A stretch of DNA of 42,056 nt from an uncultured Candidatus Saccharibacteria bacterium (GTDB lineage: Bacteria > Patescibacteriota > Minisyncoccia > UBA6257 > 02-FULL-45-10c): NCBI GenBank assembly GCA_964355085.1, contig CAYHBW010000003.1, positions 1 through 42,056 on the forward strand, in the 5' to 3' direction. This document shows positions 1 to 42,056 of this stretch, one piece after another; position 1 is the first letter of the stretch, and each line of letters opens with the position of its first letter. The notes under the pieces are model-generated. The model saw only the letters and a program-made list of their open reading frames with translations, ran no database searches and was not told the DNA's origin. Made by a program: the position numbers and the translations under genes.

Positions 1-1635
1 GCGGAAGTTCGTGAGCTGTTTCATTTTGCAGACATTCAAAACGAGATCTTCCGCTTTGGCGTTCTGTCCGACAACTTGGCCTTCATAAACTTTGATTGCG
101 GGTCCGATGAACATTTCACCGCGCTCCTGGGCTGTCAGAAGAGCATAGGCGGTGCTGGTTCCGGTTTCATGCGCGATGAGAGATCCGTGCGGATTTGTTT
201 GTATATCTTCCCATTTCGGATGATATCCGGCGAAAAGAGTGTTGATGATACCGTTGCCTTTGGTGTCGATGAGGAATTCATTACGAAAACCTATGAGTCC
301 GCGGGTCGGAATGAAGAAATGGAAGAAGGCGATGCCGTTTTCGACATTCATATTTTTCATTTCTCCTTTGCGGCGGCTCATCTTTTCGATGACAGTTCCG
401 GAGTATTGTTCCGGCGCTTCCATCCAGACATCTTCCGCCGGCTCCATCGTCTTGCCGTTTTCTTCTTTCATGATGACTTCCGGCTTGGAAACTTGGAGCT
501 CGTATCCTTCGCGGCGCATTTTCTCTATCAAAATACCCAAGTGAAGTTCTCCGCGTCCGTTGACGATGAATTCGTCCGGAGATTTTCCCGGAAGAACCTG
601 AAGAGCGACGTCGTTGTCGATCTCTTTCTCAAGGCGCTCTTTGAGGTTGCGGGAGGTGCAATACTGGCCTTCCTGTCCGGCGAAAGGGGAGTTATTCACG
701 CTGAAGATCATTTTCACGGTCGGTTTTTCGATATTGATCGGCGGGAGGGCGACCGGATTGGCGGCGTCGGCTATGGTGTCTCCGATATTTATATTGTCCA
801 CGCCTGCGATTGCTATGATGTCTCCGGCTTCCGCTTCCTGAACTTCAACCCTGGACAGGCCGAGAAACGTCATAAGCGCGGCGACTTTTGTATTCTTGGT
901 CGTTCCTTCACGGCTGATGTGGGCGATGGCTTGCGAGGATTTTATTTTGCCCTGGTGGATTCTGCCGATGCCGATCTTGCCCTTATAATTGTCATAATTG
1001 ATCGAAGTGACCATCATCTGAAACGGACCTTCGGAATTTATTTTCGGTTCCGGAACATATTTGAGGACGGTTTCAAAAACTGGCTTGATGTCGGTCATTT
1101 TTTCCAGTTCCGGAGTCAGTCCCGCCAATCCGAGCTTTGAAGCGGAATAGATGATAGGGAAGTTAAGCTGTTCGTTGTTCGCGCCAAGTTCGATGAAAAG
1201 CTCGATGACTTTTTCAAGGACATAATTCACGCGGGCATTTTTCTTATCGATCTTATTTATGACCAGAACAATCTTGTGTCCCATGGACAGAGCTTTCTTC
1301 AAGACGAATCTGGTCTGGGGCATAGGACCTTCCTGTGCATCGACTAAAAGAAGCGCTCCGTCAGCCATATTCAAAACACGCTCAACTTCACCGCCGAAGT
1401 CGGCATGGCCCGGAGTGTCGATGATGTTTATTTTCGTATCACCATACATGACAGCGGCATTTTTGGAGAAAATGGTGATTCCGCGCTCTCTTTCGATTTC
1501 GTTGGAATCCATGATCATATCCTGGTCGCCAAGTTTGCCGAGATCAGTATCGGATTGTTTCATCATGGTATCCACGAGCGTGGATTTGCCGTGGTCTACG
1601 TGAGCGATGATGGCTATATTGCGTACCTTCTGCAT
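1..1635 (-). CDS. typA: Translational GTPase TypA/BipA (3' end runs off the window)
   Basis: Manual translation from ATG at 1635: MQKVRNIAIIAHVDHGKSTLVD (G1 motif); near the window edge AYALLTAQERGEMFIGPAIKVYEGQVVG...NVCKMKQLTNFR, typical of the TypA C-terminus. Absent from the ORF track because it has no stop in the window. Confidence 0.97.
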   Translation of the reverse strand, partial: MQKVRNIAIIAHVDHGKSTLVDTMMKQSDTDLGKLGDQDMIMDSNEIERERGITIFSKNAAVMYGDTKINIIDTPGHADFGGEVERVLNMADGALLLVDAQEGPMPQTRFVLKKALSMGHKIVLVINKIDKKNARVNYVLEKVIELFIELGANNEQLNFPIIYSASKLGLAGLTPELEKMTDIKPVFETVLKYVPEPKINSEGPFQMMVTSINYDNYKGKIGIGRIHQGKIKSSQAIAHISREGTTKNTKVAALMTFLGLSRVEVQEAEAGDIIAIAGVDNINIGDTIADAANPVALPPINIEKPTVKMIFSVNNSPFAGQEGQYCTSRNLKERLEKEIDNDVALQVLPGKSPDEFIVNGRGELHLGILIEKMRREGYELQVSKPEVIMKEENGKTMEPAEDVWMEAPEQYSGTVIEKMSRRKGEMKNMNVENGIAFFHFFIPTRGLIGFRNEFLIDTKGNGIINTLFAGYHPKWEDIQTNPHGSLIAHETGTSTAYALLTAQERGEMFIGPAIKVYEGQVVGQNAKAEDLVLNVCKMKQLTNFR

Positions 1636-1704
1636 AGTGTTAAATTATATACTAAAATTTTAAATAAGTCCATTTTAAAAAGTTATGGGCGCCCATTTTG
1701 TATT

Positions 1705-2001
1705 TCAGGTCAGCGTTGTTCCGGCCGGGATGTTTTCCGGGACCTGAAGTTCCTTGATCAGCTTTACGAGCGGCGCCATTTCTCCGGCCGAACCCTCGTA
1801 GATGCGGTATTCCATCCGCTCCTGATTCCGGTCGTATTGCTGAAGAACGATCTGCGTTCCGCCGACTTTCTTCAGCTTCAGGCCGAGAGAGATATCGAGG
1901 CCGATGAAATCCAGCGCGTTTACGCGACTGAACTCATAGCGTTCGATCTCCGCCGTCCGGTCCGTCTCTCCGATCTGCATTGCGATGATCCTGACGATCA
2001 T
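1705..2001 (-). CDS. Hypothetical protein (98 aa)
   Basis: AAGGAGG SD upstream of the ATG; own TTGACT-17-TATACT promoter. Confidence 0.75.
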   Translation of the reverse strand: MIVRIIAMQIGETDRTAEIERYEFSRVNALDFIGLDISLGLKLKKVGGTQIVLQQYDRNQERMEYRIYEGSAGEMAPLVKLIKELQVPENIPAGTTLT

Positions 2002-2068
2002 GGGTGTCCTCCTTGCGCGATTTGTTCAATTCGGAAAGCTTTGCTGATTCACAGGCATTACTTTTATT

Positions 2069-2097
2069 AGTATACAATATTTTAAGATAAAAGTCAA
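2069..2097 (-). promoter_or_regulatory. Sigma70-type promoter TTGACT-N17-TATACT
   Basis: Near-consensus hexamers with a 17-bp spacer. Confidence 0.7.
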
Positions 2098-2099
2098 AT

Positions 2100-2149
2100 A
2101 AAACAGAAACCCCGTCCGCCTTCGCCATTTGACGAATTGCGGACGGGGT
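2100..2149 (-). terminator. Intrinsic terminator
   Basis: ACCCCGTCCGC/GCGGACGGGGT stem followed by a T-rich tract on the minus strand. Confidence 0.75.
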
Positions 2150-2439
2150 CAGCGGAACATGGATAGAGACACGGTTTCATCCTTTTGGATGTCGCTAATC
2201 TCTCCGCGTGTTCCGTGAATCATGAAGGCATAGATCGTTTTTCCGCCGGATTCGTATCTGATCAGCGCGATCAGGTGGCGGAATTCATTATCGCCGATGA
2301 AGGTGATTCCGTACCCGTCTTTCAGAGCGCCATGGATTTCTTCCAATGCTTCGGGGAATTTGCAGAATTTTCCCTTGACGCATCTGCTGTCCCATTTTTT
2401 CGGACTGACTTCCGATGTTTCCGTCCAGATCAGGCGCAT
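2149..2439 (-). CDS. Hypothetical protein (96 aa)
   Basis: AAGGAG SD, TTGCGC-17-TATATT promoter, terminator directly after the stop. Confidence 0.75.
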   Translation of the reverse strand: MRLIWTETSEVSPKKWDSRCVKGKFCKFPEALEEIHGALKDGYGITFIGDNEFRHLIALIRYESGGKTIYAFMIHGTRGEISDIQKDETVSLSMFR

Positions 2440-2500
2440 CAGGACTCCTTATTTCAGCAGCTGATCAAAATATAGCGCTTCAGATGCCGGGGCGCAAGAT

Positions 2501-3604
2501 TCAGGACTGAAGATTTTCAATTACGGCCACTTCCAATGGAACGACGGCAAATGGCGAGTAGCGCATTTCGCTGTGGGCGCGTATAAGGGATTTCAGCAGA
2601 ACGATCGTTTTCTTTTCCTGCGCCAGGACTGCGTGATTTTTCAGATGAGCGAGTTCGTCTTTCGTGATTTCCTTTTCGTAAAGACCGGCGAGGTCGGGAT
2701 TCATTTTAAGCGTGATGACGCGGCGGAGATAATGGATCAGGTCTTTATTGAATTGAACCATGTTGTATCCGGCCTGATCGATTTCGTGGAGATAGGAGAG
2801 CGCTTCTTTAAGCGCTCCTTTCAGGAGATGTTCCGCAAGCTGGACGGTTTTCTTATATCCGATTTTACCGGCAATGCGTTCGACATCCTTAAGTTCGACA
2901 TCCTGATCAAGGGAAGTTATCTGTCCGAGAAGGGATTCTGCATCGCGGAGACTTCCTTCAGCGAGCGCGGCTATCAGCTCGAGAGCATCGCCGGTAATCC
3001 TGAATTTTTCGTTTTTTACGATTGAACCGAGTTTTTTCATTATTTCGTCCAGAGTCAGTTTCCGGAAATGGAATTTCTGCGTCCGGGAAGAGATCGTCGC
3101 CGGAACTTTTTCGTATTCAGTCGTGGCCAGGATGAAAATTGCGTGCGCCGGAGGTTCCTCCAGTGTTTTCAGAAGCGCATTGAAAGCTTCGCGCGTAAGC
3201 ATGTGCACTTCATCTATTATGAAAACTTTGTATTTATAGGAGGTCGGAGAGAGGCGGACGCCTTCCTGAAGATTCCGTATTTCATCTATACCGCGGTTTG
3301 ATGCGGCGTCGATTTCAATCACGTCCAGGGCCCGGCCGGAGTCTATTTCAGCGCACGGGCGGCATTCATTGCACGGCTCGCCCTTGTCATTGAATTTTTT
3401 GTCTTTCTGCCTCGTCTCGCAGTTTGCAAGTTTGGCTATGAGGCGGGCGGTTGTGGTTTTGCCAGATCCGCGGGAGCCATAAAAAAGATACGCATGCGCG
3501 AATCTATCCTGTCGGGCGGCGTTGCGGAGAATCTCTACTATATGTTCCTGGCCTAGCAGATCTTCAAAAGTTTTTGGACGGTATTTGCGGTAGATGGCTA
3601 TCAT
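2501..3604 (-). CDS. dnaX: DNA polymerase III subunit gamma/tau (short, 367 aa)
   Basis: YRKYRP, Walker A GSRGSGKTT, Cys zinc site, EIDAASNRG, DEVHML, LKTLEEPP. Confidence 0.97.
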   Translation of the reverse strand: MIAIYRKYRPKTFEDLLGQEHIVEILRNAARQDRFAHAYLFYGSRGSGKTTTARLIAKLANCETRQKDKKFNDKGEPCNECRPCAEIDSGRALDVIEIDAASNRGIDEIRNLQEGVRLSPTSYKYKVFIIDEVHMLTREAFNALLKTLEEPPAHAIFILATTEYEKVPATISSRTQKFHFRKLTLDEIMKKLGSIVKNEKFRITGDALELIAALAEGSLRDAESLLGQITSLDQDVELKDVERIAGKIGYKKTVQLAEHLLKGALKEALSYLHEIDQAGYNMVQFNKDLIHYLRRVITLKMNPDLAGLYEKEITKDELAHLKNHAVLAQEKKTIVLLKSLIRAHSEMRYSPFAVVPLEVAVIENLQS

Positions 3605-3667
3605 ATATCCAAAGTATAAAGTTAAAAGTATAAAGTGGAAAGTCGAAGAGTGGAATCTTTGTTGATA

Positions 3668-3698
3668 AAAAAATACCGCCAGATATTATCTGGCGGGT
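3668..3698 (-). terminator. Intrinsic terminator closing the non-coding transcript upstream of dnaX
   Basis: CCGCCAGATA/TATCTGGCGG stem plus T7 on the minus strand. Confidence 0.8.
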
Positions 3699-3841
3699 TG
3701 CTGTCCGGTTCTTGCGCGCCATAAGCGGGACGGAGCATTAGGACTCCGTAGTTGATGCCTGTATACAGGATCATCCCGCTTATGCCGCGCAAGCTTAAGC
3801 GTGTCCGCCGAGTTAAAATATTTCCATGTCTATGGAACCAG

Positions 3842-3916
3842 CGCGTAGAGCTGGATTCGAACACAGCGTCCTTCCGAGTTTGGACCTCGGTGCTCTGCCC
3901 ATTGAGCTATCTACGC
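3842..3916 (-). tRNA. Aberrant tRNA-Trp(CCA)-like cloverleaf
   Basis: GCGTAGA/TCTACGC acceptor, GCTC/GAGC D-stem, CCGAG/CTCGG anticodon stem with loop GT-CCA-AA, TTCGAAT T-loop, G discriminator; atypical G32, bulged T in the T-stem, no encoded CCA end. Confidence 0.55.
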
Positions 3917-3950
3917 GCAAGTTCCACAGACTTAAAGGTACGTAGAAGAT

Positions 3951-3979
3951 ATACTATCTCAAATTTTTATACTTGTCAA
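3951..3979 (-). promoter_or_regulatory. Sigma70 promoter TTGACA-N17-TAGTAT
   Basis: Perfect -35 and 17-bp spacer. Confidence 0.8.
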
Positions 3980-4045
3980 TGTTATTCAAATTTTTATTCA
4001 CAAAATATGTTGAATTAAGGTTCAATTAAGGTTAAAATTATTGGG

Positions 4046-5263
4046 ATGAAGCGCTTTGCCCAACTACTTATTTTCGTAGTCGCCGGATCCGGACTTTTTT
4101 TGTTTTTTCAGACGAAAAACGATGTCCGTATAATCCAGCTCGCGCAGACCTCGGATACTGAAGTGGAAAAGCCGGTCATTAAGGAAAAAGCTCCGAATGA
4201 TCATGACGATATCGCTCCTCAAAAAAAGCTTGATAATCCGCCGGAGGTGATCAAGGCGGCTTATGCGACCGGCTGGACTGCCGGCGGAGTCCAGGGATTG
4301 AACCGGATGATCGAGCTTATAAAAAACACAGAACTGAACGCGATAGTGGTGGATATAAAAGATTACTCCGGCGAATTGAGCTATAGGACTGATATTCCGC
4401 AGGTGGAGGAGTATTCAGGAAACCGCGAGCTGAAAATTCTCCGACCGAACGCGATGATAAAAAAACTTCATGACAATGGAATCTATGTCATAGCCAGACA
4501 GACGATTTTCCAGGATCCGGTTCTGGCTTTAGCGCGTCCTGATCTCGCGTTGATGAGTTCCACGACCGGAAAGCAATGGAGGGATAATCTGAAGGTCATG
4601 TGGATGGATCCGGCCGGGAAAGAAACCTGGGATTACAATATCCTGATTGCGAAAGACGCATTGGCGCGGGGTTTTGACGAAGTGAATTTCGATTACATCC
4701 GTTTCGCTTCCGACGGGAATCTGAACGACATCAAATATCCGTTTTGGGACGAAAAAACTCTCAAGCGTTACGTCATCCGGGATTTCTGGAAATATCTCCG
4801 CCAATCCCTGCCGGATGCGAAAATTTCCGCCGACCTTTTCGGACTGGTGACTTTGAATTATGGGGATGTCGGGATCGGCCAGAATATCGATGACGCTTTC
4901 CATTATTTCGACGCCATCGCGCCGATGGTCTACCCGTCTCATTATCAGAAGGGATTTGACGGATATTCGAACCCGGCTGTGCATCCTTACGAGATCGTCT
5001 ATCGTTCCATGTCGGAGGCGAATGAAAGACTGCGCCATTATATGATCAATGCGGCCAATTCCACTTCGACCGAATATTATCTGGTGAAAAAACCACAGCT
5101 TCGTCCCTGGCTTCAGGATTTCGATCTCGGCGCGACGTATACGGCCGATATGGTCCGGGCGCAAATGAGCGCAACTTACGCGGCTGCCACCGGCACGCCG
5201 GCCGGATGGATGATTTGGGATCCGAGCAATAAATATACGAAAGGAGCGCTGTTGGCGGAATAA
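4046..5263 (+). CDS. Membrane-anchored putative glycoside hydrolase (DUF4015-like TIM barrel)
   Basis: N-terminal TM; TELNAIVVDIKD, GFDEVNFDYIRF, PMVYPSHY, RPWLQDF motifs. Confidence 0.85.
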   Translation: MKRFAQLLIFVVAGSGLFLFFQTKNDVRIIQLAQTSDTEVEKPVIKEKAPNDHDDIAPQKKLDNPPEVIKAAYATGWTAGGVQGLNRMIELIKNTELNAIVVDIKDYSGELSYRTDIPQVEEYSGNRELKILRPNAMIKKLHDNGIYVIARQTIFQDPVLALARPDLALMSSTTGKQWRDNLKVMWMDPAGKETWDYNILIAKDALARGFDEVNFDYIRFASDGNLNDIKYPFWDEKTLKRYVIRDFWKYLRQSLPDAKISADLFGLVTLNYGDVGIGQNIDDAFHYFDAIAPMVYPSHYQKGFDGYSNPAVHPYEIVYRSMSEANERLRHYMINAANSTSTEYYLVKKPQLRPWLQDFDLGATYTADMVRAQMSATYAAATGTPAGWMIWDPSNKYTKGALLAE

Positions 5264-5272
5264 TAAATAACG

Positions 5273-5353
5273 TAGAACCGAGAAACGGAAGAACTAAGGA
5301 ACTTAAGAACGAAGAAACGGAAGAACTGAATAACCAAGAAACCAAATAACTAA
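5273..5353. repeat. Degenerate ~8-bp tandem repeats (AGAAACGG/AAGAACTA-like) just upstream of scpA
   Basis: Direct reading of the intergenic sequence. Confidence 0.7.
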
Positions 5354-5354
5354 C

Positions 5355-6107
5355 ATGAGTAATTACGAAGTAAAACTTGATAAATTTTCCGGGCCGTTGG
5401 AAAAACTCCTGGAAATGATAGAGGAGCGGGAGCTGGAAGTCACCATGGTCAGTCTGGCGCAGATCACCGGAGATTTTCTGGAATATCTCAAGACGCTGGA
5501 TGAATCCTCGAAGCATCCGAGTGTGCTGGCGGATTTTGTCGTGGTGGCATCGCGCCTTCTGCTTATAAAATCAAAAGCCATTCTTCCGTCTTTGGAACTT
5601 ACTGAAGAAGAAGAAACCGACATAAAGGATCTGGAGCAGCGCCTGCGCATTTACAAGGAATTCAAAACGGCGAGCGAGCTTATGAAAAAAACCTGGGAAA
5701 ACCGCCGGCCGGTTTATGGCCGGGAACTTTTTTCCAATCTTCCAGTAGTGTTTTATCCGTCTTCGAATCTAAAAGTCGGTTCATTGCTGGAAAAATTAAA
5801 CGGACTTCTCCATGAGCTCGCCGCTTTGATCCCGGATAAGCAGATGGTGAAAAAAGTCATGATGACTTTGGAAATGAAAGTGAAGGAGCTTCTCGGGAGA
5901 CTGAAAGAACAGGCGCAACACAGCTTTCGTGATCTTTCCCAGGACAAGCCGAAAATCGAGATAATCATGATTTTTCTTGCGGTCCTGCATCTTCTGCGCG
6001 AGCGGCTTATCAGCGCAGAGCAGGGGGAGCAGTTTTCCGATATTTCCATAACCTCCGGCAATCCGCATTTTACCGCCGACGAAAAACCTATTTTAAGCAG
6101 CGAATAA
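5355..6107 (+). CDS. scpA: Segregation and condensation protein A
   Basis: FSGPLEKLL, ASRLLLIKSKAILP, FLAVLHL; adjacent to scpB. Confidence 0.93.
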   Translation: MSNYEVKLDKFSGPLEKLLEMIEERELEVTMVSLAQITGDFLEYLKTLDESSKHPSVLADFVVVASRLLLIKSKAILPSLELTEEEETDIKDLEQRLRIYKEFKTASELMKKTWENRRPVYGRELFSNLPVVFYPSSNLKVGSLLEKLNGLLHELAALIPDKQMVKKVMMTLEMKVKELLGRLKEQAQHSFRDLSQDKPKIEIIMIFLAVLHLLRERLISAEQGEQFSDISITSGNPHFTADEKPILSSE

Positions 6108-6186
6108 TGAATTTGGAAAAGGAATTATGGTAAAATATAGGATAACTTTATTAGCTGTTCACAGTGCATGATTCCGCTTCAATAAC

Positions 6187-6867
6187 ATGGATAATTCAGC
6201 AAAAACTACCGGATTGATTTCAAAGCTTGAGGCGCTGCTGTTTATTTACGGAGAACCGCTTGAGCCGAAGAAGCTGGCAAAAATCCTCGGAGTGAAGGAG
6301 TCCGAAGTTTCAGCCGGGCTGGATCTTTTGAAAAACGAACTTGGCCGCGATGAGCGGGGTCTTGTCCTGATGGAAGACAAAGAAAAAATCCAGCTTGTCA
6401 CAAAGCCGGAATTTTCCAAGCTGCTTGAAGATATCACCAAGCAGGAATTCACGGAATCTTTGACTCCGGCCGCTCTGGAAACCCTTTCAATTATCGCTTA
6501 TGCCGGTCCGATTTCCCGGGCCGATATAGAATATATCCGCGGGGTAAATTCAAGTTTCATAGTGCGGGCGCTTCTCATGAGGGGTCTTGTGGACAGAAGC
6601 GTCGACCCTAAAAGATCCAATACCTATCTGTACAGCACGAGTTTTGAATTGCTCCGCCATCTCGGTCTGACGAAGAACTCCGATCTTCCTGATTATTCGA
6701 AATATAAGGAGCTTGTCGCCCATATGCACGAGGAGCTTCAGCAAAAGGACGCGGCGCAGCAAAATCCTCTGGTTCCGGCCGATGCGACCGTTCCTGAATC
6801 TCAACCGGAAGCCCCGGTCTTGCCTGAAAATCCTGACGCTAAAGAGAAAGATCCGGAAACAGGATAA
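6187..6867 (+). CDS. scpB: Segregation and condensation protein B
   Basis: LEALLF, AALETLSIIAY.GPISRADIEYIRGVNS. Confidence 0.95.
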   Translation: MDNSAKTTGLISKLEALLFIYGEPLEPKKLAKILGVKESEVSAGLDLLKNELGRDERGLVLMEDKEKIQLVTKPEFSKLLEDITKQEFTESLTPAALETLSIIAYAGPISRADIEYIRGVNSSFIVRALLMRGLVDRSVDPKRSNTYLYSTSFELLRHLGLTKNSDLPDYSKYKELVAHMHEELQQKDAAQQNPLVPADATVPESQPEAPVLPENPDAKEKDPETG

Positions 6868-6876
6868 AAATAAAAA

Positions 6877-7830
6877 ATGAACGAAAACAACAATCTGAAA
6901 ATTTTATTCGCTCTGATGATGACGATTCTGCTTGTTTCAGCCGGCGGTGAAATCCGCGGGGAAAATAAACCGGCCGCGGTTGACGATTTTTCCGAATCCG
7001 GAAATCTTCCGAAAAAATTCGCCTTGGCGAATCCGCTCGGATTTTTCAATCCCGAGCCGGCGGAGAAATTTCCGGTCCGGAGCGATTGGACGTTGCTCGA
7101 TCCGGATCTGAAGGCGAAGGCGGCGGTTGCGAAAGATCTTGATTCAGGCGTTGATATGTACCGTTCCAATACCGCCGAGAGATGGGCATTGGCATCGCTG
7201 ACAAAACTGATGAGCGCCGTAGTCGCTTCCGAGGAACTCGGAACGGACAGCAGCATTGTGATTTCCGAAAAAGCCATGTCTACCGAAGGCGTATCGGGAA
7301 ATTTCAGGGTAAACGAGGTTTACTCGTCCGGAGATCTCATTAAGGCGATGTTGGTGGTTTCCAGCAACCGCGCCGCGATGGCGATAGCGGATTCTATCGG
7401 AGTTCTGCAGTTCGTCGATAAGATGCAGATGAAAGCTAATTCATTGGGTATGGAAAATACCGCTTTTGCCGAGCCGACAGGATTGTCTTTCATGAATCAG
7501 GGGACTGTCGAGGATCTGGAAAAATTAGTAAGATACATCTATGTCCGCCATCCGGAACTGCTTGAGATCAGCAGGCGTGAATCTGTACGTTTGAAGGAGC
7601 TTATCCGCGGGGAAGAGAGGGAAATCCTCAACATCAACGCATTCGCGCATTCCAGGCAGGATTTTTTCGGCGGGAAAACCGGTTATACCGATCAGGCCGG
7701 GGGGAACCTCATAACCATACTTGAACATGAGGGGCGCAGAATTTTATACATAGTGCTTGGGACTGACGATCGTTTCGGGCAGACGGAATTATTAAGCGGT
7801 TGGACATTCAGGGCGTTCAATTTCAAGTAG
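6877..7830 (+). CDS. D-alanyl-D-alanine carboxypeptidase (peptidase S11)
   Basis: SxxK (ASLTK), SSN and GKTG motifs; signal/TM N-terminus. Confidence 0.92.
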   Translation: MNENNNLKILFALMMTILLVSAGGEIRGENKPAAVDDFSESGNLPKKFALANPLGFFNPEPAEKFPVRSDWTLLDPDLKAKAAVAKDLDSGVDMYRSNTAERWALASLTKLMSAVVASEELGTDSSIVISEKAMSTEGVSGNFRVNEVYSSGDLIKAMLVVSSNRAAMAIADSIGVLQFVDKMQMKANSLGMENTAFAEPTGLSFMNQGTVEDLEKLVRYIYVRHPELLEISRRESVRLKELIRGEEREILNINAFAHSRQDFFGGKTGYTDQAGGNLITILEHEGRRILYIVLGTDDRFGQTELLSGWTFRAFNFK

Positions 7831-7888
7831 TCGGGGAGTTCTAAAGTCGAAAGTCAATAAAGTCAAAATTCCTTATTAATATACAAAA

Positions 7889-8953
7889 ATGAACGTTCTG
7901 GAAGCGGCAAGGGTATTGGGTCTGTCAGCGGCATCGTTCTTATTGGCGCTCACGTTGACGCCGGCAGTGGTCAAGCTCTTACGGCATTTTCATTTCAATA
8001 AACAGATACGGAGCAAGGAGCAGGCGCCCGTTTTTTATGAGCTCCATAAGGGAAAGGAGAATACTCCGACGATGGGCGGCATAGTCATCTGGGCGACGGT
8101 TTTTCTCCTTGCTTTGTTCCTATGGCTGATGGGAGTATTTTTTGAAACTGCGTCGGATGGCGGGCAAGGATTCTGGAGTTATCTGAATTTCGTGGATCGC
8201 GCCCAGACCTATCTTCCTTTGGCTGCGATGTTCGTTGCGGCGGCGCTCGGTCTTGTAGACGACCTGATGGGGGTTTTCCGCGTCGGGACAAACGGCGGAG
8301 GACTTAAAGTTTCCCAGAAAATAATAATGTATCTTTCCTTGGCGATTATCGGAGGGCTTTGGTTTTATTACCGCCTGGATTGGAATGTGCTTTATATCCC
8401 GTTTTTCGGGAATATCGATATCGGCTGGTGGTATGTTCCATTTTTCGTTTTCATCATCGTAGCCAGCGCATTTTCCGCGAATGAAACAGACGGATTGGAC
8501 GGATTACTCGGCGGAGTGTCTCTTTTTTCTTTCGGCGCGCTGACAGTCGTGGCTTTTTCAATCGGGCGATATGACTTGGCCACGTTCAGCGGCGTGACAA
8601 TAGGAGCCCTACTGGCCTTTCTCTGGTTCAATATTTATCCGGCCAGATTTTTCATGGGGGATACCGGATCAATGGCCTTGGGAATAACCATGGGCATGAT
8701 CGCCATGCTTACGAACACTGCGATTTTTCTTCCGTTTTTCGCGATGATTCCGGTAATCGAATCTCTTTCCGTAATTGTTCAGCTGACCAGTAAAAAACTG
8801 CGCGGGAAAAAAATATTTATTTCCACTCCGATCCACCATCATTTTGAAGCGATCGGCTGGCCGGAAACAAAGGTGACGATGCGTTTCTGGATAATTTCTT
8901 CGGTTTTCAGCGCTCTCGGACTGGCCTTCTTTTTCATAAGCAGATATATTTAG
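7889..8953 (+). CDS. mraY: Phospho-N-acetylmuramoyl-pentapeptide transferase
   Basis: TPTMGG, DGLDGL, FMGDTGS, PIHHHFE; multiple TM segments. Confidence 0.97.
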   Translation: MNVLEAARVLGLSAASFLLALTLTPAVVKLLRHFHFNKQIRSKEQAPVFYELHKGKENTPTMGGIVIWATVFLLALFLWLMGVFFETASDGGQGFWSYLNFVDRAQTYLPLAAMFVAAALGLVDDLMGVFRVGTNGGGLKVSQKIIMYLSLAIIGGLWFYYRLDWNVLYIPFFGNIDIGWWYVPFFVFIIVASAFSANETDGLDGLLGGVSLFSFGALTVVAFSIGRYDLATFSGVTIGALLAFLWFNIYPARFFMGDTGSMALGITMGMIAMLTNTAIFLPFFAMIPVIESLSVIVQLTSKKLRGKKIFISTPIHHHFEAIGWPETKVTMRFWIISSVFSALGLAFFFISRYI

Positions 8954-8987
8954 AAGAAAAATCACCTTAACAGGTGATTTCAATTAT

Positions 8988-9290
8988 TTACTCGTTGCAG
9001 GATATCGATCTTGTACAGTAACCGTTATTCACGCAATCCGCTACATTTCCGAAGCATTGCGGGTTCGGCGGTTTTGCGGCCGACAGCCGGCCGGAAGGAG
9101 AGAGCCAGAATCCTCCCCGGTTTTCCAAGCTTATGAGCGCGTGAAAACGGTATTTTCCGGCTTGCCTATGCGGAACAATCCGCAGATTCGGATACTTTTT
9201 CCGAAGTCCGAGGATCTTTTTTTGCTGGGCTTTATTCGCGTATTTGTTCCTTTTTGCCTGATGGATCTGCGTCCTGTTTTTTCCGGACAT
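8988..9290 (-). CDS. Hypothetical basic protein with a C-terminal 4-Cys motif
   Basis: AAGGAGG SD; ends at the hairpin near 8958-8981 shared with mraY. Confidence 0.6.
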   Translation of the reverse strand: MSGKNRTQIHQAKRNKYANKAQQKKILGLRKKYPNLRIVPHRQAGKYRFHALISLENRGGFWLSPSGRLSAAKPPNPQCFGNVADCVNNGYCTRSISCNE

Positions 9291-9358
9291 ATTTCCTCCT
9301 TTAGTTCTGATGTGATTTTAATACGGATTCCGTCGGATTTCAAATCACCCCCGTTATA

Positions 9359-9387
9359 TTGACTTTTTACTGCTTATATTGTAATAT
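9359..9387 (+). promoter_or_regulatory. Sigma70 promoter TTGACT-N17-TAATAT
   Basis: Near-consensus, upstream of sppA. Confidence 0.7.
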
Positions 9388-9424
9388 ATCTAACAGTACA
9401 CTTCGCAAACAAGAGAGGTAGAAG

Positions 9425-10309
9425 ATGAACCTGTCATTGACGGATTGGCTGGATTCGAGCCGTAAGGTCAAAAAGCTCAAGCGGATCGAAAAGCTCCAGG
9501 GAAATCTGGACATCGCGGTTCTGACCCTGGAAGGGGTCATCGCTTCGAGTTCGGAGGAGGGCGGCCGTTACCGTTACGTGACGGAATCGCTTTCCGAGCT
9601 GGCGCAGATCAAGCCGGACGTACTACTGCTGCGGATCAACAGTCCCGGCGGAACCACCGGGGCTTCGGAAGAGATCTACCGGTCGGTCATGGCGCTCAAG
9701 CGGAACTGCGGGACGAAAGTCGTCGTGCTCATGGAGGACGTCTGCGCAAGCGGCGGTCTCTATGTGGCGATGGCCGGAGACCGGATTCTCGCGAAGGCGG
9801 GGACGCTGACCGGATCGATCGGCGTCATCCTTCAGGGCATCGAGTACAAAGAGGTACTCGATCTTCTCAAGGTGAAGACGCGCACCATCAAGTCGGGGAA
9901 GTTCAAGGATATCCTTTCTCCGACACGTTCGATGCTGCCGGAAGAGGAGTCCCTGCTGACCGAGATGATCATGGACGTCTACGAGCAATTCGTCCAGGTG
10001 GTCGCCGCCGGCCGGAAAATGAGCGTGGAAGAGGTCAAGGCGTTCGCCGACGGGCGCGTGATGACCGGGGCGCAGGCGCTGCGCTTGGGCCTGGTGGATG
10101 CGCTCGGCGGATACGACGACGCCGTCGAGGTGTGCCGCAAGCTGGCGGCCATTCCAGAAGACGAAGAGCACGAGATGGAGTCGTGGGTCGGACCGGAGAA
10201 GAACCTGCTGGCCAAGTTCGGCCTCGCATCGCAGGTCTCGGTCCTCAACGACTTCGCGATCAGCGCGAAGCTGTCTGGGATGCCTCTCTGGCTCATGCCG
10301 CGCTTCTGA
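9425..10309 (+). CDS. sppA: Signal peptide peptidase SppA (S49, short form)
   Basis: LRINSPGG, CASGGLY, TGSIGV, KSGKFKD, ADGRVMTG..A..LGLVD. Confidence 0.93.
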   Translation: MNLSLTDWLDSSRKVKKLKRIEKLQGNLDIAVLTLEGVIASSSEEGGRYRYVTESLSELAQIKPDVLLLRINSPGGTTGASEEIYRSVMALKRNCGTKVVVLMEDVCASGGLYVAMAGDRILAKAGTLTGSIGVILQGIEYKEVLDLLKVKTRTIKSGKFKDILSPTRSMLPEEESLLTEMIMDVYEQFVQVVAAGRKMSVEEVKAFADGRVMTGAQALRLGLVDALGGYDDAVEVCRKLAAIPEDEEHEMESWVGPEKNLLAKFGLASQVSVLNDFAISAKLSGMPLWLMPRF

Positions 10310-10319
10310 TGCGGCGATA

Positions 10320-10357
10320 ACACCCCTTCCGGGAAACCGGGAGGGGTGTATTATTTC
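10320..10357 (+). terminator. Intrinsic terminator
   Basis: ACACCCCTTCCGG-GAAA-CCGGGAGGGGTGT followed by an AT-rich tail. Confidence 0.75.
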
Positions 10358-10447
10358 CGACGGATTCGGGGAATTTTATTTGACAATAGCTCGATAATTA
10401 TTCTATAGTATTTTCAGTATAAGCAGAGTTTATAAAGAGGTGAAGAG

Positions 10448-10792
10448 ATGCTTGTGATATCCGTTGTGGTTTTGATAATCGGAATTATTCTTATTTTGGG
10501 ATCTACTCCTACCAGTGAACCGGATACGCAGTCATTTTTTATTGGACTTATCACTATAGGCATAGGCACCTGGTGCGCCTATAAAGCCGGTACTGGCCAT
10601 TTGAGCGATTCGCTTTCCGAAGGAGATGTCCGGGAAGTTGTCTGCACTGCCCCAATCGATGGTAAGAGATATGGAGCTCTTCTTCGAAAACCTGACGGTG
10701 AATTGGAGGCGAGCTTTCTTTCTAAAGTCCCTCCCAAGAATTTCGTAGTAACCGAGGATGCTGAAAAGTATTCTCCTTATCCCGGGAAATGA
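10448..10792 (+). CDS. Hypothetical membrane protein (2 TM)
   Basis: TTGACA..TATAGT promoter, AGAGG SD, terminator at 10807-10837. Confidence 0.8.
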   Translation: MLVISVVVLIIGIILILGSTPTSEPDTQSFFIGLITIGIGTWCAYKAGTGHLSDSLSEGDVREVVCTAPIDGKRYGALLRKPDGELEASFLSKVPPKNFVVTEDAEKYSPYPGK

Positions 10793-10884
10793 ATCCGGCA
10801 TCTTCCGCCCCGATCAAAAGTCGGGGCATTTTATTTTAAAACAATTTTTATCACGAAATTTAAAATCCCGATTTTCATCGGGAT

Positions 10885-11088
10885 TCATTGTTTCATTATC
10901 TCAACGGCATAAGTTTTTGCGGAGGAGTATTTTCTGACCTGGATTTTTCCTTCCAGATCGGCAAAGTAAGAGGCCATGCGCATTCCCCAGGCCCAGACGT
11001 GCCAATGGATGAATTTAAAAAGAACCTTTCTTTCTTTATCAATATACAGGCGGATATCCACTTCGTAGCGCCCGGGCGCGAGTCGCAT
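10885..11088 (-). CDS. Hypothetical small protein (frame uncertain)
   Basis: TTGACA-17-TATCTT promoter upstream and a hairpin downstream; a competing frame exists at 10896-11099. Confidence 0.4.
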   Translation of the reverse strand: MRLAPGRYEVDIRLYIDKERKVLFKFIHWHVWAWGMRMASYFADLEGKIQVRKYSSAKTYAVEIMKQ

Positions 11089-11161
11089 GCGGTTTCCATG
11101 CTATGCAGTACTGATAATAAAGATATGTTTTCGAGTGTCGAGTGTCAAATAAAAAGCCCCG

Positions 11162-11470
11162 TCATCGGGGCTTGCGCGTTCCTAAAGCAAGGCGGAAAAT
11201 GGGTCCGCAGAAATTACAGGATTTGAAGTGGCGGATCCTATCTGCCGGGCGGCTAAGTTCGGAAAATTTCAATTCGGAGACAATCTTTACTTCATGCGTC
11301 AGGATGCATTCTTCTGTAGGGAGGTTTCCTCCCAATCCATCAAGCTCCTTCCGTATTTTGGCCAATTGTTCGGGATTTAATCCTTTACGCATGCTGTCTC
11401 CAGGTCGGTTTTCCATGATTTTCTCCGCGTATGCTGAATTAAGAATAGAATATTCCAAATATTTTTTCAA
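11162..11470 (-). CDS. Small protein with a C...HxxxCxxC (zf-HC2-like) zinc motif
   Basis: ECILT...HFKSCNFC; terminator at ~11147-11173; start uncertain. Confidence 0.6.
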   Translation of the reverse strand: MKKYLEYSILNSAYAEKIMENRPGDSMRKGLNPEQLAKIRKELDGLGGNLPTEECILTHEVKIVSELKFSELSRPADRIRHFKSCNFCGPIFRLALGTRKPR

Positions 11471-11487
11471 TGAAATTAGAAATTTAG

Positions 11488-11496
11488 TTATCCACA
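11488..11496 (+). promoter_or_regulatory. Consensus DnaA box TTATCCACA
   Basis: Exact 9-mer, isolated. Confidence 0.45.
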
Positions 11497-11540
11497 GCGT
11501 TGGAAATTGTTGATTTCCTGGTATTTGCTATATTAAGAAT

Positions 11541-11682
11541 AAGCGCAGTCGCTCTCAAGCGATTCCGCGATAGCAGGGGAAAACAAAATCACCCCTAGCT
11601 GACGGTTCATCTTCCGTCGTAACAACAAAAAGGTACCCAGTACCTTGAAGACCCTCGACTCGTCGAGGGTCCTTCTTTTTTT
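11541..11682 (+). ncRNA. Putative ~140-nt five-hairpin small RNA
   Basis: Extended -10 TGcTATATT at 11526-11534, four hairpins, then a terminator (ACCCTCGAC/GTCGAGGGT + T7); no ORF. Confidence 0.55.
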
Positions 11683-11683
11683 A

Positions 11684-11712
11684 TTGACATTTAATTTGAA
11701 AAGTTATATGAT
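11684..11712 (+). promoter_or_regulatory. Sigma70 promoter TTGACA-N17-TATGAT
   Basis: Perfect -35 and 17-bp spacer. Confidence 0.8.
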
Positions 11713-11718
11713 AATATC

Positions 11719-11799
11719 ATGAAAAACTTAATGGCAAAGTATTATACAGTCAGAACCTCGGATTTTCGCCAAGGCAGTTTTTCATTTCTGACAGCGTAA
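11719..11799 (+). CDS. Putative leaderless leader peptide MKNLMAKYYTVRTSDFRQGSFSFLTA
   Basis: ATG 6 nt after the -10 box; stop lies 22 nt before a terminator hairpin. Confidence 0.5.
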   Translation: MKNLMAKYYTVRTSDFRQGSFSFLTA

Positions 11800-11821
11800 G
11801 CTTAAAGATTAAGAAATCCAG

Positions 11822-11859
11822 ACTCCCTCGGCGAGATATCGCCGAGGGAGTTTTAGTTT
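11822..11859 (+). terminator. Attenuator-like terminator
   Basis: 13-bp stem ACTCCCTCGGCGA/TCGCCGAGGGAGT followed by TTTAGTTT. Confidence 0.75.
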
Positions 11860-11898
11860 CGGCGATATTTCGAAATCGTACCTTGAGAGGTGGCGCGC

Positions 11899-12102
11899 AT
11901 GTGCTACAATCCCGGAAGCAGCAGGTCATGCGACATATGTCAGAAATATAGCTGCAACTGTCGCGAGATCGCCGAAAAAAATCGGAAGAAAAAAATGTCA
12001 AAAAGAGAGAGGCACTGCGAAGAGAAGTTATTGCGCTTGGAGAGTGAACTCTATAAATCCCTGCGCATTCTTCAAGATATTCTGGATGAATTCGGAAGTT
12101 AA
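11899..12102 (+). CDS. Small Cys-rich (CxxC-x4-CxC) coiled-coil protein
   Basis: GAGAGG SD, ATG at 11899; terminator at ~12111-12135. Confidence 0.6.
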   Translation: MCYNPGSSRSCDICQKYSCNCREIAEKNRKKKMSKRERHCEEKLLRLESELYKSLRILQDILDEFGS

Positions 12103-12132
12103 TAATTCTCAACCCGCCATATGGCGGGTTTT

Positions 12133-13443
12133 TTATCCTAGTCTGTCGTTTTGTATGAATATCTTAAGTCCGTGCAGCCACATTTTAAGAGCTTTTCGCA
12201 ATGGAAGAACATTAAGAATCAGATAATAGAGTTCGATGAGTCCTTTGATGATCCAGCCGGGGAATCCGGAGATTATAAACGGACCGATTTTTGCAACGGC
12301 GTATTTTGCTCCGACCGGAATTACATACGGATATTCTTTTTTCGGCTTAAAAATCCTATGCCTTGGTTTGTCGGTGATTTTTTCCGCGAATTTCACATCT
12401 TCCAGTATGTTATGCGCCGCAACTTTTGCCTGTTCAATGGCGGCTTCGGCAAGCTGAGGTATCGGCTTTCCGGATTCCGGTTCATAAACGCAGATTGAAT
12501 CTCCGACTGCATATATTCTCCCGTAAAGTTCCAGATCCGGAGTTTGTGGAAGACAGCTCATCGCCGGACTTACTTCCGGACGCCCCTTTGCTTCTTTTTT
12601 TAAAGGCAAAGTCACTATGAGATTTGAGGCCTTGACTCCGCCGGTCCAAATGAGAATGTCATATTCTATCTGTCTTCCGCTTGTCAGAGAAATTTCCCTT
12701 TTTCCTACTTTTGTAATCCCTTCTCCGATCAGGATTTCAACACCGATGGAATTCAGGCGTTCGGTGACTTTATCGATCACTTTAGGATGAAATCCCGGGA
12801 GCAGTGTCGGCGCCGCCTGGATCAATTGAAGATTAATATTGCAGAGAGCCGTCTTTTCGTCCCTAAGCTGGCAAAGCCAGGATTTAAGTTCGCCGGCAAG
12901 CTCCACTCCCGTAGAGCCGCCTCCGCCGATTACTATGTTGAATCGTTTTTCCTTTGATGCTCCCTCGATAAGATTCCAGACCGCGTCTCGGATTTGAATG
13001 GCATCTGCAAAAGATTTCAATGTAATGGAATTTTCTTTCAGTCCCGGGATGTCAAAGTAATTTACTTCTGTTCCGAGCGCCATCACCAGATAATCGAATC
13101 CGTATTTTTTACCGGATTCGGAATGGATATCGCCTTCGATCAGATCCAGTTCGGTCAATCTTTCCTGAATAACCGTTATCGGCTTATCTTCAAAAATATC
13201 GGAAAGGGAGATTGTAACGATGCGTTTGAGATCCAGCTGGTTGGCGAGATTTTTGGATGTAGTGGCTATTTCGTAAAGCGTCGGATAATAAGTATGGTAA
13301 TTCCTCTGGTCTATCAAGACCACATCGTATTTTTCTTCAAGTTCGAGTTTTCTGATGCCGCTGCTTAAAACCTGCGCGGCTTTAAGCCCTCCGAATCCTG
13401 CGCCAAGGACGACAATTTTTTTCTTATCATTAGGGCGGCTCAT
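12133..13443 (-). CDS. ndh: Type II NADH dehydrogenase-family FAD-dependent oxidoreductase
   Basis: GAGFGG and GGGSTGVELAGE Rossmann motifs, IWTGGV, YAVGD, PQLA..A.EQA. Confidence 0.9.
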   Translation of the reverse strand: MSRPNDKKKIVVLGAGFGGLKAAQVLSSGIRKLELEEKYDVVLIDQRNYHTYYPTLYEIATTSKNLANQLDLKRIVTISLSDIFEDKPITVIQERLTELDLIEGDIHSESGKKYGFDYLVMALGTEVNYFDIPGLKENSITLKSFADAIQIRDAVWNLIEGASKEKRFNIVIGGGGSTGVELAGELKSWLCQLRDEKTALCNINLQLIQAAPTLLPGFHPKVIDKVTERLNSIGVEILIGEGITKVGKREISLTSGRQIEYDILIWTGGVKASNLIVTLPLKKEAKGRPEVSPAMSCLPQTPDLELYGRIYAVGDSICVYEPESGKPIPQLAEAAIEQAKVAAHNILEDVKFAEKITDKPRHRIFKPKKEYPYVIPVGAKYAVAKIGPFIISGFPGWIIKGLIELYYLILNVLPLRKALKMWLHGLKIFIQNDRLG

Positions 13444-13514
13444 AATGATATTATACTCGAAATTCCGACTCTCTCCAATTTTAATCGGGTGAATTTTCAG
13501 ATATAATTAATGGA

Positions 13515-14531
13515 ATGAGATTTTTGAGCAAAATGAAGAAGAGGGAGTTGAAAGATAAAATCTGCCTTTTACGGCTGGATTTCAATACCGAAGATAATTG
13601 GCGCATGGATGCCAGCTTGAGGACGATCAGATTTCTTACGGCCAGATGCAGGTCAGTGGTCATTTTAAGCCATAAAGGGAGGCCGAAGGGATTTGACGCT
13701 TCTTTGAGCTTGAAGCCGATTTCCGGAATTCTAAGCCGGAAAATCCAAAAAAAGGTGGTTTTTATCCCTCATTTCCGATTTCAGGAGATTGGAGAGCTTG
13801 TGAGGTCATCTCCGGAAGGATCGGTATTTCTCATTGAGAATCTGCGGTTTTTGGATGGCGAGTCAGTAAACAATCCGGTATTGGCGGAACATCTCTCCGG
13901 ATTGGGGGATATCTATATAAATGACGCTTTTGCGGTTTCCCACCGGGCGAACGCTTCCGTAGCGGCCATAACTTCCCATTTGCCCAGCTATGCCGGACTT
14001 GAACTTGAGGAGGAAATCATTCAGCTGACACAGGTCATTAAAAATCCGAAAAAGCCGCTCGTTGTAATTCTCGGCGGTTTGAAGATTGAGGATAAATTAC
14101 GCATATTCGATAATCTTAAATCGAGGACATCCGCTTTTCTTATCGGAGGCGCTCTTACGGATGATGTCATCGGAGAATTCAACAACCGGAAACTTATTCC
14201 GCCGGTTGATTTAAAAAAAGACGGCAATGCAATCCGCGATATCGGTCCGGGAACTGTCAAAAAATTCTGCGGAATAATAAAAGGAGCGAAGACCGTGATT
14301 TGGAACGGTCCGCTCGGCGATATCGGAGACAGAAGATTTCGGGGCGGAACTGAAGCAATCGCAAGATGCATTACCCGCAAAAAGAACGCGATCGTCGGCG
14401 GAGGGGAGACTGTGATGTTTTTGAAAAAAATGAAACTGGATAAAAAAGTCAGATTTATCTCAACCGGTGGCGGCGCCATGTTGGATTTTCTTGCAGGGGA
14501 AAAGCTTCCCGGCATAGAATCGTTAAAATAA
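13515..14531 (+). CDS. pgk: Phosphoglycerate kinase (shortened)
   Basis: RLDFN, SHKGRP, ENLRF, INDAFAVSHR, IWNGPLG, ISTGGGA.L.FL.G..LPG. Confidence 0.95.
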   Translation: MRFLSKMKKRELKDKICLLRLDFNTEDNWRMDASLRTIRFLTARCRSVVILSHKGRPKGFDASLSLKPISGILSRKIQKKVVFIPHFRFQEIGELVRSSPEGSVFLIENLRFLDGESVNNPVLAEHLSGLGDIYINDAFAVSHRANASVAAITSHLPSYAGLELEEEIIQLTQVIKNPKKPLVVILGGLKIEDKLRIFDNLKSRTSAFLIGGALTDDVIGEFNNRKLIPPVDLKKDGNAIRDIGPGTVKKFCGIIKGAKTVIWNGPLGDIGDRRFRGGTEAIARCITRKKNAIVGGGETVMFLKKMKLDKKVRFISTGGGAMLDFLAGEKLPGIESLK

Positions 14532-15694
14532 TGGAAACTTTCAAAAATACCGATAAAGCCATAGCCCGCATATTGCTCGCGAAAAAACGCGGGGAAAATA
14601 TCGGTATCTGGGGTGATTATGATCCGGACGGCATTTCCGGCTCTGTCATAATTCGTGAAGGATTACTCGGCGCCGGTTTTAAGGCGAAAAATCTGACAGT
14701 CATTCTTCCTCGGCAAAAGAAATTTGACCGTAGCTTCAATCCTACGCACTTGAAGCTTCTGAAGAAAAAGATGGTTTCTCTGATTCTTGGCGTAGATTTT
14801 GGAACAGCTGATTACGATAAGGTAAAGATGGCGGATAATATGGGGTTTGATATTATTCTTTTCGACCACCATCTGACCGGTACCGGAAAATTATCAGCTT
14901 TACTTATCAATCATCTTCAATCCGGAGACAGTTACCCGTATAAAAATTGGTGCGGATCCGGCGTGGCTTATAAATTTTTTGAATTCTTTTATCTGAATCA
15001 AGGTTTGGATTTAAGCCGATTAGAGCGCCAGCTCGACCTCTTCACTCTTGCCATGATTGCGGACCGCATAAAATTGGATGATTATAACAGCAAATATATC
15101 GATCGAGGAATTCATCTCATAAATGCGCATGCCCGTCCCGGACTGCAAGAGTTGCTTCACTTGGCTGACGATGAAAATATTACTAAAGAGAAAGTGATGA
15201 GCGTGCTTATCAGCAGATTTTTCCCTAGATTGAGCAACGAAAAGAATGAAATGTACCGTTTATTTATGGCGCGGAGCAAAAAAGAAGGCGCTAAATATGC
15301 GAAAATATTGAATGACCGGCATAAAAAAATATCCGCATATATCAATAAATATGTAAGTATTGGGGAGGCTCAATATAAGCGAGAGAAGTCCAAGGTTATA
15401 ATATTAAGAGCAGATGTCCCATCGCTTGCGAGTGGTATGATCGGGGCAATTTCAGAGGCGCTTGTTGAAAAAATTAAAATTCCTTTATTTGTATATAAAA
15501 AACAGGAAAACTATTTTCAGGGATCATCCCGCGCTCCGTTCGGATCAGGATTTAATCTTGTTGAAGCGATGAATAGCAGTAAAGATTTGTTTATGGGTTT
15601 TGGCGGGCATAAGACAGCCGCCGGCTTCCGCCTGAAGGGCGGTAAGGAAAAAGAATTTAAAGATGCGATGGAAAAGTATTTCAATTCATTATGA
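14531..15694 (+). CDS. recJ: RecJ-like DHH/DHHA1 exonuclease
   Basis: GDYDPDG, VDFG, DHH, CGSGVAYK, GSSR, FGGHKTAAG. Confidence 0.85.
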   Translation: METFKNTDKAIARILLAKKRGENIGIWGDYDPDGISGSVIIREGLLGAGFKAKNLTVILPRQKKFDRSFNPTHLKLLKKKMVSLILGVDFGTADYDKVKMADNMGFDIILFDHHLTGTGKLSALLINHLQSGDSYPYKNWCGSGVAYKFFEFFYLNQGLDLSRLERQLDLFTLAMIADRIKLDDYNSKYIDRGIHLINAHARPGLQELLHLADDENITKEKVMSVLISRFFPRLSNEKNEMYRLFMARSKKEGAKYAKILNDRHKKISAYINKYVSIGEAQYKREKSKVIILRADVPSLASGMIGAISEALVEKIKIPLFVYKKQENYFQGSSRAPFGSGFNLVEAMNSSKDLFMGFGGHKTAAGFRLKGGKEKEFKDAMEKYFNSL

Positions 15695-16320
15695 AATCCG
15701 GGAAAAAATATTACGCCTATCGCTTGGCAACCGGCGCGCAGGGTATTTGCGATAATTGGAAGGATTGCGAGAAAGTAGTTTCCGGTCGCGATGCACGGTT
15801 CCGCGGATTTGCGTCACATTCAGATGCCGAAGAGTGGCTTCGCGGAGGAGCAAGATATGAGGTGAATAGTCGAAAGTCCTTAAAGTCCATAAAGTCGAAA
15901 GTCAGCTTAATCTCCGGAGTTTATTTTGATGCGGGAACAGGGCGGGGAAATGGCGTTGAGATTAGCGTTACTGACGAATTAGGCAAAGACCTGCTCCATA
16001 AAGTTTTGGCGAAATCCAAGATCAACAGGCACGGAAAGCATTTACTAGGAAAAGAGTTTACCAATAATTATGGAGAACTTATGGCGTGTCAGTATGCATT
16101 GAAATATGCAATCAAGCACGATATTAAAAATATATTCGGTGACAGTAAATTAGTCATTGATTTTTGGTCAAAAGGACTTATTAGAAGAAATGAAATGCCG
16201 GTGGCGACGGTAAAGCTGGCGGATAAAGTTGCCAAGTTGAGAAAGGAATTTGAATCAGCCGGCGGGGAAGTGGGCCGGATTTCCGGCGATGACAATCCTG
16301 CAGATCTCGGGTTTCATTAA
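15691..16320 (+). CDS. rnhA: Ribonuclease HI with an N-terminal hybrid-binding (viroplasmin-like) domain
   Basis: KYYAY..GI..NW.DC...V.G..ARFRGF...AEEWL; YFDAG, TNNYGEL, GDSKLV, NPAD. Confidence 0.88.
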   Translation: MKSGKKYYAYRLATGAQGICDNWKDCEKVVSGRDARFRGFASHSDAEEWLRGGARYEVNSRKSLKSIKSKVSLISGVYFDAGTGRGNGVEISVTDELGKDLLHKVLAKSKINRHGKHLLGKEFTNNYGELMACQYALKYAIKHDIKNIFGDSKLVIDFWSKGLIRRNEMPVATVKLADKVAKLRKEFESAGGEVGRISGDDNPADLGFH

Positions 16321-16346
16321 AGATACTTTGAAATATTCAACTGTTA

Positions 16347-16375
16347 TTGTCAATACTTTAGAAATATGCTATAGT
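16347..16375 (+). promoter_or_regulatory. rnpB promoter TTGTCA-N17-TATAGT
   Basis: Near-consensus with extended TG. Confidence 0.7.
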
Positions 16376-16380
16376 ATTTT

Positions 16381-16750
16381 CGGTAGCTTAGATAACAGCT
16401 TCGGCGAAAGTCGGAGAGGAAAGTCCGGACACTTTTTGTCGCCTTAAGTGACTCAAAAAAAGTAGTAGCCAACGGCTACCGGCAGTAATGCAGAGGTGCG
16501 AGCAGTGACGGTCTGACCCGAAAGAGTCAGACGAACCCCATCCCAACGTTGAAGGTTTAACTCTGCCATAGGGATACAAAGCAGAGGTGAAACGGCTAAA
16601 TCCTTATTAAGTGCAAGTCCGTGCTCCGAGTAAAATCGGGGAGTGACGCAAAGATTTTTGGAGCAATCCGAAAGCAAGATAAATTGTTATCATCACCCTA
16701 AAACATTAAAAATTTTCGGGTGAGACAGAATCCGGCTTATTAGCTACCGG
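16381..16750 (+). ncRNA. rnpB: RNase P RNA
   Basis: GAGGAAAGTCC (16416-16426), ACAGAATCCGGCTTA (16725-16739), P1 CGGTAGCT/AGCTACCG. Confidence 0.96.
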
Positions 16751-16751
16751 T

Positions 16752-16781
16752 AAAAACCGCCTTCGGGCGGTTTTTACTTTT
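16752..16781 (+). terminator. rnpB terminator
   Basis: AAAAACCGCC-TTCG-GGCGGTTTTT. Confidence 0.85.
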
Positions 16782-16823
16782 CAGCTTCTAGGTTAAAATA
16801 AATCCCCCGCATAAAACAGGGGA

Positions 16824-17156
16824 TCAGTCTCTGACGATTATTGAAAAAGACCAGCCGCAGTCCTTCGTCTTCAGGCATCGCCAGTGTTTATTTTCAGTTT
16901 CCAGGGAAAAAGACACTGACCAGTTATGGCAGACCGGGCAGCGGCTAAGATTGGGATAGCTATTGAACCAATTCCGGCATTTTTGATTAGCGCAGGCCCA
17001 CCAGTCGAGGATGATATACGGGGTTATTCTGGGTTCCGTAAAAAAACGTTCGTCATCCGCCATCATTTTCGGCTGGAAAAATATTTCGAAAACCCTTTTT
17101 GCCATTTTCCCGCAATGGGTGCAGGAGAAGCTTTCCCGGAATGTCTTTCTGGGCAT
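16824..17156 (-). CDS. Hypothetical multi-zinc-ribbon protein
   Basis: CTHC, CANQKC, CPVC, CLKTKDC Cys pairs. Confidence 0.65.
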   Translation of the reverse strand: MPRKTFRESFSCTHCGKMAKRVFEIFFQPKMMADDERFFTEPRITPYIILDWWACANQKCRNWFNSYPNLSRCPVCHNWSVSFSLETENKHWRCLKTKDCGWSFSIIVRD

Positions 17157-17297
17157 TGCATCTTCATCGTTTTATGTTCTGAAATCAGATTACAACTTCC
17201 GCATTGTTTATTCAAACACATTCAGAATCCCCGATTCGAACCGCTTTTAAAAAATAAAGCCACCTTTTCAGGGGTGGCTTCAGGAAGCAGGCCGTTG

Positions 17298-17501
17298 TTA
17301 CGGGCAATACTTCCAGATGAGGTACTTTATCTGGCGCTTGATCCAGGCCGGATTCCGGTGCTGCTCCTCCGAGAAGAACAGGATTGCGAATCCGACCATC
17401 GCCAAAGCCATGCTTAGCATGAAGTGGCCGTTCTCGACTACTCCGACGCTTGCGACTATGAGACATCCTCCGGTGAAGATCATCGTGTTGTTCAGCCGCA
17501 T
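17298..17501 (-). CDS. Small 2-TM membrane protein
   Basis: GGAGG SD, two hydrophobic helices, terminator at ~17248-17282. Confidence 0.75.
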   Translation of the reverse strand: MRLNNTMIFTGGCLIVASVGVVENGHFMLSMALAMVGFAILFFSEEQHRNPAWIKRQIKYLIWKYCP

Positions 17502-17532
17502 TTGTCCTCCGTGATTGATTTACGGCATCAGG

Positions 17533-18061
17533 AAAAAAAGGCCCTTGCCGGACCGCAGTCATGCGCTTTGAGATTTGGCCCTCGGGGATCCATTTCTCTC
17601 TGCGCTGTTTCTGCGGTCCGGCAAGGGTTACTTACGTCGCTGCCGGTTGTTTCTCTTTCTTATTCACGCACCACGGGTTGGTTGGCGGTGCGTCCGTCCC
17701 GAGGAGCGGATAAGCGAATCTTTTGAATCCGCTGATTCGCTTCTCGGTTCGGGCCCCGGAAAATCGGGCCCCACGGCGCTTGTTTTTCAATCAGAGGTCG
17801 GCTTGCGCCTGCTCTGCGTTGTCGACGTCCTCGGGAATCTTGTTCGATTAACCCGATTCTGTCTTCCAAGCACTGCCCCTTATAAGGGCATTCCGTGAGG
17901 CCGCCTTTGACGCTTAGTCAGTTGCACTTTCGTGCCTCCTTTTGGCCTGTATGGCCGGTGGAGCGCTTCCAGGATTTTCCGCGGCTAATCCGGGAAGCGA
18001 GAAATAAGAAGGGGGTACCCTGCGCATTTCTCGCTTCCCGGCAGTACATATTTCAAATAAC
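17533..18061 (-). ncRNA. Putative ~530-nt large structured ncRNA or long regulatory leader
   Basis: TTGACA-17-TATGCT promoter, 16-bp and 17-bp perfect stems, GNRA-capped hairpins, long-range 9-bp helix, terminal stem + T7; no convincing long ORF. Confidence 0.65.
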
Positions 18062-18067
18062 TTAAAT

Positions 18068-18096
18068 AGCATAGCATACAATATGAAATATGTCAA
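18068..18096 (-). promoter_or_regulatory. Sigma70 promoter TTGACA-N17-TATGCT
   Basis: Perfect -35, 17-bp spacer, extended TG. Confidence 0.8.
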
Positions 18097-18170
18097 CTAT
18101 AAGCGGAGTATTGAAAAATCCGATCCGGATATGTATCCTATGATCAGTTTTCCTATCAAAGGCGGCTGAA

Positions 18171-18452
18171 ATGAGCGGAGTATCCGGATTGAATGATTGG
18201 CTCATCGAAGTGGAAAAAGTCATCAGGGATGAATTCGGCGCGGCCATTTGGGTCAGATTGAAATATTTTAAGATTTCCGGGAAATCGGGAGCTGCGGAGA
18301 AGATTCTGCATCATGATCTCGTATTCATGCCGGATCGGGACGGCTGGGTTTTTGTCCGGCGCAGAATCTCCGGAGATTTTGTTCCCGATAACCGTTACAA
18401 CCGGATGGCAAGACAGGCCAGCGCGATTTTTTCAGAAAAAAATACTGATTAA
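18171..18452 (+). CDS. Hypothetical protein (93 aa)
   Basis: ORF with plausible composition and AAGGCGG upstream. Confidence 0.55.
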   Translation: MSGVSGLNDWLIEVEKVIRDEFGAAIWVRLKYFKISGKSGAAEKILHHDLVFMPDRDGWVFVRRRISGDFVPDNRYNRMARQASAIFSEKNTD

Positions 18453-18526
18453 TCTGGCGGGAAGAGTGATTGACCTTTTGCCTATTTTCATGCATAATTC
18501 ATCCAGCTTTTCATACGGAGGACGGC

Positions 18527-18865
18527 ATGCACATAGTATGCGAAAGATTTCCCGATAACTTGTCGGTTCTTGTCAGCGGATATGATCCGGAGCGCGATCC
18601 GGAGAAGGAATTTTGCGCGGTTTTCCGGTCAACGGAGGAGGAAAATACAGTCCAGCTTGTCAGCAGGCATTTTCGAAGCCACGGCGCACCGGAACGATGC
18701 ACTATTCTCGCCGTGGCAAGCAGAGAGGATCGCGCTATTTTCGAGAAGATGCTTCCCAGATTTTATGAAGCGGCAATGCTGTCATTCGGATTCACGGCTT
18801 TCGACGATAGCTTGCATCCTAAGCAGATTCAATTGCCGCTATCTGAAAAAAGCGGAGATGTCTGA
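18527..18865 (+). CDS. Hypothetical protein
   Basis: GGAGG SD before ATG 18527, TTGACC..CATAAT promoter, terminator at ~18871-18900. Confidence 0.7.
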   Translation: MHIVCERFPDNLSVLVSGYDPERDPEKEFCAVFRSTEEENTVQLVSRHFRSHGAPERCTILAVASREDRAIFEKMLPRFYEAAMLSFGFTAFDDSLHPKQIQLPLSEKSGDV

Positions 18866-18957
18866 TGTTTTGCCCCCGGAAACGGGGGCTTTTATTTTTC
18901 CACGACGCTGAAATTTCTTTTGTCTATTTCGTATCTTGAATTCGTCCGTTCGCATAC

Positions 18958-19926
18958 CTATATTTTCTTGGATTTGATTATTTTATTCAGTATTTTTTTC
19001 ACTCTCTCTATGCTGTCGAGGTCATAAATGGAAATGGCATCCACTTTCGAATTGAGTTTCTTCAGTTTGGCGATTTTGGATTTCAGGTCTTTCTCCGGTA
19101 CAGCGTCGGTTTTGCTGACAAAGATGTACTCTTCCTTATTCAGAAGCTCCTTATTGTATGCGCCGAGCTCTTTCCGGATGGACTTGTAATCTTTCACGGC
19201 ATTTTCCGATTCCGCGGAAATTATATGGAATAGGATTTTCGTCCTTTCGACATGTCTTAAGAATTTTATGCCGAGACCTTTCCCCGCGGAAGCTCCCTCA
19301 ATCAATCCCGGCAGGTCAGCCAGAATAAGTTCATAGAAAGTTCCCAAATTCGGCTCAAGTGTTGTGAATGCGTAATTGGCGACTTTGCTCTGGGCGCGGG
19401 TCAGCTCGTTCAGGAGACTGGATTTGCCGACATTCGGATAACCGATCAGGCCGACATCGGCGATGAGTTTCAGTTCAAGCCGCAATGTCGCAGTTTCTCC
19501 AGGAAGTCCGAACTGGAATCTTTTCGGGCTTGTGCTTTTCGGTCCGCGGAAAAGATAATTTCCTTTTCCTCCGTGTCCGCCTTTGGCGACGCGGATCTGC
19601 TGGCCGATTTTTGTGATTTCCTCATCAGTGCCGGCTTCCGCATTGTGAATGACCGTTCCGACCGGAACTTTCAGAATCAGGTCTTCGGAGGTCGTACCGT
19701 CGCGGAACTGGCTTCGTCCGTCTTCGCCGTTTCTGGCATTCAGATCTTTCTTGTGCCGGAAATGATTCAAGGCGCTCAAGTCAGATACTCCTTCGCAGAC
19801 GACATTTCCTCCGTCGCCTCCGTTTCCGCCGGCCGGACCGATTGCCATTTTATTTTTATCAAAAGCTACGGCTCCGCGTCCGCCGGCTCCGGCCCTGACT
19901 TTTATCGTCACATCATCTATGAGCAT
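18958..19926 (-). CDS. obgE: GTPase ObgE/CgtA (no C-terminal extension)
   Basis: Gly-rich Obg fold, ADVGLIGYPNVGKSS, YAFTTLEPNLG, DLPGLIEGA. Confidence 0.97.
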   Translation of the reverse strand: MLIDDVTIKVRAGAGGRGAVAFDKNKMAIGPAGGNGGDGGNVVCEGVSDLSALNHFRHKKDLNARNGEDGRSQFRDGTTSEDLILKVPVGTVIHNAEAGTDEEITKIGQQIRVAKGGHGGKGNYLFRGPKSTSPKRFQFGLPGETATLRLELKLIADVGLIGYPNVGKSSLLNELTRAQSKVANYAFTTLEPNLGTFYELILADLPGLIEGASAGKGLGIKFLRHVERTKILFHIISAESENAVKDYKSIRKELGAYNKELLNKEEYIFVSKTDAVPEKDLKSKIAKLKKLNSKVDAISIYDLDSIERVKKILNKIIKSKKI

Positions 19927-19970
19927 ATTGGATATGTTCTATCATTATACTGCATTTTCGGCTATTATAA

Positions 19971-20239
19971 GAGAGTAGAATCCAAACTAGCATCAATTTA
20001 GTGAGTCCGATTATCGCCAAGATTCAAGGCGCAAGAAGCGAAGTGTATCTCATTGATACATAAGTGACGAGCAACGAAGAGGATTGGTGGGAATCGGTTC
20101 ACCCAAAGGGAAGAATAAATTTGGCCAATTTCGTCGTCATTCCTCCTCGCTGTGGTTATTACCACGAGCTCGTTGTCTTTCCTAGGAATTGACTCAAATT
20201 TAAGCTTCTAAGCTTGATGTTAGTTTGAATTCTACTCTC
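19971..20239. mobile_element. MITE-like palindromic element with 26-bp imperfect terminal inverted repeats
   Basis: GAGAGTAGAATCCAAACTAGCATCAA (19971-19996) vs the reverse complement of 20214-20239, 24/26 identical; internal hairpins; no transposase. Confidence 0.75.
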
Positions 20240-20243
20240 AAAT

Positions 20244-20951
20244 ATGGAATTTCCGATGAGAATAAACAAGTATCTTGCGCTGAATAAATACGCAAGCCGG
20301 AGGGAAGCCGACCGGCTTATTCAGGTCGGTCAGGTCAAAATAAACGGCCGCGTTGCAAAGCTCGGCGACAAGGTCAACGAGACCGACAAAGTGGAAGTTT
20401 CAAAGCGGGTGACAGAAAGGATCAAGGAGCTCGTCTATGTCGCTTACAATAAACCGCTCGGAGTCGTAACGCACAGTCCGGAAGACGATCAGGACGAGAT
20501 TCTGGACGCCGTGAATGTCGGCGTTCCGGTTTTTCCTATTGGCCGCTTGGACCGTTCTTCTCATGGATTGATCCTGCTTACCAATGACGGTCGGATTACC
20601 GACAGATTGTTGAGTCCGAAATATGATCATGAAAAAGAATATATTGTCCGCGTCAATAAGCCGATTGAAAAGCATTTCTTGAAGCATTTAGGAACCGGAA
20701 TCGACATCGAGGGATACAAAACAAAGCCGGCGAAGGTCAGGCAGACTTCCGAGAAAAGCTTCAATATAGTCCTGACCGAAGGTAAAAAGCATCAGATCCG
20801 CCGGATGTGCGCGGCTTTCGGCTATGTGACCAATGACCTGAAGCGCGTTAGAATCATGAGCGTCAGACTAGGCAACTTGAAGGACGGCCAATGGAGGAAG
20901 ATCGAGGGCATTGAACTGCGGGATTTTTTGAAAAATCTCGGACTTGCATAA
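20244..20951 (+). CDS. rRNA pseudouridine synthase (RluB/RluF/RsuA family) with S4 domain
   Basis: RINKYLA..SRREAD, GRLD, EGKKHQIRRM. Confidence 0.95.
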   Translation: MEFPMRINKYLALNKYASRREADRLIQVGQVKINGRVAKLGDKVNETDKVEVSKRVTERIKELVYVAYNKPLGVVTHSPEDDQDEILDAVNVGVPVFPIGRLDRSSHGLILLTNDGRITDRLLSPKYDHEKEYIVRVNKPIEKHFLKHLGTGIDIEGYKTKPAKVRQTSEKSFNIVLTEGKKHQIRRMCAAFGYVTNDLKRVRIMSVRLGNLKDGQWRKIEGIELRDFLKNLGLA

Positions 20952-21009
20952 ATCGATTATTTATCGCATACTATCTTCTAGTAAATCAAATCATTCAGGG
21001 AGGGGACGA

Positions 21010-21345
21010 ATGAACGCAATCTGGAGTTTCGTATCAACTCATCCGTTTGTGTTTTTTTCAATCGCATTCACCTGCATAGTCATAATTTTATTCTTTATTT
21101 TCGGAAGATCAGCGTGTGAGCCGGATAACCGGCTAGGAGTTCCTTCTGAAGAAAAACTCGACCCTGATATGACCAGGATAACTATCCTGGCCAAAGACGG
21201 AAAGGTTATTGAAGAATTTCATGCGCTGACTGATTCGATTAATTGGGATGATCAAGATGGTCTTTTTATTGAATTTGAAACAAAAGATGGTAATGGAATC
21301 ATCTATATGCTCGGCTCATTTTCAGCCAAGATGGCTGATCTTTGA
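21010..21345 (+). CDS. Hypothetical single-TM protein
   Basis: GGAGG SD, N-terminal TM, terminator at ~21351-21378. Confidence 0.7.
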   Translation: MNAIWSFVSTHPFVFFSIAFTCIVIILFFIFGRSACEPDNRLGVPSEEKLDPDMTRITILAKDGKVIEEFHALTDSINWDDQDGLFIEFETKDGNGIIYMLGSFSAKMADL

Positions 21346-21490
21346 AATCTAAAACTCGGCTTCTGCCGAGTTTTTTTATTTTTTGACTGCCGAGTATTTG
21401 ATAGGTGGGAATTCTAATTATTGACATTTCTTTAATAAAAACTTATTCTATGCATAGTTTATCTTTGAAATTTTGAATAATGGAGGAGTA

Positions 21491-22546
21491 ATGAAGGGAC
21501 TTAAGCTACGCTCTCTTTCGGGAGAATTATGCAAAGTGGGTTCAAAATATGCCAAAAACCCGCTAGATACTATCAACGATATAGAAAAGAAACTTAGCCC
21601 ATGGGATCATTACATCTTGGAACGCTTCGGTGAAAACTTTTCATTTTTAAAAGAGTATTATAAATTACCGATTCGGATATTTTCTGAATTTTCTTTTGAA
21701 GAATTATGTAAGCTCCACCACTCATCCATACTTATGATGGATCAGTCCGTTAATGAGATTTTTGAAAGAGATGCGCGCTATGAAATAATGCGGAAAATTC
21801 AGAGTTCCATGTGGAGATGGGGCATGAATAAAGGGACTTGGAATCAAGCAGTTGATGCGTATGATAATATCCGCAGATTTTCTTTCATAGAAAACCCTGA
21901 TTTTGAAATCCGACTGGATTACTCCACTCATTTCAATGAATTCGGATACTCCAAATATAGCCGGACATACATTGATGGGGTGTTCGCTTATCTCGTTTAC
22001 TACAAAAGAAGGCACGTGATGACAATCGGCTTCTCAATTATGGAAAAAAGGAGTCTATTGATCCAACAAGTCCAGTCAGTTAATCGCACTGGCAACCGGT
22101 ATTTATACAAACTTCCGAATAATCGTATTGAATTTGTAATCGGTCTTTTTCGTAAAAATTTCCCCGGTTATCAGCTTTACGTTATTGATGGAAATTGTCT
22201 TGTGGAAAAAACGATCTCTCATTACAAGCGAGCCCTTAACATGGCGATGGAACGCTGCAGAAACTATCGAGATCAAATTAAAAATCCTGCATGCAAGTCA
22301 AAAAACATTACTGAACGCTGGCTGAGAGAAAGCGAACAAGAATGCGAAGCATTGGAAGCAAAAATCGTGCATCTCAAGGCAGACAAATCGCGGCTTGCTT
22401 TGTTTTATGGCGATACCGGACGCTTCTTGCTTAATCCCTTAACCCTAAGTGTCAACGGCCTGATTCATCATCAGGTGCATTATCGGCCGCAGTTTGGTTT
22501 AAAAAGAAAAACTCATCACAGCCGCCTCTGGAATTTATTTTCCTAA
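21491..22546 (+). CDS. Hypothetical protein (AT-rich, accessory)
   Basis: Long ORF, TTGACA-17-TATTCT promoter, GGAGG SD. Confidence 0.8.
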   Translation: MKGLKLRSLSGELCKVGSKYAKNPLDTINDIEKKLSPWDHYILERFGENFSFLKEYYKLPIRIFSEFSFEELCKLHHSSILMMDQSVNEIFERDARYEIMRKIQSSMWRWGMNKGTWNQAVDAYDNIRRFSFIENPDFEIRLDYSTHFNEFGYSKYSRTYIDGVFAYLVYYKRRHVMTIGFSIMEKRSLLIQQVQSVNRTGNRYLYKLPNNRIEFVIGLFRKNFPGYQLYVIDGNCLVEKTISHYKRALNMAMERCRNYRDQIKNPACKSKNITERWLRESEQECEALEAKIVHLKADKSRLALFYGDTGRFLLNPLTLSVNGLIHHQVHYRPQFGLKRKTHHSRLWNLFS

Positions 22547-22584
22547 GGCGGCTTTTATTTATTTACACTTAACTTGCCGAAGTG

Positions 22585-22655
22585 TTCCGGGACAGGGATT
22601 CGAACCCCAATTCTGCGCTCCAGAGGCGCATGTCCTACCATTAGACGATCCCGGA
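22585..22655 (-). tRNA. tRNA-Gln(CTG)
   Basis: TCCGGGA/TCCCGGA acceptor, D-loop TAATGGTAG, TGCGC-CT-CTG-GA-GCGCA anticodon arm, GGTTCGAATCC; CCA not encoded. Confidence 0.92.
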
Positions 22656-22895
22656 ATATTTCATCTTGACTAGAAGAGCCCGCTTTCCCTTGGCGCTTTT
22701 ATAGAACTTTTCAATCTTAAAAGCTTCATATACATTCTCATAATTTTCGCTGTAAATCAACGCCAGCGGCCTCCTATTTTTTGTAGATAAAACTTTTCCT
22801 GAATTATGCTTTTCAATTCTGTCAGTCAAATATTTTGTGCAACCGACATATAAATTGCCATCTTTTAAACTTTTTAAAACATATACACACTGCAT
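22641..22895 (-). CDS. Minimal GIY-YIG endonuclease overlapping the tRNA-Gln 5' end
   Basis: VYVLKS..DGNLYVG.T...RIEKHNSG..STK.RRP..LIYSE..A..E...K. Confidence 0.92.
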   Translation of the reverse strand: MQCVYVLKSLKDGNLYVGCTKYLTDRIEKHNSGKVLSTKNRRPLALIYSENYENVYEAFKIEKFYKSAKGKRALLVKMKYSGIV

Positions 22896-22925
22896 ACAAT
22901 GATATGTTATTTTGTCCTAACAGTA

Positions 22926-23013
22926 GCCTCGCCCATAGGCTACGGCCGAGGGCCTCGCCCATAGGTCGACTGTGATTCCTACCATTAGCCTCGCCCATAG
23001 GCTACGGCCGAGG
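22926..23013. repeat. 26-bp palindromic repeat GCCTCGCCCATAGGCTACGGCCGAGG (2 full copies + 1 partial)
   Basis: Copies at 22926-22951, 22952-22965 (partial) and 22988-23013. Confidence 0.9.
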
Positions 23014-23029
23014 GACGATCCCGGAATAT
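22977..23029 (-). pseudogene. Duplicated 5' fragment of tRNA-Gln interrupted by the 26-bp palindrome
   Basis: ATATTCCGGGATCGTC[26 bp]TAATGGTAGGA; identical to 22633-22659 once the insert is removed. Confidence 0.85.
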
Positions 23030-23078
23030 GAACCTTCTGAAGATATTCTAAAATAGTTTATGATATAATTCAAATACA

Positions 23079-23711
23079 ATGAAACAATTTATACTTCCGG
23101 AACTTCCGTACGCTCTTGATGCATTGGCCCCGCATCTTTCAAAAGAAGCGCTTGAGTATCACTATGGCAAGCATCATGCCGCTTATATAAACAATCTAAA
23201 TAAGCTGATAACCGGAACTGATTATGAAAACATGCCCATTGAAGAAATCGTAAAGCGAGCCGATGCGGCCGGACTTTTCAATAACGCCGCGCAGGCTTAT
23301 AATCATACTTTTTATTGGCATTGCATGAAGCCGAACTCCGGCGCGGTTGAACCGGTTCCCGGAAATCAGATCGCATCGGCGATCGGCGATTCTTTCGGAT
23401 CATTGGAGAAATTCAAGGAAGAATTCACTAAAACCGGACTCACGCATTTCGGAAGCGGGTGGGCCTGGCTTCTCATGAATAAATCCGGAAAGCTGGAGAT
23501 CAAAGGAATGCATGACGCTGATACGCCGATTAAGGACGGAGATAGGCCGTTACTGGCGCTGGATGTTTGGGAGCATGCTTATTATATAGACTACCGGAAT
23601 GCCAGAGCGGATTACATAAGCGCGTTCTGGAAGCTGATCAATTGGGAATTTGCCGAAAAGCAGCTTTTAAAAGACAAATCCGATACGTTGATGACCGCAT
23701 CCGCGCAGTAG
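23079..23711 (+). CDS. sodB: Fe/Mn superoxide dismutase
   Basis: LPELPY..DALAP, HYGKHH, NNAAQAYNH, FGSGWAW, DVWEHAYY. Confidence 0.95.
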   Translation: MKQFILPELPYALDALAPHLSKEALEYHYGKHHAAYINNLNKLITGTDYENMPIEEIVKRADAAGLFNNAAQAYNHTFYWHCMKPNSGAVEPVPGNQIASAIGDSFGSLEKFKEEFTKTGLTHFGSGWAWLLMNKSGKLEIKGMHDADTPIKDGDRPLLALDVWEHAYYIDYRNARADYISAFWKLINWEFAEKQLLKDKSDTLMTASAQ

Positions 23712-23819
23712 GCGACGGTTCTAGTTCTGGTGAAATTGAAATTTTGCATTGAATCAGGCTGTGCTATAATTACTGTTATCCGATTATAAGTAAAAATTAA
23801 CACAATTAATCAAAAAACC

Positions 23820-24377
23820 ATGAACAGATTCATAGATGTCAATCCGCAAAGGCGCGGAACTGGAAATATGGGAGGAAATATTAACAACGCAGAAGAAACG
23901 CCGCAAGAATCCCATTTTAATAAAGTGAAAAAATTTTGCATGGAGCGCTGCCCCCGAAGCGCAAATGGCTGGTTAGTAGCGCTGCTCACTGCGGTTGTAA
24001 TATGGCAAGTCCTTGTTTCTTTTGGCGCGATGCCATCGCTGACTTTTCCTATGGTAAGCGGAGGAAAGTGGCAAGCGATGTTCCTTACAAATGGGCAGGT
24101 CTATTTCGGCCATCTTAAGGAAGTCAACCGTGATTACGTGAAAATGGCGGATATCTATTATCTCCAGGTCTCACAACAGCTTCAACCTTCTTCGGATCAG
24201 CCGCAGCAGATCACCCTCATAAAGCTCGGAAACGAGCTTCATGGACCTGAAGACACGATGTATGTCCCGAAGAATCAGGTTGTTTTCTGGGAGAATATGA
24301 AAGATGATTCTACTGTCGTACAAGCCATAGACACTTTGAAGAAAAATGAGGCGGAGGCGGCGGTAAAATCCGAATAA
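23820..24377 (+). CDS. Conserved hypothetical membrane-anchored protein
   Basis: TM followed by WQAMFLTNGQVYFG...LIKLGNELHGPED. Confidence 0.85.
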   Translation: MNRFIDVNPQRRGTGNMGGNINNAEETPQESHFNKVKKFCMERCPRSANGWLVALLTAVVIWQVLVSFGAMPSLTFPMVSGGKWQAMFLTNGQVYFGHLKEVNRDYVKMADIYYLQVSQQLQPSSDQPQQITLIKLGNELHGPEDTMYVPKNQVVFWENMKDDSTVVQAIDTLKKNEAEAAVKSE

Positions 24378-24409
24378 AAAATGAAATATCCCGTTCAGAC
24401 GGGATATTT

Positions 24410-25183
24410 TTATTGGAGAAAATTCTTGTAACCGTTCAGGAAGGATCTGTAATCCATTGGTTTTTTTCCTTCCGGCTGAACTTTTTTGAGCGAAAGTTTA
24501 CCGTCGACGTAATCCGCTTCTAGAAGTTTTATCCGGAGAATCTTTCCGTCTTCCGAATGGAGTATTGAAAATGCGCCCGGTTCAGGATTCAGCGCCCTGA
24601 TTTTCAGCCAGGCATCTTTTTGATCGCCGTTTTTGAAATCGATCTTTGCGTCATCAGAGGTGAATTTTTTCGTGAATGTCGCCGTTGAGTCATCCTGATC
24701 TTCCGGTTTCAGCTGTCCTTCGAACCATTTCCCCATGCTTTTCGTAAGCAGATCGGCGCTCAACCGCGCGAGTTTTTTTTCTAATGTGGCGTATGTGTCA
24801 TCCGGATCGATCGGAATTTTTTCCATCGCTATGACCGGGCCATGATCAACTTTTTCATCTATCAGGAATATCGATGTTCCGGTTTCTTTTTCGCCGTTCA
24901 GAATCGCCGATTGGATAGGTGAAGCGCCGCGATATTTCGGGAGCAGGGAAGGATGGACTCCGACTGTCCCTTTCGGGGCGATATCCAATATTTCTTTTTT
25001 CAGTATTTTCCCGAAGGCGGCGACAAGAAAAAAATCCGCACCCAGTGATTTCAGATATTCCGGATCAAGCGGAGCTTTCGCATTCCTGATCGAGGCGACC
25101 GGCGGAAGACCGGCGTTGATGAGTTCTTCCAGGATTATCTCCGCGAACTTCGATTCCTGTCCTCCGAAAAAAATGTAGCGCAT
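24410..25183 (-). CDS. fmt: Methionyl-tRNA formyltransferase (shortened)
   Basis: VAAFGKIL, VHPSLLPKYRGASPIQ, DHGP; adjacent to def. Confidence 0.95.
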   Translation of the reverse strand: MRYIFFGGQESKFAEIILEELINAGLPPVASIRNAKAPLDPEYLKSLGADFFLVAAFGKILKKEILDIAPKGTVGVHPSLLPKYRGASPIQSAILNGEKETGTSIFLIDEKVDHGPVIAMEKIPIDPDDTYATLEKKLARLSADLLTKSMGKWFEGQLKPEDQDDSTATFTKKFTSDDAKIDFKNGDQKDAWLKIRALNPEPGAFSILHSEDGKILRIKLLEADYVDGKLSLKKVQPEGKKPMDYRSFLNGYKNFLQ

Positions 25184-25261
25184 TTTAGTTACTTAGTTGA
25201 TTGGTTAGTTGGTTAATTTGTTGATTTATGCATTTTACTATTTAACAATTTAACTAATCGA

Positions 25262-25750
25262 CTAATTAACCACTTGGTACTTATGCAGATATTTCGCCTT
25301 ATCGATGAAAAGTTTTCCGTCCAGATGATCCATTTCGTGCTGGAATATGCGGGCCAGCAGACCCCAGGCCTTTATTTTCAATTTTTTGCCGTTCTTATCC
25401 CATCCTTCCAGAACGACTTTCGCCGGCCGGACGACTTTCCCGAAAATTTCAGGAACACTCAAGCATCCCTCCTCCATATTCGCGGCTTCGTCTGAAAGTT
25501 TGGTGATTTTTGAATTGAAAACCGAATAGAATTTGCCTTCGGCCTGGGCCACGAAAACGTGCATATCCAATCCGATCTGATTGGCGCTTAATCCTATGCC
25601 GTTAGCTTTTTTCATGGTTTCCCGCATTTTCCGGACCAGCTCCTGTATATCTTTTTTGGAATTTTTTTTGAAATCAAACTCCGCCATTTTTTTACGGAGG
25701 AGTTTTGTTTCGTTTTTATCGTCAATTGTCCAGATTCCGTGTTGAGTCAT
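25262..25750 (-). CDS. def: Peptide deformylase
   Basis: GIGLSANQIG, EGCLS, QHEMDHL. Confidence 0.97.
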   Translation of the reverse strand: MTQHGIWTIDDKNETKLLRKKMAEFDFKKNSKKDIQELVRKMRETMKKANGIGLSANQIGLDMHVFVAQAEGKFYSVFNSKITKLSDEAANMEEGCLSVPEIFGKVVRPAKVVLEGWDKNGKKLKIKAWGLLARIFQHEMDHLDGKLFIDKAKYLHKYQVVN

Positions 25751-25809
25751 CGTTAGTTTATTGGTAACTTGGTTAGTTGGTTGATTGGGTCGTGCGAATT
25801 AACCAAGAA

Positions 25810-26106
25810 CTAACTGACTAATTCACTACCTGTTTCCTTTTCCTTAAGTTTTTTGACTAGAGTCATGAAATAAGCGCCTTTATTGTCCACATTTTTCCGT
25901 TCGGCAAGGTCTTTGGCTATGCGGACAAGTTCATTGCCGTCATAGATTTTCGCCATTCTCATATACAGCGCCTTATGTTCCTGGTCTTCAAGGATTTCGG
26001 CCAGAGCAAGTCCTGTCGATTGATACGGCTTATAAACTCGGGATTTTTTGGCACGCTCCTGCAGTGTCTTCAGGTAGTCGCGGTTTATGTCTTTCATCGT
26101 GTTCAT
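25810..26106 (-). CDS. Conserved hypothetical helical protein
   Basis: Co-oriented with def-fmt; KALYMRMAK..NKGAYF. Confidence 0.75.
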   Translation of the reverse strand: MNTMKDINRDYLKTLQERAKKSRVYKPYQSTGLALAEILEDQEHKALYMRMAKIYDGNELVRIAKDLAERKNVDNKGAYFMTLVKKLKEKETGSELVS

Positions 26107-26154
26107 ATATGAAGGTTAGTTTTATTGTATGATATATTAGAACCTATCTCAACA

Positions 26155-26715
26155 ATGAAAAGACGTCTATTCATTTCACTGGACATCCCTGAAGACCTGA
26201 AAAAGGCCGTAAGCAGGGAATTGGAAAAGGTCCGCTATCAATTCACGGATGATGTCCGTTTTGTCGATCCTGAACAATGGCATGTGACTGTCGTATTTTT
26301 AGGCCAGCAAGAAGATGCAGCCGTAAGCAAGATTTTGAATTCCATGAAGAAAACATCTGATGATTCCGACGCTCCGGAAATAGTTTTTTCCGGAATCACT
26401 TACGGACCCAGAAGTGGAACGCCGCGGATGATCTGGCTGAACGGTTCGGTCAAATCTTCAAGATCCCTGCAGGAGCTGAAGGACCGTCTCGAGGATGATC
26501 TTGTCGATAATGGCGTGGTTTTCGGCAAAGAGCACCGGCAGTTCAATATCCACGTGACCCTTGCTAAATTCATGTCCGCGGAAAATCTTCCACCGCTTGA
26601 CGTTCCGTTCAGTCATTCATTCATCGCTCCGACCTTAGATCTCATGGAGTCCCGCATGTCCCGTGACGGCGTCAAATATGAATTTTTGCAGAAAATGGAA
26701 TTTCGGGTAGAATAA
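26155..26715 (+). CDS. thpR: RNA 2',3'-cyclic phosphodiesterase (2H family)
   Basis: RLFISL, HVTVVFLG and HVTLAK (two HxT motifs), PRMIW. Confidence 0.92.
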   Translation: MKRRLFISLDIPEDLKKAVSRELEKVRYQFTDDVRFVDPEQWHVTVVFLGQQEDAAVSKILNSMKKTSDDSDAPEIVFSGITYGPRSGTPRMIWLNGSVKSSRSLQELKDRLEDDLVDNGVVFGKEHRQFNIHVTLAKFMSAENLPPLDVPFSHSFIAPTLDLMESRMSRDGVKYEFLQKMEFRVE

Positions 26716-26728
26716 GAGGATAACCGCT

Positions 26729-27988
26729 ATGAACTTAAGGCAATTCAAGGAAAAATATCCGGATCAGATACCGTTTTTGACCGGCATTTTCATCGCAATC
26801 GCCCTTATGGGTATCGGAACTTTTTATTTCGGATATGAGCTCGGTCGTTCGCATCCGAAATCGGTTGAGGTCAGGAATATTGAAAATATCGGATCGGATC
26901 AGGAAAAATCAGTGGACTTCGGAACATTCTGGGAGGCCTGGGACATTCTCCGCAATGAACATCTGAACGGCGAGGATGCCAAAAATCAGGATATGATTTA
27001 TGGAGCGATAAAAGGACTGACCGGGTCGCTCGGAGATCCTCATACTGTTTTTCTTCCGCCGGAAGATTCCAAGAAATTCGAGGAGGATGTCGTCGGCAAT
27101 TTCGGAGGAATAGGGGCGGAAATCGGCATCAAGGACAAACAGCTTGTGGTCATCGCTCCGCTCAAGGGAAATCCGGCGGAAGCCGTAGGGCTCAAGGCCG
27201 GGGATAAGATTTTCGGAATCGACGGAAAACCGACTGACAGTTTGGATGTCAATGAGGCGGTTAAAAAAATACGCGGGGAAATCGGAACCGCCGTAGTGCT
27301 GACGGTTTTCAGGGACGGCTGGGAAAAGACGGAGGATTTCAAAATCGTCAGGGCGAACATAGTCATTCCGACGCTGGAAACTGAATTCATAGAATTCGGC
27401 GGTAAGAAAATGGCTCGTATTTCCCTGTTTGCGTTTAATCAAAATGCGCCGCTCGGATTTTATAAGGAGGTTCTCGGAGCATCTCTTAACGGAGCGGAGG
27501 GATTGATTCTTGATCTCCGGAATAATCCCGGAGGATTTCTCGAAGTCGCCATCAATCTGGCCGGCTGGTTCGTAAACAAAGGAGAGATAGTGGTAAGTGA
27601 AAAATTCCGCAGCGGAACAGGAGACGTATTCCGCGCTGACGGAAATCAGGCGCTTAAAGACGCCCCAGTGGTCATTCTCGTCAATAAAGGGTCTGCTTCA
27701 GCATCGGAAATCCTGGCCGGAGCTCTTCGCGCAATTCGCGGAACCAAACTGATTGGGGCAAATACCTTCGGAAAGGGGACGGTTCAGGAACTCCGGAGCT
27801 TGAGCGATAATTCAAAGATCAAGCTTACAATTGCAAATTGGGTACTTCCGGACGGCACAATAATAAGCGAAGACGGACTAGTCCCTGATTATAAGGTTGA
27901 AATCAGCGATGAGGATGTCAAAAATAAATTAGATAGCCAATTGGAAAAGGCGAAAGAGGTTTTATTGCAGGAGATGACGAAGAAATAG
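26729..27988 (+). CDS. ctpA: C-terminal processing protease, S41 with PDZ domain
   Basis: GGIG PDZ, LDLRNNPGG, SASASEI, TFGKGTVQ. Confidence 0.95.
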   Translation: MNLRQFKEKYPDQIPFLTGIFIAIALMGIGTFYFGYELGRSHPKSVEVRNIENIGSDQEKSVDFGTFWEAWDILRNEHLNGEDAKNQDMIYGAIKGLTGSLGDPHTVFLPPEDSKKFEEDVVGNFGGIGAEIGIKDKQLVVIAPLKGNPAEAVGLKAGDKIFGIDGKPTDSLDVNEAVKKIRGEIGTAVVLTVFRDGWEKTEDFKIVRANIVIPTLETEFIEFGGKKMARISLFAFNQNAPLGFYKEVLGASLNGAEGLILDLRNNPGGFLEVAINLAGWFVNKGEIVVSEKFRSGTGDVFRADGNQALKDAPVVILVNKGSASASEILAGALRAIRGTKLIGANTFGKGTVQELRSLSDNSKIKLTIANWVLPDGTIISEDGLVPDYKVEISDEDVKNKLDSQLEKAKEVLLQEMTKK

Positions 27989-28005
27989 TCTTAAAGTCCA
28001 TAAAG

Positions 28006-28041
28006 CCCCGACCAAAGTCGGGGAGCCGACTCGGGTCGGCT
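28006..28041. repeat. Double-hairpin CCCCGAC/GTCGGGG + AGCCGAC/GTCGGCT element nested in an AAAGT repeat tract
   Basis: Two adjacent perfect 7-bp stems. Confidence 0.6.
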
Positions 28042-28087
28042 TTGAAAGTTGGATATAAATAAAAAACTGCCCAGCAAGGGCAGTTTT

Positions 28088-28360
28088 TTAGAGTACGCTG
28101 ACTACGGTGGTCAATCTGCGGGATCCGTCAAAGCGGATCTTTTTGGATCGGGTGAATTTCACCTTGCCGTTTTTCATGGCGTAGATTGTGTCATCTGCGC
28201 CTTGCTTCACATTCTCGCCGAGAGAATATTTGCTTCCGCGCTGGCGGATTATAATCTGGCCGACAGTGGCCATTTCACCGTCCGATTTCTTTACTCCAAG
28301 CCGTTTTGATTCCGACTCACGCGCGTTATGCGCTGCGCCGGTCGATTTAGTATGTGCCAT
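28088..28360 (-). CDS. rpmA: 50S ribosomal protein L27
   Basis: MAHTK..RES.SKRLGVK..GQIIIRQRG..NV..GADDTIYA..G.VKF. Confidence 0.96.
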   Translation of the reverse strand: MAHTKSTGAAHNARESESKRLGVKKSDGEMATVGQIIIRQRGSKYSLGENVKQGADDTIYAMKNGKVKFTRSKKIRFDGSRRLTTVVSVL

Positions 28361-28408
28361 AGTTTAGTTGATAGTTATTAGTGATTAGTTTATAGTATTT
28401 AAAAAAAT

Positions 28409-28558
28409 ATGTCAACATTCATTGAATCCATTAAATCCCATAAAACCGCCGTCTTTTTGATGTTATTTATATTGTCTTCTTTGAGCTTCGGTCTCGGTTA
28501 TCTTTATGCAAAGCAGGAAAATCCCGCGCCTATCTTAATACAGAAGATGGGTAGTTAA
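28409..28558 (+). CDS. Small single-TM protein (49 aa), below the ORF-track cutoff
   Basis: MSTFIESIKSHKTAVFLMLFILSSLSFGLGYLYAKQENPAPILIQKMGS; TAGTAT -10-like box upstream. Confidence 0.7.
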   Translation: MSTFIESIKSHKTAVFLMLFILSSLSFGLGYLYAKQENPAPILIQKMGS

Positions 28559-28600
28559 AAGTAAAAAGTCTGTAAAGTCGCAAGTGGCATCCGAAGAGAT

Positions 28601-28629
28601 GTCATCCCGGCCTACGAGCCGGGATCCAG
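28601..28629. repeat. REP-like palindrome GTCATCCCGGC-N6-GCCGGGATCCA
   Basis: ATCCCGGC/GCCGGGAT inverted repeat. Confidence 0.6.
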
Positions 28630-28683
28630 ATCTAAAATTAGAAATTTGTAGCAAAATGTTGCCTTGGTTGAGTTATATAATAT

Positions 28684-29310
28684 ATGACGAAACCCGAGGC
28701 TTATATCTTTGATCTGGACGGTACTTTAGTGAGAACGCAAAGCGAATTTCACGCAGTAGCTGAGGTTGAGGTTTTGAAGAAATACGGAATTTCTTTGACT
28801 GCGGACTCAATTTCAGAAAGATTTTCCGGCGTTCATACACTTGAAGTCTTTAAGGAGCTTGCGCCAAGTCATGACCCGCATAAGTTGTTAAAAAATAAAT
28901 GGGAGATAATGTATTCAATGGCAGCTCAAAAACCTATTGAATTACTATCTTTTGCAGAGGAATTAGTGCGGGAATTACGCAATCAAAATATACCGCTCGC
29001 AATCGCATCTGCTTCACCTCTTGAATGGATAAGAACTTGCTTGGGAAAGACCGGTTTAGAGAGTTTATTTAATGGGCTGGCATCTGCCGACGAAGTAGCA
29101 CATGGCAAGCCGGAGCCCGATGTTTTTCTATTGGCGGCAAAACGTTTAAATGTTCAACCAGAAAATTGCATAGCAATAGATGATGGGCGGGCAGGAGCAA
29201 TCGCCGGAGTCCGGGCAAATATGAAAACTTTTTGGCTGACGCAAAATTCCGACATTATATCTGGAGCTATAAAAATTTCATCGCTTAAAGAACTTATTAG
29301 CAATAAATAA
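28684..29310 (+). CDS. HAD-family phosphatase (beta-PGM/CbbY-like)
   Basis: FDLDGTL, IASAS, GKPEPDVF, IDDG. Confidence 0.93.
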   Translation: MTKPEAYIFDLDGTLVRTQSEFHAVAEVEVLKKYGISLTADSISERFSGVHTLEVFKELAPSHDPHKLLKNKWEIMYSMAAQKPIELLSFAEELVRELRNQNIPLAIASASPLEWIRTCLGKTGLESLFNGLASADEVAHGKPEPDVFLLAAKRLNVQPENCIAIDDGRAGAIAGVRANMKTFWLTQNSDIISGAIKISSLKELISNK

Positions 29311-29350
29311 AACCTACTTTATAGACTTTACGGACTTTATGAACTTTCAA

Positions 29351-30118
29351 CTAATCGTAATATCCTGATAACTTCAACCATTTTTCGTTTTCCCATTCCC
29401 ACAATTTCTTTGCTCCCAGAAACGCCTGGAAATCATTTTTCCAGTCCGGAAATTCCTGGATTTCGGTGATCCCTGTCAGTTCTGACCACTGGTGCTCGCC
29501 GGAGCAGGGATATTTCTTTCCTCTGCGGACTTTATTGCGTCCGCCTTTCGGCCGCATGGTGGCGCCGCATTTCAGACAGGTATGAACTTGATCGATTCGG
29601 AGAATCCAGCGGGTTTCCAGATTCGGAAATTCCGGGATAAGTGCATCCATATATGCGGAAGTCTGCAGATTGTAATCACGATAGATGGCCTGGGAGGTCT
29701 TGATGTCCAGGACGCCGAATTTTCCGCCGATCGTCGCCAGCGTGTCAATTGTGCCGGCATAGCGGTGATGCGGATGGAAAATCCGCCGTTCGACATGCTC
29801 CGGACGTATATCAATTGCATTTTCCAGGAAAAACTTCTGAAAACTGCGGACTGCCGGCGCGATGGCCGCCGGAATTTCAGGAGATTCTCCGATCATCAGT
29901 TTTTCCACAACCTCATGGACCGCTGTTCCTTCTTTGGCGGAGTTTTCCGTTATTTCTTTTGCAGCTTTGTAACTCGGAGCTTCACCGTAAAACCAATAAA
30001 GAGCCGGCTTGGATTTGATTTCCAGAACTTTTGTCACGCGGGGATACCATTTACCGTCAATCGTGTATCCGGCCTGCTCTTTAAACTCTTCGACATTATT
30101 GTAATCAAATAAGGACAT
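29351..30118 (-). CDS. PD-(D/E)XK nuclease (RecB/lambda-exo-like) with a zinc-ribbon insertion
   Basis: YPRVT..GT.VH, E, YAGTID, LDIKTS, LQ..AY; CLKC...C..EH. Confidence 0.85.
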   Translation of the reverse strand: MSLFDYNNVEEFKEQAGYTIDGKWYPRVTKVLEIKSKPALYWFYGEAPSYKAAKEITENSAKEGTAVHEVVEKLMIGESPEIPAAIAPAVRSFQKFFLENAIDIRPEHVERRIFHPHHRYAGTIDTLATIGGKFGVLDIKTSQAIYRDYNLQTSAYMDALIPEFPNLETRWILRIDQVHTCLKCGATMRPKGGRNKVRRGKKYPCSGEHQWSELTGITEIQEFPDWKNDFQAFLGAKKLWEWENEKWLKLSGYYD

Positions 30119-30236
30119 ATTTTTGTGAAACTGACTCCTATATATTATCCCAGACCGACTTTAAAGTAAAAACATCTGGTAATTTAATTTTCAATGGGTT
30201 AGATTGTTAGCAACATTGAAAATTGAGGAGGGACTG

Positions 30237-30872
30237 ATGATGTTCGTCATCGTGACTGCGGCGCCAAGCCCGATAGATATAGCAGACGCAAACGCAGGAA
30301 GATTCCTGCGGGATACCTCGAATTTTTGCGATTCTCTGGAAAAAAATCTCGGTATCGGCCGTGACGCCATGATCAATCTCCATTTCGGCGTCAATAATCT
30401 GAAGGACGCAGCTTCCGTAAAAAAGGAAATCGAAAGCATCCTGTTGGAGCATCAGGACGAAGATCTGTGTCTCGTCTACATCGGGCATGGACAGGAGAGT
30501 GGCTGGGCTTTAAGTGGGGAAAGAGACAATGAAGCGCTGGCTTATGATGAGATGCGGCTCACTTTCGCGCTTCATTCCGGCAATTTGATCTTTTTGAACT
30601 GCTGTTGCTATGGCGGAGCCGGCATAAGCGCCCTTGAATCTCATTCAGGTGAAAATCTGCTGATTTCTCCGCTACCGGCTACTCATTCTGGATATGTGCA
30701 TAATTTTCTTTCAACGGCGATTCGAAGCTGGAAATACGGCAATTTCTACGATCCCTATGTCTGCAGAGATAATCTGGACAGCAAGCCAGTGGTTTCCGGA
30801 AACCAGGAACTTCAGAAGCTTTTCTTTCTATCCGGAATTCCGGCGGAATCCGGAGGCGTTTATGCCAGATGA
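30237..30872 (+). CDS. Caspase-fold-like hypothetical protein
   Basis: LVYIGHG and IFLNCCCYGG resemble the clan CD His/Cys dyad motifs. Confidence 0.6.
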   Translation: MMFVIVTAAPSPIDIADANAGRFLRDTSNFCDSLEKNLGIGRDAMINLHFGVNNLKDAASVKKEIESILLEHQDEDLCLVYIGHGQESGWALSGERDNEALAYDEMRLTFALHSGNLIFLNCCCYGGAGISALESHSGENLLISPLPATHSGYVHNFLSTAIRSWKYGNFYDPYVCRDNLDSKPVVSGNQELQKLFFLSGIPAESGGVYAR

Positions 30873-31038
30873 AAAAAACAGGAAACTGAATGAAATATTG
30901 GCGCTGATGGTTTTGGCGGCGGCCGTCGCCGTCCTGACCTATCCGTTACTGCAGATACTGGGCATCAATGCCATCCTGATTGAAGCATCAATGTGGTGCT
31001 CAAAAGCTATATTCATTTATTTCGGAATTCCGATGTGA
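30862..31038 (+). CDS. Small membrane protein (58 aa)
   Basis: GGAGG SD, two hydrophobic segments, overlaps the upstream stop. Confidence 0.6.
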   Translation: MPDEKNRKLNEILALMVLAAAVAVLTYPLLQILGINAILIEASMWCSKAIFIYFGIPM

Positions 31039-31109
31039 TATCCGATCGACCCCCGCGCCGTTTCAGGCAACGGGGTTTTTTATTTTTTTGATGCTATAAT
31101 ATCAATATT

Positions 31110-32159
31110 ATGGATTTTTCGACTGTACTGATTTTACTGGCAATCATTGCCGGTTTCGTATTTCTGTATCTGGCGATAAAAAATCTCCAGCCGGAATCTA
31201 AAAATAACAATGATCAGTCATTTTTACTGATGCAGAATCAATTGCAGGATCTGCGCCGGACTCTGGATTCCAAACTCGGCGAATCAACGCGATCGATGCA
31301 GATGCAATATAGTGAAAGCGCCAAAATCATCCGCGACGTCACGGAAAAACTCACTAAGCTTGATGAAACAAATAAGCAGGTAGTCAGTTTTGCCGACCAG
31401 TTGGAAAATCTCCAGAATATCCTTAAGAATCCGAAGCAGCGGGGAATTCTCGGAGAATATTATCTCGAAACTCTGTTGAAAAATGTCTTGCCTCCGGGCA
31501 GATATCAGATGCAATACCCCTTCAAGGACGGCACAATCGTAGATGCCGTAATTTTCGTTCAGGACAAAATAATTCCGATTGATTCAAAATTCAGCTTGGA
31601 GAATTACAATCGGATTCTGGACGCCCGCGACGAGGAAACAAGGGCGGAATCGGAAAAATCTTTCAAGCAGGATTTGAAGAACCGCATTGATGAAACCGCC
31701 AAATACGTGAAGCCGGAAGAGGGAACCATGGATTTCGCTTTCATGTTCATTCCGGCGGAAGGTATTTATTACGATCTTCTCATAAATAAAATCGGCGTAG
31801 TCAAGACAAATACGCAGGATCTCATACAATACGCGTTCAAAGACAAGCACGTAATCATAGTTTCTCCGACATCTTTTCTCGCGTATTTGCAGACGGTTTT
31901 ACAGGGACTGAAAGCTCTGCAGATTGAAGAATCCGCCAAAGAAATCCGGAAACGCGTGGAGATGCTTGGAAAACATCTTTCCAGCTATGAAGAATATATG
32001 AAAAAACTCGGCACGCACCTCGGGACTTCAGTGAATATGTACAACAGCGCTTATAAGGAACTTGGAAAAATAGACAAAGATGTTTTGAAAATAACCGACA
32101 GCGCCATAGGCATCGAGCCGGATCTTCTGGAAAAGCCGGAAGCGGCAAATGAAGAGTGA
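31110..32159 (+). CDS. rmuC: DNA recombination protein RmuC
   Basis: TM + coiled coil, RGILGE, IDSKF, DFAFMFIPAEG, VSPT. Confidence 0.95.
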   Translation: MDFSTVLILLAIIAGFVFLYLAIKNLQPESKNNNDQSFLLMQNQLQDLRRTLDSKLGESTRSMQMQYSESAKIIRDVTEKLTKLDETNKQVVSFADQLENLQNILKNPKQRGILGEYYLETLLKNVLPPGRYQMQYPFKDGTIVDAVIFVQDKIIPIDSKFSLENYNRILDARDEETRAESEKSFKQDLKNRIDETAKYVKPEEGTMDFAFMFIPAEGIYYDLLINKIGVVKTNTQDLIQYAFKDKHVIIVSPTSFLAYLQTVLQGLKALQIEESAKEIRKRVEMLGKHLSSYEEYMKKLGTHLGTSVNMYNSAYKELGKIDKDVLKITDSAIGIEPDLLEKPEAANEE

Positions 32160-32233
32160 CAGTTTCTTATTTGACAACATACAATAAATAATCTTTAATA
32201 TATCCAGAACGTTGGCAGATTAGGAGGAAGGCG

Positions 32234-32809
32234 ATGACGATGAGGGAGATAAAGGATCTTATCCAGGAGACTGAAAAATCCGTTGCGACTTTGCTTCCGG
32301 ATCGGGCGCTATATGCTCTTCTTGAGAATCTCGTTAAATCGGTTGATGGCGGTATTTTTGATAAACAGATAGGGCGCGATCTTGATTGTCCGCTCAAGTC
32401 TTCAGTTTTTCCTCAAGCTATCAGAGAAGATGATTTCGCTGGTACTGGATATAATTTCTGGTTCGGCAAGCTTGGAGATGATTTTCCCGAATTCATCGTT
32501 TCCGGCGTTTGTTTCAACAAGGTGGAATCTGATTATTACGGATTACTAAACCGATTGTTTTTCGGCCGGGTGAAGCGCGTCACTCTTCGCGCTTATATTT
32601 CCGTGAACAAGTTCAATGCATACGCGGAAGCGATGGCTGTCTATGACGTATACGCGGACGGGAGAACGGAGACTGTCGAAGGATTTCCGGATCTTAAGGA
32701 TTTGTACCTTAAGTTGAAAGAGAGATTTTTCAAGCTAAGGGATGAGCGAACTAAAAAATTGCTCTTGGCAAAAAGTAAGATAGTCGAGCTGATAATGGAT
32801 GAGATATAA
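32234..32809 (+). CDS. Hypothetical protein
   Basis: TTGACA promoter, AGGAGG SD, terminator at ~32826-32852. Confidence 0.8.
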   Translation: MTMREIKDLIQETEKSVATLLPDRALYALLENLVKSVDGGIFDKQIGRDLDCPLKSSVFPQAIREDDFAGTGYNFWFGKLGDDFPEFIVSGVCFNKVESDYYGLLNRLFFGRVKRVTLRAYISVNKFNAYAEAMAVYDVYADGRTETVEGFPDLKDLYLKLKERFFKLRDERTKKLLLAKSKIVELIMDEI

Positions 32810-32872
32810 TCAGCCGCTGATTCATAAGGAGCCACAAGCTCCTTTTTTGTTTTCCAGGTTATAATATCAATA

Positions 32873-33532
32873 ATGGACTTATACCAAAAAAAGTGGCGGA
32901 AATTCACCGGGCTTATCTGGCCTTTTCAGTTCATGCCTTTCGTCGATTTTGTCCTGGCATCCGGATCGCTAGCGACAAGAAATATCCGGAAAGAATCTGA
33001 TTTTGACGTGATCGTCGGAGTTCGAAATGGAAGGATTTTTACCGCAAGATTCCTATGTTTCCTGATTTTTAAGCTTCTTGGTTCATGGGCAAAACACCCC
33101 GGTAATTCTGCGGATAAACTTTGTTTCAATCATTTTGTCGCTCCTGACGGCTATACGCTGAAACCGCCTCATAATGCGTATTGGCAGGAACTTTATTCAA
33201 AGTTGATTCCGATTTACGGCGATCCTCTGCATATCCAGAGATTCTACCGCGCTAATCAGCATTGGATGAAAGCTACGAAACTTTATGGGGAAGATTCCAG
33301 GCATGAAGTTTCCGGAAAGAACATCGTCGGAAAAACGATTGAAGAAATCCTCTCCGGTGATTTCGGCAATTGGCTGGAAGAAGAACTTAAAAAAATCCAA
33401 ATAAGAAAGATTGAAAAAAGCCGGGATCCGAAAAACGAATACAAGCCGCGTATGATCATAAACGACGACGAGCTGGAATTTCATCCCGACACGCGGAGAA
33501 TCGAGGAGCGTATGGAAAATTTCAAAGGATAG
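32873..33532 (+). CDS. Pol-beta-superfamily nucleotidyltransferase-like protein
   Basis: GS-x9-SDFD motif. Confidence 0.75.
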   Translation: MDLYQKKWRKFTGLIWPFQFMPFVDFVLASGSLATRNIRKESDFDVIVGVRNGRIFTARFLCFLIFKLLGSWAKHPGNSADKLCFNHFVAPDGYTLKPPHNAYWQELYSKLIPIYGDPLHIQRFYRANQHWMKATKLYGEDSRHEVSGKNIVGKTIEEILSGDFGNWLEEELKKIQIRKIEKSRDPKNEYKPRMIINDDELEFHPDTRRIEERMENFKG

Positions 33533-33606
33533 ATTTAAGAAAAGATTGATTCGGATTCTGAATAAGGTTACGATTAAGCCAAGTACTTTGATTCGCCGGG
33601 GGGAGA

Positions 33607-34263
33607 TTGAACGGATGCCTGATCTGCAGGAATAATCCCGATAGGATGGCTGAAATAACCGCCCATAATTTTTTTGACTGGCTCGTGGGGAAAGCGGGTT
33701 ATTTTAAGGTCATACACACTCCGCCGAATAGCCGACGCGATCGGGAGGGGAAAGATTTCATACTTGTCCGTAAAGGATGCAGATTCGGTCTTTATATACA
33801 GATAAAATCATTCCGCGTATTGAGCCGGGAAGTCCTGGATCGTCGGCTTGATCGCGTCCGGAAGGGCGAGAAATTGCGCAGGGGAAATCCCGAAACCCTT
33901 GAAACGCCGGAAAAAATGCGCGATCATATTTTCCGGGTTCTCCGCGAAGTCCGCCGGACGGGTCTTTATTCGAATGATTCCGTATTCCGGGAAGAATTCC
34001 AAAAAATCGCCAAAGATATAGGTCTTTTCAGGACACTTGGAAATGAGAAGGAATTTGAAAAACTCGTCCAGGCATACGGCAAGGTCGAAGCATATCTCAA
34101 TCTTTTTGAGAAGCAGATAAGGCACGCGAATCTGTATCCTCCGGTGAAAGTTTTCCTGATCGTCGTAACCAGCGAAGGGACGGATCAGGATACCCAGCTG
34201 GAAAAGCTCAAAAAGGAATGTCCGGAGATCATATGGCAGGCCTTCCGGAAAATCACCCGATGA
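33607..34263 (+). CDS. PD-(D/E)XK-like hypothetical protein
   Basis: DREGKDFIL...YIQIKS; start uncertain. Confidence 0.6.
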   Translation: MNGCLICRNNPDRMAEITAHNFFDWLVGKAGYFKVIHTPPNSRRDREGKDFILVRKGCRFGLYIQIKSFRVLSREVLDRRLDRVRKGEKLRRGNPETLETPEKMRDHIFRVLREVRRTGLYSNDSVFREEFQKIAKDIGLFRTLGNEKEFEKLVQAYGKVEAYLNLFEKQIRHANLYPPVKVFLIVVTSEGTDQDTQLEKLKKECPEIIWQAFRKITR

Positions 34264-34339
34264 TCCGACATATCCCGCACAGGAAAATCGTGCGGGATTT
34301 TTATTTTTTGACTTATCGGTTCCGATGCTCTAATTTTAG

Positions 34340-35161
34340 ATGAGAACATCGAAAGATCCGGAGCTTCTCATGCGACGCGCGATTCTGCTGGTTTATGATG
34401 AGCCGGAAAAGAAACTCGTCAAAGTTAAGCGGACCGGATTCTTGAAATTTATCCTGGATCTGCTTCCGTTTCTGGAACGGGAGGAGGATATTGAAGTCGA
34501 TTGTTTCTGCCTGAAAAACAACTCCATAGATCGGGCGAAAATCCTCATTCGATATCTCCGGAAACAGCTGAAATTCCGCGATGATCAGATAACTCTCCTC
34601 CGCGGATCGAGATTCGGCAATTCAGCGGAAATTTTGACCGCGCTCGGGCTTTTTTTTAAGAAATACCCGGAGGACGACATTCTTCTTTATTATGTCGGGC
34701 ATGGAATCACCAGTCCGAAGTTCGGCTGGTCCATCGGGCCGGGGAAATATATCCTTTATAAATTTTTAAAGAAAATTTTCAGTAAATTTTCAGGACGCCT
34801 GGTTTTCATCAACGACTGCTGCCACGCTCTGGCAGTAGACCAGCATCTTCGGATTTTGGCAGGCAGGTATCTCCTTTTCGGCGCATGCCGCAAAGGATGT
34901 ACCGCTTCCGAATCCATCCTGGACCCGGTTCTCGGATACTGGTTCCACAGAAAGCTGGCTGATCCGAAAGTAGCCCATACCGGCAAATTGAAGGATACGA
35001 TTATGGATATTCCTGCTTATGCAAGTCGCGGAAGTAATTTCAATTGCGGATGCGGCAGCAGATTCCATCCTTTGAAATTTTTCCGTCCGAGCAACGCACC
35101 TTCATTGAGGCGGGGATCGGAACTCGATCATATATTCTTTGCGGATAAACCGGAGACATGA
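34340..35161 (+). CDS. Caspase/metacaspase-fold-like protein
   Basis: LLYYVGHG and VFINDCCHA match the metacaspase-type Y.GHG / DCCH dyad motifs. Confidence 0.65.
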   Translation: MRTSKDPELLMRRAILLVYDEPEKKLVKVKRTGFLKFILDLLPFLEREEDIEVDCFCLKNNSIDRAKILIRYLRKQLKFRDDQITLLRGSRFGNSAEILTALGLFFKKYPEDDILLYYVGHGITSPKFGWSIGPGKYILYKFLKKIFSKFSGRLVFINDCCHALAVDQHLRILAGRYLLFGACRKGCTASESILDPVLGYWFHRKLADPKVAHTGKLKDTIMDIPAYASRGSNFNCGCGSRFHPLKFFRPSNAPSLRRGSELDHIFFADKPET

Positions 35162-35209
35162 CTCCGGTTTTTTTATTCCGTTACTTCAGGAAGAATCTTT
35201 TTGTTATAT

Positions 35210-35236
35210 TTGGCACTCTTGACGAAGGAGTGCTAA
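35210..35236 (+). promoter_or_regulatory. CIRCE element (HrcA operator)
   Basis: TTGGCACTC-N9-GAGTGCTAA, 1 mismatch to consensus, upstream of groES. Confidence 0.9.
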
Positions 35237-35317
35237 TAACCTAAAATTATCTATAATTTGCTATAATACCAAGGTCGCGTTCTAAAACTTAACACCTAAA
35301 AACTAAAACCTATCCAA

Positions 35318-35608
35318 ATGAATCTGCAGCCATTAAACAGCCATATCTTTCTTGAGCCGGTCGAAGAAGTCAAAACAACCAAGTCCGGAATCGTTCTTCC
35401 GGATACGGCGGAAAAAGAAAAATCGATGAAGGGCAGAGTTGTCGCCGCCGGTCCGGGCAAGCTCCTGGATAACGGTCAGCGCGCTCCGATGTCAGTCAAA
35501 ATCGGCGATCTGGTGCTTTTTAAAAAATACGGTCCGGATGAAATATAAATCGACGGGAAAAACTACCTGGTCTGTGAAGAAACAGACATCCTGGCAATAC
35601 TTAAATAA
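35318..35608 (+). pseudogene. groES: Co-chaperonin GroES with an in-frame TAA at 35546-35548 (nonsense variant or sequence error)
   Basis: LQPL...TKSGIVLPD.A.KEK..G.VVAAGPG...KYGPDEI*IDGKNYLVCEETDILAILK. Confidence 0.9.
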
Positions 35609-35651
35609 TTACTTTAAGACTTTACGAACTTTATAAACTTTCAACTACTAA

Positions 35652-37301
<1,650 letters not shown>

Positions 37302-37312
37302 TATGAATGATG

Positions 37313-37345
37313 AAAATCCGCTTTACATAAGCGGATTTTTGTTTT
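37313..37345 (+). terminator. groEL terminator
   Basis: AAAATCCGCTT/AAGCGGATTTT. Confidence 0.8.
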
Positions 37346-37378
37346 AAAATATCAAAAGTTCAAATAACGGAGGCGAAC

Positions 37379-37954
37379 ATGGTTTTCGAGACGCATATCA
37401 CTGTCGACGCTGCGAAGATCCAACGCTGGAAGGAATTTTGCGCGGATGCTTTCATTAAGCCGCTTCTCATCCAGCTCTCTCACGGAGAAAATCCGAGGCA
37501 GCTGATGTGCTCCGCCCCTTTTTCCGCGGATCATGATGAGGGCGAACATAAGTCCATGGAGCTTCGGAAGAAAGTCGAGGCGGCCGGATTCAGGGTTCTG
37601 CGGGTGAAGCTGGAATGTCCGCTCGATTATTCCGCGATGTTCCATTATCCGGCCTATTACGAATTCCACATGAAACTGATGCTGGATGAAGCCGGAGCGA
37701 AAAAAATCCCGGCCGTATGCCAGGAATTGGGATTGCGCGCAAGCCGGAATCTTTTCTCGGCAGGCGACGGTTTGCAGAAATGGTATCTTACCGGCAGAGA
37801 CTACATGAGGAACATGATGATCGTAAAGACGGAATTTGAAAGATCGCATCGCCTTACCGAGCAATATCTGGAAGTGGATGGCATGGATATGGAATGCGTG
37901 ATATTCGATACTAATCCCGGTCTTGACCTCGGATGGATTGAAAAATCCGGCTGA
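37379..37954 (+). CDS. Hypothetical protein with two ExH-containing repeats
   Basis: FETHITV...RVKLE / YYEFHMKL; GGAGG SD. Confidence 0.8.
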   Translation: MVFETHITVDAAKIQRWKEFCADAFIKPLLIQLSHGENPRQLMCSAPFSADHDEGEHKSMELRKKVEAAGFRVLRVKLECPLDYSAMFHYPAYYEFHMKLMLDEAGAKKIPAVCQELGLRASRNLFSAGDGLQKWYLTGRDYMRNMMIVKTEFERSHRLTEQYLEVDGMDMECVIFDTNPGLDLGWIEKSG

Positions 37955-37966
37955 AAAGCCGGTTTT

Positions 37967-38455
37967 TTATTTCTCTAAATTTAGAAAAGCATATCCGAGT
38001 CCGTCTTCCGTCCGTTCTTCGCGGGATATCACTTTTTGGAAATCACTGAAATCAGGAAAAAATGCGTCTCCTTCTGCGTCATCATATACGACAGTGAGAT
38101 AAAGTCTGTCCGCATACGGCAATGCCTGTCTGTATATCTCTCCTCCGCCGAGAATGAAAATTTCCGATGGTTCGATTTTCCCGGCTTCTTCGAGCGCCGA
38201 TTCCAAAGACGGGGAGATGATGCATCCGGGCGCTTCGAAACCGGGATTCCTCGTGATTACGATATTAGTGCGGTTGGGGAGCGGCCGTCCGATCGATTCG
38301 AAAGTTTTCCGACCCATTATGACGGCATGGCCGCTTGTGATCGCCTTGAATCTTTTCAGATCTTCCGGAATTTTCCAGAGAAGACGGTTGTTTTTTCCGA
38401 TTACGCGGGTTTTTTCTCCTAACGCGGCAATCATGCTGATTTTCGGCTTGTTCAT
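37967..38455 (-). CDS. folA: Dihydrofolate reductase
   Basis: IG..N.L.W.IPEDLKRFK, IMGRKTFESI.RPLPNR, GGGEIY, GDAFFP. Confidence 0.97.
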   Translation of the reverse strand: MNKPKISMIAALGEKTRVIGKNNRLLWKIPEDLKRFKAITSGHAVIMGRKTFESIGRPLPNRTNIVITRNPGFEAPGCIISPSLESALEEAGKIEPSEIFILGGGEIYRQALPYADRLYLTVVYDDAEGDAFFPDFSDFQKVISREERTEDGLGYAFLNLEK

Positions 38456-38506
38456 TCGGCTCGCAAACGCGGATATTGTCCTTTCAAGACAATATTCCCG
38501 TCGTGT

Positions 38507-39142
38507 TTAAATATCAAGTTTATGTTCGGATTTGAGCTTTTTGATGTCTCCTTTGAGGATGAGATCCACTTCCAGCTGTTCTTCTTTTGCGGCGCCGTCG
38601 ATTATATCCCGCTTGTGATATCTACTCTTTCTCGGATCGACTGTATCTTTCAATTCTTCAAAAACAAGCTGGCAGACGCGCTCTCCGGGATAAAGCCGGA
38701 TGATCTGCGACCTCGTATTGTTGCGAACAGGCAAAGTCAGCTGTCCTTCATATCCCGAATCGATTATCCCCGTGAGATCCAATGAAAGTCCTTTGCGGTT
38801 CGTCGATGAGCGTGGATACAGAACGGCCATCAGGTCTGTCGGAATTTTCACGGACTCGAATGAAGAGATGATTATGTACTCCTGCGGAAGAAGATCGAAA
38901 TATTGTCCCTGCTCCAGTTCCAGGATTTCAAAAAATTCCGAACCGTGGTTTTCCAGAGGATTGATGATAAGCGCCTCCCGTCCTTTCGGAGTCATGCGGA
39001 ACATCTTCGGAATCATGAAAGTGAACCCGAGACGAAGGTCTACGGAATGCGATTGCAGCTGGAAAGAATCCAACCCCGGGACAAATCCGATATCGCCGGC
39101 TTTCGTCCGTTCCAGTATCTGTTTTTTAGTCAAAACTGCCAT
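38507..39142 (-). CDS. dcd: dCTP deaminase
   Basis: SVDLRLG, RSS..RKGL, IDSGYEGQLTL, LYPGERVCQLVF; start at MAVLTKK. Confidence 0.92.
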   Translation of the reverse strand: MAVLTKKQILERTKAGDIGFVPGLDSFQLQSHSVDLRLGFTFMIPKMFRMTPKGREALIINPLENHGSEFFEILELEQGQYFDLLPQEYIIISSFESVKIPTDLMAVLYPRSSTNRKGLSLDLTGIIDSGYEGQLTLPVRNNTRSQIIRLYPGERVCQLVFEELKDTVDPRKSRYHKRDIIDGAAKEEQLEVDLILKGDIKKLKSEHKLDI

Positions 39143-39149
39143 TTGTTCA

Positions 39150-39986
39150 TTATAATACAATTTCCAATCCTTTGATCGCGTCGTTCGGTCCATACTGTCC
39201 GGCAAGATTCCCGACTATCTCCGAAACAAGTTCCGCATCTCCGCGCTCGGCTCTCGAAAATGAATTTTCCGGAAGGTTCAGGACTATCGGCTGATGGTCG
39301 TTATTCCGCCTGATCATTTCTTCCGCGGCCGGATAATGTATGTCATATACGTGAGCGTTGGAAATCGAGTGGGAATATGTCCCGACCCGCACTCCGAGTT
39401 CCTGGGCGATGATGGCCTGCAGAAGCGCGAATCCGGCGACGTCATGCGGGAAACCGAGTATCATGTCGTTGGAACGCACCATATTGTGGAGATTGAGCCG
39501 CCCGCCGATTATATTCACAGTGAAAGTATACGGGCAGGGGACGTTCTTCTTCGCAACTCCTCCAAGTCCGTCGCTGCCGGGATCCCAGGTCACGACTACG
39601 CCATGACGGGAGCTCGGTTCGCGCTTGAGAAGTTCGATGAGTTTTTTGAGCTGGTCTCTTCCGAAATGTTTTCTCCATCTGTATCCGTAGGCGACAGTCA
39701 CGACATCGCCCGGGTTGGTGAATCCGTCCCAGATTTTCGTAAATTCACGCAGAAAATCAGCCGGCTTGCGGCTTCCCATTATGAACCAGACCTGTTCAGC
39801 CACAAAAACTCTTATCGGAATTTTACGAAGCGCAAGGATCGGAAAACCGTCCCGCTCGATATCAAGAGAAAAGTGCAATCCCGCCAATGCCGAGGTTTCA
39901 TGTCCGGTGCGCTCATTTTTTTCCCGCACTCCTTCGGACATTATGCCTTTCAGCATTCCCCGGTATATTTCATCGAACTTTGCCAT
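39150..39986 (-). CDS. thyA: Thymidylate synthase ThyA
   Basis: ERTG, AYGYRWR, SSR, VPC, RSND..LG.P.D, NAHVY; start at MAKFD. Confidence 0.93.
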   Translation of the reverse strand: MAKFDEIYRGMLKGIMSEGVREKNERTGHETSALAGLHFSLDIERDGFPILALRKIPIRVFVAEQVWFIMGSRKPADFLREFTKIWDGFTNPGDVVTVAYGYRWRKHFGRDQLKKLIELLKREPSSRHGVVVTWDPGSDGLGGVAKKNVPCPYTFTVNIIGGRLNLHNMVRSNDMILGFPHDVAGFALLQAIIAQELGVRVGTYSHSISNAHVYDIHYPAAEEMIRRNNDHQPIVLNLPENSFSRAERGDAELVSEIVGNLAGQYGPNDAIKGLEIVL

Positions 39987-40024
39987 TTGTTTAAATTTTA
40001 TGTCGGATTTGTTAAAATGTCTAT

Positions 40025-40516
40025 ATGAAAAAAATAGAGTATCCTTACATGCCGCCTGACCGGAGAATCCATTACGTTCCGGCCGGGAATGAATACATGC
40101 AACTTGCCAAAAAATTTTCAAAGGAGAATTCGCTGGACAAGACGATGCCGACTACAAGCGTGCTCGTAAGAGACGGAAAAGTCATCGCGATGGGAGCCAA
40201 CGGGAGCGATTATCACAGAAACAATATTTGCGAGAGAGTGAAACAGAAAATCCCGACCGGCCAGGGATACGAACTGTGCGAAGGATGCCATCCGAAAAAT
40301 CACAGCGAATCGAAAGCGATCCGGGATGCGATCGCTAAAAATGAGAAAGTCGAAGGCGCCGATCTTTATCTTTGGGGGCATTGGTGGTGCTGCCAGCCAT
40401 GCTGGGATGCCATGCTTTCCCACAATATAGCGAATGTGTACCTGATGGAGGGAAGCGAGAAATTTTTCGACAAGAATCATCCGGAAAATATCGTCGGTCG
40501 GCAATTTGAAGACTAA
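40025..40516 (+). CDS. Zn-dependent cytidine/dCMP deaminase-family protein
   Basis: HSE..AI and CQPC motifs; GxGYELC insert typical of dCMP deaminases. Confidence 0.85.
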   Translation: MKKIEYPYMPPDRRIHYVPAGNEYMQLAKKFSKENSLDKTMPTTSVLVRDGKVIAMGANGSDYHRNNICERVKQKIPTGQGYELCEGCHPKNHSESKAIRDAIAKNEKVEGADLYLWGHWWCCQPCWDAMLSHNIANVYLMEGSEKFFDKNHPENIVGRQFED

Positions 40517-40525
40517 AAGAATATC

Positions 40526-41719
40526 ATGAAAGACAAAAAGATACAGAAACTCCTTGTGCAGGAACGGAAACGTCAAAAAAACGCCATAAATCTGATTGCG
40601 TCGGAAAATTTTGTTTCCAAAGATGTTCTTGAGGCGCTCGGATCCGAACTCACGAATAAATACGCCGAGGGTTATCCCGGCAAGCGCTATTACGGCGGCA
40701 ATGAAGTAGTGGATGAGATAGAAACGCTTTGTCAGCAGCGAGCATTGAAGCTTTTCGGACTTTCGGCGGATAAATGGCATGTGAATGTCCAGCCGCTTTC
40801 CGGTTCTCCCGCGAATGTCGCCGTATACACCGCGCTTGTTCCGCAGGGAGGAAAGATAATGGGCATGGCTTTGGATCAGGGCGGTCATCTTACCCACGGC
40901 CATAAAGTTTCTGCTACCGGAAAATTCTGGCAGCAAGTTCCTTACGGCTTGGATAAAAAAACCGAAACACTGAATTATGACGAATTGAAAAAAATGGCGG
41001 TTGAAAACAGGCCGGACATCATCGTGGCCGGATTCACCGCTTATCCTCGCATAGTGGACTTCAAGAAGTTCCGGGAAATATCCGATTCCGCTGGCGCATA
41101 TCTCATGGTTGACATGTCTCACTTTGCGGGACTGGTCGCCGGGAAAGTTTATCCGTCTCCATTTGAATATGCGGATATCGTGACTACGACCGTCCATAAA
41201 ACCCTGCGCGGACCGAGAAGCGCCATGATTTTTTCAAGATCGGAAGTTCAAAGCAAAAATTCCAAAGGTTCGATTTCTTCTGCGATCGATAAAGCGGTTT
41301 TTCCGGGTCTCCAAGGCGGACCGCACATGAACCAGATCGCCGCGGTAGCCGTCGCCCTAAAAGAAGCCGATTCTCCGGCTTTCAGGAAATATGCGAAGCA
41401 GGTGGTTGAAAACGCCCGGACTCTTGCGGATGAATTGAAGAAATACGGCTGGCGGATCATCTCCGGAGGCACGGATACGCATCTCATACTTATGGACACC
41501 TGGATGGACGGGAAGGGAATTCCCGGCAAGGAAGCGGGAGATCGCCTGGAGAAAACCGGGATCATAGTCAACAAAAACGCGATTCCTTATGATACCCGCC
41601 CGCCATTTGATCCTTCCGGAATCCGCATGGGCTCGGCCGCCGAAACCACCCGCGGGAAAAAAGGAAAAGATTTCAAAAAAATCGCCGCGCGCATCAACGA
41701 AGTGCTTTCGAAAAAATAG
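40526..41719 (+). CDS. glyA: Serine hydroxymethyltransferase
   Basis: LIASEN, KYAEGYPGKRYYGG, GGHLTHG, TTTVHKTLRGPR, FPGLQGGP. Confidence 0.98.
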   Translation: MKDKKIQKLLVQERKRQKNAINLIASENFVSKDVLEALGSELTNKYAEGYPGKRYYGGNEVVDEIETLCQQRALKLFGLSADKWHVNVQPLSGSPANVAVYTALVPQGGKIMGMALDQGGHLTHGHKVSATGKFWQQVPYGLDKKTETLNYDELKKMAVENRPDIIVAGFTAYPRIVDFKKFREISDSAGAYLMVDMSHFAGLVAGKVYPSPFEYADIVTTTVHKTLRGPRSAMIFSRSEVQSKNSKGSISSAIDKAVFPGLQGGPHMNQIAAVAVALKEADSPAFRKYAKQVVENARTLADELKKYGWRIISGGTDTHLILMDTWMDGKGIPGKEAGDRLEKTGIIVNKNAIPYDTRPPFDPSGIRMGSAAETTRGKKGKDFKKIAARINEVLSKK

Positions 41720-41786
41720 GCGCGTGATTGACCGGTAATTTCTTTTGCATTAAACTGCCATCAGAACACCTGAAGACGGGAACGCG

Positions 41787-42056
41787 ATGAAAAGAATCCT
41801 GATCGTCCTCGCTCTTTCCGCTCTCTCATTTCCGGTATATGCCGAATCGCCGACAAATGATAAAAACTCCGACTCCGGAAAAGCGTTTCTCAATCTGCCG
41901 TTCAAGAGCGTCCAAACAACCGGTGGCAGCACATGTTCCGTCAATTTTCATGACGTGACAGTTGAGAACAATATAAGAAACATTTCCGTGGATATCGACT
42001 CCGTAACAGTCCTCTTGATCCAGAGCCCGGAAATCTATACGACTCTGGACCTGCAT
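41787..42056 (+). CDS. Secreted hypothetical protein (partial, runs off the window)
   Basis: MKRILIVLALSALSFPVYA signal peptide; frame open to the window end. Confidence 0.7.
   Translation, partial: MKRILIVLALSALSFPVYAESPTNDKNSDSGKAFLNLPFKSVQTTGGSTCSVNFHDVTVENNIRNISVDIDSVTVLLIQSPEIYTTLDLH

Follow-up and report, generated by a model that had tools for sequence, protein, structure and literature searches.

Introduction

Few large, intricately folded bacterial RNAs lie outside the universal set, and with each new class a research line of its own has begun. GOLLD, ROOL and HEARO, all of them long, GC-rich and structured ncRNAs, came out of comparative genomics, and their functions are unknown or understood in part. 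Similarly, passages of PMC10861870 present the raiA motif as a large structured bacterial ncRNA of unknown or partly known function, and excerpts of three further reports place OLE RNA in a membrane-associated ribonucleoprotein particle (RNP) (PMC9723947, PMC10898510, PMC12054373). Full-text searches of the open literature (main texts) returned no paper on large ncRNAs of Patescibacteria among the top 15 results of each.

Here, we describe an RNA element in the genome of an uncultured Candidatus Saccharibacteria bacterium (assembly GCA_964355085.1, herein G000), located in a 42,056-nt stretch of contig CAYHBW010000003.1 that was analyzed as a whole and is referred to as the window. An initial annotation of this DNA, prepared from the letters alone, had drawn attention to a dense run of helices on the minus strand and had interpreted them as an undescribed large ncRNA or as a very long leader of the adjacent gene for a small protein with two transmembrane segments (2-TM). 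The predicted RNA is, in our reading, previously undescribed, and no relative of it could be detected in Rfam 15. The structural observation was partly confirmed and the interpretation is supported; of the two alternatives, it is the independent ncRNA, rather than a leader dedicated to the 2-TM gene, that agrees better with the comparative data.

Results

Promoter, terminator and fold stability

The element and its surroundings are summarized in Table 1. Its promoter, read in the initial annotation as TTGACA-17-TATGCT, was recovered in a promoter scan as a near-consensus sigma-70-type site with 10 of 12 consensus matches and with a TG preceding the -10 box. The layout TTGACA-N14-ATGCTAT is found upstream of the element in all related loci (7/7), with just 10 such sites across the 807-kb genome, and the promoter type is identical in all four other RNA homologues with an assembled 5' end, that of G002 being lost to a contig end. 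Two more ORF-free stretches with the same promoter type lie on other contigs and have no Rfam match. At the opposite end, the perfect 17-bp stem and the T7 run stood as annotated; each homologue likewise closes with a GC-rich hairpin that has a U tract behind it.

Folding of 17533-18061 (-) gave a minimum free energy (MFE) of -247 kcal/mol versus -171.3 +/- 7.0 kcal/mol for 100 dinucleotide shuffles (z = -10.9), none of which (0/100) folded equally well. The z-score of the G001 homologue was -9.3, and very stable MFEs were obtained for all six homologues. As the plus strand folds too (-246.8 kcal/mol, z = -8.6), folding energy leaves the strand unfixed; the assignment to the minus strand follows from the conserved promoter, the U-tract terminator downstream of it and the excess of G-U over A-C cells in the conserved helices (25 versus 11). 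The GC content of the element is 0.55-0.57 versus 0.46 genome-wide. It is present as a single copy in its genome and hence is not a dispersed repeat.

Table 1. Coordinates in the window of the predicted RNA, its parts and the neighbouring genes
Feature	Position	Strand	Details
Divergent gene, 93-aa protein	18171..18452	+	beside the promoter in G000, G004, G005, G016, G012 and G003
Promoter	18068..18096	-	-35 TTGACA 18091-18096; 17-nt spacer with TG; -10 TATGCT 18068-18073
Predicted transcript	17533..18061	-	~529 nt; start placed ~7 nt past the -10 box, end at the U7 tract
P1, long 5' hairpin	17990..18041	-	~20 nt past the predicted start
Shine-Dalgarno-like AAGGAGG in junction	17935..17941	-	conserved
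GCAC-GAAA-GUGC hairpin	17924..17935	-	identical in G001
Candidate 15-codon small ORF, doubtful	17880..17927	-	GTG start (17925-17927) 7 nt past AAGGAGG
P3 long-range helix, 5' strand	17893..17902	-	GGCCUCACGG; partner 17767-17776
UGCCC/GGGCA hairpin	17874..17890	-	immediately inside P3; AAUGCCC...GGG sequence conserved
Variable insert within P3	17777..17873	-	contains GCAA-capped hairpin 17792-17816
P3 long-range helix, 3' strand	17767..17776	-	CCGUGGGGCC; partner 17893-17902
Single-stranded motif 3' of P3	17758..17766	-	conserved CGAUUUUCC
P4, irregular hairpin	17699..17747	-	two conserved internal loops
P5 hairpin, C/A-rich loop	17666..17693	-	six pairs, 3 with both-side changes
Purine-rich linker	17628..17665	-	A/G-rich in G000, G001 and G005
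3' hairpin and U7, intrinsic terminator	17533..17627	-	17-bp perfect outer stem 17542-17558/17611-17627; U7 at 17533-17539
2-TM protein gene, 67 aa	17298..17501	-	two predicted membrane helices, Arg-rich tail (read from the translation by eye)
Cys-rich zinc-ribbon-like protein gene, 110 aa	16824..17156	-	constant downstream neighbour; eight invariant Cys

Known RNA families and coding potential

The 4227 covariance models of Rfam 15 were searched against the whole window at gathering score, where they returned two tRNAs only, and against 16200-19100 also at E<=10. At the latter threshold, the sole match inside 17533-18061 was mir-483 on the plus strand, with 20.9 bits versus a gathering score of 60. 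The annotation had likewise seen no tmRNA, RNase P, SRP, 6S, group I or group II signatures. RNase P RNA (RF00010) is a neighbour of the element, at 16380-16754 (+) (83.9 bits, E 3e-25), and tmRNA (RF00023) is located on another contig (131.5 bits), with no tmRNA match in the element region. A TIGR- or CRISPR-like guide array was considered and rejected, since no direct-repeat family is found inside 17533-18061 and none of the neighbouring proteins matches a defence family.

Substitutions relative to the G001 homologue lack codon phase, mismatches being about equally frequent in each of the three phases, and gaps with lengths of 1, 2, 2, 7 and 10 nt disrupt any reading frame; we therefore regard the element as non-coding. 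A frame of 129 aa that opens under translation table 25 and contains one TGA was likewise rejected: the neighbouring genes are open under table 11, and no frame is shared with G001.

Homologues and distribution

At the same locus, five further members of the family (G001, G002, G004, G005 and G016) carry homologous RNAs of 425-580 nt, so that 6 of its 23 genomes, from three genera, carry the RNA; G000, G001 and G004 belong to one genus. At least 17 of the 23 are without it, among them G003, a member of the same genus with an intact locus from which the RNA body is absent. A BLAST match in G017 was discarded because it covers 32 nt of the promoter region alone, the RNA itself being unmatched. 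Outside the family, a search of 143 genomes, which represent 31 further families of the order, recovered the RNA in none. A scan for the conserved pattern in a collection of species genomes yielded 22 loci, two of which were confirmed by model R3, and the same pattern had 0 matches in viral contigs. In metagenomes, the pattern scan yielded 32 loci, none matched by model R2 at E<=1. Metagenome matches of model R3 scored 14-18 bits and fell on five mutually related contigs; we attribute them to chance or to a different element. On these five contigs, the match lies 3' of what by eye appears to be a tRNA gene, at a place where Rfam finds nothing.

The stretch itself was found in 10 sequencing runs from three studies, all of DNA, and those labelled by organism are groundwater metagenomes. 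Reads from four of the DNA runs yielded only contigs of low depth that match the window exactly and two short pieces with 90-95% similarity to it, the latter suggesting that further relatives exist.

Helices and motifs

Of the nine helices originally claimed, three give way to alternative pairings with better support from the homologues. The perfect 16-bp stem at 17990-18005/18026-18041 turned out to be the outer part of P1, an inverted repeat of 24 nt with 88% identity (17990-18013/18018-18041). P1 comprises 23 pairs, is 92.8% paired in six sequences and shows changes on both sides at 12 pairs. The GCAC-GAAA-GTGC, TGCCC/GGGCA and ACGCACC/GGTGCGT (P5) hairpins could be read in the sequence as annotated. 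The first of these gives way to longer hairpins in G004 and G005, and the second is found in G000, G005 and G016 and in looser form in G001; its stem is invariant and thus yields no covariation.

The GGGCCC hairpin proposed at 17751-17771 is a genuine complementarity, but nucleotides 17767-17776 pair with 17893-17902 to form P3, a helix of nine pairs that is 100% paired in five genomes and has both-side changes at three pairs. The insert enclosed by P3 varies in length and sequence in every homologue, with about 63 nt missing from G001. Similarly, the two strands of the 9-bp helix proposed at 17828-17836/17697-17705 are complementary, but the 5' arm is absent in G001 and the 3' arm forms the conserved base of P4, where it pairs with 17743-17747; and the 9-bp hairpin at 17712-17742 exists, but in a register that is shifted relative to the one conserved in the homologues. 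In the motif following P3, GAUUU is invariant in the five-sequence alignment, and G002 has AAUUU. P4 comprises twenty-one pairs, 12 of which carry both-side changes in five genomes; G004 has no P4 at the usual place. P5 is found in G004 as well. Jointly, P4 and P5 comprise 27 pairs with both-side changes at 15, a result that 0 of 500 shuffles equalled, and slid controls for the helix alignments had 31-57% of cells paired.

With a mean column identity of 45-76% among the homologues, the compensatory changes in P1, P3, P4 and P5 are indicative of four helices that have been maintained across three genera, and it is base pairing, not a reading frame, that is preserved among the homologues. The statistics are to be read as indicative rather than as proof, since the six homologues are kin from one family and the tested structures are RNAalifold predictions from the same alignments.

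Neighbouring genes

The zinc-ribbon-like gene adjoins the element in 7/7 loci, and the 2-TM gene, which has a strong ribosome-binding site, lies downstream of the RNA in 4/6. All four small neighbouring proteins gave Pfam matches below threshold only and nothing in NCBIfam and PADLOC, the 67-aa 2-TM protein included; the Atlas gave only generic zinc-ribbon leads below 0.9, and the structure model of the zinc-ribbon-like protein (pLDDT 43.5) is too poor for use. The AlphaFold2 model of the 93-aa protein (pLDDT 81.5) has four strands and a helix, with no PDB match in Foldseek. A recognised RNA-binding domain was found in none of the small proteins with Pfam, Foldseek, the Atlas, NCBIfam and PADLOC.

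Discussion

The locus combines a conserved promoter and terminator of its own with a covarying fold and no conserved ORF, as expected for a stand-alone ncRNA gene whose transcription is predicted. That half a kilobase is kept by compensatory change in an ultra-small groundwater genome of 0.8 Mb, where non-coding DNA is scarce, implies a real function. The explanation we favour, and to which we give about an even chance, is an undescribed, lineage-restricted large structured ncRNA that probably acts as scaffold or partner of small proteins encoded nearby. The transcript would fold, in 5' to 3' order, into P1, the AAGGAGG junction, P3 around its variable insert, the GAUUUYC motif, P4, P5, the purine-rich linker and the terminator hairpin; it would accumulate as a discrete, stable molecule and act as an RNA itself, most likely by binding or scaffolding the zinc-ribbon-like protein, the 2-TM protein with its Arg-rich tail and the divergently encoded 93-aa protein. 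These are perhaps its partners, a proposal drawn from gene neighbourhood only.

A related issue is whether the RNA instead serves the genes behind it. It could be a very long cis-acting 5' leader or attenuator of a small-protein operon (2-TM gene, then zinc-ribbon gene), with a body that would serve as sensor for a ligand, a protein or temperature and tune terminator read-through into the downstream genes, and we regard this as a possibility of clearly lower probability that nevertheless deserves weight. Co-directional TM and/or zinc-ribbon genes follow the RNA in 6/6 loci. The 2-TM gene of G000 starts 31 nt past the U tract, with no promoter-like site detected in between, and in G000, G001 and G004 alike the distance is short (24-33 nt) and free of a detectable promoter. 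Since the 2-TM gene in G000 is without a promoter of its own, it must be reached by read-through, and leakage through the terminator would be its sole source of transcription. P1, moreover, is common to the leaders of TM genes that have no RNA: it precedes the TM genes of G012 without an RNA body and is present in a second copy in G002. That second copy, however, comes together with a second promoter between the RNA terminator and the TM genes of G002, which are thus provided with a promoter of their own. In G012 and G003, promoter and TM genes are present but the RNA body is missing, whereas G005 and G016 have retained the RNA after loss of the TM gene. This separability of RNA and TM gene in relatives and the second promoter of G002 favour a stand-alone ncRNA over a pure cis-leader. 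Further points against a leader are that no Rfam riboswitch or leader model matches, that 425-580 nt with many helices would be unusual for one, and that the terminators are long and perfect. In none of the six RNAs did pairing between a terminator arm and the 200 nt upstream exceed the 5% tail obtained with shuffled arms, in a test for antiterminators that is crude and blind to protein-mediated antitermination. We also considered the 3' strand of P1 as an anti-Shine-Dalgarno sequence for the TM gene, as by eye it has 7-8 complementary bases in G001 and G012 and fragments thereof in G000, and dropped the idea because P1 itself is far more stable.

The AAGGAGG junction raises the question of whether the RNA has a dual function or operates as a leader-peptide device, in which AAGGAGG would recruit ribosomes to a basic ORF of 12-15 codons that extends into the 5' strand of P3 and whose translation would remodel the RNA. 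The motif is present in 5/5 homologues with an assembled 5' half (as GGGAGG in G016), and a GTG or ATG 6-9 nt downstream opens similar basic peptides of 12-15 aa in G000, G001 and G004, with a 3-nt indel that preserves the frame and seven mismatches distributed 1, 2 and 4 over the three phases, mostly at the third position. Yet seven mismatches are too few for testing, chance alone should place a start codon within 3-12 nt in about 4 of 10 cases, and the conserved Pro-His codons overlap a strand of P3, so that RNA pairing explains them equally well. G005, moreover, lacks a start codon in range, and the ORF of G016, 34 codons long, is unrelated. Altogether, we consider such a device unlikely.

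Highly unlikely, in our view, is a precursor processed into at least two smaller stable RNAs, built from a module of a long GC-closed helix plus (C)GAUUU, the last copy doubling as terminator. A helix ending in GGGGCC and followed by CGAUUU occurs after P3, with a similar version at the terminator, and G004 has an additional internal copy of this helix-CGAUUU module; the basis of the idea is, however, purely a sequence pattern.

SRP RNA (RF00169, RF01854) and 6S RNA (RF00013) gave no match anywhere in the 95.6%-complete genome, which could suggest that the element is a highly divergent housekeeping RNA missed by the Rfam models, although models that are empty genome-wide may just not work in this lineage. 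Nor did a simple genome-wide motif search for an SRP-like domain turn up anything useful. RF00169 is without a match in all 23 family genomes, of which at least 17 are without the RNA, so that presence of the RNA does not track the SRP gap; over the element region there is no SRP or 6S match at E<=10 either, a length of 425-580 nt fits neither RNA, and a universal RNA should not be missing from the intact same-genus locus of G003. We therefore give this assignment hardly any credence. Equally hard to credit is that DNA-level palindromes or an eroded gene fold by accident, as the plus strand folding as well as the minus strand might suggest, given four helices kept by compensatory changes in three genera at 45-76% identity, the prevalence of G-U over A-C cells, the conserved promoter and terminator, the lack of a conserved frame and the single copy.

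The immediate value of the structured ncRNA favoured here thus lies in a well-defined candidate together with three small proteins as possible partners, from a narrow family of uncultured organisms.

How does this RNA relate to described systems? With dual-function sRNAs that carry a small ORF, such as RNAIII/hld and SgrS/SgrT, it shares a ribosome-binding site and a very short candidate ORF inside a structured RNA, but that ORF is kept in one genus only (3/5 homologues). Riboswitch and attenuator leaders resemble the locus in the succession of promoter, structured RNA, terminator and a gene with a strong ribosome-binding site within about 30 nt; they differ in that the RNA studied here matches no known aptamer or leader and shows no detectable antiterminator pairing, and it exceeds typical leaders two- to threefold in size. 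Like GOLLD, ROOL, raiA and HEARO RNAs, it is long, GC-rich and heavily structured. None of their models matches here, however; the distribution is much narrower (one family, 6/23 genomes), and the context is not that of phages or mobile elements, with 0 matches in viral contigs, a single copy and conserved chromosomal synteny.

The closest parallel is OLE RNA (RF01071), likewise a large bacterial ncRNA of about 500-600 nt with many conserved helices, restricted to certain lineages and encoded beside the gene for a small membrane protein. In contrast to OLE, the host belongs to the Patescibacteria rather than to the Bacillota, RF01071 is unmatched here at gathering score and at E<=10, the neighbouring proteins match no family at threshold, and the TM gene is absent from 2/6 RNA loci; a membrane association of the present RNA would be purely inferred. 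One could nevertheless envisage, as a speculative extension to which we assign a small chance, that the family has independently evolved an OLE-like membrane RNP, in which the 2-TM protein, through its Arg-rich cytoplasmic tail, would anchor the RNA at the membrane and the zinc-ribbon-like and the beta-rich 93-aa proteins would decorate it. If true, this genome, ultra-reduced at 0.8 Mb, would be one of the rare ones to spend half a kilobase on a lineage-specific RNA machine.

Results

On sequence comparison, we consider the minus-strand stretch 17533-18061 a real, conserved, structured RNA element. The predicted transcript of 529 nt starts at about 18061 and ends with a hairpin followed by T7 (17533-17539); promoter, terminal hairpin and T7 tract are present as described in the initial annotation, and its 16-bp and 17-bp stems were both recovered by a repeat finder. 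The minus strand folds with an MFE of -247 kcal/mol versus -171.3 +/- 7.0 for 100 dinucleotide-preserving shuffles (z -10.9, 0/100 as good), and GC content over the element is 0.55-0.57 (300-nt windows) against 0.461 across the 807-kb genome (G000). As stability is just as high on the plus strand (-246.8 kcal/mol, z -8.6), energy alone has no power to assign the strand; the excess of G-U over A-C cells across the conserved helices P1, P3, P4 and P5 (25 to 11) favours the minus strand.

Features of the window bearing on the RNA element (pair counts from five or six related sequences)
Feature	Position	Strand	Evidence
Promoter-like site, TTGACA, 17 nt with TG, TATGCT	18096-18068	-	score 10/12
Inverted-repeat stem	17990-18013/18018-18041	-	repeat finder: 24 nt, 88%, outer 16 bp perfect
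P1		-	6 sequences, 23 pairs, 92.8% of cells paired, 12 pairs changed on both sides
AAGGAGG	17935-17941	-	conserved single-stranded
P3	17893-17902 with 17767-17776	-	5 sequences, 9 pairs, 100% of cells paired, 3 pairs changed on both sides
AAUGCCC, just inside P3		-	conserved single-stranded
CGAUUUYC, directly after P3		-	conserved single-stranded
P4 + P5		-	5 sequences, 27 pairs, 89.1% of cells paired, 15 pairs changed on both sides
P4 internal loops		-	conserved single-stranded
P5 C/A-rich loop		-	conserved single-stranded
Perfect 17-bp stem	17542-17558/17611-17627	-	repeat finder
RNase P RNA, bacterial class A	16380-16754	+	83.9 bits, E 3e-25; below gathering score 100
tRNA genes, sole Rfam gathering-score matches in the window	3842-3916 and 22585-22655	-	cmscan

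Pairs were counted on MAFFT alignments and structures taken from RNAalifold on those same alignments; the counts in the table thus come from five or six mutually related sequences and test each structure on the alignment that produced it, the P1 set taking in an RNA-less copy from G012 and a second copy from G002, and G016 being slightly misaligned in P5. Compensatory changes were found in P1, P3 and P4 + P5. For P1 and for P4 + P5, 0/500 shuffles reached the observed covariation score, and for P3 10/500 reached the observed share paired; slid controls were 31-51%, 33-41% and 31-57% paired, respectively. Three of nine helices in the initial annotation are complementary here yet not the pairings that homologues keep: a 9-bp helix (17828-17836/17697-17705), whose 5' arm lies in an insert absent from G001 and whose 3' arm is the P4 base; a GGGCCC hairpin (17751-17771), whose first arm is the P3 3' strand; and the hairpin 17712-17742, where complementarity stands but homologues keep a register shifted from the proposed 9-bp one. 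The conserved single-stranded segments in the table had not been listed there. The P1 5' strand is purine-rich and ribosome-binding-site-like, its 3' strand anti-SD-like; promoter plus P1 also occur, with the RNA body missing, as a free-standing module directly 5' of small TM genes at L013:362-470 (G002) and on the reverse strand of L016 at ~3085-3270 (G012).

BLAST against 61 related genomes yielded one clear homologue, in the congeneric G001 (two blocks, at 75% and 73% identity), plus a 32-nt match in G017 comprising the promoter only; the element is single-copy in G000. Gene order in G001 is that of the window: obg, an opposite-strand small gene, the promoter, an RNA of ~428 nt (fold z -9.3), small TM genes, a zinc-ribbon-like gene and a convergent RNase P RNA gene. 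Further copies, sought with the zinc-ribbon-like protein as anchor (in 8/61 genomes, counting one weak, broken instance) and two covariance models from the G000/G001 pair, adjoin that gene in G002 (truncated on the 5' side where the contig stops), G016, G005 and G004 (more divergent, in part recognised by eye). From inferred start to terminator, the RNAs span 529 (G000), 428 (G001), 580, 425 and 485 nt, and at least 352 nt in G002; all six have very low MFEs. The same-genus genome G003 lacks the large RNA; at L074:1820-1980 it carries ~170 GC-rich nucleotides with two long hairpins, separating the 93-aa gene from the promoter of the TM gene.

Covariance model R2 recovers the RNA in 4/23 genomes of the family, rising to 6/23 once hand-inspected loci are added. 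The five-sequence model R3, applied to 151 genomes spread evenly over the order under the stricter filters in force above 40 genomes, matched 3/8 family members sampled and 0/143 genomes from 31 other families. Exact-pattern scans returned 22 loci from a species-genome collection, two upheld by R3 (labelled Candidatus Paceibacter sp. and Candidatus Harrisonbacteria bacterium) and 20 from unrelated phyla, 0 from viral contigs, and 32 from metagenomes, none a convincing homologue. The RNA, as far as these searches reach, is a new family confined to one Patescibacteria family. Metagenome contigs L026, L040, L042, L046 and L049 are chance pattern matches (R3 only 14-18 bits); they have in common a conserved GC-rich element without Rfam match, lying in L040 just 3' of an apparent tRNA 3' half and terminator (by eye). 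Near-identical DNA was present in 10 public runs of 3 studies, the organism-labelled ones being groundwater metagenomes. One groundwater run (X4) holds two short contigs 90-95% alike to 17891-17955 and 17718-17753, the RNA's two best-conserved segments, which suggests more relatives in groundwater samples.

The promoter layout TTGACA-N14-ATGCTAT is common to 7/7 loci, G012 included. The entire G000 genome contains just ten sites of this kind, and the remaining ones stand ahead of protein-coding genes whose leaders are conserved, the gene of a KH-type protein and two further ORF-free stretches. Five of the ten (contigs C4, C15, C19, C24, C30) lead into a common leader, an AUCGAGG...GAUCCCG hairpin followed by a UUGAA box, before mostly related ~100-230-aa proteins of unknown function; a UUGAA-like box is present in the 5' leader of our RNA too. 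The ORF-free, GC-rich stretches directly behind promoters of this strong type (L101, L102), on C19 (~16600-17180, minus strand) and C22 (~6340-6590, plus strand, with a terminator at its end), gave no Rfam match at E<=1 beyond chance level and are further ncRNA candidates outside the window.

Discussion

We read the element as a separate RNA gene that would have its promoter-proximal module (P1) and its neighbourhood in common with small-protein genes, and we put a stand-alone RNA at roughly an even chance. A pure cis-leader of the downstream genes, akin to the long leader of the 2-TM gene considered in the initial annotation, appears rather unlikely. In its favour, the 31 nt leading from the U tract to the TM start in G000 contain no promoter-like site, and G001 and G004 likewise have none ahead of the TM gene, which would therefore be transcribed by read-through there. 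In G002, however, another promoter and another copy of the P1 hairpin separate the RNA terminator from the TM genes; G012 (another genus) and G003 possess promoter and TM genes but no RNA body, whereas G005 and G016 retain the RNA without the TM gene, of which only the terminator-like hairpin remains in G016. Moreover, the terminators are long and strong, and in 0/6 RNAs do their arms pair with the upstream 200 nt beyond the 5% tail of shuffled arms.

The element itself is, by its pattern of substitution, non-coding. Across ungapped blocks of at least 24 nt, mismatches between G000 and G001 are in each case even over the three phases, gap runs measure 1, 2, 2, 7 and 10 nt, and the longer ORFs lie in different frames; homologues, on the test proposed initially, conserve pairings and no frame. 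Translation of a small ORF behind AAGGAGG is a weak, genus-level possibility: G000, G001 and G004 have a GTG or ATG 6-9 nt 3' of this motif and 12-15 codons for a similar basic peptide, with a 3-nt indel that leaves the frame intact and 4/7 mismatches in third position, but G005 lacks a start codon there, G016 has an unrelated 34-codon ORF instead, and the common Pro-His codons double as a P3 strand.

Nothing in Rfam corresponds to the element. The initial annotation saw no signature of tmRNA, RNase P, SRP, 6S, group I or group II RNA, and a scan of the window with all 4227 Rfam 15 families found no gathering-score match in the element; at E<=10 over 16200-19100, its sole match, on the plus strand and to a microRNA model, is a chance one (20.9 bits, gathering score 60). 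RNase P RNA in this genome is encoded by the adjoining gene at 16380-16754, whose match passes over much of the model and which has a promoter-like site to itself at 16347-16375. This gene and the zinc-ribbon gene are convergent in the window, G001, G004, G005 and G012. The genome's tmRNA lies on another contig (131.5 bits). SRP RNA (RF00169, RF01854) and 6S RNA (RF00013) had no match anywhere in G000, these RNAs being either too divergent for the models or unassembled; because RF00169 is blank in 23/23 family genomes, most without the present RNA, the SRP gap reflects the models more than the element.

The constant partner is the zinc-ribbon-like protein, of 110 aa with eight invariant cysteines (model unusable, pLDDT 43.5), and a divergently transcribed 93-aa protein, whose family occurs in 9/23 family genomes, adjoins in most loci. 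None of four small neighbour proteins reached the Pfam threshold or matched NCBIfam or PADLOC, and the confident model of the 93-aa protein (four strands and a helix, pLDDT 81.5) had no PDB match (Foldseek, E<=0.001). TM proteins have an Arg-rich C-terminal tail in common (read from translations). A putative RNA-protein complex is accordingly suggested by gene neighbourhood only; as our preferred guess, the RNA would be an independent scaffold acting together with the neighbouring small proteins. Two small conserved proteins without family match are encoded between obg and the promoter of the RNA, 18171-18452(+) of 93 aa and 18470-18865(+) of ~100-131 aa, and an 18-nt inverted repeat (18435-18452/18983-19000, 94% complementary) flanks the 131-aa ORF and its terminator.

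Searches of the open literature brought up, among the papers listed, none on large structured Patescibacteria RNAs. Compared with riboswitch-type leaders, the present RNA has a different size, can occur apart from the downstream gene and has no antiterminator that we could find. It is not an OLE member, as there is no model match, the phylum is different and the neighbours are unrelated. OLE RNA, a large ornate RNA beside a membrane-protein gene that is described as forming a membrane RNP (PMC9723947, PMC10898510, PMC12054373), offers the closest analogy.

What the first reader, a model, noticed from the sequence alone, without database searches (positions are those of the whole stretch)
22585..23029. 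tRNA-targeted GIY-YIG module: nuclease fused to the tRNA-Gln 5' end, with duplicated tRNA fragments carrying palindrome insertions
Order on the minus strand: tRNA 5' copy ATATTCCGGGATCGTC | 26-bp palindrome | TAATGGTAGGA; a partial plus a full palindrome followed by a degenerate D-loop copy TACTGTTAGGACA; an 84-aa GIY-YIG ORF; then the intact tRNA-Gln. The last codons (YSGIV*) are encoded by the tRNA itself, and the TAA stop is the D-loop sequence at exactly the position where the palindrome is inserted in the upstream copy. Known: GIY-YIG nucleases act as homing endonucleases, and tRNA duplication marks integration sites. Inference: a minimal selfish element with no integrase or transposase, in which the nuclease recognises the tRNA D-arm/palindrome junction, has inserted repeatedly, and restores the tRNA.
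Basis: partly seen in the sequence, partly recalled or inferred. Interest (0 to 1): 0.8.

Follow-up and report, generated by a model that had tools for sequence, protein, structure and literature searches.

The report
Tiny nuclease cassette lodged in tRNA gene
A very small nuclease gene sits inside the front end of a glutamine tRNA gene, between an intact tRNA and a displaced, hairpin-interrupted copy of the tRNA's first bases, and the same layout recurs in many ultra-small bacteria, which points to a little-known kind of selfish DNA that lives in tRNA genes without breaking them.

Summary
On the minus strand lie, in order: a 16-nt copy of the tRNA-Gln(CUG) start, a 26-nt near-palindrome (PAL), a D-loop copy, a half PAL, a second PAL, a second degenerate D-loop copy, an 84-aa GIY-YIG ORF, and the intact tRNA, which the ORF overlaps by 15 nt. 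Contigs from three independent studies tile it without differences.

It is not a one-off. The closest relatives of this ORF in other Patescibacteria nearly all abut a tRNA-Gln or tRNA-Glu gene, and 23 of 25 such loci carry PAL arms upstream. Other clades of the same small nuclease sit before tmRNA, tRNA-Ser or RNase P RNA genes. Syntenic tRNA-Gln(CUG) sites in two other genera are empty. The protein is a bare Slx1/UPF0213-type catalytic domain.

Best reading (0.5): a compact mobile cassette that lives in the 5' end of stable-RNA genes, is probably transcribed from the tRNA promoter, and spreads by nuclease-triggered recombination. Mobility is supported; the mechanism is inferred. No description was found in the searchable literature.

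The parts
22584..22655 (-). Intact tRNA-Gln (anticodon CUG), the only CUG isoacceptor gene in the genome
   Evidence: ARAGORN; Rfam RF00005, 57.4 bits
22641..22895 (-). 84-aa GIY-YIG ORF (Slx1/UPF0213-type catalytic domain only). Its last 15 nt, stop included, are tRNA nt 1-15
   Evidence: ORF list. Pfam PF01541, E 1.3e-13. PDB profile hits to UPF0213 proteins BH0048 (5e-7) and EF2693 (1.2e-6). AlphaFold2 pLDDT 92.5. Foldseek best matches are UPF0213 and Slx1
22914..22925 (-). Second, degenerate copy of tRNA nt 13-24 (TACTGTTAGGAC; 2 differences from the tRNA)
   Evidence: family D3
22926..22951 (-). PAL copy 2: 26-nt near-palindrome CCTCGGCCGTAGCCTATGGGCGAGGC
   Evidence: exact match; 0 in 100 shuffles. 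DNA fold -8.4 kcal/mol, z -3.0
22952..22965 (-). Half PAL (the 3' arm only, CCTATGGGCGAGGC)
   Evidence: family D2
22966..22976 (-). 11-nt linker ATCACAGTCGA of unknown origin. It is identical in the C21 paralogous module
22977..22987 (-). First copy of tRNA nt 13-23 (TAATGGTAGGA), identical to the tRNA
   Evidence: family D3
22988..23013 (-). PAL copy 1, inserted between the copies of tRNA nt 12 and nt 13
23014..23029 (-). Displaced copy of 4 leader nt plus tRNA nt 1-12 (ATATTCCGGGATCGTC), identical to the functional gene
   Evidence: family D4, 100% identity
23045..23073 (-). Promoter-like site TTGAAT-17-TAGAAT, ending 15 nt before the displaced fragment. It is a candidate for the original tRNA promoter, now driving module, ORF and tRNA
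   Evidence: Consensus scan. Weak: 3 sites found against 2.0 expected in shuffles. No promoter-like site was found on this strand inside the ORF

Best explanation
The locus is one member of a widespread family of very small mobile cassettes that live in the 5' end of stable-RNA genes.

A cassette has three parts:
1. A roughly 80-aa Slx1/UPF0213-type GIY-YIG nuclease ORF placed directly in front of an intact tRNA, often running into it.
2. A displaced copy of the gene's first 12-45 nt, left just downstream of the gene's original promoter.
3. One or more GC-rich hairpins that interrupt this displaced copy at the D-stem/D-loop junction. Here the hairpin is the 26-nt PAL.

Because the 5' segment is duplicated, the essential tRNA stays whole.

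Inferred steps:
- The tRNA promoter transcribes fragment, hairpin, ORF and tRNA as one RNA, from which RNase P releases the tRNA.
- The cassette spreads by nuclease-triggered recombination. A break or nick in a naive tRNA gene is repaired from a cassette-bearing copy. The displaced fragment acts as the left homology arm and the tRNA body as the right arm.
- The hairpin is the nuclease's cognate cis element, or else a mark that makes the displaced copy uncleavable.
- PAL-only modules, such as the one at this genome's second tRNA-Gln gene, are non-autonomous or decayed derivatives.

What is shown: the anatomy, its recurrence, target-specific nuclease clades, and filled versus empty sites. What is inferred: co-transcription, the cleavage site, the recombination route and the role of the hairpin.

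Recurrence among relatives:
- Of 80 relatives of the ORF from genome contigs, 35 have a same-strand tRNA starting no more than 150 nt after the stop: Gln 19, Glu 6, Ser 7, and Phe, Asn, Cys 1 each. The gap is commonly -23 to +14 nt.
- 21 of the 80 have a copy (at most 1 mismatch) of tRNA nt 1-12 within 450 nt upstream. Several of the misses are diverged or inverted copies.
- 23 of the 25 Gln/Glu-adjacent ORFs carry PAL arms within 260 nt upstream.

Target-specific clades:
- A 23-row clade with 100/99 support precedes tmRNA genes in 22 of 23 loci; the one miss is a truncated locus.
- One ORF ends at the start of an RNase P RNA gene.
- In all, 58 of 80 ORFs have a tRNA, tmRNA or RNase P RNA gene starting just downstream.
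- More distant clades (tRNA-Ser, Phe, Asn, Cys) show the same layout with other hairpins.
- The same genome holds a second case: fragment plus a different hairpin, an 80-aa GIY-YIG ORF, a 5-nt gap, then tRNA-Leu(CAA).

Filled versus empty sites:
- G000 and congener G017 are filled at the syntenic tRNA-Gln(CUG) site.
- G003 and G013, with the same neighbouring genes, are empty.
- The 26-mer was found in 4 of 301 genomes of the order.

Signs of movement:
- The module has been copied to the paralogous tRNA-Gln(UUG) gene at 97% identity.
- Tandem or stacked elements occur (L073, L081, L088).
- Full-length tRNA copies carry PAL in both the D-loop and the T-loop beside an intact copy (L101, L070).
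- Near-identical PAL arms occur in several Patescibacteria classes while the ORFs are only 43-67% identical.

Upstream fragments track the host tRNA:
- G017's fragment carries G017's own acceptor-stem substitution.
- L065's fragment carries that lineage's own D-stem.

Protein:
- Confident model. The best structural matches are UPF0213 and the Slx1 nuclease domain (TM 0.62-0.68, rmsd from 1.6 A), ahead of I-TevI (TM 0.37-0.52).
- Y5, Y16, G18, R26, H30 and E62 are invariant in 40 sequences.

Promoter:
- A promoter-like site lies just upstream of the displaced fragment.
Against: - No cleavage or mobility has been observed.
- The protein has no DNA-binding domain, so how it would find a target is open.
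- The functional tRNA in a cassette-bearing genome still holds the presumed target, so self-cleavage is unexplained.
- The C21 module has no ORF, and its 49-nt spacer shows no convincing trace of one.
- Eight of the 32 PAL-in-fragment loci have only 38-125 nt between PAL and the tRNA, with no ORF.
- 91 of 130 PAL-family instances were not classed as lying beside a tRNA. Some are truncated tRNA contexts, but many are plain intergenic sites. PAL may therefore be an independent repeat.
- PAL is flanked by C on both sides in 36-38 of 38 contexts, and TC precedes it in only 19 of 38. Target choice is therefore loose.
- tmRNA-linked loci show no 12-nt copy of the tmRNA start (0 of 23).
- G016's cassette has an uninterrupted upstream fragment that differs from the resident tRNA.
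- The basal split of the nuclease tree is weak (57/96).
- The promoter call is a weak consensus match.
- PAL was not found in IMG/VR viral contigs, so no vector is known.
- Dunin-Horkawicz et al. 2006 (PMC1564403, section 11 read) report bacterial Slx1-like domains fused to, or encoded beside, methyltransferases, one of them a TrmH-like tRNA methyltransferase. A housekeeping, RNA-related role for such proteins is therefore conceivable.
Confidence: 0.5

Rival explanations
1. Two unrelated things share a safe harbour. PAL is an independent REP- or MITE-like hairpin, mobilised by some other enzyme or by repair errors. It survives wherever insertion is harmless, including dead tRNA fragments. The small GIY-YIG genes are separate residents of tRNA leaders, either selfish or domesticated. 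The nuclease neither recognises nor moves PAL.
For: - 91 of 130 PAL-family instances were not classed as tRNA-linked, and GIY-YIG lies within -700 to +800 nt of only 40 of 130.
- PAL occurs without the ORF at C21 and C18 in this genome and in G225 and G292.
- The genome encodes two Y1 (IS200/RAYT-type) transposases.
- Other hairpin families occupy the same kind of fragment.
- PAL also sits in fragments of tRNA-Ile and of a Thr-like tRNA with no ORF.
Against: - tRNA-Gln/Glu 5' fragments are a minute share of any genome, yet they hold at least 31 of 130 PAL-family instances, at one fixed position.
- 23 of 25 Gln/Glu-adjacent ORFs have PAL.
- Hairpin family changes together with nuclease clade and target.
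- The hairpins flanking the two Y1 transposase genes are unrelated to PAL.
- PAL arms stay invariant where the ORFs have diverged to about 50% identity. That fits a sequence-specific partner travelling with PAL.
Confidence: 0.25
2. The arrangement is a structured RNA leader rather than mobile DNA. The tRNA-like fragment plus a stable hairpin would form a 5' UTR that controls the stability, processing or translation of a nuclease mRNA co-transcribed with the tRNA. The nuclease would be a housekeeping factor linked to stable-RNA metabolism.
For: - The ORFs sit in front of tRNA, tmRNA and RNase P RNA genes in 58 of 80 loci.
- A promoter-like site lies upstream of the fragment.
- Most sequence variants of PAL keep G.U-compatible pairing on the sense strand: the T/C variation at position 17 and the C18 copy.
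- Dunin-Horkawicz 2006 (section 11 read) notes fusions of bacterial Slx1-like domains with a TrmH-like tRNA methyltransferase.
Against: - The cassette is absent from syntenic sites in related genera.
- Its distribution is patchy: 4 of 301 genomes of the order hold PAL.
- Inverted PAL copies occur in the same fragments, as do tandem stacks and PAL-riddled full-length tRNA pseudogenes. None of this is expected of a conserved regulatory leader.
- No Rfam family matches the region apart from the tRNA.
- The arms are invariant, so there is no covariation to support an RNA structure.
Confidence: 0.12
3. The duplication is an assembly artefact: repeats collapsed or chimeric joins in a metagenome-assembled genome.
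For: - The genome is a 42-contig MAG.
- Two Logan contigs show a join from 22659 to 22914 that skips the ORF.
- No single Logan contig spans the whole stretch.
Against: - Overlapping contigs from four runs of three studies cover 22583-23300 with zero differences.
- The same architecture is assembled independently in dozens of unrelated MAGs.
- The skipping join carries exactly the 3 differences that distinguish the C21 paralogue over 22914-22968. It is best read as the paralogue or a repeat-induced chimera.
Confidence: 0.02

Closest known systems
Free-standing GIY-YIG homing endonucleases of T4-like phages, above all SegB in the T4 tRNA gene cluster
   Same: - A GIY-YIG nuclease gene sits among tRNA genes, not inside an intron.
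- It is inherited preferentially through cleavage of the endonuclease-less allele followed by repair.
- The abstract of a 2026 paper links SegB to segmental amplification of a locus involving tRNA-Tyr.

Sources: PMC2330249 and PMC13096335. For both, only the search listing and the start of the abstract were seen.
   Different: - Seg proteins are recalled to be about 200 aa or more, with DNA-binding modules. This protein is 84 aa, a catalytic domain only, and structurally nearer to Slx1/UPF0213 than to I-TevI.
- Here the element lies inside the tRNA gene's 5' end, with a displaced fragment and a conserved hairpin.
- The host is a bacterial chromosome, not a phage. PAL is absent from IMG/VR.
Mobile GIY-YIG ORF at the end of mitochondrial atp6 in Allomyces, which carries a replacement gene end (recalled from memory; paper not retrieved)
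   Same: An endonuclease ORF invades an essential gene at one end. The gene stays whole because the terminal segment is duplicated, and the displaced original piece is left beside it.
   Different: - The setting is organellar and the target is a protein gene, with the ORF inserted in frame at the 3' end.
- Here the target is the 5' end of an RNA gene.
- Here the duplicated segment matches the host's own tRNA in most loci.
- Here a hairpin interrupts the displaced copy.
REP/RAYT and IS200/IS605-derived palindromic elements; Rickettsia palindromic elements; mobile GC clusters of yeast mitochondria (all recalled)
   Same: These are short GC-rich hairpin repeats present in a few to many copies. 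They insert at short target motifs and are tolerated in non-essential sequence. PAL likewise shows nested and tandem copies.
   Different: - No Y1 transposase with matching hairpins was found.
- PAL has only 1-5 copies per genome in those examined.
- PAL is strongly concentrated at one position of tRNA-Gln/Glu fragments, next to one nuclease clade.
tRNA-gene integration of genomic islands and prophages by tyrosine integrases
   Same: A direct repeat of part of a tRNA gene flanks inserted DNA, and the tRNA is restored.
   Different: - The repeat interval is 371 nt and holds only the 84-aa ORF, with no integrase.
- The duplicated part is the 5' end up to the D-arm. The usual 3' portion is recalled from memory.
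- The extent of the repeat varies between loci, reaching nt 21-45.
Slx1 structure-specific endonuclease and bacterial UPF0213 (YhbQ-type) proteins
   Same: - Sequence and predicted fold match.
- Slx1 cuts branched DNA: the titles of PDB entries 7cq4 and 6seh name 5' flap and branched substrates.
   Different: - There is no RING/zinc-finger domain and no Slx4 partner.
- Whether this protein cuts hairpins, cruciforms or tRNA-gene DNA is unknown.
- No function is established for UPF0213 proteins in the papers searched.

Membership tests
GIY-YIG nuclease superfamily (Pfam PF01541) | Profile match above the curated cut-off | tested here: met
   E 1.3e-13, 51.4 bits against a cut-off of 22.6; residues 2-71 match profile positions 2-74 of 78
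GIY-YIG nuclease superfamily (Pfam PF01541) | Conserved motif residues: the two Tyr-containing motifs, Arg, and Glu (list recalled from memory) | tested here: met
   Y5, Y16, G18, R26, H30 and E62 are invariant in 40 aligned relatives. Their assignment to catalytic roles is by analogy and was not tested
GIY-YIG nuclease superfamily (Pfam PF01541) | Nuclease activity | not testable with these tools
   Needs a biochemical assay
Bacterial Slx1-like / UPF0213 subfamily | Closest sequence and fold relatives are UPF0213 and Slx1, rather than intron-type GIY-YIG enzymes | tested here: met
   PDB profile search: BH0048 5e-7, EF2693 1.2e-6. Foldseek: 1zg2 E 3.2e-4; Slx1 chains TM 0.62-0.68; I-TevI TM 0.37-0.52
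Homing endonuclease gene (free-standing) | Presence/absence polymorphism at one genomic site among relatives | tested here: met
   Filled in G000 and G017. Empty at syntenic tRNA-Gln(CUG) sites in G003 and G013, which have the same neighbouring genes. This is between genera; within-population polymorphism is not shown
Homing endonuclease gene (free-standing) | A DNA-binding module that reads a long target site | tested here: not met
   84 aa. The model is a single GIY-YIG domain (E2-9, E15-20, H23-32, H36-41, E44-52, H55-66, H68-81) with nothing beyond it
Homing endonuclease gene (free-standing) | Site-specific cleavage of the endonuclease-less allele, followed by copying of the gene into it | not testable with these tools
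   Needs cleavage mapping and a homing assay
Integrase-mediated tRNA-gene island | A site-specific recombinase gene between the repeated tRNA segments | tested here: not met
   Between 22655 and 23014 the longest ORF is the 84-aa GIY-YIG ORF
REP/RAYT or IS200/IS605 palindrome-associated element | A Y1 transposase in the genome whose flanking hairpins match the repeat | tested here: not met
   Two Y1_Tnp genes were found (C9, C13). Their flanking hairpins (CCCCGCA..TGCGGGG and TTAAGGAC..GTCCTTAA) are unrelated to PAL
Known RNA families (Rfam 15) | Covariance-model match to the fragment and hairpin module | tested here: not met
   The E-value scan of 22400-23200 returned the tRNA above its gathering score and four chance-level matches far below theirs, none of them on the module

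The most novel reading that the evidence does not exclude
The displaced tRNA fragment and the hairpin together act as a guide. The transcript, or the unwound DNA strand, reads [tRNA nt 1-12]-hairpin-[nt 13-25]. It can pair continuously with the complementary strand of any intact copy of that tRNA gene, with the conserved hairpin protruding as the third arm of a three-way junction at nt 12/13. An Slx1-type, structure-specific, domain-minimal nuclease that binds its cognate hairpin would then cut the target exactly there.

Target choice would be set by the flanking sequence and not by the protein. That would explain four things:
- how an 80-aa enzyme is specific;
- why hairpin arms are invariant while the flanks track each host's tRNA;
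- why hairpin families change with nuclease clades;
- why PAL-only modules persist.

It would be a nucleic-acid-guided nuclease built on a GIY-YIG fold.
Probability: 0.1. Interest if true: 0.95.

Novelty: new variant of a known kind. Interest (0 to 1): 0.74.

Why it matters
If the reading holds, the smallest known free-standing nuclease cassettes (about 370 nt in all) colonise the most conserved RNA genes of ultra-small bacteria: tRNA, tmRNA and RNase P RNA. They do so without harming those genes, by duplicating the first few bases of the gene and borrowing its promoter.

- It gives the large, functionless UPF0213 / bacterial Slx1-like protein family a concrete genomic behaviour that can be tested.
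- It explains stray tRNA 5' fragments and GC hairpins in candidate-phyla-radiation (CPR) genomes, which otherwise confuse annotation.
- It raises a testable question: how does a catalytic domain with no DNA-binding module find a specific site? One answer would be a hairpin-guided, programmable nuclease.
- It also offers markers for gene flow between CPR lineages.

Tried and rejected
Calls that failed or were repeated:
It was repeated on the plus strand.
- the script crashed on the last, weak GIY-YIG hit after printing ten loci.
- a 12-mer scan of all tRNAs against the genome was too noisy and timed out. It was replaced by blastn-short. That run missed the Gln fragments, which fall below its 15-nt limit, but it showed other tRNA fragment repeats.
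- the local HMM step failed because its input file was missing, so GIY-YIG detection in that call is void. The tRNA and fragment part of the call is valid.

Searches that found nothing:
- Rfam E-value scan of the region: only the tRNA.
- NCBIfam: no hit near any cut-off.
- PAL in IMG/VR viral contigs: 0.
- tmRNA-linked loci were searched for a 12-nt copy of the tmRNA start: 0 of 23. Only shorter TTTAGGGG-type repeats were seen by eye, in L097.

Ideas tested and not supported:
- A Y1 transposase as the mobiliser of PAL: two such genes are present, but with different hairpins.
- The C21 spacer as a decayed ORF: a global alignment gave only scattered matches.
- The L049 spacer as a decayed ORF: a 9-nt match to the 3' end of the L063 ORF is suggestive but not convincing.
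- Covariation in PAL: the arms are invariant, so there is no signal.

Ambiguous read evidence:
- Logan contigs show a join that skips the ORF (22659 to 22914). I considered it as an empty allele. I rejected that reading because the contigs carry the C21-specific differences, and a shared repeat of about 55 nt can produce chimeric contigs.

Literature (seven searches):
- No paper was found that describes small GIY-YIG genes at tRNA or tmRNA 5' ends with displaced fragments or this palindrome.
- Four PAL substrings gave 0 papers.
- Supplementary files and non-open papers were not searchable.

Not run: a homodimer prediction, a metagenome-wide scan and the 1.84-billion-protein search.
Full report
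**What is there**

On the minus strand of the window, ARAGORN finds tRNA-Gln(CUG) at 22584-22655. Rfam confirms it. An 84-aa ORF at 22641-22895 matches Pfam GIY-YIG at E 1.3e-13. It runs 15 nt into the tRNA, and its TAA stop is tRNA nt 13-15.

Upstream of the ORF the sequence reads as follows:
- ATATTCCGGGATCGTC: four leader bases plus tRNA nt 1-12, identical to the gene;
- a 26-nt near-palindrome, here called PAL;
- TAATGGTAGGA (nt 13-23);
- an 11-nt linker;
- the 3' half of PAL;
- a second full PAL;
- TACTGTTAGGAC, a two-mismatch copy of nt 13-24.

The 26-mer is absent from 100 shuffles of the window. Folded as DNA it gives -8.4 kcal/mol with z -3.0. A promoter-like site (TTGAAT-17-TAGAAT) ends 15 nt before the displaced fragment, although the scan is weak.

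Contigs from four public runs of three studies overlap across 22583-23300 without a single difference. The structure is therefore not an assembly artefact of this MAG, although no single contig spans all of it.

**The genome**

The window lies in an 807-kb, 42-contig genome estimated at 96% complete. It has 44 tRNA genes, with one CUG and one UUG glutamine tRNA.

The second gene, tRNA-Gln(UUG) on contig C21, is preceded by the same 113-nt module at 97% identity. There is no nuclease ORF: 49 nt of AT-rich spacer separate the module from the leader and tRNA. A third, diverged PAL lies on C18, away from any tRNA.

The genome holds about nine intact small GIY-YIG paralogues. One of them, on C9, ends 5 nt before tRNA-Leu(CAA). 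It is preceded by a copy of that tRNA's leader and first seven bases, a different GC hairpin and five tandem repeats of about 23 nt. Another, on C11, starts 106 nt after a tRNA-Thr.

tRNA genes plus 110 nt on either side cover about 1.6% of the genome. By my own binomial arithmetic, three of nine ORFs falling that close has a chance of roughly 3e-4.

**Relatives at the same site**

A congener (G017) has the syntenic arrangement:
- fragment, the identical 26-mer, and then tRNA nt 13-31;
- an 86-aa orthologue, 68% identical in protein and 71% in DNA;
- tRNA-Gln(CUG).

Its displaced fragment carries G017's own acceptor-stem base. It has therefore either co-evolved with the tRNA or arisen separately.

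Two other genera of the family (G003, G013) have the same neighbouring genes, namely the 185-aa protein and, in G003, fmt. Their tRNA-Gln(CUG) has neither fragment nor PAL nor ORF in front of it. Across 301 genomes sampled from the order, the 26-mer (up to 3 mismatches) occurs in four.

**The wider family**

An alignment of six PAL-linked ORFs recovered 157 relatives in the species-representative genome collection. The best 80 were analysed.

tRNA-linked loci:
- 35 have a same-strand tRNA beginning no more than 150 nt after the stop: Gln 19, Glu 6, Ser 7, and Phe, Asn, Cys one each. The gap is usually between -23 and +14.
- 21 have a copy of tRNA nt 1-12, with at most one mismatch, within 450 nt upstream.
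- Inspection of the misses showed more diverged fragments, or PAL inserted in the inverted orientation a few bases earlier.
- Of the 25 ORFs that abut tRNA-Gln or tRNA-Glu, 23 have PAL arms within 260 nt upstream. The other two have a different short hairpin or a long AT-rich palindrome at the same spot.

Other stable-RNA targets:
- Among the 45 ORFs without such a tRNA, ARAGORN finds a tmRNA gene 50-210 nt downstream in 16.
- Rfam finds tmRNA genes in 6 more, and in one locus an RNase P RNA gene that starts at the ORF's stop.
- Hence 58 of 80 ORFs directly precede a stable-RNA gene. Several of the rest directly follow one.

Tree of the nuclease:
- The tmRNA-linked ORFs form a 23-row clade with 100/99 support. 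22 of the 23 have the tmRNA gene, and the remaining locus is cut at the ORF end.
- A tRNA-Ser group has 98/90 support.
- A Bacteroidota/Ignavibacteriota tRNA-Ser group has 100/97 support.
- The PAL-linked Gln/Glu ORFs all lie in one half of the tree, but the basal split is weak (57/96).

Distant members keep the layout with other hairpins. Target-specific clades of this sort are what a family of site-specific selfish elements would show.

**PAL itself**

The exact 25-mer core, with three degenerate positions, occurs in 28 stretches of the genome collection. These come from several Patescibacteria classes, plus MAGs labelled Edwardsbacteria, Gammaproteobacteria and Simkania; the labels were not checked.

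Pooled with the earlier loci, this gave 130 distinct instances in 121 loci.
- 32 lie in a copy of the 5' end of a tRNA found downstream on the same strand (Gln 26, Glu 5, Ile 1).
- 24 of those 32 have a GIY-YIG ORF in the 186-530 nt between PAL and the tRNA. The other 8 have only 38-125 nt and no ORF.
- 7 lie downstream of an opposite-strand tRNA. Several of these are inverted insertions inside the fragment.
- 91 were unclassified. Some are visibly tRNA contexts on truncated contigs, but many are ordinary intergenic sites.

These loci overlap those and are not independent of them.

Other properties:
- PAL is preceded by C in 38 of 38 contexts (TC 19, GC 14) and followed by C in 36 of 38.
- Its arms are invariant, while its centre takes insertions of 1-17 nt, often partial inverted copies of the arm.
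- It also occurs in tandem (five copies in L065/L088), nested (L046), in the T-loop of tRNA pseudogenes after GGTTC (L070, L101), and in fragments of tRNA-Ile and of a Thr-like tRNA followed by only 4-30 nt and the intact gene.
- It is absent from IMG/VR.
- The genome's two Y1 transposase genes carry unrelated hairpins.

**The protein**

With a 40-sequence alignment, AlphaFold2 gives pLDDT 92.5 for a single compact domain.

Foldseek ranks as follows:
- the UPF0213 protein BH0048 first;
- then the nuclease domain of Slx1 (TM 0.62-0.68, rmsd down to 1.6 A);
- then EF2693;
- I-TevI's catalytic domain scores lower (TM 0.37-0.52).

A profile search of PDB sequences finds only the two UPF0213 proteins. 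Y5, Y16, G18, R26, H30 and E62 are invariant. There is no room for a DNA-binding module.

Slx1 is a structure-specific nuclease of branched DNA, according to the titles of the matched PDB entries.

Dunin-Horkawicz et al. 2006 (PMC1564403; section 11 and three passages read) describe bacterial Slx1-like proteins as uncharacterised. They note fusions or operons with a COG4123 methyltransferase and a TrmH-like tRNA methyltransferase. From memory, COG4123 is now regarded as a tRNA m6A37 methyltransferase; I did not verify this.

**Interpretation**

The anatomy, its recurrence in dozens of independent assemblies, the target-specific nuclease clades, the filled and empty syntenic sites and the stacked copies all point one way. 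This is a family of compact mobile cassettes that occupy the 5' end of stable-RNA genes and keep the gene intact by duplicating its first bases.

Three steps are inferred.

1. The cassette is read from the host gene's promoter, which now lies in front of the displaced fragment.

2. Spread is by nuclease-triggered repair. The displaced fragment supplies homology on the left and the tRNA body on the right, so the cassette can enter any sufficiently similar tRNA gene whatever the neighbouring genes are. This would explain:
   - why a fragment always accompanies the ORF;
   - why it usually matches the resident tRNA;
   - why its 3' limit varies (nt 21-45);
   - how PAL alone can be copied into a redundant tRNA copy, as in L101 and L070.

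3. The hairpin is either the enzyme's cognate site or the lesion that makes the displaced copy immune.

Open problems:
- the intact tRNA remains a potential target in its own genome;
- PAL-only modules with very short spacers lack a clear origin;
- PAL has many non-tRNA sites;
- tmRNA-linked loci lack long duplications;
- one cassette (G016) has an uninterrupted fragment that differs from the resident tRNA.

The main rival is that PAL and the nuclease are independent tenants of the same safe harbour. It is not excluded, and I give it about one chance in four.

**Novelty**

Seven full-text searches found no description of this palindrome, of small GIY-YIG genes at tRNA or tmRNA 5' ends, or of a function for UPF0213 proteins. 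Subscription papers and supplements were not searchable.

The nearest precedents are:
- T4 SegB (PMC2330249 and PMC13096335; listing and start of abstract only);
- from memory, the Allomyces mitochondrial atp6 endonuclease element with its duplicated gene end;
- from memory, hairpin repeats such as REP, Rickettsia palindromic elements and yeast mitochondrial GC clusters.

The combination here is a domain-minimal Slx1-type nuclease, a conserved hairpin, a duplicated 5' gene segment, and bacterial chromosomal tRNA, tmRNA and RNase P RNA targets. It is best called a new variant of the homing-endonuclease kind.

There is an outside chance (about 0.1) that the fragment-hairpin-fragment unit guides a structure-specific nuclease to its target. 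That would be new in kind.

Noticed in passing
G000 contig C21:8966-9204 (outside the window): The second tRNA-Gln gene (UUG) carries the same 113-nt fragment/PAL module at 97% identity, 49 nt upstream of its leader and tRNA, with no nuclease ORF. A promoter-like TTTTGCTAAAGTAT motif lies directly before the displaced fragment. In relative G004 the same motif lies directly before the real tRNA.
   Followed up: partly
G000 contig C9:18300-19420 (outside the window): tRNA-Leu(CAA) is preceded by a second cassette: a leader-plus-7-nt copy, a CCCGCC..GGCGGG hairpin, five tandem repeats of about 23 nt, and an 80-aa GIY-YIG ORF. On the other strand it is followed by an IS200-type Y1 transposase gene with its own CCCCGCA..TGCGGGG hairpins.
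   Followed up: partly
L097-L145 (tmRNA-linked loci) and L144: A well-supported clade of the same small nuclease lies just upstream of the tmRNA gene (in the four loci read, L097-L100, a preceding ORF ends just before it). It has repeated TTTAGGGG-type motifs and TCGCCCGA hairpins around it. One relative ends exactly at the start of an RNase P RNA gene.
   Followed up: partly
L059 (MAG labelled Simkania) and L066 (Saccharibacteria): Both carry almost the same Thr-like tRNA 5' sequence with a PAL-interrupted fragment. L059 shows three stacked 5' copies, and its last copy has an insertion of about 200 nt in the anticodon loop, possibly an intron. The Simkania label may be a binning error.
   Followed up: no
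L131:1529-1761: A group I intron (Rfam 74.5 bits) lies on the opposite strand directly after a small GIY-YIG ORF of this family.
   Followed up: no
G000 contigs C11:10155-10184, C14:3095-3129 and C11:22273-22293: Other tRNA fragment repeats are present in the genome: a 30-nt 3' piece of tRNA-Val(CAC) 1.7 kb downstream of the gene, a 35-nt piece of tRNA-Ile(UAU) 53 nt after the gene, and a 21-nt piece of tRNA-Glu(CUC). These look like ordinary 3'-end integration scars or local duplications.
   Followed up: no
window 22515-22558 and 22619-22633: The hairpin between the tRNA and the convergent 357-aa ORF (arms 22515-22533 and 22540-22558) shares a 15-nt stretch, 87% complementary, with the tRNA's anticodon arm (pairs I1 and I2). 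This may be chance.
   Followed up: no
window 21473-22546 (+): A 357-aa ORF convergent with the tRNA has no Pfam match at E 0.01.
   Followed up: no
window 22659/22914, in Logan contigs of runs X1 and X2: Two contigs join the end of the module directly to a tRNA-Gln start, skipping the ORF. They carry the C21-type differences and are most likely the paralogue or a repeat-induced chimera. A true ORF-less allele at this locus is not excluded.
   Followed up: partly
L029 (G016, same genus): A different GIY-YIG type (89 aa) runs into tRNA-Gln(UUG). Its upstream fragment, TGGGAGATCGTCTAAC, is uninterrupted and has the acceptor sequence of other lineages rather than that of the resident tRNA. This hints at import from another host.
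   Followed up: partly
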